Positions 1 through 64,000 of a stretch of 64,000 nucleotides of DNA are shown here, piece by piece. Position numbers and translations under genes: made by a program. The notes under the pieces were generated by a model. It saw only the letters and a list, made by a program, of their open reading frames with translations, was not told where the DNA came from and ran no database searches. Within the stretch, counting starts at the first letter, position 1, and every line of letters starts with the position of its first letter. This DNA comes from Sedimentisphaerales bacterium. GTDB taxonomy: Bacteria > Planctomycetota > Phycisphaerae > Sedimentisphaerales > SM23-30. The stretch lies in the NCBI GenBank assembly GCA_963666285.1, contig OY762711.1; one strand, written 5' to 3'.

Positions 1-29
1 CAAAACAAAACTAAATTTTAGAGATTTTT

Positions 30-551
30 ATGTATCTTGAAACTGAAAGATTGATCATTCGTCCTCCAAAAGTTGAAGATTCTCTGGAAGCATATAATTT
101 TATGAAAAATGAACAGGCAACTAGATTTGTAGGAGGCCAGACAAATCTTAAATTTAAAGAGTTTGATGTTAAATTTAAGATATTATGTAAAAAATATACT
201 ACTAATAGTATTTATGAATATTCAGTGGAATTAAAAGAAACAAATAAATACATTGGCTACAGTGGATTTCAAGATTGTGACATTTTGCATGATACAGCCT
301 TAATATATGGTCTTAAGCCCGAATACTGGGGTTTGGGGTATGGTTTTGAAGCTGCAAATATAACCTTGGAGTACGGTTTTAAACAATTGAAGTTGAAGCA
401 AATAAAAACAGCAGTTCATCCCGCTAATCGATCATCAGAACAAATATTAAGAAAACTGGGATTAAAATATACCGGTGAAATTGATTGGCCCAAGCAAGGA
501 ATTCTCAAAGTATATGCAATAACGAAAGAGGAATATGCTAAAGATAATTAA
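30..551 (+). CDS. GNAT family N-acetyltransferase (RimJ/RimL-like)
   Basis: LETERLIIRP N-terminus, YWGLGYGFEA acetyl-CoA-binding motif, N..S..IL.KLG motif. Confidence 0.9.
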   Translation: MYLETERLIIRPPKVEDSLEAYNFMKNEQATRFVGGQTNLKFKEFDVKFKILCKKYTTNSIYEYSVELKETNKYIGYSGFQDCDILHDTALIYGLKPEYWGLGYGFEAANITLEYGFKQLKLKQIKTAVHPANRSSEQILRKLGLKYTGEIDWPKQGILKVYAITKEEYAKDN

Positions 552-612
552 CGTTGATCCTTATTATCGAGAGGTGTTAGCATATTTTCAACCTTTAATA
601 GTTGCCAGCAAT

Positions 613-2037
613 TTACTTGAGGTTGATGAGATAATTATGTATTTTTGAGGCAGCTTTTTTGCCATCACCCATCGCAAGAATAACAGTAGCGGCACCGCGA
701 ACTATATCACCACCGGCAAATACTCCGGGCATACTGGTCATTCCATTTTCGTTGGTAGTTATGTAACCTTTATCGTTCAGGTTTAATTCCGGGGTGGCAG
801 CGGTAAGGATCGGGTTGGCTTTTATACCAATAGCCATAACAACCTGGTCACATTCGATCACAAATTCAGAGTTTTCAATCGGTACCGGTTTACATCTGCC
901 TGAAGAATCCGGTTCGCCAAGCTGCATTTTCATACATTTCAGACCCCTGACCCAGCCATCATCATTACCGAGCACTTCAAGCGGGTCGGTAAGGAAGCTC
1001 AGGATAACACCCTCCTGCTCGGCATGATGAATTTCCTCGGCACGAGCGGGCATTTGATCGCGATCTCGTCGGTAAACCAAATACGATTTTTCAGAACCAA
1101 GCCTAAGGCTGGTGCGGACAGCGTCCATAGCGGTATTGCCTCCACCAACAACGCATACATTTTTACCAGCAGTTACGGGTGTATCAGAATTGCACTCGTA
1201 AGCACCCATCAAATTGTTACGGGTAAGATATTCGTTAGCAGAATATACCCCCTTCAGGTTTTCGCCGGGTATCCCCATAAAACTCGGCAAACCGGCACCA
1301 TTTGCAATGAAAACTGCGGAATATCCTTCTTCCTGGATAAGTTCACTTATCTTAACAGTTCGCCCTACGATAACATTCGTTTCAAAAGTAACACCAGAAG
1401 CTTTTAGCTGGTTAATCTCAGATTCGACAATATCATTTGGCAGCCTGAACTCCGGTATGCCATAGATAAGAACACCACCGGACTTGTGGAAAGCCTCAAA
1501 TACCCTTACCTTGTAGCCCAGTCGAGCCAGTTCCCCGGCACAAGAAAGGCCGGCAGGCCCTGCGCCAACAACTGCAACCTTTATTAGATCATCTTTTTCC
1601 TGGGAAAGAGCAGCAGTAGGGTTAATTGAACACTCCTGCTGAGCAAGAGAATCGGCAGCAAAACGTTCGAGCCATCCAATAGCAACAGAACAATCGACCT
1701 TGCCGCGAACACAGTTCATCTGGCATTGATTCTCCTGGGGACAAACTCTACCAGTGACAGCAGGCAGACTGTTTGACAGGCGAATCAGCTTGGCAGCATC
1801 GACAAATTTTCTTTCTGCAACAAGTTTTAAGAAGCCAGGAATATTGACACCCACGGGACAATCCTTGATACAAGGTGCGTTTTTACACTGAAGGCATCTT
1901 TGAGCTTCCAGAACGGCCTGTTCCTGGGAAAGGCCAAGGTTAACTTCCTTGAAGTCCCCTCGTCTTTCAAGCGGGTCACGTTCGGGCATATGCTGAAGAG
2001 GAATGCCGAGTCTTTCTTTTTTGGTTAATTCGGTCAT
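613..2037 (-). CDS. nfnB: NfnB/SudA-type FAD/Fe-S oxidoreductase (GltD-like; large subunit of NADH-dependent ferredoxin:NADP+ oxidoreductase)
   Basis: EAQRCLQCKNAPC..CP Fe-S motif, GRVCPQENQC, GAGPAG, GGGNTAMD, FAGGDIVRG; start moved to ATG 2037 (MTELTKKERL) because the longer ORF overlaps the upstream gene. Confidence 0.85.
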   Translation of the reverse strand: MTELTKKERLGIPLQHMPERDPLERRGDFKEVNLGLSQEQAVLEAQRCLQCKNAPCIKDCPVGVNIPGFLKLVAERKFVDAAKLIRLSNSLPAVTGRVCPQENQCQMNCVRGKVDCSVAIGWLERFAADSLAQQECSINPTAALSQEKDDLIKVAVVGAGPAGLSCAGELARLGYKVRVFEAFHKSGGVLIYGIPEFRLPNDIVESEINQLKASGVTFETNVIVGRTVKISELIQEEGYSAVFIANGAGLPSFMGIPGENLKGVYSANEYLTRNNLMGAYECNSDTPVTAGKNVCVVGGGNTAMDAVRTSLRLGSEKSYLVYRRDRDQMPARAEEIHHAEQEGVILSFLTDPLEVLGNDDGWVRGLKCMKMQLGEPDSSGRCKPVPIENSEFVIECDQVVMAIGIKANPILTAATPELNLNDKGYITTNENGMTSMPGVFAGGDIVRGAATVILAMGDGKKAASKIHNYLINLK

Positions 2038-2047
2038 AATAATAGAA

Positions 2048-2929
2048 CTATTTATCGTCAAGTCTACAGGTATGTTTATGTTCGTAGTTATATAGTTCCC
2101 GCGACTCGTGATCTTTATAGGTTGAAAGACGGCCAATAAGCTCATCAAAATCAACAGAATGGCCATCGAATTCCGGACCGTCAACACAGGCGAATTTAGT
2201 TTCGCCATTTATCGTTACGCGACAACCACCACACATACCGGTACCGTCAACCATAATCGGGTTAAGTGAAACGATGGTTTTTATCCCGAGCGGACGGGTA
2301 ACATCGCAAACGGCTTTCATCATAACGACAGGGCCTGCGGTATAGACAGCGGCAACAGAGCCATTTCCTTTGAGTTGTTCAACGAGATCGGCAAGAGCGT
2401 CTGTAACAAATCCCTGTCGACCAGCAGAACCATCATTGGTAGTGCAGATAACCTCTTCACTAACAGCACCAAGCCGGTCGGTCATAAGCAATAGTTCTTT
2501 ACTGCGAGCACCGACAATGCTAATAATTCGATTACCGATTTTTTTAAGGGCAACAGCCTGCGGATAGACAACAGCAGTCCCAAGCCCACCGCCAACAACA
2601 ACTACAACAGGCTCTTTGCCGGGTTCTACGGGTTGGTATTTCTTAATTTCACTAGGCTCGCCAAGCGGACCGGCAACATCCTGCATAAAATCGCCAATAC
2701 CAAGGGTACTCATCTCTTTAGTTGTCTTGCCAACAATCTGAGCGATAAGTGTAATGGTACCGGTATCTTTATTCACATCGGCAATAGTAAGTGGAATACG
2801 CTCAGAATGGTCAAATGGACGAATAATAACAAACTGGCCACAGTGCCTAGCCTTGGCAATACGAGGCGCTTCAATTTCGTATAATTCCATATTAAGACCG
2901 ACTGTACGACGATCTACAATTTTAAACAT
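2048..2929 (-). CDS. nfnA: NfnA/SudB-type FAD/NAD-binding [2Fe-2S] subunit (PyrK-like)
   Basis: GQFVI..ERIPLTIAD, GPLG, GGGLG, MVDGTGMCGGCRV..CVDGPEF; directly upstream of the GltD-like gene. Confidence 0.85.
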   Translation of the reverse strand: MFKIVDRRTVGLNMELYEIEAPRIAKARHCGQFVIIRPFDHSERIPLTIADVNKDTGTITLIAQIVGKTTKEMSTLGIGDFMQDVAGPLGEPSEIKKYQPVEPGKEPVVVVVGGGLGTAVVYPQAVALKKIGNRIISIVGARSKELLLMTDRLGAVSEEVICTTNDGSAGRQGFVTDALADLVEQLKGNGSVAAVYTAGPVVMMKAVCDVTRPLGIKTIVSLNPIMVDGTGMCGGCRVTINGETKFACVDGPEFDGHSVDFDELIGRLSTYKDHESRELYNYEHKHTCRLDDK

Positions 2930-3066
2930 CAGGCAAACCTATTTCTTTCAAGATATATACACGGTGTGTATGATTTTATCCGATTACTCGGAAGGTAAGT
3001 AATAATAATGTAATTATTTATGCCACGCTCGAACGGGGGTTTTCACCTCTTAATTTTGATATAGTT

Positions 3067-3948
3067 TTATTTCCAAATCTGCAGTTCGAGTTCCAGCTCA
3101 ACGCCAAATCTCTCATTGATTTTTTCTATTACCAAATCAATCAGTTCGAGGACATCTTTACTAGTAGCACCAGATTCCACAACAATGAAATTAGCATGAC
3201 GTTCGCTGACAATAGCCCCGCCAACCCTGGTACCTTTTAGCCCAGCCTTGTCAATAAGAGCACCGGCAGACATAGCACGCGGATTTTTGAAAACACAACC
3301 CGCATTTCTTGTATCCATAGGCTGAGAGGATTTTTTGAGCATCCATACTTCCTTAATGAGCTGTCCGATACGTTCTGGGTCGTCAGGAGCAAGATGAAAC
3401 TCTGCAGCGGTAATAAACCTTGCAGTGATATTACTCATACGATACCCGAAATAAAGTTCGTTAGCCTGCCAAGTAAATTCATACCCGCTGGAATCGATCA
3501 GGTCGACCGACTTGGTAAGAGACCCGATATCACCGAACCTGCCACCGGCATTGATCTTCAACGCACCGCCAACAGTGCCGGGGATACCAGCCATACATTC
3601 CATCCCGCCAAGCCCCTGCCTGGCAGATTCACGGAGCAGATGGCTCATAGAAACCCCTGCGCCAGCCTTGACGATATCACCGTTAAATTCAATCTTCTTG
3701 AAGCATTCGCTGGAAAGAGAAACAACAGCACCATCAACACCAGCATCATCGATAAGCAGATTTGATCCACCACCCAAGACATAAATATCAATATTATTTT
3801 CGTGACATCTCTTAATAACATCCAACAACTGGTCGTAATTGTCCGGTTCAATAAAATATTTGGCCGGTCCGCCAAGTTTATACCAAGTATATTCGGCAAG
3901 AGAGACATCAGTTTTTACAATCTGATCCAAATTTTCGAATAAGTTCAT
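3067..3948 (-). CDS. murB: UDP-N-acetylenolpyruvoylglucosamine reductase
   Basis: GGGSNLL, GIPGTVGGA..NAG, AGCVFKNP, SERHANFIV. Confidence 0.95.
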   Translation of the reverse strand: MNLFENLDQIVKTDVSLAEYTWYKLGGPAKYFIEPDNYDQLLDVIKRCHENNIDIYVLGGGSNLLIDDAGVDGAVVSLSSECFKKIEFNGDIVKAGAGVSMSHLLRESARQGLGGMECMAGIPGTVGGALKINAGGRFGDIGSLTKSVDLIDSSGYEFTWQANELYFGYRMSNITARFITAAEFHLAPDDPERIGQLIKEVWMLKKSSQPMDTRNAGCVFKNPRAMSAGALIDKAGLKGTRVGGAIVSERHANFIVVESGATSKDVLELIDLVIEKINERFGVELELELQIWK

Positions 3949-5284
3949 CGGCTACTTTCCATATATTACCTGCGCCCATTGTGACAATCAGGTCACCAGG
4001 CTCTGCATCGTTACATAATTTTTCGATAATCAAATCAAAATCAGCGATATATTCCGCTGATCCGCCGGAAGCGTTGATTTTATCAGCCAACTGACCGGCA
4101 CTAACATCCTTCTTACTTTGCTGAGAATCTCTGACAAAGTAAATATCCGGCAGAACAACTCTATCTGCCCTGCCAAAGCTAACAGCAAAATCGTCCAGGA
4201 AAAACCTGGTCCGACTATGCTGATGGGGCTGAAAGACGCACCAAAGTTTTTTCGGCTTGTAAGCCGCCCTGATGGCTTCCAGAGTCACTTTAATTTCAGT
4301 CGGATGATGGGCATAATCGTCCAAAACGGTCACGCCTCGAGCCATACCTTTATAACTCATCCTGCGTCCGACTCCAACAAAATTTTCCAAACACTGCGAT
4401 ATTATAGCAGGTTCAATCCCCTTTCTATAACATAAGCCCGCTATTGCCAATGAGTTAGCTACATTAAACAGCCCTGGCAGGCCCAGCTTAACTTTTTCAA
4501 GGAATTCACCTTTATAGGTTAAATCATAATAAGCGTAACCATCTTTGAAATCAAGATTTAATGCCTGCCAATGAGCATTTCCAGAAACACTGAAAAACTC
4601 ACAGTCGCATTTCAATCCATCAGTAATTTTTAAAACGTTATTATCCTCGGCATTGGCAATCAGGTAGCCGCCAGGGCCAAGGATATTGGCAAAATCCTTG
4701 AAAGCCTCAACAATCTCATCTTCATTTTTATAATAGTCGAGATGGTCAGCTTCTATATTGAGTATAGCAGCAAGTTTAGGCCTGAGATTTAAAAAAGAGC
4801 GATCATATTCGCAAGCTTCGACGATAAGGTCCGGCCCAACACCAGCACCACTACCACCGCCAAGCTGAGAGACGTCAGCACCTATAACAAAGCTGGGATC
4901 TTTGGAAGCCTGCTTGAAAGCATATGCCGTCCAACCGCTGGTAGTACTTTTACCGTGCGTGCCAGTAATAGCGATTGTTTCCAACTCGGCACTGAGCTTG
5001 CCGAGGGCCTCTGCATATTTGAGTACAGGAATCTTTTTCTTACGAACAAGTTTTAGTTCTTCGTTAGTTTCAGGGATGGCGGCACTAATAACGACCATTT
5101 CAACATCGTCCGGAACAGCTTCCTTACAATGCCCGATAGAAACAGGAATATTTCTGCGTCCCAACAGATCAATGACTTCGGAAGATTCCATATCACTGCC
5201 AGTGACTTTATGACCGTGCTGATGAAACACCTGGGCAAGGCCACTCATACCGCATCCGCCAATACCTATAAAATGATAATTCAC
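3908..5284 (-). CDS. murC: UDP-N-acetylmuramate--L-alanine ligase
   Basis: HFIGIGGCGMSGLA, GTHGKSTT, VEACEYD, DDYAHHPTE, FQPH; GTG start with AAGGAAG RBS; overlaps murB start by 41 bp. Confidence 0.95.
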   Translation of the reverse strand: MNYHFIGIGGCGMSGLAQVFHQHGHKVTGSDMESSEVIDLLGRRNIPVSIGHCKEAVPDDVEMVVISAAIPETNEELKLVRKKKIPVLKYAEALGKLSAELETIAITGTHGKSTTSGWTAYAFKQASKDPSFVIGADVSQLGGGSGAGVGPDLIVEACEYDRSFLNLRPKLAAILNIEADHLDYYKNEDEIVEAFKDFANILGPGGYLIANAEDNNVLKITDGLKCDCEFFSVSGNAHWQALNLDFKDGYAYYDLTYKGEFLEKVKLGLPGLFNVANSLAIAGLCYRKGIEPAIISQCLENFVGVGRRMSYKGMARGVTVLDDYAHHPTEIKVTLEAIRAAYKPKKLWCVFQPHQHSRTRFFLDDFAVSFGRADRVVLPDIYFVRDSQQSKKDVSAGQLADKINASGGSAEYIADFDLIIEKLCNDAEPGDLIVTMGAGNIWKVADELIRKFGSDCKN

Positions 5285-5355
5285 TTATTACGCTTCCTTG
5301 CGTCTAAAAATCCATATATTTCAATAACACTTAATTCAGGTAATTAACCCCTAAA

Positions 5356-6735
5356 TTATGACAGTTTTTTTGACCAATATTTCAGCTGAGCTTTTAATTG
5401 TTTAGCTCCGCCGGCACCAATAGTCTTGTATGATTTTGTAACATTTATCGGGTCAAGTGCCTTATACACGCCATTGTCTGCCTTAGGACATTCACCCTGA
5501 AAATGCTCTAAAGACAAATCAGCCAGCTTAATGCCATGCTGTTCACATCTGGCAACAAGTTTGCCGACAGATTGATGGGACTGCCTGAAAGGAACCCCGC
5601 AAGTAACAAAATACTCGGCAAGTGCAGTGGCGTCAAGGAAGCCCTTGTCAAGGCCGTTACCGATCCTGTCACCAATAAAGTTGGTGTTTTCAGCCATAGC
5701 GGCCATGATAGTAAGCGAGGCCCTGAGAGTGTCGACGGCATCGAACATTCTTTCTTTATCTTCCTGCATATCACGGTTATATGCCAATGGCTGGCCCTTC
5801 ATCATGGTAAGCAGCGAGACAAGCGATCCGTAAACGCGTCCGGTTTTGCCACGGATAAGCTCAAGCATGTCCGGATTGCGTTTCTGAGGCATCATGCTAC
5901 TACTGGTACAGAAAGCATCAGAGATTTTGATAAACCCAAACTCTTCGGACATATAAATAATCCAGTCTTCGGCAAGCCTGGAGAGGTGCATAGCAGCGGT
6001 AGAGCAACAGAAGACAAGTTCGATACAGAAGTCACGATCACTAATACTGTCAATACTATTCCTGGTAATGGCGGGGAAAGCAAGCAGCTCAGCGGTTTTT
6101 TTTCTGTTGAGGTCCAGAGTACTTCCGGCGAGAGCACCGCTACCTATAGGCGAAACATTTATTCTTTTGTAAGCATCTTCAAGACGCTGGATATCACGAT
6201 CAAACATTTCGACAAAAGCGAGAATATAATGACCAGCCAGAATCGGCTGAGCCCTTTGCATGTGTGTATAACCAGGCATTACAACCTGTCCATCTTTTTC
6301 GGCAAGGCCAACCAATGAAATCTGGAGCTGTCGGAGCAGGTCGATAATAATTTCGACCTCATCCCTGGCCCAAAGCCGCATATCCAAGGCAACCTGATCA
6401 TTTCTGCTACGGCCGGTATGCAGTTTTTTGCCAACATCACCGATCTTATTTATCAGAGCATCCTCAACAACCATATGTATATCTTCACAGGATTTATCAT
6501 ATTTGAATTTGCCGGATTCCATCTCATCGGCAATCTCAAAAAGGCCCTTTTTTATCTGGGAGAATTCCTTTTTAGTTAGAAACCCCTGCTCGGTAAGCAT
6601 TTCAGCATGGGCAATACTGCCAACAATGTCATATTTGTATAATCTTTTGTCGTAACTGATAGACTCGACAAAATCTATCGCAAGTTCATCCTGGGCTACA
6701 GCCATCCGGCTCTGCCAACTTTTATCTTTAGCCAT
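5356..6735 (-). CDS. argH: Argininosuccinate lyase
   Basis: KLHTGRSRNDQ, PGYTHMQRAQP, SSMMPQKRNPD signature. Confidence 0.97.
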   Translation of the reverse strand: MAKDKSWQSRMAVAQDELAIDFVESISYDKRLYKYDIVGSIAHAEMLTEQGFLTKKEFSQIKKGLFEIADEMESGKFKYDKSCEDIHMVVEDALINKIGDVGKKLHTGRSRNDQVALDMRLWARDEVEIIIDLLRQLQISLVGLAEKDGQVVMPGYTHMQRAQPILAGHYILAFVEMFDRDIQRLEDAYKRINVSPIGSGALAGSTLDLNRKKTAELLAFPAITRNSIDSISDRDFCIELVFCCSTAAMHLSRLAEDWIIYMSEEFGFIKISDAFCTSSSMMPQKRNPDMLELIRGKTGRVYGSLVSLLTMMKGQPLAYNRDMQEDKERMFDAVDTLRASLTIMAAMAENTNFIGDRIGNGLDKGFLDATALAEYFVTCGVPFRQSHQSVGKLVARCEQHGIKLADLSLEHFQGECPKADNGVYKALDPINVTKSYKTIGAGGAKQLKAQLKYWSKKLS

Positions 6736-6798
6736 AATAGTTCTCTTAATACGTTTTCTTAATTAATTTTTTCAATAAGTAGAGCAATAAGTAACAAA

Positions 6799-6817
6799 TT
6801 AAAAACTGCGAAAGTTA
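6799..6817 (+). repeat. Solo copy of the terminal motif TTAAAAACTGCGAAAGTTA of the dispersed repeat
   Basis: Matches the right end of the repeats at 34363-34578 and 47871-48075. Confidence 0.6.
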
Positions 6818-6843
6818 TAACAATTATAAATCATAATGAAACA

Positions 6844-7380
6844 TTACGATTTAACCGTATTGATTCTTTTTTGAAGTTTGGAATTTATTTCAACCAAATG
6901 AGATTCAGAAAGAGAGTCATCATCGAGCAAATGCTTGAACAGCAATACTTTTGCACGAGTAGTTGTCAACCTGGAAATAGTTTCCAGTGAATCTCCATCA
7001 TCAGCTTCGTTAAGCAGTTCGGTATCGGACCAGGTACGCTCAATGAAAGCTCTCAGGGCGCGAGACTGTTCATATTGACGGGAACGAATAGATTCATAGC
7101 GATAGGCTCTTCTTTTGGAAGGTTGTTTACCATCGGAATCGTCAGAGTTCTCAGAAGAATTGTAAGTACCATTACGCTGCTTGATATGCCTGATAAAACC
7201 GGCTTTTTCAAGCTTCTGCATAACAGTAAGAATAGTGGTGTATGCCGGTTCACTATTTCGTATTTTAGCTACGACAGCGGCAACATCTTTAACTGTTACC
7301 TGGCCATTATCCCAGATAATATCCATAACAAGCCGCTGTAAATCTCCCAAATCATCTAAAGTTTTTGGTTTAACTGCCAT
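6844..7380 (-). CDS. BlaI/MecI/CopY family transcriptional regulator
   Basis: LGDLQRLVMDIIW..TVKDV..AYTTILTVMQKLEKAG..RAYRY winged-helix pattern, with low-complexity insertions. Confidence 0.85.
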   Translation of the reverse strand: MAVKPKTLDDLGDLQRLVMDIIWDNGQVTVKDVAAVVAKIRNSEPAYTTILTVMQKLEKAGFIRHIKQRNGTYNSSENSDDSDGKQPSKRRAYRYESIRSRQYEQSRALRAFIERTWSDTELLNEADDGDSLETISRLTTTRAKVLLFKHLLDDDSLSESHLVEINSKLQKRINTVKS

Positions 7381-7448
7381 TACTTTTCCTGTTACACTAA
7401 CAAATTACTCATTTCGCAATATTCAACATCTCCCCTGCTGACCCCACA

Positions 7449-7467
7449 CTACTACAAATTGTAGTAG
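7449..7467. promoter_or_regulatory. Palindromic operator candidate CTACTACAA-A-TTGTAGTAG (BlaI/MecI-like)
   Basis: Perfect 9-bp inverted repeat about 70 bp upstream of the BlaI-family gene; contains TACA-N3-TGTA versus the family consensus TACA-N2-TGTA. Confidence 0.6.
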
Positions 7468-7685
7468 AAAACAGAGCCGCCGTCAAGACAAAGATAGTAA
7501 ATATTGTTAAGAAAAGGATTTAATAGCGATATGAAACATAAAATATAAGTGAAAAGGAGATGTTGCACAGAAACCTTATGAATAAACGCCTTTGGAGGAA
7601 TAATCAGCGTGTTTAAGAGATTATAAATAAGGTCCAATGTTACTTGCGCTTGAAAAGTGGCGATGTAACCCTATAATATCTCGAT

Positions 7686-9302
7686 ATGAAACAAGGAATG
7701 TTTAATTTCGAAGATGATGAACCACAAAAGGAAAGTAAGCCTGAGGTAAAATCGCAAGCAGAAAAGCCGCAGGAAGTGGAAAGTATGCCGGAGAAAAAGA
7801 CCGTCGAAGTAAAAAAAGAGAAGGTTAAAAAGGCAGAACCGAAGGTATATTCAGTTACCTACCTTAACAGGGAAATCAAATTTGCCTTATCAAACCTGTT
7901 TCCATCAAGGATATTAGTTGAAGGCGAAATATCCAACTTTAAGCAGCACGGAAGCGGCCATTTATATTTTTCACTGAAGGATGAAGGAAGTGCAATATTA
8001 GCTGCGATGTGGCGCAGCAGTGTAAGCAAGTTGAAATTTGAACCGGAAAACGGAATGGCAGTAATAGCAACGGCCCGTGTCGAAGTATATGAGCCGCAAG
8101 GCAAATACCAGCTGATAGTAGAAAAGCTGGAACCGGCAGGGATAGGTGCTTTGGAGCTGGCATTCCGGCAAATGGCTGAGAAGCTTAAAAATGAAGGACT
8201 GTTTGAACCGGAACATAAAAAAGAACTGCCGCGATATCCAATGACGATTGCTATTGTTACAAGCGGAACAGGTGCAGCTGTAAAGGATATATGCCAGACA
8301 CTGGGCAGAAGATGGCCATTTGCCAGGAAACTGCTGTACCCGGTAGCAGTGCAAGGTCCAGAAGCAGCAGGCGAGATATCGGCAGCAATTTATGACATAA
8401 ACAAACGCAAAGAAGAGCTGGGCGGAATAGATGTGATGATAGTGGGCCGAGGCGGCGGTAGCCTGGAAGATCTATGGCCATTTAACGAGGAGCCGGTTGC
8501 CCGAGCAATATTTGCATCGGAAATACCTGTGATAAGTGGTGTAGGCCATGAGATAGATACAACGATAGCCGACCTGGTAGCGGATATGCGAGCGGCTACC
8601 CCTACGGCAGCTGCGGAACTGGCAGTACCGGTGGCGGAGGAAGAGCTATCAGACCTGGCAGAATATGCCAGGGCAATTACCTTTGATATAAAAACAGCGA
8701 TCAAGCAGGCTAATGATGTAATAGAAAGTTTGATCGGCAGGCCATTTTTCAGTAACCCGATGTCGATGCTGGATGTACCAAGACAGTCGCTGGATGAAAC
8801 TCAAACCAGGCTGTCTCACGCGATGGCGACGAACCTGGCGAAATACCGGCGAGAGCTGGACAGGTTTGAAGGAATTCTGAAAAAGATCGAGCCACACAGC
8901 CGGATAGGTAATTTGAAGCTGGAGATAGAAAACGCCAAACACAAGCTAGAGAGGCTAACCAAACAGTCTATAGATAACCGGGGAAAAGTTCTTGACGGAT
9001 ATAACCTGAGAATGGAACGCAGGTTGCCATTGAATGAAGTTAAAATGAGCGGCCAAAAACTTGACCATGTGGCCGCAAACATGCATTATGCGATTAGGAA
9101 GAATTTGTCAGAGAAGACAAAAGAACTGGAGCAATATCGTAAACTGCTTAACAATCTGGATCATAGAAAAGTTTTAAAACGCGGGTACAGCCTGACCAGG
9201 AACAGTGATGGCAAGGTAATTGACAGTATATATAAGGTAAAAACCGGCGATATAATTAAGACCGAGCTGGCAGATGGAAGCGTAGAAAGCATAGCTAAGT
9301 AA
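7686..9302 (+). CDS. xseA: Exodeoxyribonuclease VII large subunit
   Basis: VEGEISNF..SGHLYFSLKDE, GRGGGSLEDLWPFNEE, GVGHEID, TPTAAAE, LKRGYS. Confidence 0.95.
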   Translation: MKQGMFNFEDDEPQKESKPEVKSQAEKPQEVESMPEKKTVEVKKEKVKKAEPKVYSVTYLNREIKFALSNLFPSRILVEGEISNFKQHGSGHLYFSLKDEGSAILAAMWRSSVSKLKFEPENGMAVIATARVEVYEPQGKYQLIVEKLEPAGIGALELAFRQMAEKLKNEGLFEPEHKKELPRYPMTIAIVTSGTGAAVKDICQTLGRRWPFARKLLYPVAVQGPEAAGEISAAIYDINKRKEELGGIDVMIVGRGGGSLEDLWPFNEEPVARAIFASEIPVISGVGHEIDTTIADLVADMRAATPTAAAELAVPVAEEELSDLAEYARAITFDIKTAIKQANDVIESLIGRPFFSNPMSMLDVPRQSLDETQTRLSHAMATNLAKYRRELDRFEGILKKIEPHSRIGNLKLEIENAKHKLERLTKQSIDNRGKVLDGYNLRMERRLPLNEVKMSGQKLDHVAANMHYAIRKNLSEKTKELEQYRKLLNNLDHRKVLKRGYSLTRNSDGKVIDSIYKVKTGDIIKTELADGSVESIAK

Positions 9303-9310
9303 ATATTTAG

Positions 9311-9334
9311 AACTAAAAAGCTGCGAAAGTTAAC
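9311..9334 (+). repeat. Solo copy of the terminal motif AACTAAAAAGCTGCGAAAGTTAAC
   Basis: Near-identical to 48052-48075 and 34555-34578; lies between xseA and xseB. Confidence 0.6.
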
Positions 9335-9358
9335 AATATAGATACAGGAATAAATAAT

Positions 9359-9562
9359 ATGGCTGAAAATGAACAAAAGAAAAGTTTTGAAGAGATAAAG
9401 GCTGAACTGGAAAAGATAGTAACTGACATCGAGCAGGGAAATGTGCCGCTGGAAAAAAGTATCGAGCAGTACGCCAAAGGCATGAAGCTATATGAAATGG
9501 GACGGGAGATATTGACCCAGGCAGAGAAGGAAATTGAAAAGATTTCAAAAAAACAGGCATAA
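9359..9562 (+). CDS. xseB: Exodeoxyribonuclease VII small subunit
   Basis: SFEE...ELEKIV..IEQG.VPLEKSI..Y..G..L; follows xseA. Confidence 0.93.
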   Translation: MAENEQKKSFEEIKAELEKIVTDIEQGNVPLEKSIEQYAKGMKLYEMGREILTQAEKEIEKISKKQA

Positions 9563-9722
9563 GGCATATCCTGAATAATTCATAATGTAAAATTATGAAT
9601 TAACAGCATTTTATAAGAAACTTAATTCTTTGCATACGTTCATGGCAATCCCATATTTCGATATACTAAATTCAAGATGTTACAGAAAGACTCTCTTATA
9701 AGAGAATTTAGTATCAGGAAAA

Positions 9723-12140
9723 GTGAGAAAGTTGACTAAATACATGCAAAATAAATATTTTATACAGAAGATAATTCTAATATTTCTGCTAAGCTGCTTT
9801 TCAATTGCGTATTCGCAAAATACAGAGAAAATGTGTTGGGCTCATTATGTTTCCTGGGGCTTTAATTCGAATAATTTATATGACACGAAACGTCGTTTCA
9901 CTCAACTGACAGATCGTTCAATATTAGGAGAGTGGGTATCAACCGATATTGGAGTGTATTCAACAACCCGGCTCCAAATTGAAGCAGCTATAAAATATGG
10001 TATAGACGGTTTTTGTATCGATGTAATTACCCCTGAAAGTTATATCGGGGCTATGAAGCGCATGTATGAGGCAGCTGAAGGATTTGATTTTAAGATTTCC
10101 ATGTGTATTGACCCCTGGCATGATGTTGACACCATGACAAGTTTGTTAGAAGAATACTTTAAGAAATACGGGCATCACCCCAATAATTGCTATTTAGATG
10201 GAAAACCTGTTTTTTTTATTTACAACCCAGGACCAGCCAACCAACCGGAAGATTTTGAGCGATTCAAACAAGTACTCGATAAACTTAAAAATGATGGCTA
10301 TGAAGGGTATTGGATTGTACAACCAATGCGAGAAAATACATTATGGGATAAGCCTGAAAAGCTGAAAGCATTTTTACAGGTTTTTGATGGGCTATATGAT
10401 TTTGGCAGCAATGGACTTATGCCGGACCAATTAGATACACGGCTAGATAATGGTAGAAAGGCAATTGATAAATATCGGCCCGGAGGTATTCTTGTCGGAG
10501 GCATAACACCAGGCTATAATGGCCCTTTCACAGGTTTTTACAGACCATTTGGCAATACCAAAACATTACGTGATAACTGGCAGTCGTGTATAAATACCAA
10601 TGTTGATTGGGTTTGTATTACCACATGGAATGACTATATTGAAAACACTCACTTTGAGCCTAGTGTCTGGAATCGTGATGTTCTGCTCAGACTTAATAAA
10701 GAGTATCTATATAAATGGCGGGGTGAAACTCCAATTTCCAGACCTGCCGAGTTAATGGTCAGCTATCACCAGGAATGTGACCTTGGTGATGATTGCACAA
10801 TAGAAATAGTTGGCCTACCCTATACGACAGAACAATCATGGTGTGAAATCTGCCTGAAAAATGTCGATGGCAAAATTATCAAGAAATTTCCCGCAATAGA
10901 ACTTAACAAAAATAATATAACAATTGAGACATTGCGCGTGCCAGAAATTGGCCTGCAACATGAAACACTTAGAATGAATGTATTTGCTCGATTAGTTACT
11001 GAATTAAATCCTGAAGCTCCATACAAACAATTATACCCAATAACAATTCGCCCGAGTGGAACTCTTCAGGTACGAACAGTTCGTTTTTTTCTCAATGACA
11101 TATTGGACTGCCAGACCACATTTTCAGTCAATAAAGAAAGCAACAGGCTAACTGCCAAAGCAGGGTTTGAAAGCTGGTCATGGACAGGTAAAGCAGAACT
11201 ACTATGCAATTCACATCCAATAGCTGAAAAGTTTATTGCAAAAGAAGGCTCAATAAGAACTAATGTGAATTTTGACATAAAAGACTGGAAAGGGGTTTAT
11301 CCTCGTGATGAATTCATAATACGTTTCAGCCGGGCCGACGGTAGAATTTTCTTTACAAAGCCGATCTTGATTGATAATTATCCAACAGGTAAAAAAGTAA
11401 AAACAAACATCATAGTTACCGGCAGTGATTTCGATGAAGGATGGGGAATATGGCGTGATCGCATATCCAGACTCCCTAATAATATCATTAGAGAGCTAAA
11501 AGTAAATGAAAACGAGATTTTCAGTTGCGAATTCCCAATGGACATGCCGAAGAAAACAATTACCGAAATTGGCGGCTGGTCTGTTTTAACAGCACCCGGA
11601 AAAGCAAGTAAGTTTAAGATCGAAGAAGAACATAAGCCAAACTATATTGATATAATCGGCCCAGAAGACAGTAAGCGTCAAGCTCTATATTTTGATGGTA
11701 ACGATATGATTGCCCTACCAGTTCGACTACTCCCCCATGGTTCGTTAACAGTAGAAGCATGGATCAGACCAGAAAAAAGCGAATTATCCTCAACAATATT
11801 TTCAGACCGGAACAATGGTGCCTGCCTGCAGATTGCACCTTCCGGGAAAATAGTTGCAAAACGGTCTAACTTGCAAATTACCAGCACAGAAAATATAAAT
11901 GATGGTTTATGGTACCATGTTGCAATGGTATATGACGGCAAATCATTATCTCTCTATATTAATGGTAAAAAAGATTCAATGATGCCGGCAGAAACAAAAC
12001 CTATACGAATCAACTCTATCGGTTCTATAGGAGCGGCTGATATTGGTTTGCAGAATTACGGTGAATATTATAAAGGATACATGGGAGGGTTGTGCATCAC
12101 AGGCCGCCCACTAGAGCCTTCAGAGTTTAAGCTGAATTGA
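9723..12140 (+). CDS. Secreted GH71/GH99-like glycoside hydrolase with C-terminal LamG-like domain
   Basis: Signal peptide; WAHY, QIEAAIKYGIDGF, DGKPVFF, TTWNDYIE..HFEP; C-terminal TVEAWIRP..WYHVAMVYDG..LYING. Confidence 0.7.
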   Translation: MRKLTKYMQNKYFIQKIILIFLLSCFSIAYSQNTEKMCWAHYVSWGFNSNNLYDTKRRFTQLTDRSILGEWVSTDIGVYSTTRLQIEAAIKYGIDGFCIDVITPESYIGAMKRMYEAAEGFDFKISMCIDPWHDVDTMTSLLEEYFKKYGHHPNNCYLDGKPVFFIYNPGPANQPEDFERFKQVLDKLKNDGYEGYWIVQPMRENTLWDKPEKLKAFLQVFDGLYDFGSNGLMPDQLDTRLDNGRKAIDKYRPGGILVGGITPGYNGPFTGFYRPFGNTKTLRDNWQSCINTNVDWVCITTWNDYIENTHFEPSVWNRDVLLRLNKEYLYKWRGETPISRPAELMVSYHQECDLGDDCTIEIVGLPYTTEQSWCEICLKNVDGKIIKKFPAIELNKNNITIETLRVPEIGLQHETLRMNVFARLVTELNPEAPYKQLYPITIRPSGTLQVRTVRFFLNDILDCQTTFSVNKESNRLTAKAGFESWSWTGKAELLCNSHPIAEKFIAKEGSIRTNVNFDIKDWKGVYPRDEFIIRFSRADGRIFFTKPILIDNYPTGKKVKTNIIVTGSDFDEGWGIWRDRISRLPNNIIRELKVNENEIFSCEFPMDMPKKTITEIGGWSVLTAPGKASKFKIEEEHKPNYIDIIGPEDSKRQALYFDGNDMIALPVRLLPHGSLTVEAWIRPEKSELSSTIFSDRNNGACLQIAPSGKIVAKRSNLQITSTENINDGLWYHVAMVYDGKSLSLYINGKKDSMMPAETKPIRINSIGSIGAADIGLQNYGEYYKGYMGGLCITGRPLEPSEFKLN

Positions 12141-12190
12141 ATATCTAAAAACTGTCGAAAAGCTCATTTGATATATATTGGGAACAATTC

Positions 12191-12226
12191 AAAAAAAATC
12201 CCTGAAATTTGCCAGTTCAGAGTGTT
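12191..12226 (-). terminator. Probable terminator downstream of the GH43 gene; diverged copy of 13397-13431
   Basis: A-tract plus CCTGAA..TTCAGA stem; aligns with the thrC terminator. Confidence 0.5.
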
Positions 12227-12256
12227 AATTTGTACTAGCCACTACTTTTTTGCATT

Positions 12257-13228
12257 TTATTTTTGGTATATTCCGTCAGAGCTCATTTGGATTTTCTTTA
12301 TAGTACCGTCAGTATTATATACCATTTCTTCAATACAGACTGATCTGCTATAACTGCTGCCGTCAGTCTGGATAGCTCCATTGTGATAGATAAAATACCA
12401 TTTGTTGTTAAATTGTTCTATTGCCTGATGGTTGGTATTACTATTACCTGCAATTTCATTAAGTATCCCCTTATACTCATAATCCCCTTCAATACTATCA
12501 GCCATTGCATATGCAATCTTTTCAGGAAAACCCGTGGCATAGGTAAGATAGTATTTGCCCTGGTGTTTATGTATCCATGGTGCTTCGGTAAAATCAAACC
12601 GATCGAACTTTATCTGCTTGATTGGCCCGTCAATTTCAACCATATTATCCTTGAGCCTGGCGTAATAGCATTCTCTATTACCCCAGAATATCCAAGGCTG
12701 GTCATCATCGTCAATAAAAACAGCGGGGTCAATACAAGCCCATGAGTGGCTTGACGCAAAACAATCCTTGTTAGTCAGTAAAGGCTTATTGATGGCATCT
12801 TTAAACGGTCCCTGCGGACTATCGGAAACAGCAACACCAATTCCAGTCCAGTTGGTACTGATATACCAATAATACTTACCATTTCTATAGGCAACGTGTC
12901 CGGCATAAGCATCACCGCTTTTAGCCCATGCAAAATCTGTTATCTTAAGAGGAACGGGATATTCGACCCATTTTTTCATATCTTTTGTTGAGAAAACCAG
13001 CCAATCTTTTAATTTATACCCTTTCTGGCCACCTGCAAAATCATGACCAGTATACAACCAGAGAGTATCGTCCTGAACAAGAGCAGCCGGATCAGCAGTA
13101 TATTTATGGGTAAAAATCGGATTACCGGTAGGATGCAAAACAGAAACGGCATCGTCAGTTTGATCGTTAGCAGCAGCAAAACTAAAGACACAACTAACAA
13201 CTAACAATATAAAAATAATTCTCTGCAT
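12257..13228 (-). CDS. Glycoside hydrolase family 43 protein (secreted)
   Basis: GNPIF..YTADPAA, IDPAVFIDDD, FTEAPW, TNHQAI; start moved to ATG 13228 (AGGAAGG RBS, signal peptide MQRIIFILLVV). Confidence 0.9.
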   Translation of the reverse strand: MQRIIFILLVVSCVFSFAAANDQTDDAVSVLHPTGNPIFTHKYTADPAALVQDDTLWLYTGHDFAGGQKGYKLKDWLVFSTKDMKKWVEYPVPLKITDFAWAKSGDAYAGHVAYRNGKYYWYISTNWTGIGVAVSDSPQGPFKDAINKPLLTNKDCFASSHSWACIDPAVFIDDDDQPWIFWGNRECYYARLKDNMVEIDGPIKQIKFDRFDFTEAPWIHKHQGKYYLTYATGFPEKIAYAMADSIEGDYEYKGILNEIAGNSNTNHQAIEQFNNKWYFIYHNGAIQTDGSSYSRSVCIEEMVYNTDGTIKKIQMSSDGIYQK

Positions 13229-13396
13229 GATATCAATATCCTTCCTATTTTTAATTCTTATGGCAACCACTGAAAACTCATTTTGAGCGACTGTTTTTTC
13301 TTTTGCTAACATGCTACACATAAAACAGTGATATAAACCAATGATGCAAAGCAAAAAATTATAAGGTTATAAACTTATAAAATCATTGTAAATACT

Positions 13397-13431
13397 AAAA
13401 AACACCCTGGAATTTGTCAGTCCAGGGTGTT
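13397..13431 (-). terminator. Rho-independent terminator after thrC
   Basis: AACACCCTGGA..TCCAGGGTGTT stem with a T-tract on the minus strand. Confidence 0.8.
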
Positions 13432-13443
13432 GAGTATTTGGGG

Positions 13444-14781
13444 TTATTTTCTTAAGCTATTAATGATAGCGTCGAGGTCATTTTCGACCTCAGTGGGTTT
13501 ATTGGAGAAGGCACCGTCGGTGTCGATATGATACTTGACAGTCTGGTTCGGGTCTTTGAGCTGATGGCCGGTAAGCACACAGGCAACTCTTTCATCAGCA
13601 CCAATCACGCCTTCATCACGAAGGATCTTTAAACCGGCAATAGTAGCAGCGGAAGCCGGTTCACAGCCAATGCCCCAGCGGCCAATGACCGCCTTGGCTT
13701 CAATTATCTTTTCATCAGATACCCTGCGAACCACACCATTGCAAATATTAATGGCACGCAGACATTTAATCAGATTAACAGGACGTGAAATCTCGATAGC
13801 GGTAGCAACAGTATCCGGTGAATAATTAGCTGCGTCCAACTCGGCGTAATAATCACTGATAACCTGGTCACGATTTTCCGAATTAAGTGATACTCCCCTG
13901 TTTACAGTGAGTTCATAAAGGGTATCGGCACCATTAGCAACAATAATAGCGAGACGCGGGATGCGATCAATAAGACCAAGCTCCTTGAGCTCGGCGAATG
14001 CTTTGCCGAAAGCCGAACTGTTGCCAAGGTTACCACCAGGAACAACGATCCAATCCGGAACTTCCCAGTTTAGACCTTCAAGGATACGATACATAATGGT
14101 CTTCTGGCCTTCGAGCCGGAAAGGATTGACAGAATTAACCAGGTATAGTTGTTCCTGCCTGGCTACATCTTTGACCTGGCGCATGCAATCATCGAAATCT
14201 CCCTTAATCTGGAGAGTGCGGGCGCCGTAGTCGAGCGCCTGGCTGAGTTTGCCATAGGCGATACGACCGGAGCCGATAAAAACAGTGCTGTTCATGCCGC
14301 AGGAATGGGCATAAAGTGCAAGAGATGCCGAAGTATTTCCGGTTGAAGCACATACAGCATGTTTGGCACCGACAAGCTGAGCATGAGTAAACGCCCCGCT
14401 CATACCATTATCTTTGAACGATCCACTAGGGTTACAGCCTTCATATTCCAGGTATGTGCAGTTCGGGTTCATGCCGGCATATTCGCCGACTTTATCATTT
14501 TTCTGAAGGATAGTCTGCCCTTCGCCAACGGTGACGACATTAGCTTCATCACAGAAGTTGATAAGGTTTCGGAAACGCCATACACCAGAATAATCAAGCG
14601 GATTATTACGAGTAGACCAGCGGTTTTCAAACCATTTCAGCGAATCCGGGACTTCCATTATATCCCAGTTGTATTTAACATCCAAAAGACTACCGCAAGC
14701 AGGACAGGCAGGAAGGATTTCCTCAACACCATAAGTTGCCCCGCAACTGCTTTCTATACATTGCTGCCAAACTTTATCCAC
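13444..14781 (-). CDS. thrC: Threonine synthase
   Basis: [13 protein letters not shown] lysine, [35 protein letters not shown]. Confidence 0.93.
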
Positions 14782-14808
14782 AATAGTACCTTTCTAAACA
14801 AAAAATAT

Positions 14809-16662
14809 CTACTTATCTCTAATTTCAATTTTCATATTGCTTGAGCCAATAAACACATAATCACACGGAGTAATAGAGTCGATCATCCTGCTGTATGCCG
14901 TAATAGGCCGCTCGCTGGATTTTCCAGCAAGCAGCATAGCTTTTCCTGCAGGCAAAGCGGGAAGAGATTCATCTTCAACTGCCAAACCAGGCTCGTTAGT
15001 AACAATAAACATATATATTTTATCCTGACGATATTGATTTCTTTCATTCAGCACTTTAACAATCTTTTCTGTAGTGTCAGCAAAGCCTTTTTGTGGCTGA
15101 CAGCGAGTGAGGTTAGCCAGATAAGCCCGTTTGTTACCAATTCCAAGCTGATATTCGCCAGGCGGAATGTCACCAGGCAGCACAAGCTCAGCCTTTAATG
15201 AAACATTAGGCAGCCGATATTGATAACAGTCGATATCAGCTTTAATAGTATCGCCCGGATAGAAAACGGTATTATTAAGACTTACCTTATCAAGCTCAGC
15301 AACCGAGGTTTGATTTTTTACCCTTACTTTTGATTCCACACTCTGAAGCAAAGGTTTGTCCCAAGGACTGTTTGCAACCAGAGATGTACCCTGGACAATG
15401 TCAAGTGAAAGATCAAAAGTTGAGCTATCTGAGGATATATCGGAGATATTCACAATACCATATTTGCCAAAATCCAAGACAACATCATATTCAAGAGTAC
15501 ACAGATCCGGCAAATCACCGCGATATAAAGTCGGAGCAACAACAGAAATCATCGAGGTACTAGAGACAAACATCTCATCATTAACCAAATTCATATTGAA
15601 TTCAACAGTCTCGTCAACATCTGAATATTCGACAACAGTATGAGCCTTACAGGTATCGACTTTTTTGCCAAGCCTGCCGCAGATAGCCTGGACCTCGTCA
15701 GCTTCAACAGCTCCAACAACATCAACAGCCTGTCCCAGTTTAAATGACATTGACGTACTGCTCATAAAAGTATGAATATAGCCAGTTGCCAGCGGCCAGT
15801 TGCACTGGCCGGTACCATTAAACGCATGGCCGAAAGCAAAGACCCAATCATCGATAACCTCTGTAACAGTTCCAAGAGCAGCGGCATTATAATCGCCAGA
15901 AACAATCGGGATAACCAGAGAAGAGCCACGCTCAATCTTTGGCCGGTCATTTTCAAGCAAGTGATCTATATTACCGGTAAAATTGCTAACATTAGCTTTG
16001 AAACCAGGAAGAATTTCATTTATCTGTGAAGTGGCAGCATTATTAAGCCCGGAAAATGAAACCATAACCGGCAGCGTTGTCATTCCATCGGTAACAACAG
16101 GAGCTGAAAAACCAGAGGCCCTGGCAATAGATTCCAGGTCATTTTTAGACAGAATCTGAGGAGCTAATAACCTATTATAGACCTTCTCATCCAGGATTTT
16201 CACACCATTGGCAACTTCAGTTTTATTATCTTTGGCAAGAACCCTTTTATGGACGTTAAGCATCTGTTTAATTGGAGTAACACCATACAACGGTTCTTTC
16301 TGGAAATTCCATCCAAAAGACATAGCACCGGCTAATCTGTCATCGAAAAAAACCGGAGAACCACTACATCCTTGTACGCCGCGAGCAATATCAAAAACTT
16401 CGTTATCTTTAACTTTAATAAGAAAAGCATTTCTGCCAGCAGATTTATTAGAGATAATTGAGATAACTTCAACCTTGAATTTCTCCACCTTTGCGCCTTC
16501 GAATACAGTCAGGCCGTAGCCAATCATGCCACGGTGCAATTCATCTATATCAATATATTTTGTGCTGTCAAACTCCAGTTTCTCCAGAGAAATATCACCG
16601 GAAAATGCAGATGATGCAACCAGGCACAAACAAACAGCAATAAACAGCTGGGAAAATTTCAT
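14809..16662 (-). CDS. SpoIVB peptidase S55 domain-containing secreted protein
   Basis: GYGLTVFEG..VEKF.VEV, QGCSGSPVF..LAGAM, AFGH; signal peptide. Confidence 0.8.
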   Translation of the reverse strand: MKFSQLFIAVCLCLVASSAFSGDISLEKLEFDSTKYIDIDELHRGMIGYGLTVFEGAKVEKFKVEVISIISNKSAGRNAFLIKVKDNEVFDIARGVQGCSGSPVFFDDRLAGAMSFGWNFQKEPLYGVTPIKQMLNVHKRVLAKDNKTEVANGVKILDEKVYNRLLAPQILSKNDLESIARASGFSAPVVTDGMTTLPVMVSFSGLNNAATSQINEILPGFKANVSNFTGNIDHLLENDRPKIERGSSLVIPIVSGDYNAAALGTVTEVIDDWVFAFGHAFNGTGQCNWPLATGYIHTFMSSTSMSFKLGQAVDVVGAVEADEVQAICGRLGKKVDTCKAHTVVEYSDVDETVEFNMNLVNDEMFVSSTSMISVVAPTLYRGDLPDLCTLEYDVVLDFGKYGIVNISDISSDSSTFDLSLDIVQGTSLVANSPWDKPLLQSVESKVRVKNQTSVAELDKVSLNNTVFYPGDTIKADIDCYQYRLPNVSLKAELVLPGDIPPGEYQLGIGNKRAYLANLTRCQPQKGFADTTEKIVKVLNERNQYRQDKIYMFIVTNEPGLAVEDESLPALPAGKAMLLAGKSSERPITAYSRMIDSITPCDYVFIGSSNMKIEIRDK

Positions 16663-17032
16663 ATATCAACCTCATTGAAAATACGCAAAGTATTTGTGGC
16701 GATCGACTTACATAAATTAGCGGTGTCTCTAGACACATTTAAATAAATGCAAAATAACGACTAATACCAAGCGTGTTCATGTAATAAATACCTTGTTTTT
16801 ATATACAATTATGTACTGCAGCACATCGTAACATCTTTCAGCAGTCAAAGATGAGACAATAACAGCCAAAATATCAATAAATATATATAAGGCAAAATTT
16901 TACAAGAAACCACGAGGACAGTCAACGTTATCTTTTTGCTTTATTTATGCAATAAAAACCTTTATAATTCCATAAGTAGATTGACATAACAATATTGTCC
17001 AAAGTAGTTTAATAAGATTTAAAGAATGCCAA

Positions 17033-17923
17033 ATGGCAGAGCCAAACATCAAAACCCGAATATTATATATAATGCTTTTTTTGTCAGCAATCTTCGTATT
17101 ATTGCCTGATAAATACACAAATAAGGCCAATTTCGCATTATCAAGCCTGGTAGAAATCGCCTCATCCAAACCATATACAATTGCCTCAGAAACCAGCGAC
17201 CAGATTGAAGATATAATAGATCAAGATGATGAATATAACGATTTATTGAGAAAATACGAGAATCTGCTGATTGAACTAAATAATACTAAAAGCGAAATGG
17301 CATATCAGCAACGGCATATCGAGGAACTCGCAAATATCAGAAACGAATTCAGTTTTGGGCGTGCCACACTGGTCCGTGCACATATCTCAGCTGAAGACAC
17401 ATCCATTTCACGAAAGAACAAGATAGTCAACCGCGGCAGCCGTGATGGAGTACGTCCAGGTTTGTTTGCCCTGGCAACATGCGAAACTTATGAAGAAAGT
17501 AACACAAGTGAAAACCCTACAGCAACAGTATGGAAATCGGCAGTTGCCGGTAAAATAATCTCGGTTAGCCTGACAAGCAGTGCAATCCAGATGCTGAACG
17601 ACCCGGCATTTTCAGAGACAGTAATAATAAAGTCAGGTCGCGGCAGACAGGATAGCTTTGAATCAGAAGGAGTAATCTACTGTGACGGCAAGGGCAATAT
17701 TAAGGTAAAGCATGTAGAAACTAACTGCCCAGTAAAACCAGGCGATCCGATTTTTCTCAAAGCTTCAGAAAAGACAATGCCAATCGATATTATCATAGGA
17801 TACGTCTCGAACTGTGACTATAATCCAGACAATGCGGTTTTATGGAATATTACGGTGCAGCCGGCTGTAAATTTATCAGATATCAAAGACGTTATAATAG
17901 TCTTTCACGGCTCTGAAGAATAA
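17033..17923 (+). CDS. mreC: Rod shape-determining protein MreC
   Basis: N-terminal TM, coiled coil, IVNRGSRDGV..G, GD.I, V.PAVNLS.I..V; followed by an MreD-like gene. Confidence 0.75.
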   Translation: MAEPNIKTRILYIMLFLSAIFVLLPDKYTNKANFALSSLVEIASSKPYTIASETSDQIEDIIDQDDEYNDLLRKYENLLIELNNTKSEMAYQQRHIEELANIRNEFSFGRATLVRAHISAEDTSISRKNKIVNRGSRDGVRPGLFALATCETYEESNTSENPTATVWKSAVAGKIISVSLTSSAIQMLNDPAFSETVIIKSGRGRQDSFESEGVIYCDGKGNIKVKHVETNCPVKPGDPIFLKASEKTMPIDIIIGYVSNCDYNPDNAVLWNITVQPAVNLSDIKDVIIVFHGSEE

Positions 17924-17924
17924 T

Positions 17925-18419
17925 ATGAAATGGTCTTCGTTTATAATTATGGCAGCGGCAACTCTACTGCTGCAGGTTAGCATAATTCCATTTATTGCTA
18001 TCGGCCCTCAGAATGTAAAGCCGGATATTCTGCTATTGACAGGATTGCTGATTGCGTTTCGGACAGATTCCTATGACAACGCCCTGCTTCAATGCTGGAT
18101 AATAGGTATAATTCACGATATGAACAGTGCCAACCCATTTGGCATTTACAGTTTATGCCTTGGCTGCGCAGCATTGTTTGTAGTATGGTTCAGGAAATGG
18201 TTTATGTCAAATAACCTGCTGCTGATAATGCTATGGGTGTTTATATGCACAACGGGAATAGAAAATATTGCAATACTGGCAGTAATCTGGAAAAAACAGA
18301 TATCAATAGAGAATTATAAAAACATATCTCAAATGATATGGTTTTCAGCAGCATATACATCTGCCCTGGCACCATATTTACAAATATTTATCCGTAGAAA
18401 AAAATGGAATCTCCAATAG
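17925..18419 (+). CDS. mreD: Rod shape-determining protein MreD
   Basis: Hydrophobic; PDILLL, G.I.D....PFG; begins 1 bp after mreC. Confidence 0.75.
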   Translation: MKWSSFIIMAAATLLLQVSIIPFIAIGPQNVKPDILLLTGLLIAFRTDSYDNALLQCWIIGIIHDMNSANPFGIYSLCLGCAALFVVWFRKWFMSNNLLLIMLWVFICTTGIENIAILAVIWKKQISIENYKNISQMIWFSAAYTSALAPYLQIFIRRKKWNLQ

Positions 18420-18428
18420 GAATCGAAG

Positions 18429-19709
18429 TTAATCTACCATTTTTATATTGCCGCCGAGCGAATTCATAAGCGTAACAAAATTTGGAAAAGTAATAGCCAT
18501 AGCCTCGGCAGTATCTATAATTGTTTCTCCGTCAATTGCCATACCGGCCAGTGACAATGCCATAACTACCCTGTGATCGCTATGGCCCTGCAGATTGGTT
18601 GCGGTGAGTTTTCCTGGCCGAATAATAAGTCCATCTTCCAGCTCTTCAGTATCGGCACCAAGTTTACGCAGTTCAGCAGCCATAACAGCAATGCGGTCTG
18701 TTTCCTTGAGCCTGGCCTGCGCTACATTGACAAGCCTTGTTTCACCCTCGGCAAAACAAGCAGTAACCGCCAAAGCCGGTAAGGCGTCAGGTATGGCATT
18801 CATATCTATTTCAATACCTTTCAACTGACTGGAAGCAATATGGACAGACCGATCTTCAATCTCGATATCTGCCCCCATATCCTTGAGTATCTGAGCAACC
18901 GCTTTGTCGCCCTGCGGGTCGTTAAAGTCCAATCCGGTAAGGGTAATGTCAGCATTGAGAACAGCACCGGCACAAAGGTAGAAAGTAGCTGAGGAGAAGT
19001 CAGCTGCAACGTGGAAATCCATCGGATTGTAGCTTTGACGTCCAGGAATAACAAAATGTTGAAGATCTTCAGCGGCAGTGTATTTGATATTCTGGCGATT
19101 GAGATAGTCCAATGTAATATTAACATATGGTTTCTCATTCAAAAGTGGTACAGTTATTTCAGTATCGTTTTCCGCTAGCGGACAATGAAAGAGAAGGCTG
19201 GAAAGATACTGACTGGTCTTGCATTCAATCGACAACTTACCTCCCTTTAAGCCTCCCCGTACAGTTAACGGAGGTTTACCGTCACAGGCGGCTGAGCTGC
19301 ATTTTGCTCCAAGCTGAGTATAAGCATCTAAAAGCGGCCCCTGCGGGCGTGAGCGAATCTGATGGTCACCATCCATAGATACCTGCTGATCTGATGGAAG
19401 TAGAGCAGCTGAGCCAATGGCAAAACGCATAGTAGTACCAGAATTCCCAACATCAATAATATCGCCGGTGAGAACCGGCTTACCGCCAAAACCTTTAACA
19501 GTCCAACAGTCATCCAGCAACACGATTTCAGCACCAAGCACTCGATAAGAATCGACAGCTGATAGAGTATCAGCTGAATTCAGGGGAGCAAATATTCTGC
19601 TTTCACCATCAGCCAGGGATGCCATCGCAACTGACCTTATGGTGTGAGATTTTGAGCCCGGCATCGGAGCAGTACCATTTAATGATGATTTATGTACAAT
19701 CAGCTTCAT
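18429..19709 (-). CDS. aroA: 3-phosphoshikimate 1-carboxyvinyltransferase
   Basis: PGSKSHT.R, GNSGTTMRF, SQYLSSLL, RLKETDRI, DHRVVM. Confidence 0.96.
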   Translation of the reverse strand: MKLIVHKSSLNGTAPMPGSKSHTIRSVAMASLADGESRIFAPLNSADTLSAVDSYRVLGAEIVLLDDCWTVKGFGGKPVLTGDIIDVGNSGTTMRFAIGSAALLPSDQQVSMDGDHQIRSRPQGPLLDAYTQLGAKCSSAACDGKPPLTVRGGLKGGKLSIECKTSQYLSSLLFHCPLAENDTEITVPLLNEKPYVNITLDYLNRQNIKYTAAEDLQHFVIPGRQSYNPMDFHVAADFSSATFYLCAGAVLNADITLTGLDFNDPQGDKAVAQILKDMGADIEIEDRSVHIASSQLKGIEIDMNAIPDALPALAVTACFAEGETRLVNVAQARLKETDRIAVMAAELRKLGADTEELEDGLIIRPGKLTATNLQGHSDHRVVMALSLAGMAIDGETIIDTAEAMAITFPNFVTLMNSLGGNIKMVD

Positions 19710-19899
19710 ATCAAACCTTTTTTATGTTAGATAAGCAAATAAATATTTTATGTAACGTATTATTATATATAATCTTGCAAACTTCTCGCCAAATTTCTAA
19801 ATAATGATTTGCCTGATATACTATTTAATCTTATATTTGAGTATGACTTCTTCATGAATAATTCTCAAGGGCATGTCAGAGTCCTAAAAAACGTAAATA

Positions 19900-19926
19900 C
19901 CCGTCACAAGAGGCGGGCGTTTTTTT
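19900..19926 (+). terminator. Plus-strand intrinsic terminator within a minus-strand gene cluster
   Basis: CCCGTC-6nt-GGCGGG stem (the G-U pair works only on the + strand) followed by a T7 tract. Confidence 0.55.
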
Positions 19927-19955
19927 GCGCCTTGCACTAACGTCCGAATAACTCC

Positions 19956-21254
19956 CTAGTGCTCAGCAACCAAATCAGAGTGAATATCCAATTTTTTCAT
20001 CAAAGGCTTCATAGTTGTACCCTGGACAATTAATGAAAACGCTACACAGGCAAAGCCGGCTAAAATCAATGCAGGTCTATATTCAACCAGCAGCAAACCC
20101 GAATCATTAGATGCAGATTGAGGCAGGTGTAATAATAATGCAATTGGAATAGACCCTCTCAGCCCGCCCCAAAATATTATATGTTTCCATTTATCCGGCC
20201 TAATAGTACCAACCTGATTGCTCATCCAATAAAAAACATAACTTACAACAGCTCGGGCAATGAGCATAGCAATGATGGCACCGGCTATTACAGTAAAAGT
20301 AGTAACCCCTTCCGGCAACCGTGAAGGTAACTCTTTGAGCTCAAGTCCGATGAGTATAAATAGCATTGAATTGAGCAGAAAATCTATTGATTCAAAGAAA
20401 GTTTCAACTGTACCGATAGTTTTCTCACTCATAGAAAACCGTTTACCATGATTACCAATCAGTATAGCTGCAGCTACTGTCGCGATAACACCTGAAAGAT
20501 GAAAACATTCAGCAATCCAGAAAGAGCCATAAGCAAGGGTAATACAGATAGCATTTTCAAGCAAATGATCTTCCAGTTTATGCAGAAACAGAAAAGCGAT
20601 AAATCCGCATATGAGACCAATGACTAAACCGCCACCAGATACTTTAACAAAATCAAGTAAGGCCTGAGTAACGCTTAAGTCGCTGCCGGTCATAAGAGCG
20701 GAAAAAATAATTCCGAAAACGACCACACCGGTAGCATCGTTAAAGAGCGACTCACCTTCGACCATGATTTTTAAATCTTCCGGGGCTCCAACCTCTTTAA
20801 ATAACGCCAAAACGCTTACCGGGTCAGTTGGCGAAATCAAAGCACCAAAAAGCATCGCAATCATACCTATTTCTATACCGGTAGCCCTGCCAAAAACCAT
20901 ACCGCAAATAACCGTAGAAACTATAACTCCGGGAATAGAAAAAGAAATAATCGGCCAGATATTTTTCAACAACCGGTTAAGTTCAACATGAAATGCACCC
21001 TGAAATAATAATGGCGGCAGAAAGACAAAGAAAATAAGTTCATGGCCAAAACCAAACTCTTCCGGTGAAGGGCCAATATGAAATATGCCAACAGCCAGCC
21101 CAACCAATGTTAAAAAAATGGTATATGGCAAATGAGTAATTCTCTTGGCAATGGTTCCAACCAAGCAAGCCAGAATCATAAGGCCAACATAGATGCCAAC
21201 GGTATGTTCTATACCGGAGGAATGAGTCGTAATTTCTTCAATAGGATTCTGCAT
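19956..21254 (-). CDS. CPA1 family Na+/H+ antiporter (NhaP-like)
   Basis: LPPLLF, SPTDPVSV, EGESLFND, GGLRG; multiple TM helices. Confidence 0.92.
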   Translation of the reverse strand: MQNPIEEITTHSSGIEHTVGIYVGLMILACLVGTIAKRITHLPYTIFLTLVGLAVGIFHIGPSPEEFGFGHELIFFVFLPPLLFQGAFHVELNRLLKNIWPIISFSIPGVIVSTVICGMVFGRATGIEIGMIAMLFGALISPTDPVSVLALFKEVGAPEDLKIMVEGESLFNDATGVVVFGIIFSALMTGSDLSVTQALLDFVKVSGGGLVIGLICGFIAFLFLHKLEDHLLENAICITLAYGSFWIAECFHLSGVIATVAAAILIGNHGKRFSMSEKTIGTVETFFESIDFLLNSMLFILIGLELKELPSRLPEGVTTFTVIAGAIIAMLIARAVVSYVFYWMSNQVGTIRPDKWKHIIFWGGLRGSIPIALLLHLPQSASNDSGLLLVEYRPALILAGFACVAFSLIVQGTTMKPLMKKLDIHSDLVAEH

Positions 21255-21259
21255 ATTAT

Positions 21260-21889
21260 TTATATCTTATTCAATTCTTCTGCAAGCTTAATTATTTGCT
21301 TGCCAATATACTTTTTCGTTTTGTTCTCAATCAGAGTCCAATATCTGATATTACTATTTTTCAAGATATTGACATCGTTGCGAGTTGAACCCATAGCTGA
21401 AGGTGAATTCAGGACGATAGCATCGAGGTTCTTTTCTACCAGCTTCCTGCGAGCGTTGGTTTTAGCATTTTTGTCCTGAACGGCAAAACCAATCAGCTTT
21501 TGATCTAATTTGGATTTACCAAGCTGAGCAAGTATATCAGTTGTACGTTTCATTTTAACATCAAAATCGCCCGGTGATTTAACAATCTTGTGCCTGGCCG
21601 GCTTCGCCGGAGTATAGTCAGCTACCGCAGCAGTCATAATAACACAATCGACAAGCTCGAAAACAGAAAATACTTCCCGAGCCATATCAGCTGCACTAAC
21701 CACAGGGATAAACTTAACACCATTTGGCTTAGCCAAATTGACCGGTCCGCTGATAAGAGTCACCTTGTGGCCCCTGTCAACAGCAGCGGCAGCACAAGCA
21801 AATCCCATCTGACCGGAAGAGCCATTAGTGAAGAATCTTACCGGATCGAGATATTCCCGAGTCGGGCCAGCTGTAATCAATATATGCAT
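21260..21889 (-). CDS. coaB: Phosphopantothenate--cysteine ligase (stand-alone CoaB domain)
   Basis: ITAGPTREYLDPVRF.TN.SSGQMG, AAVADY, GFA; no CoaC flavoprotein domain. Confidence 0.85.
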   Translation of the reverse strand: MHILITAGPTREYLDPVRFFTNGSSGQMGFACAAAAVDRGHKVTLISGPVNLAKPNGVKFIPVVSAADMAREVFSVFELVDCVIMTAAVADYTPAKPARHKIVKSPGDFDVKMKRTTDILAQLGKSKLDQKLIGFAVQDKNAKTNARRKLVEKNLDAIVLNSPSAMGSTRNDVNILKNSNIRYWTLIENKTKKYIGKQIIKLAEELNKI

Positions 21890-21919
21890 ATGCTAAATCC
21901 GGCCTTACGCAAATAGGAC

Positions 21920-22924
21920 TTATTTCCGGGCATCAATAATCTTTTTGGCAACAACCATAAGATCATCAAATAACGAAGGGGTCAATGCCTGAGGACCATC
22001 ACATTTAGCACGCTCAGGGCAACAATGAGTCTCAACTATGAAACCGTCTGCACCGGCAGCCAGACCGGCAAGAGCCAGGTCAATAACAAAGTCTTTATGA
22101 CCGGCGGCGTGAGAAGGATCGACAATTACAGGTAAATGAGTATATTTTTTGGCAACGACAATAGAACCGACATCAAGATTGAAACGCAATTCAGGTTCAA
22201 AGCCAATACTACCGCGTTCGCAAAGGATAACATCATGGTTACCTTCGCTTAAAATATATTCAGCACTCATTAACCAGTCTTTTACCGTACAGGATTGTCC
22301 CCGTTTAAGAAGAACAGGTTTGCGAATCTTGCCGACTTCACTAAGAAGAACAAAATTCTGCATATTACGTGCGCCAATCTGAACCATATCGGCATATTTA
22401 GCAACAAGTTCAACATTACGCGGGTCAGTAACTTCTGTAACTATTGGAAGCCCGTAAGTGTCGCCGCACTCGCGAAGAATCTTAAGCCCCTCTTCTCCAA
22501 GGCCCTGGAAACTATAAGGGCTGGTGCGAGGTTTGAATGCACCACCCCGTAAAATATTTGCACCAGAAGCTTTAACAGCCTTAGCTGTGGTATGACAATC
22601 TTCGGCAAGCTCAATTGCGCACGGACCTGAAATAAAAGCAAATTCCCCGGCACCAACTTTTACGCCGGAGACATCAACCTGAGTATCTTCTTTGTGAAGA
22701 TCGCGACTTGCCAACTTATAAGGCTTCATAACAGGCACGACACGTTCAACACCCTCAATACTACTCAGCAAATCAGGTAAAGTATCATTCTCTTCACCCA
22801 TTGCACCAATTATAGTGCGGAACTGGCCCTGGGAAATATGAGCTTTCAAGCCAAGGTCTTCGAGTCGTTTTACAACATGATCGACAGCATTCTGATCAAT
22901 GCCGGTTTTCAATACAATCAACAT
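21920..22924 (-). CDS. aroF: DAHP synthase (type I-beta, N-terminal regulatory domain)
   Basis: GPCAIE, RGGAFKPRTSPYSFQG, IGARNMQN, LCERG, DPSHA. Confidence 0.95.
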   Translation of the reverse strand: MLIVLKTGIDQNAVDHVVKRLEDLGLKAHISQGQFRTIIGAMGEENDTLPDLLSSIEGVERVVPVMKPYKLASRDLHKEDTQVDVSGVKVGAGEFAFISGPCAIELAEDCHTTAKAVKASGANILRGGAFKPRTSPYSFQGLGEEGLKILRECGDTYGLPIVTEVTDPRNVELVAKYADMVQIGARNMQNFVLLSEVGKIRKPVLLKRGQSCTVKDWLMSAEYILSEGNHDVILCERGSIGFEPELRFNLDVGSIVVAKKYTHLPVIVDPSHAAGHKDFVIDLALAGLAAGADGFIVETHCCPERAKCDGPQALTPSLFDDLMVVAKKIIDARK

Positions 22925-22967
22925 ATATTATTTTATCTCCGTTATTTTTATTTTAGCAAGCTATGAA

Positions 22968-24059
22968 TTATAATATCTCAGGTGAAACAGGGAAACTTCC
23001 CATAACTGAGAAATGGGTACATTGCCTTCCGGCATGTTCTATAGCTCTTTTAACATTTTCATCATCACGATGCCCGATAGCATCGGCAAAGAAATAGAAT
23101 TCCCTGGCATTTCTGCCAGGATTAGATTTCAAGTTTGTCAGATTTACTTCGTTATATCGGAACGCCTGCAGCACATCAACCAAGGCACCGGCCTTATCTT
23201 CAACGCTAAAGACCATAGCGGTTTTATCTTTACCGGAAGGTCTTGAAGGAGTTCGGCCAATAACAAAAAACCTTGTAACATTATTGGCATGATCCTCAAT
23301 ACATTCGCAGATCAACTTAAGACCGTATATTTCTGCAGCATGTTTGGAACCAATAGCCGCTGAACCCTCTTCGGTGGCAACACGCTGGGCAGCCGCTGCC
23401 GAAGAAGCAGCCTGAATAATATCGACCTCAGGCATGGTATTATTCAGCCAGATTCGACACTGATTAAAGACTTCCGGCTTGGAATAAATACGTTTAATCT
23501 GGTCCTGAGCGCAATTTGCCATTAAATTATGATGAATAGCAAGGTATAATTCAGCACAGATAGTTACGTCAGTATCTATAAGCATTTCCACGGTTTCAAT
23601 AATACTGCCGGCAACGGTGTTTTCGAAAGGAACAAGCCCGAAATCACAATGCCCACGAGATACCTCGTTAAAGACAGAAGCAATATTGGGTAAAGTTTCA
23701 TATTCAACACTTTCGCCAAATTTAAATACTGAAGCCTGGTGTGAATAGCTACCCTCCGGCCCCAGGCACCCTATGCGTAAAGGCCGTTCCAGGTAGAAAG
23801 AGCCACTCATCAACTCACGGTAGACAGCCATCAGGCATTTATCCGGGAGCGGCCCTTTATTGTTAGATAAAATCTTATCAATAACAGCTCTTTCTCTATC
23901 GGGAGCATAGATTGGCGGAGCTCCTTTTTCGGTTCTCTTATATTCACCAACTTCAACGACAACTTTTGCCCGTTCATTAAGAAGGTCAACAATCTGTTTG
24001 TCGAGGCTGTCGATTTTATCTCTCAGTATCTGTAGTTTATCCAAGGCATAACCTTTCAA
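22968..24059 (-). CDS. pheA: Chorismate mutase / prephenate dehydratase
   Basis: LRDKIDSLD..LLNER CM domain, LGPEGSYS, N.TRF, ACT domain GALVDVL..F. Confidence 0.93.
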   Translation of the reverse strand: MKGYALDKLQILRDKIDSLDKQIVDLLNERAKVVVEVGEYKRTEKGAPPIYAPDRERAVIDKILSNNKGPLPDKCLMAVYRELMSGSFYLERPLRIGCLGPEGSYSHQASVFKFGESVEYETLPNIASVFNEVSRGHCDFGLVPFENTVAGSIIETVEMLIDTDVTICAELYLAIHHNLMANCAQDQIKRIYSKPEVFNQCRIWLNNTMPEVDIIQAASSAAAAQRVATEEGSAAIGSKHAAEIYGLKLICECIEDHANNVTRFFVIGRTPSRPSGKDKTAMVFSVEDKAGALVDVLQAFRYNEVNLTNLKSNPGRNAREFYFFADAIGHRDDENVKRAIEHAGRQCTHFSVMGSFPVSPEIL

Positions 24060-24175
24060 AAATAGCGTACATATTTGTCAGAATACTGCTATAAACAAAT
24101 GTTAGTCCAAATCCAAAACCGCATTTTACGGTAAAACCGCATTATTTTCAATGTTAAATCCATAATAACAAGGAG

Positions 24176-25054
24176 TTAACCAATCTGATCCAAACTTACA
24201 CCAGCATGATAGCTACTGCGAACAAAAGGCCCGGCAGCGACATGTTTGAAGCCGATTTTTAAGGCATTTTCCTTAATTATCTCAAATTCATCAGGATGAT
24301 AGAATTTTTCCACTGGAATATTATCCTTACCCGGGCACAAATACTGTCCAATTGTCAGCATTTGAACCCCATTTTTGTATAAATCCAGTAAAACTTCGGC
24401 AATCTCATCGTCATTTTCGCCCAACCCTAACATTAAACCGCTTTTAGTAAGCCATTTTTTAAGGCTATGCTTACTCATATAATTCAAAACTGCCAGTGAA
24501 CAATTATAATCAGCCCTGCTTCTGATGAAAGGAGTAAGCCGCCTGGTAGTCTCTATATTATGGTTAAAAACATCAGGAGATGCTTGAGCCACAATGTCAA
24601 GAAGGGTAAATTTTCCGGAAAAATCAGGCGTTAGCACCTCCACCGTAGCATCAGGAACAGATTTTCTAAGCTCTTTTATTGTTTCGGCAAAGTGCTCAGC
24701 TCCCTGATCGGGAAGATCATCTCTTGTAACTGAAGTAACAACAACATGTTTCAACTTTAATTCAGCAGCAGCACTGGCAATCCTTTGCGGCTCATCAGCC
24801 TGTAATGGAGTAGGATCACTTTGATCAACGGCACAAAACCTGCAATTCCTGGTACAGGCCTTGCCCATAATCATAAACGTAGCGGTGCCACAACCAAAAC
24901 ATTCATTCTGATTTGGGCAGTGTGCACTTTGACAAACAGTTGCCAACTCGTACTTTTCGAGTAAAGCATTCACTTCATTGGAGCTACCAGGCGAACAAGA
25001 TATGTTTTTTTTCATCCATTCCGGCAGCCGTCTAATATTTTTTTTATTTTGCAT
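24176..25054 (-). CDS. lipA: Lipoyl synthase
   Basis: TVCQSAHCPNQNEC, CTRNCRFC radical SAM motif, VRSSYHA. Confidence 0.95.
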   Translation of the reverse strand: MQNKKNIRRLPEWMKKNISCSPGSSNEVNALLEKYELATVCQSAHCPNQNECFGCGTATFMIMGKACTRNCRFCAVDQSDPTPLQADEPQRIASAAAELKLKHVVVTSVTRDDLPDQGAEHFAETIKELRKSVPDATVEVLTPDFSGKFTLLDIVAQASPDVFNHNIETTRRLTPFIRSRADYNCSLAVLNYMSKHSLKKWLTKSGLMLGLGENDDEIAEVLLDLYKNGVQMLTIGQYLCPGKDNIPVEKFYHPDEFEIIKENALKIGFKHVAAGPFVRSSYHAGVSLDQIG

Positions 25055-25305
25055 GAAAAAATTATATCAGGAAGGTAAGCCGATTTCTATGACAGAATAT
25101 TAAACATCAATAAGCAAATCACAATAATAGAATTTTCATAAAGCGATATCAGGTAAGAAAATACGGTTATATATCCATCGAACAAATGTTTACCAAAATA
25201 AACATTCGTTAAAAACTGTATAAACGGAAAAGGTGCGAGAAACAGTACAGTGGATACGTAACACCTTAATTAACAGTCTGTTAGTGGTGTTTTATTTATT
25301 TTGCT

Positions 25306-25335
25306 TTGCATGGGGTATGATTCATTTGTTATAAT
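25306..25335 (+). promoter_or_regulatory. Sigma70-like promoter TTGCAT-18-TATAAT with extended -10
   Basis: TTGCAT 25306-11, TGtTATAAT 25327-35, upstream of the 88-aa gene. Confidence 0.5.
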
Positions 25336-25423
25336 AAAGTCATGATGATTACCTGATCGAAATCAGGGTGAGAGAAATAAGAGAATATTAAAAGACTATT
25401 TTATATGCCATAGGAGCAGTAGC

Positions 25424-25690
25424 ATGGACGAAGCAACTTTCCAGAAAAAACTTGGTGAACTTGTCAAGGAAATCGGTACACTTCCAGCTTCACAGAGAAA
25501 GAAGCTAGAATCGCTTGCAGAGGAAACAAAACAACGACATGCTCAGCTTAAAAAGAGCGTATCTTCATTACAGGATTCGTTAGATTATCTTAGACTGAGC
25601 ATCAAATATTTATTGTTTGATTTGGAAGCCACACGTCGCGAAAACAGCTATCTTCGCAAAATGCTTGAGGAAACGGATAATAATAAATAA
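25424..25690 (+). CDS. Small coiled-coil hypothetical protein (88 aa)
   Basis: AGGAG RBS; heptad leucine pattern LQDSLDYLRLSIKYLLFDLEATRREN; own promoter and terminator. Confidence 0.8.
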   Translation: MDEATFQKKLGELVKEIGTLPASQRKKLESLAEETKQRHAQLKKSVSSLQDSLDYLRLSIKYLLFDLEATRRENSYLRKMLEETDNNK

Positions 25691-25801
25691 ATCTTGAAGT
25701 ACTCAGCTACAGTTCGGTAGCTGCAATGGACATTAGCTGCTTTCAGGATGGAGCAGGAGCTGCCGGCTAATTGATGGATTCATTAAATGTCAATGCTGTA
25801 T

Positions 25802-25844
25802 AAACAGGCAACGCGTAGTCAGCGAGGTTGCCTGTTTTCTTTTT
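25802..25844 (+). terminator. Rho-independent terminator
   Basis: AAACAGGCAAC..GTTGCCTGTTT stem followed by a T-rich tract. Confidence 0.75.
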
Positions 25845-25979
25845 AAATCCTCGACTTGTTTAACATAAAGCCCCACCCTAGAGCCTGCCTGACATACAAG
25901 ATTCTACTAAAGCCTTTCAGACACAGCACTTAAAAATATTATTCTGCAAATATTGGATTTATCAATAACTAGCAAAACA

Positions 25980-26007
25980 TTAACAATGTCTTAATAATTT
26001 CCTAACA
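25980..26007 (+). promoter_or_regulatory. Pho box candidate upstream of phoB
   Basis: TTAACA-N5-TTAATA-N5-CTAACA at 11-bp period. Confidence 0.7.
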
Positions 26008-26106
26008 CAAGTGTATTAAATTAATTATAATTATTTTACACTAGACATTATATACAATAAGTAATTGTATGTAATTATAGCAGAACAAAAGACATAGGGA
26101 AATACT

Positions 26107-26805
26107 ATGGCTAAAGACCTGATACTTGTTGTTGACGATGAAGAAGATGTCCTTGAGTTGATATCTTACAATCTTCAAAAAGATAATTACAGACTGGAAA
26201 CAGCCCTGAGTGGTGAAGAAGCGATTGCCAAGGCAATATCACACCGTCCAAACCTGGTAGTTTTAGATCTCATGCTGCCAGGCATCGACGGCCTGGAAGT
26301 ATGTCGAAGACTAAAGACAGATGACAAAACCAAAGATATCCCAATAATCATGGCAACAGCCAAAAGTGAAGAGGCTGATATTGTAACCGGCCTTGAACTT
26401 GGTGCTGATGATTACGTAACAAAACCATTCAGTCCCAAAGTATTAATAGCAAGAATCCGTAGAAGTCTTAGCCGTCAAAAAACGAAAAATATTGTTTCTG
26501 AACATATGACCGTTCATAACATAGAAATCAATGCCCAAAAACATGAAGTTATTGCCGGAAATAAAAAAGCAGACTTAACATATACAGAATTCGGCATATT
26601 GTGCGCACTGGCAAAGAGGCCCGGAATTGTATTTACCAGATACCAACTAGTAGATGAAGTACATGGAAGCGATCATATGGTTACCGACCGGTCAATTGAT
26701 GTGCAGATTGTTTCATTACGCAAGAAACTTGGTAAAAGTGGAAAATTTATTGAGACCGTAAGAGGTGTTGGCTACAGAATGAAGGACACAACTTCAAATG
26801 GTTAA
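26107..26805 (+). CDS. phoB: OmpR/PhoB family response regulator
   Basis: VVDDE, LDLMLPG, GADDYVTKPF, TVRGVGY; upstream of the pst operon. Confidence 0.88.
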   Translation: MAKDLILVVDDEEDVLELISYNLQKDNYRLETALSGEEAIAKAISHRPNLVVLDLMLPGIDGLEVCRRLKTDDKTKDIPIIMATAKSEEADIVTGLELGADDYVTKPFSPKVLIARIRRSLSRQKTKNIVSEHMTVHNIEINAQKHEVIAGNKKADLTYTEFGILCALAKRPGIVFTRYQLVDEVHGSDHMVTDRSIDVQIVSLRKKLGKSGKFIETVRGVGYRMKDTTSNG

Positions 26806-28564
26806 AAAAAAGCTATTTCGCCAAATATACATTCCATCTGTTATATTAACAACCATAGTTTTATTTGCCCTGGCAAGTTACACTACAAATAAATTTCGCG
26901 AATTCTACTACGAACAAGTTAATCAAGAACTTGATTCACAAGGACAATTACTGGCATCTCACATTGCAACTTTTTTAACCAATAAACAATTTGTCGAATT
27001 AGATGCATTTTGTAAAAATCGCGGCACACTCATAAATACTCGCATAACAGTAATTCTTCAAGATGGAACAGTTGTAGCAGATTCTAACAATAATCCAAGG
27101 CAAATGAGTAACCATGGAGACAGAATCGAGATCCAGGAAGCTTTTGAGCAAGGTTTAGGCCAGATAATAAGACCAAGCGGCACCGAAAACGCAAAAACAT
27201 CATACTATGCCAGAAAGATCGAATACGGAGAAAATGAACATGCTGTAATACGCACCAGCCTACAAACACAATCGATAGAAAAAGTTTTTAACGAGATATA
27301 TGTAAAAATATTTCTCGGTGCTATATTGGCCCTTGTAACCTTAGGTTTACTTAGCATAGTAATTATTCGGAAGATAACACAACCAATCGGCGAAATAAGC
27401 TTAGTTGCCAAGGAATTCGCTAGCGGCAATCTGCAAAATAGAGCTCCTAACTGCGAAATTGACGAAATCAACGATTTGGCAATCATTATCAATGATATGG
27501 CAACACAGCTTGACAGCCGAATCAAAGCTATTACCCAGCAAAAAAATGAGACTGAAACTATTTTTACAAGCATGTCAGAAGGCCTGCTGGCAATAGACAG
27601 TGAACGTCATTTGATTAATATTAATAAGGCTGCTGCTGATATTTTTGGTATCGATGCAAACCAGGTATTAAAAAATGATATAGGAATAGTTATTCGTAAA
27701 ACTGAACTGGTCGATTTTGTTGAACAGACATTCAATAGCGATAAACACACAGAAACAGAAATTACAGTAACCAGCCAGCAAGATCATCACCTGCTCCTGC
27801 ACGGTGCAAAATTTAAGATCAGAGGTGATGAAAACGGTGTAATAATAGTAATAGCCGACATAACAAAACTTAAACGACTGGAAAATATTCGCAAAGAATT
27901 TGTCGCTAATGTTTCCCACGAGCTTAAGACCCCTATCACCGCAATAAGAGGCTTTGTCGAAACCCTGCAAGACGGTGCAATGTCAGATAGCGAACAGGCA
28001 GAGAAGTTTCTTGGAATAATATCACGGCAGACAGATAGAATGCATGCACTCATTGAAGATCTTTTAAGTCTTTCTCGACTTGAAGATAACAGTGTAACAA
28101 ATGCAATCACATTCAAACCAGAAAACATTCTAAGTATGCTTAACGAGATAGTCGAAACACAAAGCAGTATAGCGGAAAATAAAAGCATAACATTCAGTAT
28201 CAGCTGCGACGACAATTTCACAATAAAAGCCAATAAACCCCTTCTTATTCAGGCAATAACAAACCTGGTTGATAACGCAATTAAATACAGCCCGGAAGGC
28301 AGCACAATCGAGATAACAGCGAATGAATGTGCCGGCAACAAGAATATCAGTGTAAAAGATTGCGGCTGCGGCATACCAACAATTCATCATGACCGACTAT
28401 TTGAACGTTTTTATGTTGTAGACAAAAGTCGCAGCAGAAAACTTGGCGGAACAGGATTAGGTCTTGCGATTGTCAAACATATTGCCCGGGTACATAAAGG
28501 CACCGTGAAACTTGAAAGCATGCCTGGCAGCGGCAGCACTTTTTCTATAGTCCTGCCTGACTAA
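26798..28564 (+). CDS. phoR: Sensor histidine kinase PhoR (HAMP, PAS, HisKA, HATPase)
   Basis: FVANVSHELKTP, NLVDNAIKY, RFYVVDKSRSRKLGGTGLGLAIVKH. Confidence 0.9.
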   Translation: MVKKKLFRQIYIPSVILTTIVLFALASYTTNKFREFYYEQVNQELDSQGQLLASHIATFLTNKQFVELDAFCKNRGTLINTRITVILQDGTVVADSNNNPRQMSNHGDRIEIQEAFEQGLGQIIRPSGTENAKTSYYARKIEYGENEHAVIRTSLQTQSIEKVFNEIYVKIFLGAILALVTLGLLSIVIIRKITQPIGEISLVAKEFASGNLQNRAPNCEIDEINDLAIIINDMATQLDSRIKAITQQKNETETIFTSMSEGLLAIDSERHLININKAAADIFGIDANQVLKNDIGIVIRKTELVDFVEQTFNSDKHTETEITVTSQQDHHLLLHGAKFKIRGDENGVIIVIADITKLKRLENIRKEFVANVSHELKTPITAIRGFVETLQDGAMSDSEQAEKFLGIISRQTDRMHALIEDLLSLSRLEDNSVTNAITFKPENILSMLNEIVETQSSIAENKSITFSISCDDNFTIKANKPLLIQAITNLVDNAIKYSPEGSTIEITANECAGNKNISVKDCGCGIPTIHHDRLFERFYVVDKSRSRKLGGTGLGLAIVKHIARVHKGTVKLESMPGSGSTFSIVLPD

Positions 28565-28957
28565 TACATATCCCCTATAGTCATTTTTTTAATGGATACC
28601 GGCGTACATTAAAACATAGGTAATCCCCCTGAGTGTATGCCGATAAATTGCCATTACATACCATTGCATAACTTTAAATTCATAATCTCCAAATTCAAAT
28701 TAAATATATAACTAATCATTACTTAACATAATATTAATAATACTGCATATAATATAGTTAATAAAAATGTTGTAAAGAAAGTATGAAAATACAAAGCGAT
28801 ATTAAACATTAAAACTAAAAGATTAAGGTATATAAAAAATATTTCAGTAAACCATCTCATCATATTTGACGTAAGGCATTCTTTTACAGGAACTTATACA
28901 CATACAACCATCAATAACAATAAACAAACCCAGAATTAAATATAAAATAATCACAAC

Positions 28958-28985
28958 TTAACAATACGTTAACATTTTCTTAACA
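28958..28985 (+). promoter_or_regulatory. Pho box candidate upstream of pstS
   Basis: Three perfect TTAACA at 28958, 28969, 28980 (11-bp period); a further TTAACA/TTAATA pair at 28723-28739. Confidence 0.8.
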
Positions 28986-29047
28986 ATATGAAGTTAAACT
29001 TGTTCGCAAGTTATATAAAGTAATAAGATAACTTTAGGAGACAAAAA

Positions 29048-29866
29048 ATGAAAAAATTAATGAGTCTAATTATTGTGGCAACTTTGATATTTGCCGGTTT
29101 TGCACAAGCCGAATCACTGAAAATCGAAGGCTCAACTACTGTTGGCCCTATCGCTGATGCTTTTGCTGAATATTTCAAAAGCAACCTGGGTATCTCAGAT
29201 ATCACAGTGACAAAAAATGGTAGTGGAAACGGCGCAGCAGCAATAGCAGACGGACGTGCTGACATCGGCATAATGAGCCGTTTTATGAAAGACAAAGAAT
29301 TTGCAGCATGTGTAAGCAAAGGGGTTATGCCTGTTGCCCATGTAGTGGCAATGGATGGTGTCTGTGTAGCAGTACACCCTTCAAACCCTGTAAAAGCTTT
29401 GACTATCGAACAGGTACGTGATATCTATACCGGAAAAATAACAAACTGGAAAGATCTCGGCGGTCCTAATCTGGCTATCGTATGTATTACTCGTGATTCG
29501 GCTTCAGGCACATTTGAAACATTTGAAGGCCTGGTAATGAACAAGGAAAAAATGCATGACAAAACAGAAGAAGTAGCCAGTAACCCACAGATGCACAGCC
29601 GTATCAGTACAACAAAAGGTGCTATAGGATACCTTGGACTGGGTTTTGTTGATTACAAAGTCAGTGCATTGACAATAAATGGTATCAAACCAAGCCGTAA
29701 GACCATATCAAGCGGAGCATATCCTATTTCTCGACCTCTATTTATGTTCACAAACGGATATCCAAAACTTGGTTCAGCTGTTCACAAATTCATCAGTTTC
29801 CACCTAAGTGAAGAAGGTCAGGAAATTGTTGAAACCAAGGGCTTTGTACCCCTTACAGATTACTAA
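29048..29866 (+). CDS. pstS: Phosphate ABC transporter substrate-binding protein
   Basis: Signal peptide, GSTTV, GSGNG, R...SGT, YPISRPLF. Confidence 0.93.
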   Translation: MKKLMSLIIVATLIFAGFAQAESLKIEGSTTVGPIADAFAEYFKSNLGISDITVTKNGSGNGAAAIADGRADIGIMSRFMKDKEFAACVSKGVMPVAHVVAMDGVCVAVHPSNPVKALTIEQVRDIYTGKITNWKDLGGPNLAIVCITRDSASGTFETFEGLVMNKEKMHDKTEEVASNPQMHSRISTTKGAIGYLGLGFVDYKVSALTINGIKPSRKTISSGAYPISRPLFMFTNGYPKLGSAVHKFISFHLSEEGQEIVETKGFVPLTDY

Positions 29867-29904
29867 TAAACAATTTCAATAAATAACGTTTTGGAATATA
29901 ATAA

Positions 29905-30882
29905 ATGTCAAAACCTGAAGAGGGAAATAAAAGTGTAAATAACGAACCAGTGACTCGCGGACGTGAATCACTGGTTCTCTCTTCGTCCCAGAACATGCGT
30001 GGATTAATCTATGCTCTTCTGGGAAAGTGGAGTTTACTTACGGTAGCTGCCTTATCTATTGTAGCTATTATTCTAATATTTGTCTTTGTTTCAAAAAATG
30101 CCTATCCTTTTTTCAAAGAGATTAGTATTTTAACATTTTTAGGGACAAACGACTGGCATCCCACATCCACCGACCACCCTTCCTATGGAGCCCTGGCATC
30201 TATTGTCGGAACAGTTTATGTAACCATCAACTCCCTGCTGGTAGCTGTACCAATAGGAATTTTTACAGCAGTATTTTTGAGTGATATGGTCAGCCATAAA
30301 CTCCGCAATATAATAAAGCCTATTATTGAAATTCTAGCAGCAATCCCTTCAGTAGCGTATGGTTTTTTTGCGGTAAAGATATTTGCACCATGGCTCCAAA
30401 ATGAATTTGGTATGACAACAGGTACAAATGTAATCAACGCATCAATAATGCTGGCGGTTATGGCACTGCCAACAATAATATCTGTTGCAGAAGATGCCAT
30501 ATCAAATGTCCCCAGAGAGCTTAGAGAAGCTTCATATGGATTAGGAAGCACACGAGCAGAAACTATGTTCAAAGTCGTACTGCCCGCAGCTCACAGCGGA
30601 ATAATTGCGGCAGTAATCCTTGGCATGATGAGATCCCTGGGAGAAACAATGATTGTGTGGATGGCTGCCGGAAACGCATTAAATATTCCTTCGCCATGGT
30701 GGGATTTAAGCCAATCAGTAAGAACTATCACAGCTACAATAGCGGGTGAAACACTGGAAGCGGCCAGAGATACGATGCATTATTATTCACTATTCGCATT
30801 AGGAGTTATCCTTTTGATGGTAACATTTGTACTAAACCTGGTTAGTGAATACTTTCTGCGAAAAGCAAAAATCAAACATTAA
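29905..30882 (+). CDS. pstC: Phosphate ABC transporter permease PstC
   Basis: IEILAAIPSVAYG, LREASYGLG, RSLGETM. Confidence 0.93.
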   Translation: MSKPEEGNKSVNNEPVTRGRESLVLSSSQNMRGLIYALLGKWSLLTVAALSIVAIILIFVFVSKNAYPFFKEISILTFLGTNDWHPTSTDHPSYGALASIVGTVYVTINSLLVAVPIGIFTAVFLSDMVSHKLRNIIKPIIEILAAIPSVAYGFFAVKIFAPWLQNEFGMTTGTNVINASIMLAVMALPTIISVAEDAISNVPRELREASYGLGSTRAETMFKVVLPAAHSGIIAAVILGMMRSLGETMIVWMAAGNALNIPSPWWDLSQSVRTITATIAGETLEAARDTMHYYSLFALGVILLMVTFVLNLVSEYFLRKAKIKH

Positions 30883-30906
30883 AATATAAGAGATTTTCTG
30901 CCTGAC

Positions 30907-32532
30907 ATGAGAATTATACTGGACAAAATATTTACTATAACGGCATGGTTCTGTGCAATCATGATGATAGTTATTCTTGGAATCTATCTATTGCCGATGT
31001 TTTCCAAGGGAGTAACCGCTGTTGTATTCCAGGGAACTGTAGAATTCAGAGAACTGCAGCTGGTGAAGCATGGCCGCGGCGATGAAAAAGCAGTTCAGCA
31101 AGAGCTGGAAAAATCTGAAAAGCTGCGAAATGAGCTACGGGCGATAATTTCTGAGTTTAGAAAAGGTATGAATCGCGAAGCAATTGGAGAAAGAATACGC
31201 GATATATACAAAGACTATAAAGATGAATTGAAAAACAAAGGTATTGAAGGCGATCAATACCGAACACTATATTCAAAGGCCAAAGAAATAAGAAACGCCT
31301 TTTGCGATTTACTTGAGAGTAATGACAACAATTTTGTATTATCTGAATTAGATAAAATTCTGGCACAAAGGAATAACCTGAATTTTGAAAGTAAATTAAC
31401 CCAGGAAATGTTTCGCTTAGCTGAGAATTATAAACATAATGTTGAAAAGATTGATTTAGCCAGGCAAAGTGAAAACGAGACAGCTCTTGTTGAAATTGAG
31501 GGTATATTAAATGTTTTGTTCGGTCCGGAATTAAAATCTGACTCTCCGGCTCCGCTACTTGCCAAAGACCAATTCGGCATGACAAGATGGGATATGGTAG
31601 AAAGACAGCTGAACCTTATTCTATACGAACATAAATGGGTAACAAATGAAGAAAATCCAGATGGCCCCCTGGTGATGGAATCTATCCCCAGAAAAGACAT
31701 CTTCGCCGGAACAGTAATGGCAGATTTCTTTGTACGCCTGGAAAACGAAGCTGAAGATATATTCAAACCTCGGCTGACAATATACTGGAACTACTTTACG
31801 GATGATAATGAGTCAAGTTATTTTATTGGCGGAGTAGGACCGGAGATATACGGTACAATTATCCTGACAGTAATGAGTATGGTATTTGTGATACCATTTG
31901 GAATAATCACAGCGGCCTGGCTGGTTGAATGTGCCAGGGAGAATATATTTACATCCATAATCAGGATGAGTATTAATTCGCTTGCCGGAGTGCCAAGTAT
32001 TGTGTTTGGCATGTTCGGCATGGCTTTTTTTGTGCTTTGGGCACAACCTCAATTTGAAATCGATCCAGAAGCGTGTATACTGGCCGGTTCACTGACACTG
32101 GCCCTGCTGACACTGCCTGTAATGATAAGGTCAAGTGAAGAGGCTATACGTTCAGTACCTCAAACCTATAAAGAAGCATCATTGGGACTGGGAGCAGGAA
32201 GAACGCGAACATTTATATTAGTTACGTTACCAGCGGCACTGCCGGGAATATTGACCGGAATAATATTAAGTTTAAGCCGTGTAGCTGGTGAAACCGCCCC
32301 GGTTTTATTGACCGCAGCGGTTGCTGTTGGCGAAGTACCGGATAGTATTCTCGACCCAACCCGAACTCTGGCAACTTCCAGTTACTATATGGCAATTGGC
32401 GATAGAATTGCAGCAATGGTACCACATAAGCAATTCGGAATGGTAGTAACCTTGATAACTATGGTATTGCTATTGAATGCTGCCGCTATTATACTACGTG
32501 CAAGAATTTTCAAAAAGCTAAAAGGACATTAG
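30907..32532 (+). CDS. pstA: Phosphate ABC transporter permease PstA with large soluble insertion
   Basis: [26 protein letters not shown]; roughly 270 hydrophilic residues after the first TM. Confidence 0.9.
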
Positions 32533-32533
32533 A

Positions 32534-33295
32534 ATGCAGGGAAATACAATCCTAAGTGCAAACAAATTCAGTTTTTACTACGGTGCCAAAGCCGGTGTAA
32601 ATGAAATAACAATGGACATCTATCAGAAAGGTGTTACAGCGATTATTGGTCCCAGCGGCTGCGGCAAAAGTACTTTTTTGCGTAGTATTAATCGTATTAA
32701 TGATTTGATACCCAATACTTCCACTGAGGGAGAGATCATATATAAAGGTCATAACATCTACGATAAAACTACGAATTTGATTGAGTTGCGTCAGCAGATA
32801 GGTATGGTTTTCCAAAGGCCAAACCCTTTTCCAAAGAGCATATTTGACAATATTGCTTACGGACCAAGGCTCAAAGGAGTAAAAAATCGTTCTGAGCTGC
32901 AGATGATCGTCGAAGAAAGTCTCAAAAAATCAGCACTATGGGATGAAGTAAAGGATAATCTTAAAAAATCTGCCCTGGCACTGTCAGGCGGACAGCAGCA
33001 AAGATTATGTATTGCTCGTGCCCTGGCCACAAAACCGGAAGTCCTGCTGATGGATGAGCCGTGTTCAGCCCTGGATCCGATAGCAACATCAAAAATAGAA
33101 GACTTGATTGAAGAGCTGAAAACAAGCTATACTATAATTATAGTTACACACAGTATGCAGCAGGCTGCTCGAGTGAGCGATCATACAGCATTCTTCTGCC
33201 TGGGAAACCTGATAGAATACAATAATACCGATTTGATTTTTACAAATCCAGAAAACAAACAAACTGAAGACTATATAACAGGAAGGTTTGGTTAA
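32534..33295 (+). CDS. pstB: Phosphate ABC transporter ATP-binding protein
   Basis: [40 protein letters not shown]. Confidence 0.96.
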
Positions 33296-33297
33296 AC

Positions 33298-33654
33298 TTG
33301 GAAAATATGCCAAAAGAAAAGAACCATATTTGGAAAATTCGTACAGTTAAAAATTATTCAGAAGCCAGTAACCATATAATAATTGGTAAGGTTCTGTCAT
33401 GTAATACAGCATTTATTCGTTTACATTGCAGGACATTTCATTTTAGAAAAAATGCTCATAACCCAAATGATTTCAGGATCGGTGAAGAAATGATCAGGAT
33501 TATACCATGGTCCAAAGTTGAAATCATTAATGAACTTAACTCAGAATTTAACTACTTAAATTCTGAGCTTATATCAGGCGAAAACGACGAAGTATTACTA
33601 ACAGACAATAAATATAAGTACACAATGCAATCAGTTTACGAAAAGAGTTTCTAA
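33298..33654 (+). CDS. Hypothetical protein inside the pst-phoU operon
   Basis: 118-aa ORF filling the pstB-phoU gap; alternative ATG at 33307. Confidence 0.75.
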   Translation: MENMPKEKNHIWKIRTVKNYSEASNHIIIGKVLSCNTAFIRLHCRTFHFRKNAHNPNDFRIGEEMIRIIPWSKVEIINELNSEFNYLNSELISGENDEVLLTDNKYKYTMQSVYEKSF

Positions 33655-33691
33655 GACAGATTTGCGTGTAATAAAATAAAAAGGTGGCAAT

Positions 33692-34348
33692 ATGGCATTA
33701 CATTTACACAGGGATATTGAAAGATTACAGGTAAAAGTGTCACGTCTGGGTGATATGGTAGAAACTTCACTGCATAGTGCGGTACAAGCATTTTTGACAA
33801 ATAATACGCACCTGGCAGAGCAGGCTTACCAGATAGATGAAGAAATTGACGAACTGGAAGTTGACATCGAAGAAGAATGTCTTAAATTGCTTGCACTTCA
33901 CAAGCCGGTAGCAGCAGATTTAAGATATATAATCAGTATATTAAAACTAAATAATGACCTTGAAAGAATTGGTGACCTTACGGTTAAAATTGCCAAAAAG
34001 AGAATGCCTGAGGAAAATCGTAATTATATTAATGTTGATCAGGAACTAACAGAGATGTCTGATTTGGTTAAGCAGATGCTGAAAACCTCACTCGACTCAT
34101 TAATAAATTGCAGTGAGCCCAAAGCCCAGGAAGTTCTTAATATCGAGCCCAGGGTTGATGAACTAAACGGTAATATTCATCAGCGAGTACGGGATTTCTA
34201 CAGTAAGAATATAGAAAGATTGAAATATTCATTAGAAATTTTAGCTGTGGCACGCACTTTGGAAAGAATCGCTGACCATACGACCAATATTGCAGAAGAT
34301 GTTATATACATGGTTACCGGTAAAATCATCAGACATGTATCTAAATAA
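33692..34348 (+). CDS. phoU: Phosphate signalling complex protein PhoU
   Basis: LLAL..PVAADLR, DLERIGD, LERIADHTTNIAEDVIY. Confidence 0.95.
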   Translation: MALHLHRDIERLQVKVSRLGDMVETSLHSAVQAFLTNNTHLAEQAYQIDEEIDELEVDIEEECLKLLALHKPVAADLRYIISILKLNNDLERIGDLTVKIAKKRMPEENRNYINVDQELTEMSDLVKQMLKTSLDSLINCSEPKAQEVLNIEPRVDELNGNIHQRVRDFYSKNIERLKYSLEILAVARTLERIADHTTNIAEDVIYMVTGKIIRHVSK

Positions 34349-34362
34349 TGTTTCTAAGATTG

Positions 34363-34578
34363 TATTAGTGCGGTTTATGCTTCGCATCATATGCATGTCG
34401 CACTTTTGATTGTTCAACATTATACGCAAAGGCCGGAACAGGGCCAACTAAGTGAAAATTTATGATGTTCGACTATAGTCTCACGCTTTGTTTTAAACAT
34501 AAGCGTTGCAGGAAGGCCATTTTAGGCGATTTACCAGAGGCACTTCGTTATTGCAACTTAAAAACTGCGAAAGTAAAC
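34363..34578. repeat. Dispersed multi-hairpin repeat, copy 1 (MITE/IS remnant or structured RNA)
   Basis: Blocks TATTAGTGCGGT, CACTTTTGAYTGTTCAACATTAYACGCAAAGGCC..GGGCC and AGCGTTGCAGGAAGGCC..TTGCAACTTAAA.ACTGCGAAAGT are shared with 47871-48075. Confidence 0.85.
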
Positions 34579-34604
34579 TATTATGCGGTTCTAATTGCAC
34601 CACT

Positions 34605-36011
34605 CTACTTGCCAATACAAAAATTAGAAAAGATTTTACCTAGAACATCATCGCTGGCTATTTCACCGCTGATAGAGCCAATAAAATCCAGGGCTTCTCT
34701 AAGACTGAGAGCAATGATTTCTTCTTCGGTCAGACCATTATCAATATCTTCTGATAACTTCGAGAGTATCTCAGCTGTGCTGGCTAATGCAGAATACTGA
34801 CGGTTGGTCAGAGCGATAGCTTCAGACCGGTCAAGGCTATCTGAAAAATGAAGAATTTCTGATAGTTTCTCTAACATTTTATCCAGATTCTCTCCGGTTA
34901 GAGCACTTACATATAGCCGGCATTCAGCGTTGTTATCCATTTCACCACAAACCTTATTTTTAGCATACAGGTCGCATTTGTTGGCAACAATCAAGGTATT
35001 TGACACATTTAATTTATCAATAGATACTAAAAGATCTTTCAATGCCTCCCTGCCTGAAGGGTCCCATACAACCATGACAAGATCAGCAGATTCGAGAATA
35101 TCAATTACTCGCTGCTGACTTTCTTTGGCAAGAGGATCATCGACCTGACCAATGCCGGGAGTATCAATCAGCAGACATTCACCTAATGCCAGTTTTATCG
35201 GTGCAGATAAGATATCCCTGGTAGTACCTGCAATTGAGCAGACTATACTCCGGTCGAGGTTAGTCAGTTTGTTCATAAGAGAGCTTTTACCGGCATTGGG
35301 CGGACCAACCATCACAACTTTAGGCATATTATGCAAATCCTGCCAGCTTACACTATCAGCCAGCAGCTTTGTGATATCTGTATTAACTTCCTTAAGTTTT
35401 TCATTTAATATACTAAGTTCTATAAATGATATATCTTCCTGATCACTAAAATCTATACCGGCTTCTAAAAGAGCGAGCAATTCGGCTAACTTTTGACTGA
35501 CCTGACTGCATTTTCCATGCAATGCACCCTTCAATAGATTTTCAGCTGCTTTCAGTTGTGCATCTCCGGAAGCATGAATAACCTCTGCAACAGCTTCAGC
35601 TTCAGTTAGATCAATACGTCCGTTTAGAAAAGCCCGTGCGGTAAACTCTCCTGGCTGAGCGTCACGTATTGCAGGCAGATTCCTGAAGCCATCAAGAACC
35701 ATCTTGAGAAGTTTGCCGGAACCTGGCAAATAAAATTCTGCCATATCTTCTGTTGTATAGCTGTGGGGCGATTTAAATACTATCAATTTGGCAGGTATCA
35801 ATATATCATCTTTTAATAAAATATGGCCAGGAATATATTGCCGAACAGGATAATCTATATTTTCAACGGTCGAAAAATCAGCTGAATCTGATTTCCAGAT
35901 TTGATTGAGGGCCTTAAATGTATCCGGTCCGGAAAGACGAATAACTCCCTTGAGAGCATTTCCTGGTGCACTGCTTACAGCAACAATTGTATCATTCAAA
36001 TCAAATATCAT
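34605..36011 (-). CDS. mnmE: tRNA modification GTPase MnmE
   Basis: DTIVAVSS..G..GVIRLSG, SYTTED, GEFTARAFLNG, GPPNAGKS, GTTRD, FSNFCIGK. Confidence 0.95.
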   Translation of the reverse strand: MIFDLNDTIVAVSSAPGNALKGVIRLSGPDTFKALNQIWKSDSADFSTVENIDYPVRQYIPGHILLKDDILIPAKLIVFKSPHSYTTEDMAEFYLPGSGKLLKMVLDGFRNLPAIRDAQPGEFTARAFLNGRIDLTEAEAVAEVIHASGDAQLKAAENLLKGALHGKCSQVSQKLAELLALLEAGIDFSDQEDISFIELSILNEKLKEVNTDITKLLADSVSWQDLHNMPKVVMVGPPNAGKSSLMNKLTNLDRSIVCSIAGTTRDILSAPIKLALGECLLIDTPGIGQVDDPLAKESQQRVIDILESADLVMVVWDPSGREALKDLLVSIDKLNVSNTLIVANKCDLYAKNKVCGEMDNNAECRLYVSALTGENLDKMLEKLSEILHFSDSLDRSEAIALTNRQYSALASTAEILSKLSEDIDNGLTEEEIIALSLREALDFIGSISGEIASDDVLGKIFSNFCIGK

Positions 36012-36020
36012 ATTATTAAA

Positions 36021-36974
36021 TTACTGTTTTGTCCAAATACGCAAATTAAGATTTAAATCATCAACAATACCAATGGCCAGAGTTAAATCATTATAATATT
36101 CTTCCATAGGTTCAAAACTGAGCAAAGTCTTAAATATTCTGGGCTCAAACATATTTTTATTATTTTCGATAGCAATAAAGACGCATGAATGGATAAAGCT
36201 CAGTCGAATATTCTTTTTTGACTTCTCCTTAAAATCCATAATTCGCTGCATAAGTGCCGGGGTTAGGATGTACCTTGCCTCTACCTGGTTATTACTATAA
36301 ACAACAAACTTTTTTTCAAACTGTGGATTTTCAAGCTTAACCAGTTGTCCCCTGCCGCTAAAACTTTGTAATTTCTGGCCAAAACTGCCAAGTAAACCCT
36401 GAGCAATATCAGGTAAAACAAGGGTATAACCGTTAAACTCTTTATTAAAATCGGCTAAGAAAAACAAACCTTTGAATATTGTTACCCAGCTATTACGCTT
36501 ATTGTTACGACTTTTATATTGAGTATGGAGTTCTGAAAAAGCCAGCTTGGTTTTACCGTACTGTCCTTTAATCAAATCTTCTCCGTTGTACCTTTCCAGG
36601 TCACGCATATACAAACGGCTGGCCATATATACGTCTTCTTTGATGTGCTGCTCTGGAAAATAATTTAAGCCGTCATCTACGAATCTAACTAACCTGCCGA
36701 TTATATCATGTTTAAAGTTGCTCTTATATGAACTGATGAAATATTTATAGAGCCAAAACCATAAAACCGCAAAGACACCAATGACACCTATAAATAATCC
36801 CGGTAAATGTGTAAACACTGCAATCACCATAGAAATGATAATAACAAGAGTGACCATTATTATAGTGGTGTTTCTTATCTTGGCAATAACGCTAAGCCTA
36901 ACATTCTCATACCTTTTGAGTAATGGAAGTAAATCTTTTTGATAATAATCGTATAGTTGTCCTTTGCTTTTCAA
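36021..36974 (-). CDS. DUF3137-like membrane protein
   Basis: Two N-terminal TMs; TIFKGLF..ADFNK.F, VKLENPQFEKKF.VYS..QVEARYILTP.LM. Confidence 0.75.
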   Translation of the reverse strand: MKSKGQLYDYYQKDLLPLLKRYENVRLSVIAKIRNTTIIMVTLVIIISMVIAVFTHLPGLFIGVIGVFAVLWFWLYKYFISSYKSNFKHDIIGRLVRFVDDGLNYFPEQHIKEDVYMASRLYMRDLERYNGEDLIKGQYGKTKLAFSELHTQYKSRNNKRNSWVTIFKGLFFLADFNKEFNGYTLVLPDIAQGLLGSFGQKLQSFSGRGQLVKLENPQFEKKFVVYSNNQVEARYILTPALMQRIMDFKEKSKKNIRLSFIHSCVFIAIENNKNMFEPRIFKTLLSFEPMEEYYNDLTLAIGIVDDLNLNLRIWTKQ

Positions 36975-37059
36975 AGGCTAATATCCTTAATTACAACAGT
37001 TTAGTTTCATTTTACATTAAAAATATTATAGCTGATAATAGCCTAAGAAGCCAACATTC

Positions 37060-38208
37060 TTATTTAATACGGAAAAAATTGCCCGGCATCTGTTTGATAA
37101 GCCCTTTTAACTGTAAAGCCGTAAGGGCAGAATTTACTTTTCCGACACTTCTACCAGAATGAATTATAACATTATCTATATGCTGAGGTTCTTTTGACAA
37201 TTGCCCCAAAACAATATTTTCATCATCAGACAGATTCAACTCGCCAGCATCAAAAAGAGTCTGTTCAACAGAAGCCTGAGCCTTGGCAGATTCTTTATCA
37301 ACATAAGGTTTAATGGTGTTTCCAATAGCACCAAGCGTTTCCATAATATCATCTATACCGGTAATAAGCGTAGCACCGTCTCTGATTAGGCTGTTTGGCC
37401 CTTCACTGCAAGGATTATCAATCCTGCCAGGAACAGCCATCACGTCACGATTATATTCCATAGCCAAACGTGCCGTAATTAATGCACCACCACGCTTTCT
37501 TGCTTCAACAATAATTGTTGCCAGAGACAACCCGGCAATAATCCTGTTTCTGGCCGGGAAATTGGCTCCAATCGGCTCAAAATCGATAGGAAGTTCACTA
37601 ACCATAGCACCATTATTAGTTATTATATCGGCCAAATCTTTATTTTCAGGCGGAAAGACTCCGCCAAGTCCCCTTCCCTGAACCGCGATAGTTCTTCCTC
37701 CTGCAGCTATCGCCCCCCTGTGAGCAGCAGTATCAATTCCTCTAGCCAGGCCAGAAACAATCGTAAAGCCGGAAGAGGCTAGCAAATGAGCAAAGCGGGA
37801 AGCCTGTTCAAACCCATACTGGCTGCAAGTTCGTGAACCAACAATTGCTACTGAAAGATTATCCTGTCTTAATATATTTCCTTTCACAAAAATAACATGG
37901 GGAGGATCGTCTATCTGAGAAAGCAGCTTCGGATAACTTTCATCTTCAATTGTAAGAACATCTATCCCAAGCTTTTGAGCTAAATCCAGCTCTTTTTTTG
38001 CTATACTCAAGTCTCTTATCGAATTGTAGATAAATTCAGCTTTTTTCTGAGAAATCCCCTTTACTGATGCCAGCTGAAAAATACTCGCATCATAAACACC
38101 CTGAATCGATCCAAATGAACTAAGAAGGTTAGCAAATGTTTTTGGGCCGACATCCTTGACCAAATGCAGATTAAGCCACTTTAACGTGTTTTCAGACCAA
38201 TTTGCCAT
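37060..38208 (-). CDS. dprA: DNA-processing protein DprA
   Basis: AIVGSR, SGLARGIDTAAH, FPARNRIIAGLS, GALITA, VPG; start set at ATG 38208 with AGGGGG RBS. Confidence 0.95.
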   Translation of the reverse strand: MANWSENTLKWLNLHLVKDVGPKTFANLLSSFGSIQGVYDASIFQLASVKGISQKKAEFIYNSIRDLSIAKKELDLAQKLGIDVLTIEDESYPKLLSQIDDPPHVIFVKGNILRQDNLSVAIVGSRTCSQYGFEQASRFAHLLASSGFTIVSGLARGIDTAAHRGAIAAGGRTIAVQGRGLGGVFPPENKDLADIITNNGAMVSELPIDFEPIGANFPARNRIIAGLSLATIIVEARKRGGALITARLAMEYNRDVMAVPGRIDNPCSEGPNSLIRDGATLITGIDDIMETLGAIGNTIKPYVDKESAKAQASVEQTLFDAGELNLSDDENIVLGQLSKEPQHIDNVIIHSGRSVGKVNSALTALQLKGLIKQMPGNFFRIK

Positions 38209-38318
38209 AACTATTGCCCCCTGAAACAAGTTAATATAAACTGAAAATCCAATGCAATATCGATTTCTATTATAAGCTTTTTAACAGTAGTGTCAATTTA
38301 AGAAATGATCTCCACGCC

Positions 38319-39275
38319 CTACTTCAAACCTGCTTTATTTTTCATTCTTTCTTCTTTGGGCCTGCTTTTCCAACGCCTGTGAACCCACCAGTACTGTTCC
38401 GGAGCCTCACGAATGAAGGATTCAATAGCAGATGTATATTCCGAAGTAATCCAAAGCAACGGCTTTTCCTGCCGAATCCATTGTTCAGGATAAATCACTT
38501 TTGAAATGCCAACTTTAAACTTATATCTATTGTCTATTCGTCTGCAATAACCTACAACAATAGGCAAGTTGTATTGCATAGCCAATAATCCAATACTTTT
38601 ATAAGTACTTGCCTTTCTTCCAAAAAAGTCAACAAAAGCCCCCTTCTTACCCGCATCCTGATCTGCAATGAAAGCCAGCAGAGAATTTTCCTTTAATATA
38701 TCAACCATTTGCTCTGTAGCACCTTTTTTATCGATAATTTTCTGCCCGCGATACTCCCGGATTCCCATTAAATAATTATTGATAAAACGGTTGTCAATAG
38801 GCCTGGCTACACTATAACTTTCAAGTCCAAAAACGGCCAAGGCAAAACCAAGAACTTCAAAATTACCATAATGCGCTGTTACAAGTATAGCGCCTTTATC
38901 GCTGAGCATAACTTCCATTGCTTCACTCATATCATCAAGTTCAATGTATTTATGCCAGGAACCGGGAGTAATATATCGCCCGCTTTTAAGCGCATCGAAA
39001 GCCAGCATAACAATGTGTTCCATTGCAGCTTTTGCAGTTTTTTCAATCCATTCATCATCTTTGTCTGGAAAGCTTTTTTTAAGGTTTTCCCTGGCTCTTT
39101 TTTTCCCACGAGAATATATTTCATAAACACCTCCTCCAAGCCACTTTGCAAAAGCAGTTGAAGTATCAGGAGGAAGCAGATTAATAAATGCAGCAAACAA
39201 CCTCATTACCAGATAGAGCAGGTAATCGAGAATAATGTTGGTTTTTTTCTTCTTTTTTTTCTTTTTTACAGTCAT
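38319..39275 (-). CDS. Lipid A biosynthesis acyltransferase (LpxL/HtrB family)
   Basis: H.GNFE, ADQD, FFG, PEQYWWVHRRWK; start set at ATG 39275. Confidence 0.88.
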   Translation of the reverse strand: MTVKKKKKKKKTNIILDYLLYLVMRLFAAFINLLPPDTSTAFAKWLGGGVYEIYSRGKKRARENLKKSFPDKDDEWIEKTAKAAMEHIVMLAFDALKSGRYITPGSWHKYIELDDMSEAMEVMLSDKGAILVTAHYGNFEVLGFALAVFGLESYSVARPIDNRFINNYLMGIREYRGQKIIDKKGATEQMVDILKENSLLAFIADQDAGKKGAFVDFFGRKASTYKSIGLLAMQYNLPIVVGYCRRIDNRYKFKVGISKVIYPEQWIRQEKPLLWITSEYTSAIESFIREAPEQYWWVHRRWKSRPKEERMKNKAGLK

Positions 39276-39396
39276 AAGCAAATTATCTAATAAGGATGGG
39301 ATATTGTAACAAAAAATGCACATAAAAGAAGAAAAAACGCTAATTCAAGCATATTGATAAGAGGTTCTGTTATGCTTTGCAAATCATATAAAATAT

Positions 39397-39903
39397 ATGT
39401 ATAATGATAATCACGAAATGAACAACCAGATTGAGAAAGAACCGAACGAGCACGTAAATCATTGCTGGGAAGACACTTCCGTTAAAGCGAGATTTGTGAA
39501 CGGTATGTTGGCAATAACATTTTGGGTAATTATTGTTATCGCCTGGAATATTGTTCCTTCTCAACAGGGTTTTGGAAGCCACCAGCAGATAGGGATACCA
39601 CAATGCCAGTGGATAAAGGAAAGCAACACTCCTTGCCCGACATGTGGCATGACAACCGCATACAGCCTCACAGTCAGGGGTAGAATAGTATCAGCATTTT
39701 TGACACAACCGGCCGGATGCATATTTGCAATAGTACATATATTCCTGACGGGATTATTTTCCTGGATAGCAATATCAGGTAAATACCCCTTTTATTTTAC
39801 TGCCTGGGTAAATTACAATACCTACAAAATAATTATATATGTGATATTATTAGTATTGTCAGGATGGGGTTTCACATACCTGAGAATAAAATATTTCAAT
39901 TAA
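39397..39903 (+). CDS. DUF2752-like membrane protein
   Basis: C.......PCPTCGMTTA....G....A....P motif plus TM helices. Confidence 0.8.
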   Translation: MYNDNHEMNNQIEKEPNEHVNHCWEDTSVKARFVNGMLAITFWVIIVIAWNIVPSQQGFGSHQQIGIPQCQWIKESNTPCPTCGMTTAYSLTVRGRIVSAFLTQPAGCIFAIVHIFLTGLFSWIAISGKYPFYFTAWVNYNTYKIIIYVILLVLSGWGFTYLRIKYFN

Positions 39904-39927
39904 AAACACGGTAAACAGGATAATGAA

Positions 39928-40596
39928 ATGTACCATACAAAAAAATTCAAAATGAAATTTGCATTGAGCTTAATACTGGTTTCTTTGCTAATATCTATGG
40001 GTTTTATGCTGGGCGGATGTGAAGCATTAGGATACGGCGCATATGTACTTGTGGGTGACCAGGGCCAAAAATCAAAAGCAATATATGAAGGACTTGAAAA
40101 CCAGAAAGTATTAATACTCCTTAATACTCCTGCCGGCATGGAATACTCATTCCCCCAATCAAGAGAAAGCCTGCATCTGGCTTGCCAAAAGATATTAAAA
40201 GAAAAGGTTGACGGCATATCGTTTAGCGACTATGACATGGTCGAAAATTTTATCATGCGAGAGCTCGACTGGATAAGTATGCCGATAAGTGTATTAGCTA
40301 AGAAATTTAGTGCACAAAGAGTGATTTACATCGACATATACGAGTTTACACTTCAAGACTCAAACAGCATAGGAATATACCAGGGCCAAACCAAGGCAGA
40401 GGTAAAAGTATACGAATCTGATAGTCAAACTCCAAATACACCTGTATTCAACTACTATATAGATTTCAAATATCCTGAAAATCACCCTGTTGCCGCCAGC
40501 CCAGATGCGAAATACAGAGTCTTAACCGGAACTCTTAAACAAATTGCATACCAAACATGCAAAAGATTTTTTGTCCATAAAGAAAAACAAGAATAA
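39928..40596 (+). CDS. Putative lipoprotein
   Basis: Signal peptide ending in LGGC lipobox. Confidence 0.75.
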   Translation: MYHTKKFKMKFALSLILVSLLISMGFMLGGCEALGYGAYVLVGDQGQKSKAIYEGLENQKVLILLNTPAGMEYSFPQSRESLHLACQKILKEKVDGISFSDYDMVENFIMRELDWISMPISVLAKKFSAQRVIYIDIYEFTLQDSNSIGIYQGQTKAEVKVYESDSQTPNTPVFNYYIDFKYPENHPVAASPDAKYRVLTGTLKQIAYQTCKRFFVHKEKQE

Positions 40597-40610
40597 TATA
40601 AAATATAACT

Positions 40611-41225
40611 ATGAAAAAAGTACTAATACCAACCATTATATCAGCCTTAATGATCGTAATAAACGGTTGCGGTCCGGCTATCGGACTGGTCATGGACATT
40701 TTACCCAAACCTGATATTCCGGCCAAATATACGATGGAAGATAAAAACGTTCTCGTATTCGTAGCCAGCCTGACTACATCCGAGACCGGCCCTGTATTTT
40801 CCCATGCATTATCTGATCAGGTCACCTCCGAGCTGGTTAAAAACAAAGCGGTTGCCTCAACTGTAAAATTTTCACAATTAAGTGACTTAATGCTAAACAC
40901 CAGCGATATGATAACAGCAGAGTATGCAGGTAGAGAGTTAGGAGCAGACCTAATCTTAAAAATTGAAATCCAGCACCTGACGTTCGACTACAGAAGTGCT
41001 GATAACTGTCGCGTTGGCCAGGCGTTATGCTTCGTCTCGGTACTGGATGGAAAAACAGGCAAACGCTATTGGCCTGAAGATAAAATCAAGGAATCCTTGA
41101 TGATCAACAGCAAACTTGAAATTAATGCTGACGATAAGCTCTCACTGAGCAAAATACAAAGAGACCTGGCCAAGAATGCCAGTCTGCAAATATCAAAACT
41201 GTTTTACAAACATAAAGACGAATAA
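40611..41225 (+). CDS. Putative lipoprotein (distant paralogue of upstream gene)
   Basis: Signal peptide ending in INGC; shares the Y..E..K.VL and C-terminal F..HK pattern with 39928-40596. Confidence 0.75.
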   Translation: MKKVLIPTIISALMIVINGCGPAIGLVMDILPKPDIPAKYTMEDKNVLVFVASLTTSETGPVFSHALSDQVTSELVKNKAVASTVKFSQLSDLMLNTSDMITAEYAGRELGADLILKIEIQHLTFDYRSADNCRVGQALCFVSVLDGKTGKRYWPEDKIKESLMINSKLEINADDKLSLSKIQRDLAKNASLQISKLFYKHKDE

Positions 41226-41299
41226 ATCATAGCAATATATTTTGATCCAAGTTTGTATAATTTCTTGACTTACAAATAATTTTAGATATCATTTTTGAC

Positions 41300-42781
41300 A
41301 TGAAAACAAATAGAATAATAAGTGAATACGAACAGGCAAGACTAGATAAACTGGTTAAACTAAAGGAATTAGGAATAGACCCTTACGGCGGATATTTTCC
41401 TGATACAGATACAATTTCAGACGTTCTGGCAAAATTTGACCCGGAAAATGAAGAAATAAATGTCTGTGCAGCGGGCCGAATCATGCTCCACAGAACAATG
41501 GGAAACCTGATGTTTTCCACTATTAAGGACTGGACTGGCAGCATCCAGATAGGTATCAGTAAAAAATTGGTAGGTGACGGCTGGAATATTGCTAAACTAC
41601 TCGATTTGGGCGATATCGTAGGCATTAAAGGTGTACTAGGTCAAACAAAAACCGGTGAAATCACTATTTGGGTCAAAGAGCTTACTATTCTCAGTAAGGC
41701 TACCTTGCCACCGCCTGATAAGTTTTCCGGTTTACAGGATGTCGAAAGAAGATACCGCCAAAGATACGTGGATCTATTCACCAATCAGGATGTCATGTCA
41801 ACATTCAAGGACCGCAGCAAAATTATTGCCGATATAAGATCTTTGCTCAGAAGCAAAAGTTTTATTGAGGTTGAAACTCCTATGATGCAGTCCATAGCAG
41901 GTGGAGCTGCGGCAAGGCCGTTTATAACACACCACAACACTCTGGATATGCAGCTCTATATGCGTATAGCCCCGGAATTGTTCTTGAAACGATTGCTTGT
42001 TGGCGGCATGGAAAAGGTTTTTGAAATCAACCGTAATTTCAGAAATGAAGGGTTTAGCACCCGCCATAACCCTGAATTTACCATGTGCGAACTTTACCAG
42101 GCATATGCCGATTATAATGTTATGATGGATATTATGGAAGATATCACATGCCATTTGGTAGAACAGCGATCTGATAACATGAAGCTTGAATACAATGGAC
42201 GTGAAATTGACTATTCACGACCATGGCGTCGAGCAACTTACGCAGAACTGTTTAACGAACATTGCCCGTGTAACATTGATGATATCGGTGCTGTACGTGC
42301 AACAGCTAAATCAATTGGAATTGAAGAAGCTAAAATGGATGACATAGTTGTAATCAATGAAGTGTTCGAGCATTATGTCGAAGAACACCTGATAAATCCG
42401 ACATTTGTCAAAGATTATCCTTCAGAGCTATGTGTACTGACAAAACAAAAGGCTTCAGACCCTTCAATCGCTGAAAGGTTCGAGCTTTTCATCTCAGGCA
42501 TGGAAGTTGCGAACGCATATACAGAATTGAATGATCCGGCTGTCCAGGAAGCCAATTTCATGAACCAGCTTAAAGGCCAGGAAGAAACTGAAGCTCAAAT
42601 GGATGAGGATTTTGTCGAGGCATTGAGATATGGAATGCCACCGGCCGGAGGTTTAGGTTTTGGAGTTGACAGGCTTGTTATGCTGATGACAAATAATCCA
42701 AGCATACGAGATGTTATCCTGTTTCCACTTATGCGGCCCCAAACAGAAGAACCTGCCAAACAGGAATCTGAAGAAAAATAG
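41300..42781 (+). CDS. lysS: Lysine--tRNA ligase (class II)
   Basis: YRQRYVDL, GGAAARPF.THHN, FRNEG..HNPEFT, YGMPPAGGLG.G.DRL. Confidence 0.97.
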   Translation: MKTNRIISEYEQARLDKLVKLKELGIDPYGGYFPDTDTISDVLAKFDPENEEINVCAAGRIMLHRTMGNLMFSTIKDWTGSIQIGISKKLVGDGWNIAKLLDLGDIVGIKGVLGQTKTGEITIWVKELTILSKATLPPPDKFSGLQDVERRYRQRYVDLFTNQDVMSTFKDRSKIIADIRSLLRSKSFIEVETPMMQSIAGGAAARPFITHHNTLDMQLYMRIAPELFLKRLLVGGMEKVFEINRNFRNEGFSTRHNPEFTMCELYQAYADYNVMMDIMEDITCHLVEQRSDNMKLEYNGREIDYSRPWRRATYAELFNEHCPCNIDDIGAVRATAKSIGIEEAKMDDIVVINEVFEHYVEEHLINPTFVKDYPSELCVLTKQKASDPSIAERFELFISGMEVANAYTELNDPAVQEANFMNQLKGQEETEAQMDEDFVEALRYGMPPAGGLGFGVDRLVMLMTNNPSIRDVILFPLMRPQTEEPAKQESEEK

Positions 42782-42798
42782 TTATAATTTGCACTTTT

Positions 42799-42830
42799 AA
42801 AACGCAGGACTAATCCTGCGTTTTTTTTTT
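42799..42830 (+). terminator. Rho-independent terminator after lysS (probably bidirectional)
   Basis: AAAACGCAGGA-CTAA-TCCTGCGTTTT followed by more Ts. Confidence 0.85.
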
Positions 42831-42844
42831 GGGGACTCAATAAG

Positions 42845-45800
42845 CTATTGACATTCACTAGGAACAATATCTGCACCGTTGATCATTATGTAATCGATAT
42901 TAGCCAGTCCGCCACTATTGACAGCCTGAAGTCGAATAGAATGGATCCCCACCGTCAGATATAAATCTTTGGAAACCTGTGACCAAGTCGTCCAGTCCCC
43001 TGTTCCCGGAAAACTCACCTCTTCAATACTAATAGCGTCGACAAGTATTATACCCGGACGATCACTGCTGCCGTTGGCATAACGCCATGAAATAGTATAA
43101 ACACCGGCTTGAGCAACCTCAACAGACCAGTTGACGCCTTCTCCGACAGCATTTTGAGTATTAACAAAACCGTCTCCGGTAAAACCGGAATTGTTACTAT
43201 CGATACTGCCTCCTGAATCAACACTGCAATAGCCAGATTCATTTTCCTGGATAATAATAGTAACATATGAATTTACTTCACCAGAAACAAGTACAGAAAC
43301 AGTATCAGTGAAAATTACAGAATCCGTTTCAATAGTAAAATCGAAGCTGGCCAAGCCAACAAAGTCATTCGCTGGTATAAAGCTAACGGTATGGCCGTCT
43401 GCTAATAAGACAGCAGATCCATTATTAATATTTGAAATAGTATAAGTACCTGTTTCAAATCCACTTGTGTAATATTCAAGATCAATATCTATCTGAGTAT
43501 TTTTATCTGTGTGGCCATGAGAACAAGCAAGCCAGTTAAGATATTCTTCAAGATTTGTATATCCATCATTGTCAAGATCCCCATTATTGTCAGCAGCCAT
43601 TGAATTAAGACCGGCAATAGAATTTTCCCAATGATCCGGCATGCCGTCCTGATCGGAGTCCTGGGGAGCGATACCGCCAGAAATTACAGATGGTCCGCCG
43701 ACATCCTCATAACTGTATATTATTCCTCCTGTCTGGGTGACAACCTGATCAATAATTCGCTCATCAGTAGAGTCACGGTCCTGCCAGCAACCAACTTGAG
43801 AAAGCACTCTCTGATATGCCAGTTCGGGCGAATCAGTCTGAACCGGTGGGAATTCATATGGAATAGAAACAATATCAGGTAAAGCATCCGGCTCAAGCAT
43901 ATCATATCCCAGGTCAACAGCATTTGCAATACCATCTCTATTTGAATCAATTCGATTATCATTGAAATAAAGATGGTAATTGGAATTACCGGTAATTACC
44001 ATTATACCATCATCTGTCGTCGTACTTGATCCTGCTATGTAATAATTACCAATACAATTTGCATGGCATTGGGCTCCAGTATTTCCACCTGCAATATACG
44101 GAGCAAAACCCCAGTCATACGCAACATTATTTCTGTAATCAAATTCACCTTTATTTTTCGGATTTCGATCATTATTATGGGCATACAAACAATGATGCAT
44201 TGACAGGACCGGCATCTCAAGCAGACTGCCCTTGGAATGCCCAAGAATATTCTGCCCTTCGGTGATCATACACCATTGAGCGGTAATATTTTGTGACTTA
44301 TTCATTGAAAATACTTCATCTGTACCCCATGAGACAGATAGATGGTCATATATATTATCCGAACATGTATCATTCAGACTCAATGCATCATCCTGTTCAC
44401 TATTATTGGTATACCGGATACGTAAATAACGCATTATTAAATCGTCAGCACCAATAGACACTCCGGGACCTACAATAGATATTCCCTCACCAGGAGCGGT
44501 CTGACCGGCAATGGTCAAACGGTTTGCAGTAATACTCAAACGTGAAGATAATGTAATCTGTCCACCAACATCAAAAACAATAGTTCGGTCACTCTGACTG
44601 ACAGCATCTCTTAAACTGCCAGAACCAGAGTCATTTAGATTCGTTACATGATAGACTGAACCACCTCGACCTCCTTTGGCAAATCTGCCAAAACCTTCTG
44701 CAAAAGTAAATGCCGGCGTAGTAGTTGTAAACTGCCATACAGAGCTTATTGAAGTACCGGACGCACTAATACATTTTACCTGCCAGTAATATTTTGTATT
44801 TGCCTCTACCACCGGACTGAGTATAGACGAATGACTTGTCGTCATATAAAAATCAGGAGGATTTTGAGTACCAAAATATACTACAAATGAATCAGGCTGG
44901 AAACCACTATCCCAGCTTAGCTGCACTGCCTCAAGAGGATATTTTACTTCTGTCTCTCCATTCGAAGGGGAAGGAGATACAGCCTGCATTTGACCGGTAG
45001 TAAATCGCCAGAGATTGCCATTATAAATATTATTATCGTTTATTGAATCTATCCGCCAATAATAAGTTGTATTAGGCAATAATGAAGGGGAATAAACCTT
45101 ACCTTCAGTGCTGGTAGTATAATATTCCGGCTCAATTGAAGTGCCAAAGTAAATATCAAAAGATTCAGCTCCAAATCCGGGAGTCCATCTCAACTCTACT
45201 GAATTTGAATCTACTTCAACATAAGACTCTCCATTTTCAGGCGATGGTGAAGTTGCCTGAGAAGAGCCAGTGGTAAACTGCCAGATATTTCCCTCATCAA
45301 TTTCAGAGCAGTTTGCACTTGCAACACGCCAATAATAAGTAGTTTCTGGCAAGAGACTGTATATTTCGGGATCAGAAATAACCATTTCCTGAGTACTCCC
45401 TAAAAATGTTGAATCACATTCATTTAGCCAATCATAGGCAAGAATAGCCAAATCTGTAAAATCAACCTGGCCATTTAAGTCAAGATCAGCACAAGGATAA
45501 AACGGTTTTTGCTGCCATGATGATGCCATATGGCCGAAATCATTTATATCAACAAACCGACTGCCGTCAATATCCCCTGATAACTTTTGAGCATTATTTA
45601 CAATGCTGCTGCTACCGCCGAAATAGATATCACTTGAATCTGCTACATAGCCTTTGGACCATTTCAGAGCCTCAGGAATTTCTAAAATAGTGGAATTATC
45701 TGCTGGAAAAGGCTTAAAGGCATAATGGGGTATATCAGACAGGTGAGTTATCTTGATTTCATCAATCATACCGCGAAAGTTCCTATTAGCCGGCTTACTT

Positions 45801-46474
45801 CCTACAGATGGTCTGGTAGAGCCAAATGTAATATCGGAGGAAGTCGCTTTTAAGTCATAACTGCCAATATCGGATACAACTTGCTCAATACCTGTCGTTG
45901 TATCGAGTATAGAAAAAATCAGATTATGGTTTTTATCATAAGAACCCTTAACATACAACCATCTATCTTTCAGGTCTCCAATTATTATTTTAGGGTTAAT
46001 ATTACCACTGCTGAGAATAACCTTAAAATTCATGTAATCACTTTCTACGCCGCTGCCTCCTGGCCAAATACCCATTTCAAATACAGAAGAAGAAAATAAA
46101 TAAGTTACTGCAGCATCAAGCTCTGTTGGTAACGCAGAGATATAAATCATATATTCAATAAATAACTCATTGTATGAAGAAGACCAGAAAGAACCGCAGT
46201 TAGCAAACTGTCCGCCTTCGAACAATAACGCATTACCCTGATATCCCGGTACTACAGACGGTGGTGTTTCATTAAGTCCGGAGCGAAATAAAATGAAATT
46301 ATGATCTCGACCCTGATTCAAATAATCATCGTCAGCCGTATAAGGCATATCATCACTATAGTAAACTGACTCCATATGCCAAAGGCCGACTGTTGCAATA
46401 TCATCAGAAAGAGGAACTGCAAAAGCGAAAGTATAAAAAATGACCACTAGAAATAAGCTGCAAAAATATTTCAT
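42845..46474 (-). CDS. Modular secreted pectate lyase (PL1-like): LamG-like, dockerin-like, Fn3-like repeats, lyase, Ig-like and CBM35-like domains
   Basis: AEGFGRFAKGGRGG.VYHVTNLNDSG.GSLR, AGQTAPG, DHLSVSWGTDE, RNP; DIDGSRFVDINDF / DLDLNGQVDFTDL; TTYYWRV repeats; RYANG..TGDWTTW..NIDY. Confidence 0.85.
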   Translation of the reverse strand: MKYFCSLFLVVIFYTFAFAVPLSDDIATVGLWHMESVYYSDDMPYTADDDYLNQGRDHNFILFRSGLNETPPSVVPGYQGNALLFEGGQFANCGSFWSSSYNELFIEYMIYISALPTELDAAVTYLFSSSVFEMGIWPGGSGVESDYMNFKVILSSGNINPKIIIGDLKDRWLYVKGSYDKNHNLIFSILDTTTGIEQVVSDIGSYDLKATSSDITFGSTRPSVGSKPANRNFRGMIDEIKITHLSDIPHYAFKPFPADNSTILEIPEALKWSKGYVADSSDIYFGGSSSIVNNAQKLSGDIDGSRFVDINDFGHMASSWQQKPFYPCADLDLNGQVDFTDLAILAYDWLNECDSTFLGSTQEMVISDPEIYSLLPETTYYWRVASANCSEIDEGNIWQFTTGSSQATSPSPENGESYVEVDSNSVELRWTPGFGAESFDIYFGTSIEPEYYTTSTEGKVYSPSLLPNTTYYWRIDSINDNNIYNGNLWRFTTGQMQAVSPSPSNGETEVKYPLEAVQLSWDSGFQPDSFVVYFGTQNPPDFYMTTSHSSILSPVVEANTKYYWQVKCISASGTSISSVWQFTTTTPAFTFAEGFGRFAKGGRGGSVYHVTNLNDSGSGSLRDAVSQSDRTIVFDVGGQITLSSRLSITANRLTIAGQTAPGEGISIVGPGVSIGADDLIMRYLRIRYTNNSEQDDALSLNDTCSDNIYDHLSVSWGTDEVFSMNKSQNITAQWCMITEGQNILGHSKGSLLEMPVLSMHHCLYAHNNDRNPKNKGEFDYRNNVAYDWGFAPYIAGGNTGAQCHANCIGNYYIAGSSTTTDDGIMVITGNSNYHLYFNDNRIDSNRDGIANAVDLGYDMLEPDALPDIVSIPYEFPPVQTDSPELAYQRVLSQVGCWQDRDSTDERIIDQVVTQTGGIIYSYEDVGGPSVISGGIAPQDSDQDGMPDHWENSIAGLNSMAADNNGDLDNDGYTNLEEYLNWLACSHGHTDKNTQIDIDLEYYTSGFETGTYTISNINNGSAVLLADGHTVSFIPANDFVGLASFDFTIETDSVIFTDTVSVLVSGEVNSYVTIIIQENESGYCSVDSGGSIDSNNSGFTGDGFVNTQNAVGEGVNWSVEVAQAGVYTISWRYANGSSDRPGIILVDAISIEEVSFPGTGDWTTWSQVSKDLYLTVGIHSIRLQAVNSGGLANIDYIMINGADIVPSECQ

Positions 46475-46930
46475 TAAACTTTTCTCCGTGAAAAATGGGA
46501 AGACACTGATACTCCTACTCTACAGATTTCAAATATACTATATTCATGACATGCAAGTCAAGATAATTTAATTACTGCAGAATATAACACAAATCAACAG
46601 TAATATCATTACGATGTAACTGCAAAAACACAATTATAAGACTCTAGGTATAATATATTTATGAACAACAACACATATGAAATCAACCGGAAACAATATG
46701 AGTTTAACACATAACTGGCTGCATTCTAAGCCATTTACATAGTAATAGGTTACAGATTCCATTGCGCAAGATTGCTTTTTTTTTGCGCAAAATACGCTTG
46801 AATTATAAGTAGTAAGGTTTAAAATTAAATTATAGTCATTAAGGTTAATTTCTGTAATCAATAGAAGCGGCGTCTTTGGATGCGGTATCTAGAGGCAATG
46901 TGTCTGGTAATATATTTGAGGTTTGGAAAG

Positions 46931-47647
46931 ATGAAAAAGTTACTATTGGTCATTTTCACAACGGTATTCTTAACGCAATCACTGCATGCTGCTCTTTTGC
47001 CTGCTGAAGTAAGTGCGCGTACCGAACTGTACAATGGTTCAGAATTTAAAGCAGATGAGTCAAGGGATGACGCTAGCAAGCTCAGTGTTAGAGGTGATGC
47101 TAAAGCTATGAAGTCCTGGATCAGGTTTGACTGCAGTTCCATTGACATAAGCTCTCTGATTAGTGCCGAGTTAAGAGTTACTCTACACCAGGATAAAAGC
47201 AGTTCATGCTCTGTGTCTGTTGTTAATGATGACTACTTGACAAACATTGACTGGGAAGAGGGCGACATTACCTGGAATAATGCTCCAGGAAACTATACTG
47301 CCACATGGGACGAAGTTAATGAAATCGCTGTTCCAGACAATGGTATTTCTGATAATGATCTACAAAAGAATCTGGACCCGACAGCTACAACAGTGATCGG
47401 CACCCTGAATTATGATGGTGTTGCTGGCGACCAGTTTACTATCGACGTACTTTCAGCTCTTCAGGCTGATACTGATGGTATTGTTCAGTTTGTACTTCAC
47501 GGTGCAGGCGGTAGCACAAGCTTTTCTACTCACGATCATCCTAGCGGAGCAGAATACTGGCCAACACTTGTATATGAAGTTCCGGAACCGGCTACCCTTG
47601 CCCTTATTGGCTTTGGCAGTCTGGCAGCATTAAAGAGACGTAAATAA
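46931..47647 (+). CDS. PEP-CTERM surface protein with one DNRLRE/CBM96-like domain
   Basis: Signal peptide from ATG 46931; KSWIRFD..ITWNNAP; C-terminal VPEPATLALIGFGSLAALKRRK. Confidence 0.88.
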   Translation: MKKLLLVIFTTVFLTQSLHAALLPAEVSARTELYNGSEFKADESRDDASKLSVRGDAKAMKSWIRFDCSSIDISSLISAELRVTLHQDKSSSCSVSVVNDDYLTNIDWEEGDITWNNAPGNYTATWDEVNEIAVPDNGISDNDLQKNLDPTATTVIGTLNYDGVAGDQFTIDVLSALQADTDGIVQFVLHGAGGSTSFSTHDHPSGAEYWPTLVYEVPEPATLALIGFGSLAALKRRK

Positions 47648-47664
47648 TTATTTTCAGATATTTT

Positions 47665-47700
47665 ATAAATGACACCGGTAATAATACCGGTGTCATTTAT
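47665..47700 (+). terminator. Hairpin/terminator after the PEP-CTERM gene
   Basis: ATAAATGACACCGGTA..TACCGGTGTCATTTAT long inverted repeat. Confidence 0.7.
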
Positions 47701-47870
47701 AAACAAATAAAATAGAACAGTTATTAACATAACCTCTAAATTTCTTTTATAAATAGCTAAGTATTGTTTTTTTATCAAATAATGTGAGACAATAAGTTTC
47801 TACTAAGATATCGCTTTATTTGCTAAATTATTATATATATAGATTTTATAAAAGTAATTTTGAGGTTCAT

Positions 47871-48075
47871 TATTAGTGCGGTATCACACTTTTGACTGTT
47901 CAACATTACACGCAAAGGCCAGAACAGGGCCTTGTGAATGAAAAACTTTATATTTAAGTGTATTTCCGAGCTATTTCTCGAAAGTATATTTAATTCACAG
48001 CGTTGCAGGAAGGCCCTTTTAGGAGATTTACCAGAGGCTCTTCGTTATTGCAACTTAAAGACTGCGAAAGTTAAC
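47871..48075. repeat. Dispersed multi-hairpin repeat, copy 2
   Basis: Same conserved blocks and orientation as 34363-34578, with different loop/spacer sequences. Confidence 0.85.
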
Positions 48076-48463
48076 TTTTATATAAATAATACAATTGCAA
48101 ATACTTATTATTACTGAGTATTTTTATATATACAACAAGTATCGTTTATAATATTAATTACGAAAGAATTCTTATAACCTGTAGTTCTGAAACAGGTTGA
48201 ATCCGGCTAGAGTGTTAACAACTTATGACTGTCAGATCAAATAATTTTGTTGTGTCTAGATTTTTCTTTTTTATCTAAATTGAAACTAAGCTGTCTACTA
48301 AATCATAGTACGTATATTCCATGTTTTATAGATAGATAATATTTTGAATTAGATGTTAATTATGAATAGGTAAGAATTTATGCCTGGTTTTTATGCTGGC
48401 GGGTGCGTAGCCCAAAACACCAGGAATTAAATGATAATATTTTTCACTTTCAGGAGATCTGCT

Positions 48464-50554
48464 ATGAGAAAATTATGGTTTTTCCTTCTTATGTTATGTG
48501 TGGTTTGCAGCAGTAATCTGTCTGCAGCCTCACTAGTTGCGGTAGACAGCTGCAGAACGTCATTGAATAACGGTACAACATCCGATGCTGATACCGTAAA
48601 AGCTGATTCGAACAAGCTTAGTGTTCGCGGTGATGCAAAAGCAGCAAAATCATGGATAAAGTTTGATATAAGCAGCTTGGACGTAGGTTCGTTAACAGAA
48701 TGTAAATTACAGATCAGTTTGTATAAAGCCAAAAGCAGCACCTGCCTGCTATCGGCAGTTAACGACGACTATACCACCAATATCAGCTGGTCAAATGCTG
48801 ACCTGACATGGAATACCGGTCCAGGTAACTATACCAGCGCAGATGGTGTAAATGCAGATATAACAAGCGTTTCACAGGGTGATTTACAAGATAACCTTGA
48901 CCCAAGTCAAACAACACTGATAGGTACAGTAGACTACACAAATGGTGCCGCAGGCGATAGTTATCTGATAGATGTGCTACCAATCCTACAAGCTGATACA
49001 GATGGTATTGTACAGTTTGTATTGCATGGATCTGGCGGATCTACCGATTTTGCCACTCACACTGCCGATTCAGGAGAAGAAACATATCCTATGCTGGTAT
49101 ATGAGACAATTCCCGGCGGTGATTGCCCAGACTATGGTACTACCTATGTGAACTACGCAAGCCAGAGCTGTAGAACAGAGCTTTTTGACGGAACAAATGC
49201 AAGAGTAGATGATGTTAGAGCAGATAACAATAAATTATCTGTCAGAGGCGACAGCAAGGCCAGTAAATCATGGATCAAATTTGATATAAGTGATCTTGGC
49301 ATTGATACAAGCCTGGTAAAATCTGCTACTATAAGAGTGACACTTTATGCGCCAAAAGACAATACATGTTTGCTTTCTGCAATAAATGATGACTACCTGG
49401 ATAATATCGACTGGACAGATGGCACTCTGACCTGGAATAACGCACCTGGTAATATTACCAGTACAGATGGCGTAAACCCAGAAGATACAAGTTATTCTAC
49501 CGATGACCTGCAGGACAATCTCGATCCAGGCAAAACTACGCTAATTGGAACGGTTGATTACTCAGCAGGGTCAGGCGGTGTAGCAGGCGATCAGTACTTC
49601 CTGGATGTAACATCAATTGTTAAGTCAGATACAGACGGTATAATCCAATTTGCACTGCATGGTGCAGGTGGATATACTACATTCGCAACTCACGACATGA
49701 GTACTGTTCCTGTTACTGATGGAGAAGCTGTAGATTATTATCCTCAACTGACAATATTAGAAGGTCCGGCTGGTGCAGATAATCCATATCCATGCCAGGA
49801 TGATATAGTATCCTCAGATTTAGTAGGCTTGTCCTGGTCAAACCCTGACCCAAATACAGTTTCCGGTGCAATTACCCCTACTGTTTATCTGGGAACAACA
49901 GATAATAAAGCCGAAATGGACAGCGTAACCCTGGCTCCTAATGCACAGGGCGTATTACTAAATACAGCTAATTTCCCAAATTTTGGAAATCTTCAAAATC
50001 TAACTGATTACTACTGGACCGTTGATTGCTATGATAACAGTCCGGGTGAAGAACACACCAAAGGCGGTGATACCTGGCATTTCAGAGTCAATAATAATGA
50101 TGCTCCAATAGTTGATGCCGGCCCAGACATTACCGTATGGCTAGGCATGAGTGGAACAGCCGGTCAGGAAGCTGTAGATGTTGATGCTACAGTAACCGAT
50201 GACGGTCTGCCCAATCCACCAGCAGCATTTACAATGAAATGGACACAGGTCGATAATGGTGCCGCTCACGTTGGTATTGACCCTAATGACGTTGAAGATA
50301 TTTCTTTAACATTCAGTGAACGCGGCGATTATGAATTCCTGCTAACTGCTTCTGACGGAGCGGTAGAAGGATCAGATACAGTTCGTATTGTTGTTGGTGA
50401 TACACCATGCGATGCATCGCACATGGAAACAGGCGAAGATTTTGCAGCAGGCGATTCAAATGATGACTGCCTGGTAGATCTGCAGGATCTTGTTATGCTG
50501 ATCATAAACAACTGGCTAGATTGTACAGATGCTTTAACCAACTGTGAAGACTAG
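48464..50554 (+). CDS. Secreted protein: two DNRLRE/CBM96-like domains, Ig/PKD-like domains, C-terminal dockerin-like motif
   Basis: AGGAG RBS, ATG 48464; two KLSVRGD..KSWIKFD..NDDY..TWN..DTDGI.QF.LHG units; VDAGPD; GDSNDDCLVDLQDL..NWLDC. Confidence 0.82.
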   Translation: MRKLWFFLLMLCVVCSSNLSAASLVAVDSCRTSLNNGTTSDADTVKADSNKLSVRGDAKAAKSWIKFDISSLDVGSLTECKLQISLYKAKSSTCLLSAVNDDYTTNISWSNADLTWNTGPGNYTSADGVNADITSVSQGDLQDNLDPSQTTLIGTVDYTNGAAGDSYLIDVLPILQADTDGIVQFVLHGSGGSTDFATHTADSGEETYPMLVYETIPGGDCPDYGTTYVNYASQSCRTELFDGTNARVDDVRADNNKLSVRGDSKASKSWIKFDISDLGIDTSLVKSATIRVTLYAPKDNTCLLSAINDDYLDNIDWTDGTLTWNNAPGNITSTDGVNPEDTSYSTDDLQDNLDPGKTTLIGTVDYSAGSGGVAGDQYFLDVTSIVKSDTDGIIQFALHGAGGYTTFATHDMSTVPVTDGEAVDYYPQLTILEGPAGADNPYPCQDDIVSSDLVGLSWSNPDPNTVSGAITPTVYLGTTDNKAEMDSVTLAPNAQGVLLNTANFPNFGNLQNLTDYYWTVDCYDNSPGEEHTKGGDTWHFRVNNNDAPIVDAGPDITVWLGMSGTAGQEAVDVDATVTDDGLPNPPAAFTMKWTQVDNGAAHVGIDPNDVEDISLTFSERGDYEFLLTASDGAVEGSDTVRIVVGDTPCDASHMETGEDFAAGDSNDDCLVDLQDLVMLIINNWLDCTDALTNCED

Positions 50555-50589
50555 AAATTACCAATAAATATATCAGGAGAAATATAAAA

Positions 50590-51933
50590 ATGAAAAAATT
50601 AAGTTTTTTATTAATATTGTGTTTTCTTGCAAGCAGTGTATGGGCTGACGATACAATCATATCCGCATCAGTCAGTTGCCGTACAGACAAACTTCAACCA
50701 GATACTAATCGTTCAGATTCAAGCAAACTTAGTATCCGGTCAGACAATGAAGCTGCAAAATCATGGATCAAGTTCGAAATTACCGATTTTGCTCCAGAGA
50801 CATATCGCAAAGCAATACTACGTCTGGCCTTGCAGGATCATGGAGAGACAGCATCAACCTTTAGCGTTTCAGCAGTAAATGACGACTATCTTGATAATAT
50901 CGTCTGGGCAGAAAGAGATATAACCTGGAATAATGCCCCAGCTAATGACACAGCCAGCCAGACAGATCTATTGCCTGGTACAACTACCCTTATGGGCAGC
51001 ATTTCATATCCGGATGGTACAGTTCAAGGCGACCAGTTTTATATCGATGTAACAGATGCGATACTAGCTGATACAGATGGTATAATACAGTTTGTTTTGC
51101 ATAACGGTTCAGGCTTGATCAATATTTGTACTCACGATCATAGTTTAGGTGCCGATGTATGGCCAACATTAATACTGACACCAAGACCGGCAGGAGCAGA
51201 TTACCCTGTTCCAGATTATGATGAAGTTGTAGCACCAACATTATCAGAGCTATCCTGGAAGAATCCTGATCCGAATGACGGAGCCAGCCTGATTACCTGC
51301 GATGTATACCTGACGACAGATCCAAATATGTTAACAATGGATATGGTTACCTTAGCGGCCGGTGAAAATTCGGTTGCTATAAACACAACAAACTTCCCGA
51401 ATTATGGTAACCTAGCTGATAATACCATGCATTACTGGAAAGTAGACTGTCATGATCCGAGTAGAGATAATATGATTCCGGGCGAACCATGGAATTTCTA
51501 TGTTGGTGCCCCTCCTGCAATTGATGCCGGTGAAGACCAGATATTGTGGCTTGACGGTGCTTCAGAAATAACTGTTAATCTTGACGGAACCAGTTCAAGC
51601 AGTACAACCTATACTGTTGAATGGACTCAAGTTACAACAGGTGCCCCTACAGTTGCTATTGCCCCTGCTGATGCTGATGATACATCGTTAACAATAACAG
51701 CTCGCGGTGATTATGAGTTTATGCTGACAGGTAATGACGGCATTCTTGTTGGCTCTGATACCGTTCGCATCGTGGTTGGTAATGATGCATGTGATGCATC
51801 ACATATTAATTTTGGTGATGCTTACAATGAAGCTGACCAGAATCAGGATTGTGTAGTTGATCTGCTGGATTTCGTGGCACTTATCGCCTCTGACTGGCTA
51901 GGCTGCACAGATACACTTACAAATTGTAATTAA
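50590..51933 (+). CDS. Secreted paralogue: one DNRLRE/CBM96-like domain, Ig/PKD-like domains, dockerin-like motif
   Basis: KLSIRSD..KSWIKFE..NDDY..ITWNNAP..DTDGIIQF; DAGEDQ; ADQNQDCVVDLLDF..DWLGC. Confidence 0.82.
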   Translation: MKKLSFLLILCFLASSVWADDTIISASVSCRTDKLQPDTNRSDSSKLSIRSDNEAAKSWIKFEITDFAPETYRKAILRLALQDHGETASTFSVSAVNDDYLDNIVWAERDITWNNAPANDTASQTDLLPGTTTLMGSISYPDGTVQGDQFYIDVTDAILADTDGIIQFVLHNGSGLINICTHDHSLGADVWPTLILTPRPAGADYPVPDYDEVVAPTLSELSWKNPDPNDGASLITCDVYLTTDPNMLTMDMVTLAAGENSVAINTTNFPNYGNLADNTMHYWKVDCHDPSRDNMIPGEPWNFYVGAPPAIDAGEDQILWLDGASEITVNLDGTSSSSTTYTVEWTQVTTGAPTVAIAPADADDTSLTITARGDYEFMLTGNDGILVGSDTVRIVVGNDACDASHINFGDAYNEADQNQDCVVDLLDFVALIASDWLGCTDTLTNCN

Positions 51934-51983
51934 TACCTCCTGTTCCAAGAAGTAATTAAATCTTAGAACAAAATTGTATTACC

Positions 51984-52017
51984 GGGCTCGTAAAGTAGAT
52001 TTACGGGCCCATTTTTT
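51984..52017 (+). terminator. Rho-independent terminator
   Basis: GGGCTCGTAAA..TTTACGGGCCC stem followed by a T-tract. Confidence 0.8.
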
Positions 52018-52039
52018 ATATGTGGAAAGCTATATACCA

Positions 52040-53890
52040 GGCAAGGGATGGAACAGACCTCGCTTCGCTCGGACCAGACATAGTCTGGACTAGGCCTCGC
52101 TTCGCTCGGAGACGAATTGAAATTGTAATGTCTAATAACCGTTCATTCTGAACGGAAAGGCCAGTGACAAATCGTTTTAATATTCTGTTTTTATTGAGCG
52201 TTGTTTATGTTTAAGACGAAGTTTTCGTCGTTGTTATGTTTTAACGAGAGCTGATTTTTGCTGGTAATCATTTTTTGTTGGCTCTCTACTATTGGAAGGT
52301 ATGTCGAAAGTGCGCTGATTTTATGGGTGGGATGGTTGGTGTGGAAATTTGTAAGGTGTTGGGGATAAGCGGGATAAAATTTTTGAAGATTTTAGATTTT
52401 CGCGTTTTGGTGGTTGTAAAAACGCGGTGATTTTTTCGAGAAAATCAGTGGCCAGGAATCAGGTTTCAGGTGCCAGGGAAGGTTGCTCGCTACCGATCGC
52501 GGGTAATTGATGGATGTCGGGAGGTGTGTGGGATATAAACGAGGCAGCGCGGCGGTGGGACGGCGGTGAAAAGGGTAACGGATTTGAGCGGCGGGGAATT
52601 GCGGGCTGCGGGCAGTATACGGCGGAACGTTGAATGGGTGCGGCGGTATACGGACGGGAACGGAGCGGAGACGCGGGAGGCAGGTAAAAAGTAAGAGGTA
52701 AGAGGTAAAAGGTGAGGTGTCTTGTACCGTACGGTACAGGACCTTATTTTAAGCGGCTGACGCCTTAAAAAAAGAGAACCACAGATGAACGCAGATGCAC
52801 ACTGATAAAGAAAGAAATGGAAAGCGTTTCTGAAGTATCAAGTATAAAGGATAAAGTATAAAAAATCAAGAGAGCTTGTCAGCAGCGAGTTGCCAGCGAC
52901 CAGCAACCAGCGGTCAGTTAAGAGGAAATACGTGCCGAGCGACGGAGGTCGCTGAATAGTTGACAGGAGAAAAGGAGAACAGGCAATCAGCTACGAGCTG
53001 CGAGCGGTCAGCTGCCAGCAGATAAAATTCGTGCTACGCACTCTGGCACATCATTGGATGAGTCCAATGATGTGAAGGAGTCGCTGACGCGACCTGTTTA
53101 AATAATGTGCCGAGCTTGTGCTCAGCGTTCCCAGGGGGAAAGAAGGTATTAGGTGTTGGGTATTTGGTATTAGGAAAGGTAACGGCTTCGCCGAGGCTAA
53201 TTGATATATAAGTGAGAGTATTGGGGTGAAGGATGGGTTAAAAAACGGAATGAAATTGAAGGGTGCGGAGATGTTATGCCGGGTGCGGGAAGAATAACGG
53301 TGGGCTGGGAATTTTGCGGGAATTGTTGTAAGTTGTTATTTTGGGTTTGTGGGCGGACCAGACAGGTGCCGTGAAGCGGCATCTGAAGTCTGAAGTTTGA
53401 AGTCTGAATTCTGAAAAGATGGTGTTCGCCTGGCGGCGAGCTACGCTAAATGAAAAATGAATAATTAAAAGTGAAAAATTAAGGTGTCCGCTTCGCGGAT
53501 GGCTTGTTTTAAATGGCTACCGCCGAACGACCGAAGGTCGTTAGAGATTAGAGCAGATGATAGTAGAACAGGCAATCAGCGACGAGCTACGAGCGGCCAG
53601 CGGTCAGCGGTCAGTGAAGAGGAAATACGTGCTGCGCACTCTAGCGGCGAGCGAACAGCAAGCAGCCAAGCTGCTAGAAATTATAATCTCGATGTGCAAC
53701 TGGATTTCGCTATGCTCAACAATTGGTACTCGTGGCGATGTTGGATTGGATGGAAAAAATATTATTCAGGAAGAATAAATCGGTTGCTCGCAGAGGCCGC
53801 AAAGCTCGCAAAGAATATTACTTGACCATGAAGGAAGTGAAGAGCTTGAAGAAAGAAGTTTAAATTAAGAATTCAAAATTAAGAAAACAA
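52040..53890. repeat. Non-coding mosaic of 7-nt tandem-repeat tracts, 9/10-nt triplets and GC-rich hairpins
   Basis: About ten distinct 7-periodic tracts, three 9/10-periodic triplets and more than ten short palindromes; G/A-rich + strand; no credible ORF. Confidence 0.85.
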
Positions 53891-53957
53891 TTGTCTGGTC
53901 CTGTGATAAGTTGTCACATTATAGATTTAATGTTTTAACAAATAACAGGAGACAACA

Positions 53958-54377
53958 ATGTTGGTAAGTAAACGAACTTATAATCGCTACAGCGAAGCCT
54001 TTAAATTACAGGTGGTAAATGATCTTGAATCTGGTAAGCTAAGCAGTATTTATGAGGCTAATTCCCGCTATGGGATTTCTGGTACAACAACAGTAAAGAG
54101 TTGGCTAAGAAAATATGGCCGTAACCATTTGATACCAAAGGTGATACGCGTGGAAAAACTAGATGAACAAGATCATGTAAAGAAGTTAGAATCAGAGATT
54201 AAGCAGCTTAAAGAAGCGTTAGCAGACAGCCATATAGAGAATATTGTAAGTGAAGCCAGGTTTCAGGTTATTTGTAAAGAATACGGGCTGGATCCCGAGG
54301 AGTATAAAAAAAAAGTCGATACCAAACGGTTCAACAAGCGTCCGAGGCAACCGTTGAAAAGAAAGAGGAAAAAATAG
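53958..54377 (+). CDS. IS3-family transposase OrfA (HTH)
   Basis: RYSEAFKLQVV..YGIS..TV.SWLRKYG; A9 slippery run at 54306-54314. Confidence 0.9.
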   Translation: MLVSKRTYNRYSEAFKLQVVNDLESGKLSSIYEANSRYGISGTTTVKSWLRKYGRNHLIPKVIRVEKLDEQDHVKKLESEIKQLKEALADSHIENIVSEARFQVICKEYGLDPEEYKKKVDTKRFNKRPRQPLKRKRKK

Positions 54378-55150
54378 CGATAACTTCCTTATGCAAAGCT
54401 GTTGGCATGAGTCGTCAGAATTATTATAAATCACATAAAGTTCGGCGCAGGCGGCACTATGAAAAAGACCTGATAATATCTTTGGCCAGGCTGGAAAGAT
54501 CATTGCAGCCTGAGATGGGTTGCAGAAAGGTTTTGAAGCGTATAAAGCCCAAACTGGCAAAAGCCGGTATTAGTATAGGGCGAGATAGATTTTATGAAAC
54601 GATGTCAGAAGCAGATATGTTGATAGAGCGTAAAAAGCGAAGTGTGACAACGACAGACAGTCGTCATAACTTTAAGACTTATAAGAATATACTGAAAGAT
54701 GAAGAGCTTACAGGAGCCAATCAGGCCCTGGTAAGTGATATAACGTACATATATACAGATGAAGGATTTATGTATCTGTCGTTGATAATGGATGCATTTA
54801 GTCGCAAGATAGTTGGCTATGACTGTAGTGATAGTTTGGAAGCAGAAGGTTGTTTGCGTGCATTAACAAAGGCGATAAAGCAATTGCCCAAAGGTAGTAA
54901 TACGATACATCATTCAGATCGTGGCAGTCAGTATTGCTGCCATAGATATATAGATAAGCTTAAAAGAAATGGGCTGCGAGTTAGTATGACCGAAGATAAT
55001 CATTGTTATGAGAATGCCCAGGCCGAGAGGTTAAACGGTATATTGAAGCACGAGTATGGATTGAAGAATACGTTTAAGAAAAAAGCTCATGTTCATGCTG
55101 CGGTTAAACAGGCGATAGAACTGTATAATACCTATAGAAACGGAAAGTGA
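54308..55150 (+). CDS. IS3-family transposase OrfB (DDE), expressed by -1 frameshift; C-terminus appears truncated
   Basis: -1 frame open from 54308; LCKAVGMSRQNYY, SDITY, HHSDRGSQY, ENAQAERLNGILK.E; ends YNTYRNGK with the stop inside IRR. Confidence 0.85.
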   Translation, partial: KKSRYQTVQQASEATVEKKEEKIAITSLCKAVGMSRQNYYKSHKVRRRRHYEKDLIISLARLERSLQPEMGCRKVLKRIKPKLAKAGISIGRDRFYETMSEADMLIERKKRSVTTTDSRHNFKTYKNILKDEELTGANQALVSDITYIYTDEGFMYLSLIMDAFSRKIVGYDCSDSLEAEGCLRALTKAIKQLPKGSNTIHHSDRGSQYCCHRYIDKLKRNGLRVSMTEDNHCYENAQAERLNGILKHEYGLKNTFKKKAHVHAAVKQAIELYNTYRNGK

Positions 55151-55291
55151 CAACTTTAAATCAGGACTTGACAAATTGAAAAATAACCTCTCCATCAATA
55201 ATCTTTAATAAATTATGCCATGACAAAAATGCCAGGCTTAAACATATCTCTATATGTACCGACAGGTTAAACAAATACACGCCAATAATTA

Positions 55292-56254
55292 CTACTTTAA
55301 ATCTCTACCAACAACTAGCACATTAGGTAAATTTTCTTTTAAATATTGATAACCATGCTTTGTGATACCTGTCCTACTAATATTTAAGCTACCAAGCTTA
55401 GGAAAAGAAATAAGATTCTGTATTGAATTATCCGTTATCTTGGTGCCATCTAATGACAGATTTTCTAATTTTTTAATCCCTATTAAATGCTCAACTCCAA
55501 CGTCTGTTAGATTGGTATCACTTAGTTTTAATTTATACAGTTTTTCTAAATTCCGCAAATTTACAATTGCATCATCATCAATTTCCAAATTGGAAACAAA
55601 CAACTCTTCAATATTTTGGAAATTAAATATTTTTTGCATTCCACTATTTGTTACTTGCGTACCAGAAATCCTTAATGCTTTAAGCCCTGTAGTTCTACTT
55701 AACATTTCCTCCAAAGCAATATCACAAAAGTTTGTTTCATTTGCATTCAAACAACTCAAAGCGTATAAAACTTTATCTAATTTCAAGACACCTTGCGAAG
55801 AAATATTGTTTTTTGACAAAGCTAAATCGTTTAGATTATGAAGATTGCCTAAATAAACTAATCCTTCATCGGTAATCATATTACCATCTAACCATAGCGT
55901 ATCTAAAGACTCAATATTTCCTACATGTACCAAACCTTCATTATGTAAACTCACATTATCTAAATCCAGTAAATATATATTAACATTTTGAACTAATTTT
56001 AAAGCATCTTCATCAAACTGTGAGTCATGCAGGAAAACTGATTCAACCTTATTTAATTTTGAAATCACTTCAAAAATGGTTTTATCAACTTGACAATTTT
56101 CTAAATGGATAGATCCAATAGCATAGTATTTTCTCCAGCCCGGCAAATCCCACATATCCGGTTCTTTGAGATTATGTATAACCTCAATATAACCACCGGC
56201 AGCTTCAACTGCCTTCCTAACTTCTTTTAAAACTTTTCTATCTTCCATATACAA
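55292..56254 (-). CDS. Leucine-rich repeat protein
   Basis: Repeated L..L.L....ITD.G...L units of about 24 aa; AT-rich; no signal peptide. Confidence 0.85.
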   Translation of the reverse strand: MYMEDRKVLKEVRKAVEAAGGYIEVIHNLKEPDMWDLPGWRKYYAIGSIHLENCQVDKTIFEVISKLNKVESVFLHDSQFDEDALKLVQNVNIYLLDLDNVSLHNEGLVHVGNIESLDTLWLDGNMITDEGLVYLGNLHNLNDLALSKNNISSQGVLKLDKVLYALSCLNANETNFCDIALEEMLSRTTGLKALRISGTQVTNSGMQKIFNFQNIEELFVSNLEIDDDAIVNLRNLEKLYKLKLSDTNLTDVGVEHLIGIKKLENLSLDGTKITDNSIQNLISFPKLGSLNISRTGITKHGYQYLKENLPNVLVVGRDLK

Positions 56255-56484
56255 CTAAGCCCTAATTATCTCTCTTTGTAAAACCATATATTTCTGAGTG
56301 ATAATGATAAGGGGAAAATGGGAACGGGTCAAATGGTATTTGTAAGGTGTTTGGATGTAGGCAGATTAAGGTGAAAATACCAAACTTGGTTAAAAGGTGT
56401 GCCATGATTGACTTTTGGGAAAGTGAGGCTAATAATAATTTTACGGTTTTTTTTGGAATAATTTTAGCTACAGGAGATTATGTA

Positions 56485-58029
56485 ATGTTTAAGTATGGTT
56501 ATTTCATATGGTTAATTGTAACATTAATATCAGTTATAAGTTTTGGTGCGAGCTGTCCGCCGCTGGATTTCGAGGAGCTGCCGTTAGATACGGCAGTTAC
56601 AAATCAATATACGGGCGTGACATTTTCGGTTCAACCACAAAGCTGCGTCGGTTCGCCAAAGCTTTATATGCGAGTTAAAGAGCCGACATCAGGCGGGACA
56701 TCATCAGGCGACAATGCGTTGATAATCGATACCGGTTGTCCTGATTTCAGCAGTGATTATCTCAGGATGGATTTTCAGCAGCTGCAGAGAAGTGTGAGCT
56801 TCTTCCTGGGAGCGATAGACGGCGGCAGCGGCATAGCATATAATGTTCGCAGCTATGACTCAAACTATACATTACTATCGTCAGTAATATACGTGAGCAC
56901 AACCGGGGTAAATAAGCTGGTAACCGTAGATAGTGATGATGGAACATTTAAGATAAAAAGGATCGAAGTGGAGTCAACTATTGGATACTGGGAGGCCATA
57001 GATGACCTGGTGTATGAGATGCCGGTAAATGTGATAATCGATTCTCCGACATTTCTCGAAACGGTCTGCGAGGAAGTAGACATCTACGGGATAGCCTGTT
57101 ATGGGTCAGGCGAAGATAAACTGGAATATTTGAAATGTACCGACCCGCCCGGAACGGACTGGACGCTGGTAAAAGAATATCATAACCCGGTATGCAGTTC
57201 AGGTTTATTGTATACCTGGGATACGACCGGTTTGGACCATGGCTATTATTATGTAAAAGTTACGGCGACTAATAGCTGTGGGTATTCGGCTTCCAATACG
57301 GTAACTGTTTTTGTCGATAAGCTTTTTAATACGGTTGAGATCCAATATCCCCAGCATAAAAGCATAAAAGGCGGTAACGCCCTGTGTATTTACGGTACAG
57401 CCTGGGATAACCATAGTTTCGATGAGTATACAGTTGACTACAGCGAGGATGGGTCAACATGGATGCCGGTAGATGCCGGTTCGCCCAGCTACAGTTCATC
57501 GAAGATCAATGAACGGCTGGCAACCTGGGACACAACCAGTTTGGCTGACGGTATATACCAGATAAAGGTAACCGGCGTGGATGAGTGCGGTAATGCAGAA
57601 GATGAGACATATAAGATCATAATTGATAATACTGTGCCGGTAGTAGATATCAGCAATCCATCCCCCTGCGATACAATAATCGGACCGGTAACGGTAAAAG
57701 GGATAGCGTATGATGACAATATAAGCAGATGGGTTCTTCAGTACACAGGCGGACCGTATGATGGCTGGGTAACCCTCGCGAGCGGTACAAGCAGCGTGTG
57801 GAAAGATACACTGGCAGTAATCGATACTTCAGGCTGGGACCCCTGCTGTTATACCCTGCGTCTGCGGGTATGGGACCAGGCACAACTTAACTGCATGAGT
57901 GATGATTATAATTATAATGAATACCTGGTATCGTTCAAGGTTGGATATATTGCAGATATTAACAATGACGGAAGGGTTGATATGGCAGATTTCAGATACC
58001 TGGCGGAACAGTGGCTGCTGGGAACTTAA
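56485..58029 (+). CDS. Secreted protein with three Ig-like repeats and C-terminal dockerin-like motif
   Basis: AGGAG RBS, ATG 56485, signal peptide; WDTT.L..G.Y...VT repeats; ADINNDGRVDMADFRYLAEQWL. Confidence 0.8.
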   Translation: MFKYGYFIWLIVTLISVISFGASCPPLDFEELPLDTAVTNQYTGVTFSVQPQSCVGSPKLYMRVKEPTSGGTSSGDNALIIDTGCPDFSSDYLRMDFQQLQRSVSFFLGAIDGGSGIAYNVRSYDSNYTLLSSVIYVSTTGVNKLVTVDSDDGTFKIKRIEVESTIGYWEAIDDLVYEMPVNVIIDSPTFLETVCEEVDIYGIACYGSGEDKLEYLKCTDPPGTDWTLVKEYHNPVCSSGLLYTWDTTGLDHGYYYVKVTATNSCGYSASNTVTVFVDKLFNTVEIQYPQHKSIKGGNALCIYGTAWDNHSFDEYTVDYSEDGSTWMPVDAGSPSYSSSKINERLATWDTTSLADGIYQIKVTGVDECGNAEDETYKIIIDNTVPVVDISNPSPCDTIIGPVTVKGIAYDDNISRWVLQYTGGPYDGWVTLASGTSSVWKDTLAVIDTSGWDPCCYTLRLRVWDQAQLNCMSDDYNYNEYLVSFKVGYIADINNDGRVDMADFRYLAEQWLLGT

Positions 58030-58144
58030 TAACACGAACTTACCTGTGGCTAATTTGAGAGGTATCGTTGGGCACAAGGCGAAGAGTTGCTAAAGCAATT
58101 GATAATATAAGGTACTTCACAATATAATAACAAAGACATGTATT

Positions 58145-58183
58145 AAAAAAGGTCTGGCCCGTTACACAAACAGGTCAGACCTT
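58145..58183 (-). terminator. Terminator of the giant RTX-like gene
   Basis: AAGGTCTG..CAGACCTT stem with an A-tract on + (T-tract on -). Confidence 0.65.
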
Positions 58184-58209
58184 GTATTTTACATATCAGG
58201 ACACATTTG

Positions 58210-61200
58210 CTAGATCCTGGTCGGGAATAATGCTTTCAGATCGCTGAAAGATGCCGAACTGTTGTATGTGCCGAGCCCCATGCCGCCATCTGTGACGGAG
58301 GAATCGAAAGTGAAAGCAACAGTCTTTGAGCTATCCAGCATGATACTGGCGACATTACCATTCAGCACGAGTCTGAGGCTATAGTCGGTATCCTTTTTGA
58401 GCTTAGCAGAGACCCTGGAATCGATAACCCAGCCATCTTCGGTTCTATGGCCGATTACCAGTTTATTCTTTGAAGCATTGATACCGGCAAATTTGAAGTT
58501 AGTTTCACTGACATAGTCGAAGATAATATACCCTTCAATCGAATAGCCGCGGCCAAGACTGTCGATATTGACAGTAGCAGAGATTTCAGAATAGTCAGCA
58601 AGTGTGCCGGAATCGAGCAGCTGCATAACAGCCTGAGTTTTCTTTTCGGTAACGGCGACCGTAACAGCTTCGTCCAGCAGGTCAGACTGTGAACCGGCCG
58701 GCATAGAAGAAAGGTCCAGCCTCATGCCGATAGCATGGTTGAATACCAGCTCTGCCCTGTCGGATATGGCAGAACTCTCAGTATCAAGCAGTACTTTGCC
58801 CTGAGAATCGATAGAATTGAACAGGAGGCCGCCGATAAGCTCGTTATAGGTTGGTGAAAGAGTATTAGATCCGCCATTGGAGATACTGCCGAGAACGCTG
58901 TCGATCTGGTCTTTACCGGTACCGCCGATAAGAACGGAATCTTCAGAGGTTGATGTCATAACATCATCGCCCCACTGGCCCAGGACAAGCGAAGCACCAT
59001 CAACACTAATATTTTCACTATCTATAGTGCTGGTACTGGCATCGTAATCCTGCAGGGTATGTTTAAGCTGCCTGGAAACATCCAGATTGGCAACATTAAA
59101 TTTGATATTTCTGTCCGGCAGATAGGTATCAGACAGGCCAGAGGTGACAATGCCAAAGATAGAAGCACTATCGCCAAAGATAATGTCCTGAGACGATGTA
59201 CTGACGATAGTATCATTACCGGCATTGAGGGTGATCTTTGTCTTGTTGCCGCCGCGATCGATGTAGTTGTTATGATGCCAGGTAGAAGGCGAGATAGAAT
59301 ACTGGGTGTCATACCTGTCATTGATAAAGGTTGACAGATCTTTGAGCAGGTTAGAAATATCCCTGTCAGCCAGTTTCTGATCTTCGTAACTGCCGAGGTC
59401 AACAACCGGAACTGCGATAACCGCAGCATTACCAAAGATTATATCCTGACCATCCTCGTTTTGGATGATATTGTTATGAATAGACTGGGTATAGCTGTAA
59501 TCCCAGGTAATATCATCAAGCTGGTTGTTGGCATATTTCAAACTGTCGAGTTTGAGTGAATTCTGATGTTTTTTGAGATCCTTGAGCCAATCAGAAGCAG
59601 ATTTGGCCAGTATGGAATCGACATTACTTACCAAAGAAGGGTCTATATCAGAATCATCACCGGCAGTATAAGGTCCGGCATCGACAGAAGCTGATATTAA
59701 TGTACCATTATCGCCAACAACGAGGTCGTTACCCAATCCGGAATCGATAATGTCGTTATTGACAACCAGAGCATGAAGGTCAGGATCAACCTGGTCGGAA
59801 GCGGCAATCTTATACTTTTTACTGTTTTCGGCACCAACATCCTCGATCATATCACCAATAACCTGATGGTGCATCTGGAATAAGGCTGAATCGATATCGG
59901 TTGCTACCCAGGCAGCATCCAGCAGATAGTCTTGCAGCTGTTTGGCCTGATCCATATACCTGTATTCGAGGTCCGGCATGCCATTGACGAAAGATTTTAC
60001 GATAAGACCGTCATCGCCAAAGATAATATCATCACCGGAACCGCCAATGACAGAATCGTTACCAACTTCGAGATAGTAGGTATCAGCATTTGCTCCGGTC
60101 AGGTATTCATAGTCAAGAGCCAGCCCTGAGAGACTGTAGGAAAGCTGCTGGATAGAATCCCAGACGGTATCCCTGGCGTCAGTTATGGAATCCAGCTCGT
60201 AGGTGAGTTCAGACTGGAAAGTACCGCCGTCGGCCATGACAAGGTCATCACCATCACCGGCTTCGATAATATCCCTGCCGTCGAGGACATCGGTATGCCC
60301 GGCGACATCAGGAATAATAGAGAAATACGGCCGGAGAGATGTACTGTCGTCGAGGGGTATATCAGAGACATCGTTATCCAATACATACTGCTGGACGCTA
60401 TCGGGCAGGACCGAACCTATAGCAGAACTGTAAACAAACGGAGAAGCAACATTGACACTCTGCGGTTCAATAGTGACCGGAGAAGACAAAACAGTACCGA
60501 GCTGGCTAATAACAACACCAGAGCCTTCCTGGGCAATATCAGCAATGAGCCTGACACCGTTGTAAATATACGGGAGATCAGAGTCGGTAGTAACAATATT
60601 AGACGCAGAATCGCCAAATATGGTATCATTGCCGTCGCTGCCGTAGAGATAATCGTCGCCACGATAGCCGAAGATATAGTCGTTGCCATCGCCGCCATCA
60701 ATAGTATTGGAGACAATCTGGAGGATATCTATGCCCAGCAGGTAAGTCTGCCAGGTATTGTCGCTGGTAACCTTGGAATTGTCCTGGTTAAACTGCCCTA
60801 CCGCAATGACCATATCAGATTCGAACAGCATAGAGGCAATAAGCTGATCTGCCAGATCAAGTCTGCCGCTGGTAGAAATAATGGAAGTAACCTGGGCAAT
60901 GTCTTCCAGCATAACATCTCTATGCCAGGAGCCGTCCTCGTTGATCAGCGGGTTACCGGAGTCATCATAGCCGCGATAAATAGTACCTTCATTGGCAATA
61001 AGAATATCGCTTTCGGAACCGCCTGAGATATCGTCACTGCCGAGACCGCCGATAATCTCATCGTTACCGGCATTGCCATAGATAGTATCATCACCATATT
61101 GACCGAAAATGCGGTCATCGCCGAGTCCGCCTGTGATAATATCATTGCCATAGACACCAGGGGTGACAAGATTGCGGGTAACATCGCGGATGACATCAGC

Positions 61201-63999
61201 AAATGGTTCTGGATAAGATAGCCACTGGTCGGAATCGTAACGCCTGCTTATGACAGCATTATCGCCAACAATAACATCTGCATCATCACCACCATCGATT
61301 GTATCGCTGCCGTCAACAGCGTCGAACATGTTGTGACCGCCGAAGATATCATCCTGACCGGCGTTACCATAGATAGTGTCATCACCCTGCTGGCCCATAA
61401 TGAAGTCATCACCATCGCCACCAGATAAGGTATCGTTACCACCGGTGATATCATCGGCCAGACTAACCATACGTTCGTTTGGATCTGCGGTACTGTTGTA
61501 TGAGCCGTAATCGCCAAGGATATGGTCGGAACCGGCACCGGCAGAGATGGTGTCATCACCAAGACCGCCAAAGATTACATCATCGCCCTGGCCGGTAGTT
61601 ACAGTATCATCATCACCAGAGAGATAATCAATAGTTTCGATTGTAATAGACGTTATGGCGGCATCAAGCGTATCGTATTGAGCCGAGGCATTGTCAGCAG
61701 CAACAAAAGCAGCTGTTTCAGCTTCAGCAGTGACATTGTCTTTACCAGAACCGGCAATAACAACGGCATGGCTGGAAGTAATATTAACAGTATCATCACC
61801 ATAATAATCCGGATCGACAGCCTGGACATTATACAGTACAAAACCGGTTTCAGAGTTACGGGAATACGTAATAGTTCCATTATCAGAAATAACAGAGCTC
61901 AGGCCGCCGGTAATAGTGATATCGTCACTGCCGGAACCGGCAATAACGTCGTTTATGCCAGTACCAAGTTCTATGGTATCATCGCCGCCGAGAGCAGTGT
62001 CTATTGCAGAGAAGTTTGTAATCAGTGCAGTATTATCGCTGCTCTCAAACTGGATAGAGGCCCGATCACCAGCGACAGTATGATTGCCGGTGGCAGCTTT
62101 GATGGTATCGGAGCCGAGCCCGCCAATGGCAACGAGGCTACCGATGAGTCCGTCAATGATATCATCGCCGAAGCCTGGTGCTTCGACTGAAGATATGTCG
62201 TTATAGAGCCAGATATTCTCAGCCGAGGTATTTACAGCGAGTCCATTACCAAGAACAAAGTTATCAGTTGTTACCAGGCCGCGGTCAGCAATAATAATAT
62301 CATCAGCCTGGGAGCCGGTAATGGTATCATTGCCCTGGCCGCCGAAGATAATAAGCGGCAGTGTAGACTGAGAGGCCTCGACAGTATCATTATCAGAAGC
62401 AGAACCGGTTAACAGATTTCTGCCCTGGGTATCAACGATCAGCCGACCATCTGAGCTATCGGCAAGAGATATGGCAACAGAGTCATCGCCAAGACCGGTG
62501 ATAAGACCGGTGACAGTCTGGATACCCTGGCGATAATGAGCGGCATCAATATTCACGGTATCGGCACCAGAGCCGAGGAAGTAAGTTATGCCGTTAACAA
62601 AATCGCCAGCCGGATTGGCGGAATAGCTAATAGTGCCGGGTGCCAGGTTTATGATGGAAATTTCGCCGCTGACTGCAGTATCATCTGGAGTGTTGGTAAT
62701 CCTGATATCATCGTAATCGGCAGTGTCGGATTCGTTACTAACCTGGAGAGTATGGCTACCGGAACCTGCGATAATGTTCAGATTTCCATTTATGGCATTT
62801 ACGTTGCCGGTGAGATAATCATTATGTTCGGCATTAGTCAAAGCCGCATCAGAAGATACATAAATACTTTCGTCACCATCATTCAAAGTGAGCGTGGTAT
62901 TAGCAGAGGTAGATTTGACATTGACAATTTCTGAGCCAAAACCAAGGTTGACATTGAGGAAAGCGATATTGTAATAATTTATCGCATCTTCAAGGGACAG
63001 GCCGGTAATGGCGTCCGAGGTGAGATTCAGGATATCATCATCAGTACTCGCGGTATTGTCAACATTAACGGTATCAAGACCGGAGCCATTTATAACGAGC
63101 AGGCTGTTAATGTCTGCGACAGTACCGTTGGTATCCGGAGCATTTGTTCCAATATTAACCTGGTCGGCACCAGCAGAATTATTAAGCTCGGTATAACCTG
63201 AAATTTTCTTAATATTGATCTGGTCGTTACCGACAGCAGAATTGATAATTGTCTTTTCCAGGTGGGTATCGATAATGTCAATAATATCATTTCCAGAACC
63301 GGCCAGCAATTCAATCTGTTCGAATGAAGTGTAGAACAGTCCGCTTTCTGAAAGGCCAAAGCCAGTGATGATATCGGCATTAAGAACAGCTGTATTGTCA
63401 ACAGTATCGCCGGAATCATCAAGATACAGGATATCTGAGCCGATACCGGCTTCCAATGCCAGGTAATCATCGATAGAATCAACAGTATTAGAATCATCGG
63501 ATATAGTGACAGTATCATCATCGGCACCGGTATCGAGGTTAAGCTGTCCCTGGATAGTCTTAATAGAAACAATATCATTACCAGAGTGAGTATTGATAGA
63601 GTTTGTGCCGGTAATGATGCTTTCAACTGTAACATTATCTGCCGCTTTGCCGGTGTTCAGGTAGAAGGCTTCGAAATCGGCATAAGTGATACTTTCGGAA
63701 AGATTACTGATGCCGAAACCGGAAACAGTATTGCCGGTGACAGTACCAAGGCTGTCGAGAGACTCGTCGGAATCATCGAAGAATATAGTGTCATCACCAC
63801 TACCGGCAGAAACTGCCAATGAACCGCTGATGTCGTTCAGCAGTCCGCTATTACCTGTAACGCTTTCAGTAGAATCATAGAGAGAACCAATGCTGACAGT
63901 ATCATTATCATTACCGGTATCAATTTGGATTTCACCGCTGACAGAAAGAATTTCGACAATGTCATCGCCACTATTGGATGAGATATTTGCAGCAGTTGA
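58210..63999 (-). CDS. Giant RTX-like calcium-binding repeat protein (5'-partial; frame is open to the window edge)
   Basis: Many GG.G.D.I.G..G.D.I.GD repeats, highly acidic; C-terminal beta-sandwich (FDYVSETNFKFAGI..NKLVIGHR); no stop in frame from 63819 to 63999. Confidence 0.88.
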   Translation of the reverse strand, partial: STAANISSNSGDDIVEILSVSGEIQIDTGNDNDTVSIGSLYDSTESVTGNSGLLNDISGSLAVSAGSGDDTIFFDDSDESLDSLGTVTGNTVSGFGISNLSESITYADFEAFYLNTGKAADNVTVESIITGTNSINTHSGNDIVSIKTIQGQLNLDTGADDDTVTISDDSNTVDSIDDYLALEAGIGSDILYLDDSGDTVDNTAVLNADIITGFGLSESGLFYTSFEQIELLAGSGNDIIDIIDTHLEKTIINSAVGNDQINIKKISGYTELNNSAGADQVNIGTNAPDTNGTVADINSLLVINGSGLDTVNVDNTASTDDDILNLTSDAITGLSLEDAINYYNIAFLNVNLGFGSEIVNVKSTSANTTLTLNDGDESIYVSSDAALTNAEHNDYLTGNVNAINGNLNIIAGSGSHTLQVSNESDTADYDDIRITNTPDDTAVSGEISIINLAPGTISYSANPAGDFVNGITYFLGSGADTVNIDAAHYRQGIQTVTGLITGLGDDSVAISLADSSDGRLIVDTQGRNLLTGSASDNDTVEASQSTLPLIIFGGQGNDTITGSQADDIIIADRGLVTTDNFVLGNGLAVNTSAENIWLYNDISSVEAPGFGDDIIDGLIGSLVAIGGLGSDTIKAATGNHTVAGDRASIQFESSDNTALITNFSAIDTALGGDDTIELGTGINDVIAGSGSDDITITGGLSSVISDNGTITYSRNSETGFVLYNVQAVDPDYYGDDTVNITSSHAVVIAGSGKDNVTAEAETAAFVAADNASAQYDTLDAAITSITIETIDYLSGDDDTVTTGQGDDVIFGGLGDDTISAGAGSDHILGDYGSYNSTADPNERMVSLADDITGGNDTLSGGDGDDFIMGQQGDDTIYGNAGQDDIFGGHNMFDAVDGSDTIDGGDDADVIVGDNAVISRRYDSDQWLSYPEPFADVIRDVTRNLVTPGVYGNDIITGGLGDDRIFGQYGDDTIYGNAGNDEIIGGLGSDDISGGSESDILIANEGTIYRGYDDSGNPLINEDGSWHRDVMLEDIAQVTSIISTSGRLDLADQLIASMLFESDMVIAVGQFNQDNSKVTSDNTWQTYLLGIDILQIVSNTIDGGDGNDYIFGYRGDDYLYGSDGNDTIFGDSASNIVTTDSDLPYIYNGVRLIADIAQEGSGVVISQLGTVLSSPVTIEPQSVNVASPFVYSSAIGSVLPDSVQQYVLDNDVSDIPLDDSTSLRPYFSIIPDVAGHTDVLDGRDIIEAGDGDDLVMADGGTFQSELTYELDSITDARDTVWDSIQQLSYSLSGLALDYEYLTGANADTYYLEVGNDSVIGGSGDDIIFGDDGLIVKSFVNGMPDLEYRYMDQAKQLQDYLLDAAWVATDIDSALFQMHHQVIGDMIEDVGAENSKKYKIAASDQVDPDLHALVVNNDIIDSGLGNDLVVGDNGTLISASVDAGPYTAGDDSDIDPSLVSNVDSILAKSASDWLKDLKKHQNSLKLDSLKYANNQLDDITWDYSYTQSIHNNIIQNEDGQDIIFGNAAVIAVPVVDLGSYEDQKLADRDISNLLKDLSTFINDRYDTQYSISPSTWHHNNYIDRGGNKTKITLNAGNDTIVSTSSQDIIFGDSASIFGIVTSGLSDTYLPDRNIKFNVANLDVSRQLKHTLQDYDASTSTIDSENISVDGASLVLGQWGDDVMTSTSEDSVLIGGTGKDQIDSVLGSISNGGSNTLSPTYNELIGGLLFNSIDSQGKVLLDTESSAISDRAELVFNHAIGMRLDLSSMPAGSQSDLLDEAVTVAVTEKKTQAVMQLLDSGTLADYSEISATVNIDSLGRGYSIEGYIIFDYVSETNFKFAGINASKNKLVIGHRTEDGWVIDSRVSAKLKKDTDYSLRLVLNGNVASIMLDSSKTVAFTFDSSVTDGGMGLGTYNSSASFSDLKALFPTRI

Positions 64000-64000
64000 A

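Follow-up and report, generated by a model that had tools for sequence, protein, structure and literature searches.

The stretch analysed here, called the window, comprised 64,000 nucleotides from the chromosome contig (C1) of a Sedimentisphaerales bacterium (genome G000), and a non-coding array of short modules occupied its positions 52040-53890. Upstream, the gene of a CBM96-domain protein (50590-51933) was followed by a plus-strand hairpin resembling an intrinsic terminator (51984-52018), and the element began just past this hairpin. Three paralogous secreted proteins were clustered at 46880-51933, the CBM96 domain being shown for two of them and the first carrying what is presumably a PEP-CTERM-like tail; the genome had further paralogs at C1:2.34 and 2.57 Mb, and three congeners yielded no match.

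Optional pre-head modules, present only in some copies of the element, came first (52036-52178, plus strand) and consisted of two units of 37 nt each, which ended in a GC hairpin and were followed by a linker. Next came the head (52179-52680, plus strand), which was conserved, G/T-rich and non-coding and began sharply on the left; the genome held 30 full, micro-mosaic copies of it. On the minus strand, the head terminus (52179-52199) bore a resemblance, and a resemblance only, to a boxA-like motif located 5' of both 16S rRNA genes. Boxes of this kind matching the rRNA leader word were detected at G000:C1:3246261, 3851034 and 6150241, the non-rRNA sites lying outside module loci. Inside the head, a CAGG heptamer tract with its hairpin (52441-52505, plus strand) formed an exchangeable slot of 65 nt, which was occupied by another tract-plus-hairpin module in 9/30 copies.

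The modules beyond the head were all on the plus strand. They started with a GTAAGAG tract, the word GGTGT, a hairpin (52719-52742) and a T-rich hub (together 52681-52765), and continued with a module of about 10-nt period (52773-52812; 25 copies genome-wide), an AAGTATA heptamer tract (52826-52872; 22 copies), two AGC-type heptamer tracts with a hairpin (52938-52953) in between (52879-53022), a hairpin cluster (53020-53137, with hairpins at 53031-53041, 53047-53074, 53080-53093 and 53109-53126) and a GGTATTA heptamer tract with hairpin (53140-53195; 39 copies, 35 of them outside head-bearing arrays). A second conserved G/T-rich block, block C, was located at 53181-53362; its 22 copies were mosaic and not linked to the head, and it contained the 15-nt box GTAAGTnnTTATTTT (53328-53342), which in other genera of the family was iterated every 32-34 nt and opened analogous heads. 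The right part was composed of a hairpin, a TGAAGTC tract, a GGTGT-hairpin, an AAATGAA tract, a second GGTGT-hairpin and a T-rich hub (53362-53514), then of a hairpin, the third AGC-type tract and linkers (53524-53690), which nearly repeated 52879-53047, and finally of 9-nt-period modules with an AATTAAG tract at the right end (53780-53891). The right boundary of the array was an IS3-family element (53892-55173, plus strand), which had entered where the last tract ends and had duplicated 3 nt of its target (53889-53891 and 55174-55176).

The heptamer periodicity of 52040-53890 was evaluated against 200 block-wise dinucleotide shuffles. Self-identity at lag 7 was 0.364, compared to 0.277 +/- 0.010 in the shuffles (z 8.5); the harmonics at lags 14 and 21 reached z 4.0 and 3.2, and every other lag from 1 to 30 stayed at or below z 1.9. 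Nine period-7 tracts scored at least 8, compared to a mean of 0.115 and a maximum of 3 in the shuffles, and a tenth tract (53853-53885) scored at lag 14. TRF returned nine period-7 rows for the 64-kb window, eight of which were within the array. The period-7 signal named in the original prediction was thus above shuffled controls, and the palindromes and the three GGTGT links between tract and hairpin that it listed were present in the sequence; larger hairpins, such as that at 53047-53074, were found beyond its list. Its statement that each of ten tracts had its own sequence did not hold for three, since those at 52881, 52982 and 53571 were variants of a single AGC-type family, 71-82% alike. 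The lack of conserved sequence which it had seen was true inside the window only; genome-wide, each of 25 tested segments of the array had 2-59 copies. A conserved period and layout without conserved sequence was therefore an incorrect description, the modules being dispersed repeat families, and because of this the templated repeat synthesis de novo that it had offered was not required. Its judgement that independent slippage was not at work was borne out. The two main features of the locus, the 30-copy head and the short-patch mosaicism, were absent from it.

Copies across the genome were located by BLAST of the region against the genome. The chromosome contig contained 261 period-7 tracts, compared with 40 of period 6 and 17 of period 8, and 218 of the 261 were outside long ORFs. 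The module kit as a whole was confined to this contig, where it amounted to 426 loci and 83,434 bases, with a single polarity at 419 of the loci. At 30 loci the collinear head of about 500 nt was followed by modules in varying order. With 25 markers, 29 distinct orders were recorded in the 30 copies, some strings being shortened by IS insertions or by the chosen lengths, and the tract markers were 187 forward and 0 reverse. The module paths branched at short hub words, including ATTTTAAA, TAGAACAG and GAGGTGTC, and the hairpins were trailed by T-rich tails. The left ends of the copies were sharp with unrelated flanks and the right ends ragged, the genes flanking head copies were unrelated to one another, and co-orientation with the upstream gene was weak (238/403 loci). 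A second G-rich, CGG-laden block was observed at C1:252200-252700, 908500-908900 and 1129900, which ended in the terminal word of block C and led into the same modules.

The heads were then compared base by base. Head pairs were 71 to about 92% identical and none higher, the copies being 15-17% divergent, and 193 of the 500 head columns were invariant. The swapped 65-nt block, which inflates the r2 profile when kept, was excluded from the r2, allele and conversion-model analyses. Linkage disequilibrium in the head decayed rapidly, with r2 of 0.44, 0.18, 0.09 and 0.04 at 1-5, 6-10, 11-20 and 21-40 nt; beyond 160 nt it was 0.035, compared to about 0.034 for unlinked sites. Background was reached in about 20 nt. 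In six clonal simulations r2 stayed at 0.27-0.47 beyond 80 nt, and a star phylogeny with hotspots gave a flat r2 of 0.03-0.04; the decay was produced by neither. Since the star control also matched the far-range r2, the case for recombination is based on the decay together with the multi-base alleles. Of 16 such alleles 11 were retained, after removal of four that were surplus markers of the swapped block and of a fifth that was nested within an adjacent allele. All four combinations were found in 33 of 53 pairs of the 11 alleles, compared to 33.4 +/- 3.2 under random assortment, and repeat origin of such alleles by point mutation is unlikely. Distances in the head and in block C were uncorrelated (r -0.09; 20 block C copies aligned), as were divergence and genomic distance (r -0.005), and private differences numbered 0-11 per copy out of 28-61.

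In a closed conversion model of 30 copies (five runs per setting), only mean tracts of 15-30 nt approached the observed longest identical run of 81 and the best pair identity of 0.92, and tracts of at least 60 nt gave identical runs of at least 132. The closed model underpredicted r2 at 1-5 nt (0.13-0.16 against 0.44 observed), and its singleton share was about 0.30 compared to 0.42 observed. An open, larger template pool, or birth of each copy as a mosaic, would also yield fast decay. The comparison of hairpin stems with loops was dominated by one loop. In another sample (run X3), a contig (L017:6082-6969) joined the unique flank of copy E7 to pre-head alleles of other copies, which could be a strain-level conversion or a collapsed assembly path; this run, considered with regard to extrachromosomal copies, showed very high depth on repeat contigs, but its unique flanks varied 0-66-fold around another copy.

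It was considered whether small elements had piled up independently at hotspots without exchange, or whether the array was an assembly artefact. Most modules were also found alone and real IS elements were nested in the arrays, as a pile-up would have it. Nevertheless, a collinear head of 500 nt common to 30 loci and the four-gamete incompatibility of multi-base alleles speak against it. As to an artefact, two short-read contig sets, probably from the source sample and independent of the assembly only, contained 78% and 76% of sampled 31-mers, and short-read contigs matched 52925-53057 and 53613-53812 with no difference and at single-copy depth. Summed depth was about 900-1000 over the head and 24-28 on the flanks, such a sum not being a copy number. 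Both explanations were thus largely refuted and are extremely improbable.

The four-helix-bundle (TIGR02436) genes, to which the original prediction had tentatively tied heptamer tracts, were evaluated in the whole genome. Ten matches were found, none of which fell in the region, in line with the absence it had reported. When lag 7 or 14, wider windows and matching backgrounds were used, a tract was located within 330 nt upstream of 8/10 TIGR02436 genes, compared to 9.8% of all genes, in support of that tie; the stricter test (lag 7 only, 250 nt) gave 3/10 against 3.9%. Several of these upstream tracts were of the same kinds as those in the arrays. In relatives, 19 TIGR02436 loci had a tract upstream in 12 and downstream in 13 cases (shuffles 1.2%), and at 8 of the 19 a purine-rich upstream arm with a complementary downstream arm was recognised by eye. 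Compared with such heptamer-armed cassettes, in which tracts of the window's kind lie 5' of the gene here and in relatives, the window had no TIGR02436 gene between inverted heptamer arms, and its arms were of the purine strand only and never complementary; the arrays look like chains of upstream arms only. Three observations count against an origin from cassette arms: the inverted downstream arm was not seen at the four-helix-bundle genes of G000, two of the ten genes were tandem duplicates, and one was cut by the tract. At G000:C1:45322-46300, tandem amplification of a four-helix-bundle gene had produced two complete copies and one incomplete one, all of them preceded by heptamer leaders of their own. 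No description of a link between heptamers and four-helix-bundle genes was found in a literature search, most subscription papers being outside its coverage.

Among protein clusters, only the IS3, IS110 and four-helix-bundle families were enriched beside modules. The suggestion that the region serves as a landing pad agreed with the insertion of mobile elements. Under the same looser settings as above, 11/12 IS3 copies were within 20 nt downstream of a tract and in the same orientation, compared to 3.2% of random intergenic sites, and the twelfth had a tract on its other side; in the stricter test (lag 7 only), 6/12 were within 15 nt of a tract against 1.9%. Compared with the other copies measured, the IS3 copy of the window lacked, as assembled, 130 nt near the end of orfB. 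An IS110-family element with a 348-aa transposase and a long right non-coding end was also involved: 11/16 members of its cluster adjoined modules, and the nine copies traced (G000:C1:714490 and eight other sites) all started at a 10-nt-period unit, and eight were judged by eye to sit within kit sequence. Two near-identical group II introns whose RT genes were intact (G000:C1:910720-912655 and 5395300-5397270) were both inside heptamer tracts in purine-strand orientation. These elements are guests rather than builders, because they interrupt arrays with their own ends. A parallel is given by IS1397 and IS621, which insert at REPs (PMC1525189); a strong oriented preference of an IS3 element for heptamer tracts was a target type not found in the available part of that paper.

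A mobilising enzyme carrying the ends of the element was not found in this genome, which was 97% complete. Of 14 chromosomal tyrosine recombinase loci checked, 13 had no module within 2.5 kb and the other was a Xer-like gene. The RT matches were of group II intron type, the GxxExxY family (PF13366) had no match in the genome, and of two GIY-YIG matches the small one had flanks without kit modules. One candidate builder would be a nuclease of the HUH (Y1) type, which would recognise a 5' GGTGT tag plus hairpin in single-stranded DNA and would cut modules and join them anew, as in REPs and BIMEs. GGTGT was indeed 3' of 78/261 tracts on the purine strand and 5' of 2, a tag-plus-hairpin layout which parallels REPs with their GTAG and hairpin; BIME variants have been made in vitro by TnpA-REP (PMC3333891), and REPs are likewise targeted by IS3 and IS110 elements (PMC1525189). 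However, none of the five Y1 (PF01797) loci had a module within 2.5 kb, and kit hairpins were absent from the flanks of the three Y1 types inspected. In addition, there were no inverted pairs of modules, no replichore bias was detected (215 leading and 188 lagging loci), and the mosaicism of the hairpin-poor head would be left unaccounted for. This origin is decidedly improbable.

Several other identities were rejected. A protein-coding remnant was not supported by head variability at the three codon positions (0.119/0.119/0.110, no bias), and the plus strand lacked a 100-codon frame in 30/30 copies, with minus-strand frames broken in 19/30; short ORFs at 53484 and 53557 consisted of shuffled modules. 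A CRISPR or integron cassette array did not fit putative 'spacers' that were themselves multi-copy. A diversity-generating retroelement was dismissed on alleles per site of 0.88 for A, 1.04 for C, 0.89 for G and 0.77 for T, without adenine bias, and on the intron type of the RTs. A MITE was not supported either, the modules being one-way and no convincing inverted pair joining the two ends of the element among the 25 longest of 134; with left ends sharp but right ends ragged, no target duplication could be delimited for the element itself. An IS701-type MITE that was compared with it proved to be a different repeat, with at most a short segment in common.

The sixty relatives searched had no head, and exact-pattern scans of metagenome, genome and viral collections gave no match to the head, hairpin or block C motifs. 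The congeners G001 and G003 had multi-copy mosaic kits of their own, with other sequences. Composite arrays of up to about 2 kb were observed in G001 (L010, L014, L016) and G003 (L029-L033), those of G001 with internal tandem amplification of multi-module units. At E7, a locus that follows the nth gene, two congeners ran directly into the next gene with no array. An ortholog of the CBM96 gene flanking the window's copy was not found in three congeners, so that no empty site was available for this locus. The 15-nt box of block C was exact in 5/24 family members and in 0/126 other genomes of the order. In family members it opened G/T-rich multi-copy heads, and 29/29 gaps measured 32-34 nt; heptamer tracts came after such heads in 4/8 loci with enough sequence and upstream of them in 0/15 loci. 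Box-opened elements of this type, often at contig ends, were observed in G018, G020, G022 and G010 (L064-L079). Because box-opened heads followed by tracts occur in other family members, the layout of head and polar tracts recurs in the family while its sequence turns over.

Such phased boxes, together with terminator-like hairpins and a boxA-like end, might instead form a functional nucleoprotein or RNA array under selection, with recombination as a side effect. The invariant head columns (193/500), the box kept across genera at a constant spacing, the T-rich tails of the hairpins and the boxA-like terminus are what selection for function could leave. Yet the head was absent from the 60 relatives, IS insertions were tolerated, and the flanking genes were unrelated. 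Nothing scored above the gathering score in Rfam, with two matches below it, and 0/30 predicted pairs covaried in six heads, for which the left half of the head was analysed. The processed ncRNA array considered in the original prediction was backed by neither Rfam nor covariation, and a functional array is very unlikely.

The region is best explained as belonging to a family of 30 mosaic repeats, non-coding and of a single polarity, the members of which probably exchange short patches by homology-directed template exchange; the probability of this reading is put at roughly 55%. The exchange would be gene conversion or template switching at common words of about 8-30 bases. The heptamer modules would be gene-less, purine-rich upstream arms of four-helix-bundle cassettes, interspersed among further small units such as hairpins and 9/10-nt repeats, and exchange at hub words between copies of the same orientation would reorder modules and preserve polarity. 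The element would be non-autonomous, and any enzyme seeding new sites would act in trans. Host recombination or replication-linked template switching was ranked first because no dedicated enzyme was found. That the exchange takes place in place is inferred from one genome, since neither an empty site nor a same-locus allelic change between strains was seen. Mismatch repair should suppress recombination between copies that are 15-17% divergent, and the mutS gene was present and intact, so the presence of MutS counts against this reading. Homology-based exchange also leaves the first joining of unrelated modules in one polarity, and the period of 7, unaccounted for.

A different route by way of RNA would make each copy a mosaic from birth. 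Here an Avd-like four-helix-bundle protein would bind purine-strand transcripts, a group II intron RT acting in trans would jump between templates, and the cDNA would integrate after gene ends; TIGR02436 proteins are presumably kin to Avd. Strict polarity, one sharp and one ragged end, and the absence of near-identical pairs despite few private changes would all follow from such a birth. It would also suit the tracts on the sense strand upstream of four-helix-bundle genes and the two intact intron RT genes inside heptamer tracts, and Avd partners RT in diversity-generating retroelements (PMC7826257). On the other hand, the variation was without adenine bias, co-orientation with upstream genes was weak, the RTs were ordinary intron RTs and the heads were without covariation. 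This route is unlikely. A family-wide form of it is quite doubtful, in which a dedicated single-strand shuffling system operates: the Avd-like protein would read purine-strand heptamer RNAs, an RT in trans would stitch pieces of 5-30 nt from many templates so that no two new elements are born with the same micro-mosaic, and integration would be signalled in cis by the head and its 33-nt-phased box. If true, bacteria would possess a new class of non-autonomous retroelement, and their excess of heptamers would be explained.

Among known systems, the best reading of the family is BIME/NIME-like, although it belongs to none of REP/BIME, NIME, CRISPR and DGR. The REP/BIME elements of enterobacteria and pseudomonads, which are connected with RAYT/TnpA-REP, are likewise intergenic, high-copy mosaic arrays of small 5'-tagged hairpins (PMC3333891, PMC3733652, PMC1525189), and, like the family here, they are targeted by IS3- and IS110-family elements (PMC1525189). 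In contrast to them, the tag here was GGTGT instead of the GTAG or CGTC of REPs, inverted pairs and an associated Y1 gene were lacking, and there were more than 10 heptamer and 9/10-nt tract types in addition to a 500-nt conserved head. NIME arrays (dRS3/RS) resemble the family as long, dynamic arrays of many short repeat families with opportunistic IS insertions (PMC1797815), and many repeat families with nested IS elements were found here too. New versions of NIME arrays were proposed to arise by recombination, and the same source states that they were not seen outside Neisseria (PMC1797815). Unlike in NIME arrays, no single 20-bp inverted repeat bracketed every unit here; various hub words and hairpins were present, none between all modules, along with strict polarity and tandem heptamer tracts. 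The intergenic heptamer repeats of Beggiatoaceae, cyanobacteria, Bacteroidetes and Xanthomonas share the period of 7, mostly about 4 units and an unexplained origin, and near-identical heptamer assemblages are mentioned for Elizabethkingia (PMC4679880, PMC4692102). In contrast to those repeats, the elements here are composites in which many different heptamers and hairpins are strung together and which recombine freely. The literature search, with the coverage given above, turned up no account of this element. The present analysis contributes the head in its 30 copies, free assortment as measured at 10-30 nt, a phased box found in several genera, and the orientation of IS3 targeting.

Although heptamer repeats of bacteria have been on record for decades, no mechanism has been given for them (PMC4692102, PMC4679880). 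Our work provided a countable system in which 30 homologous elements on one chromosome behave like a population recombining freely at 10-30 bases, despite divergence of 15-17% and an intact mutS gene. The question is thereby made testable, by strain comparison and by assays of specific candidates, namely the four-helix-bundle protein and the factor that binds the phased box.
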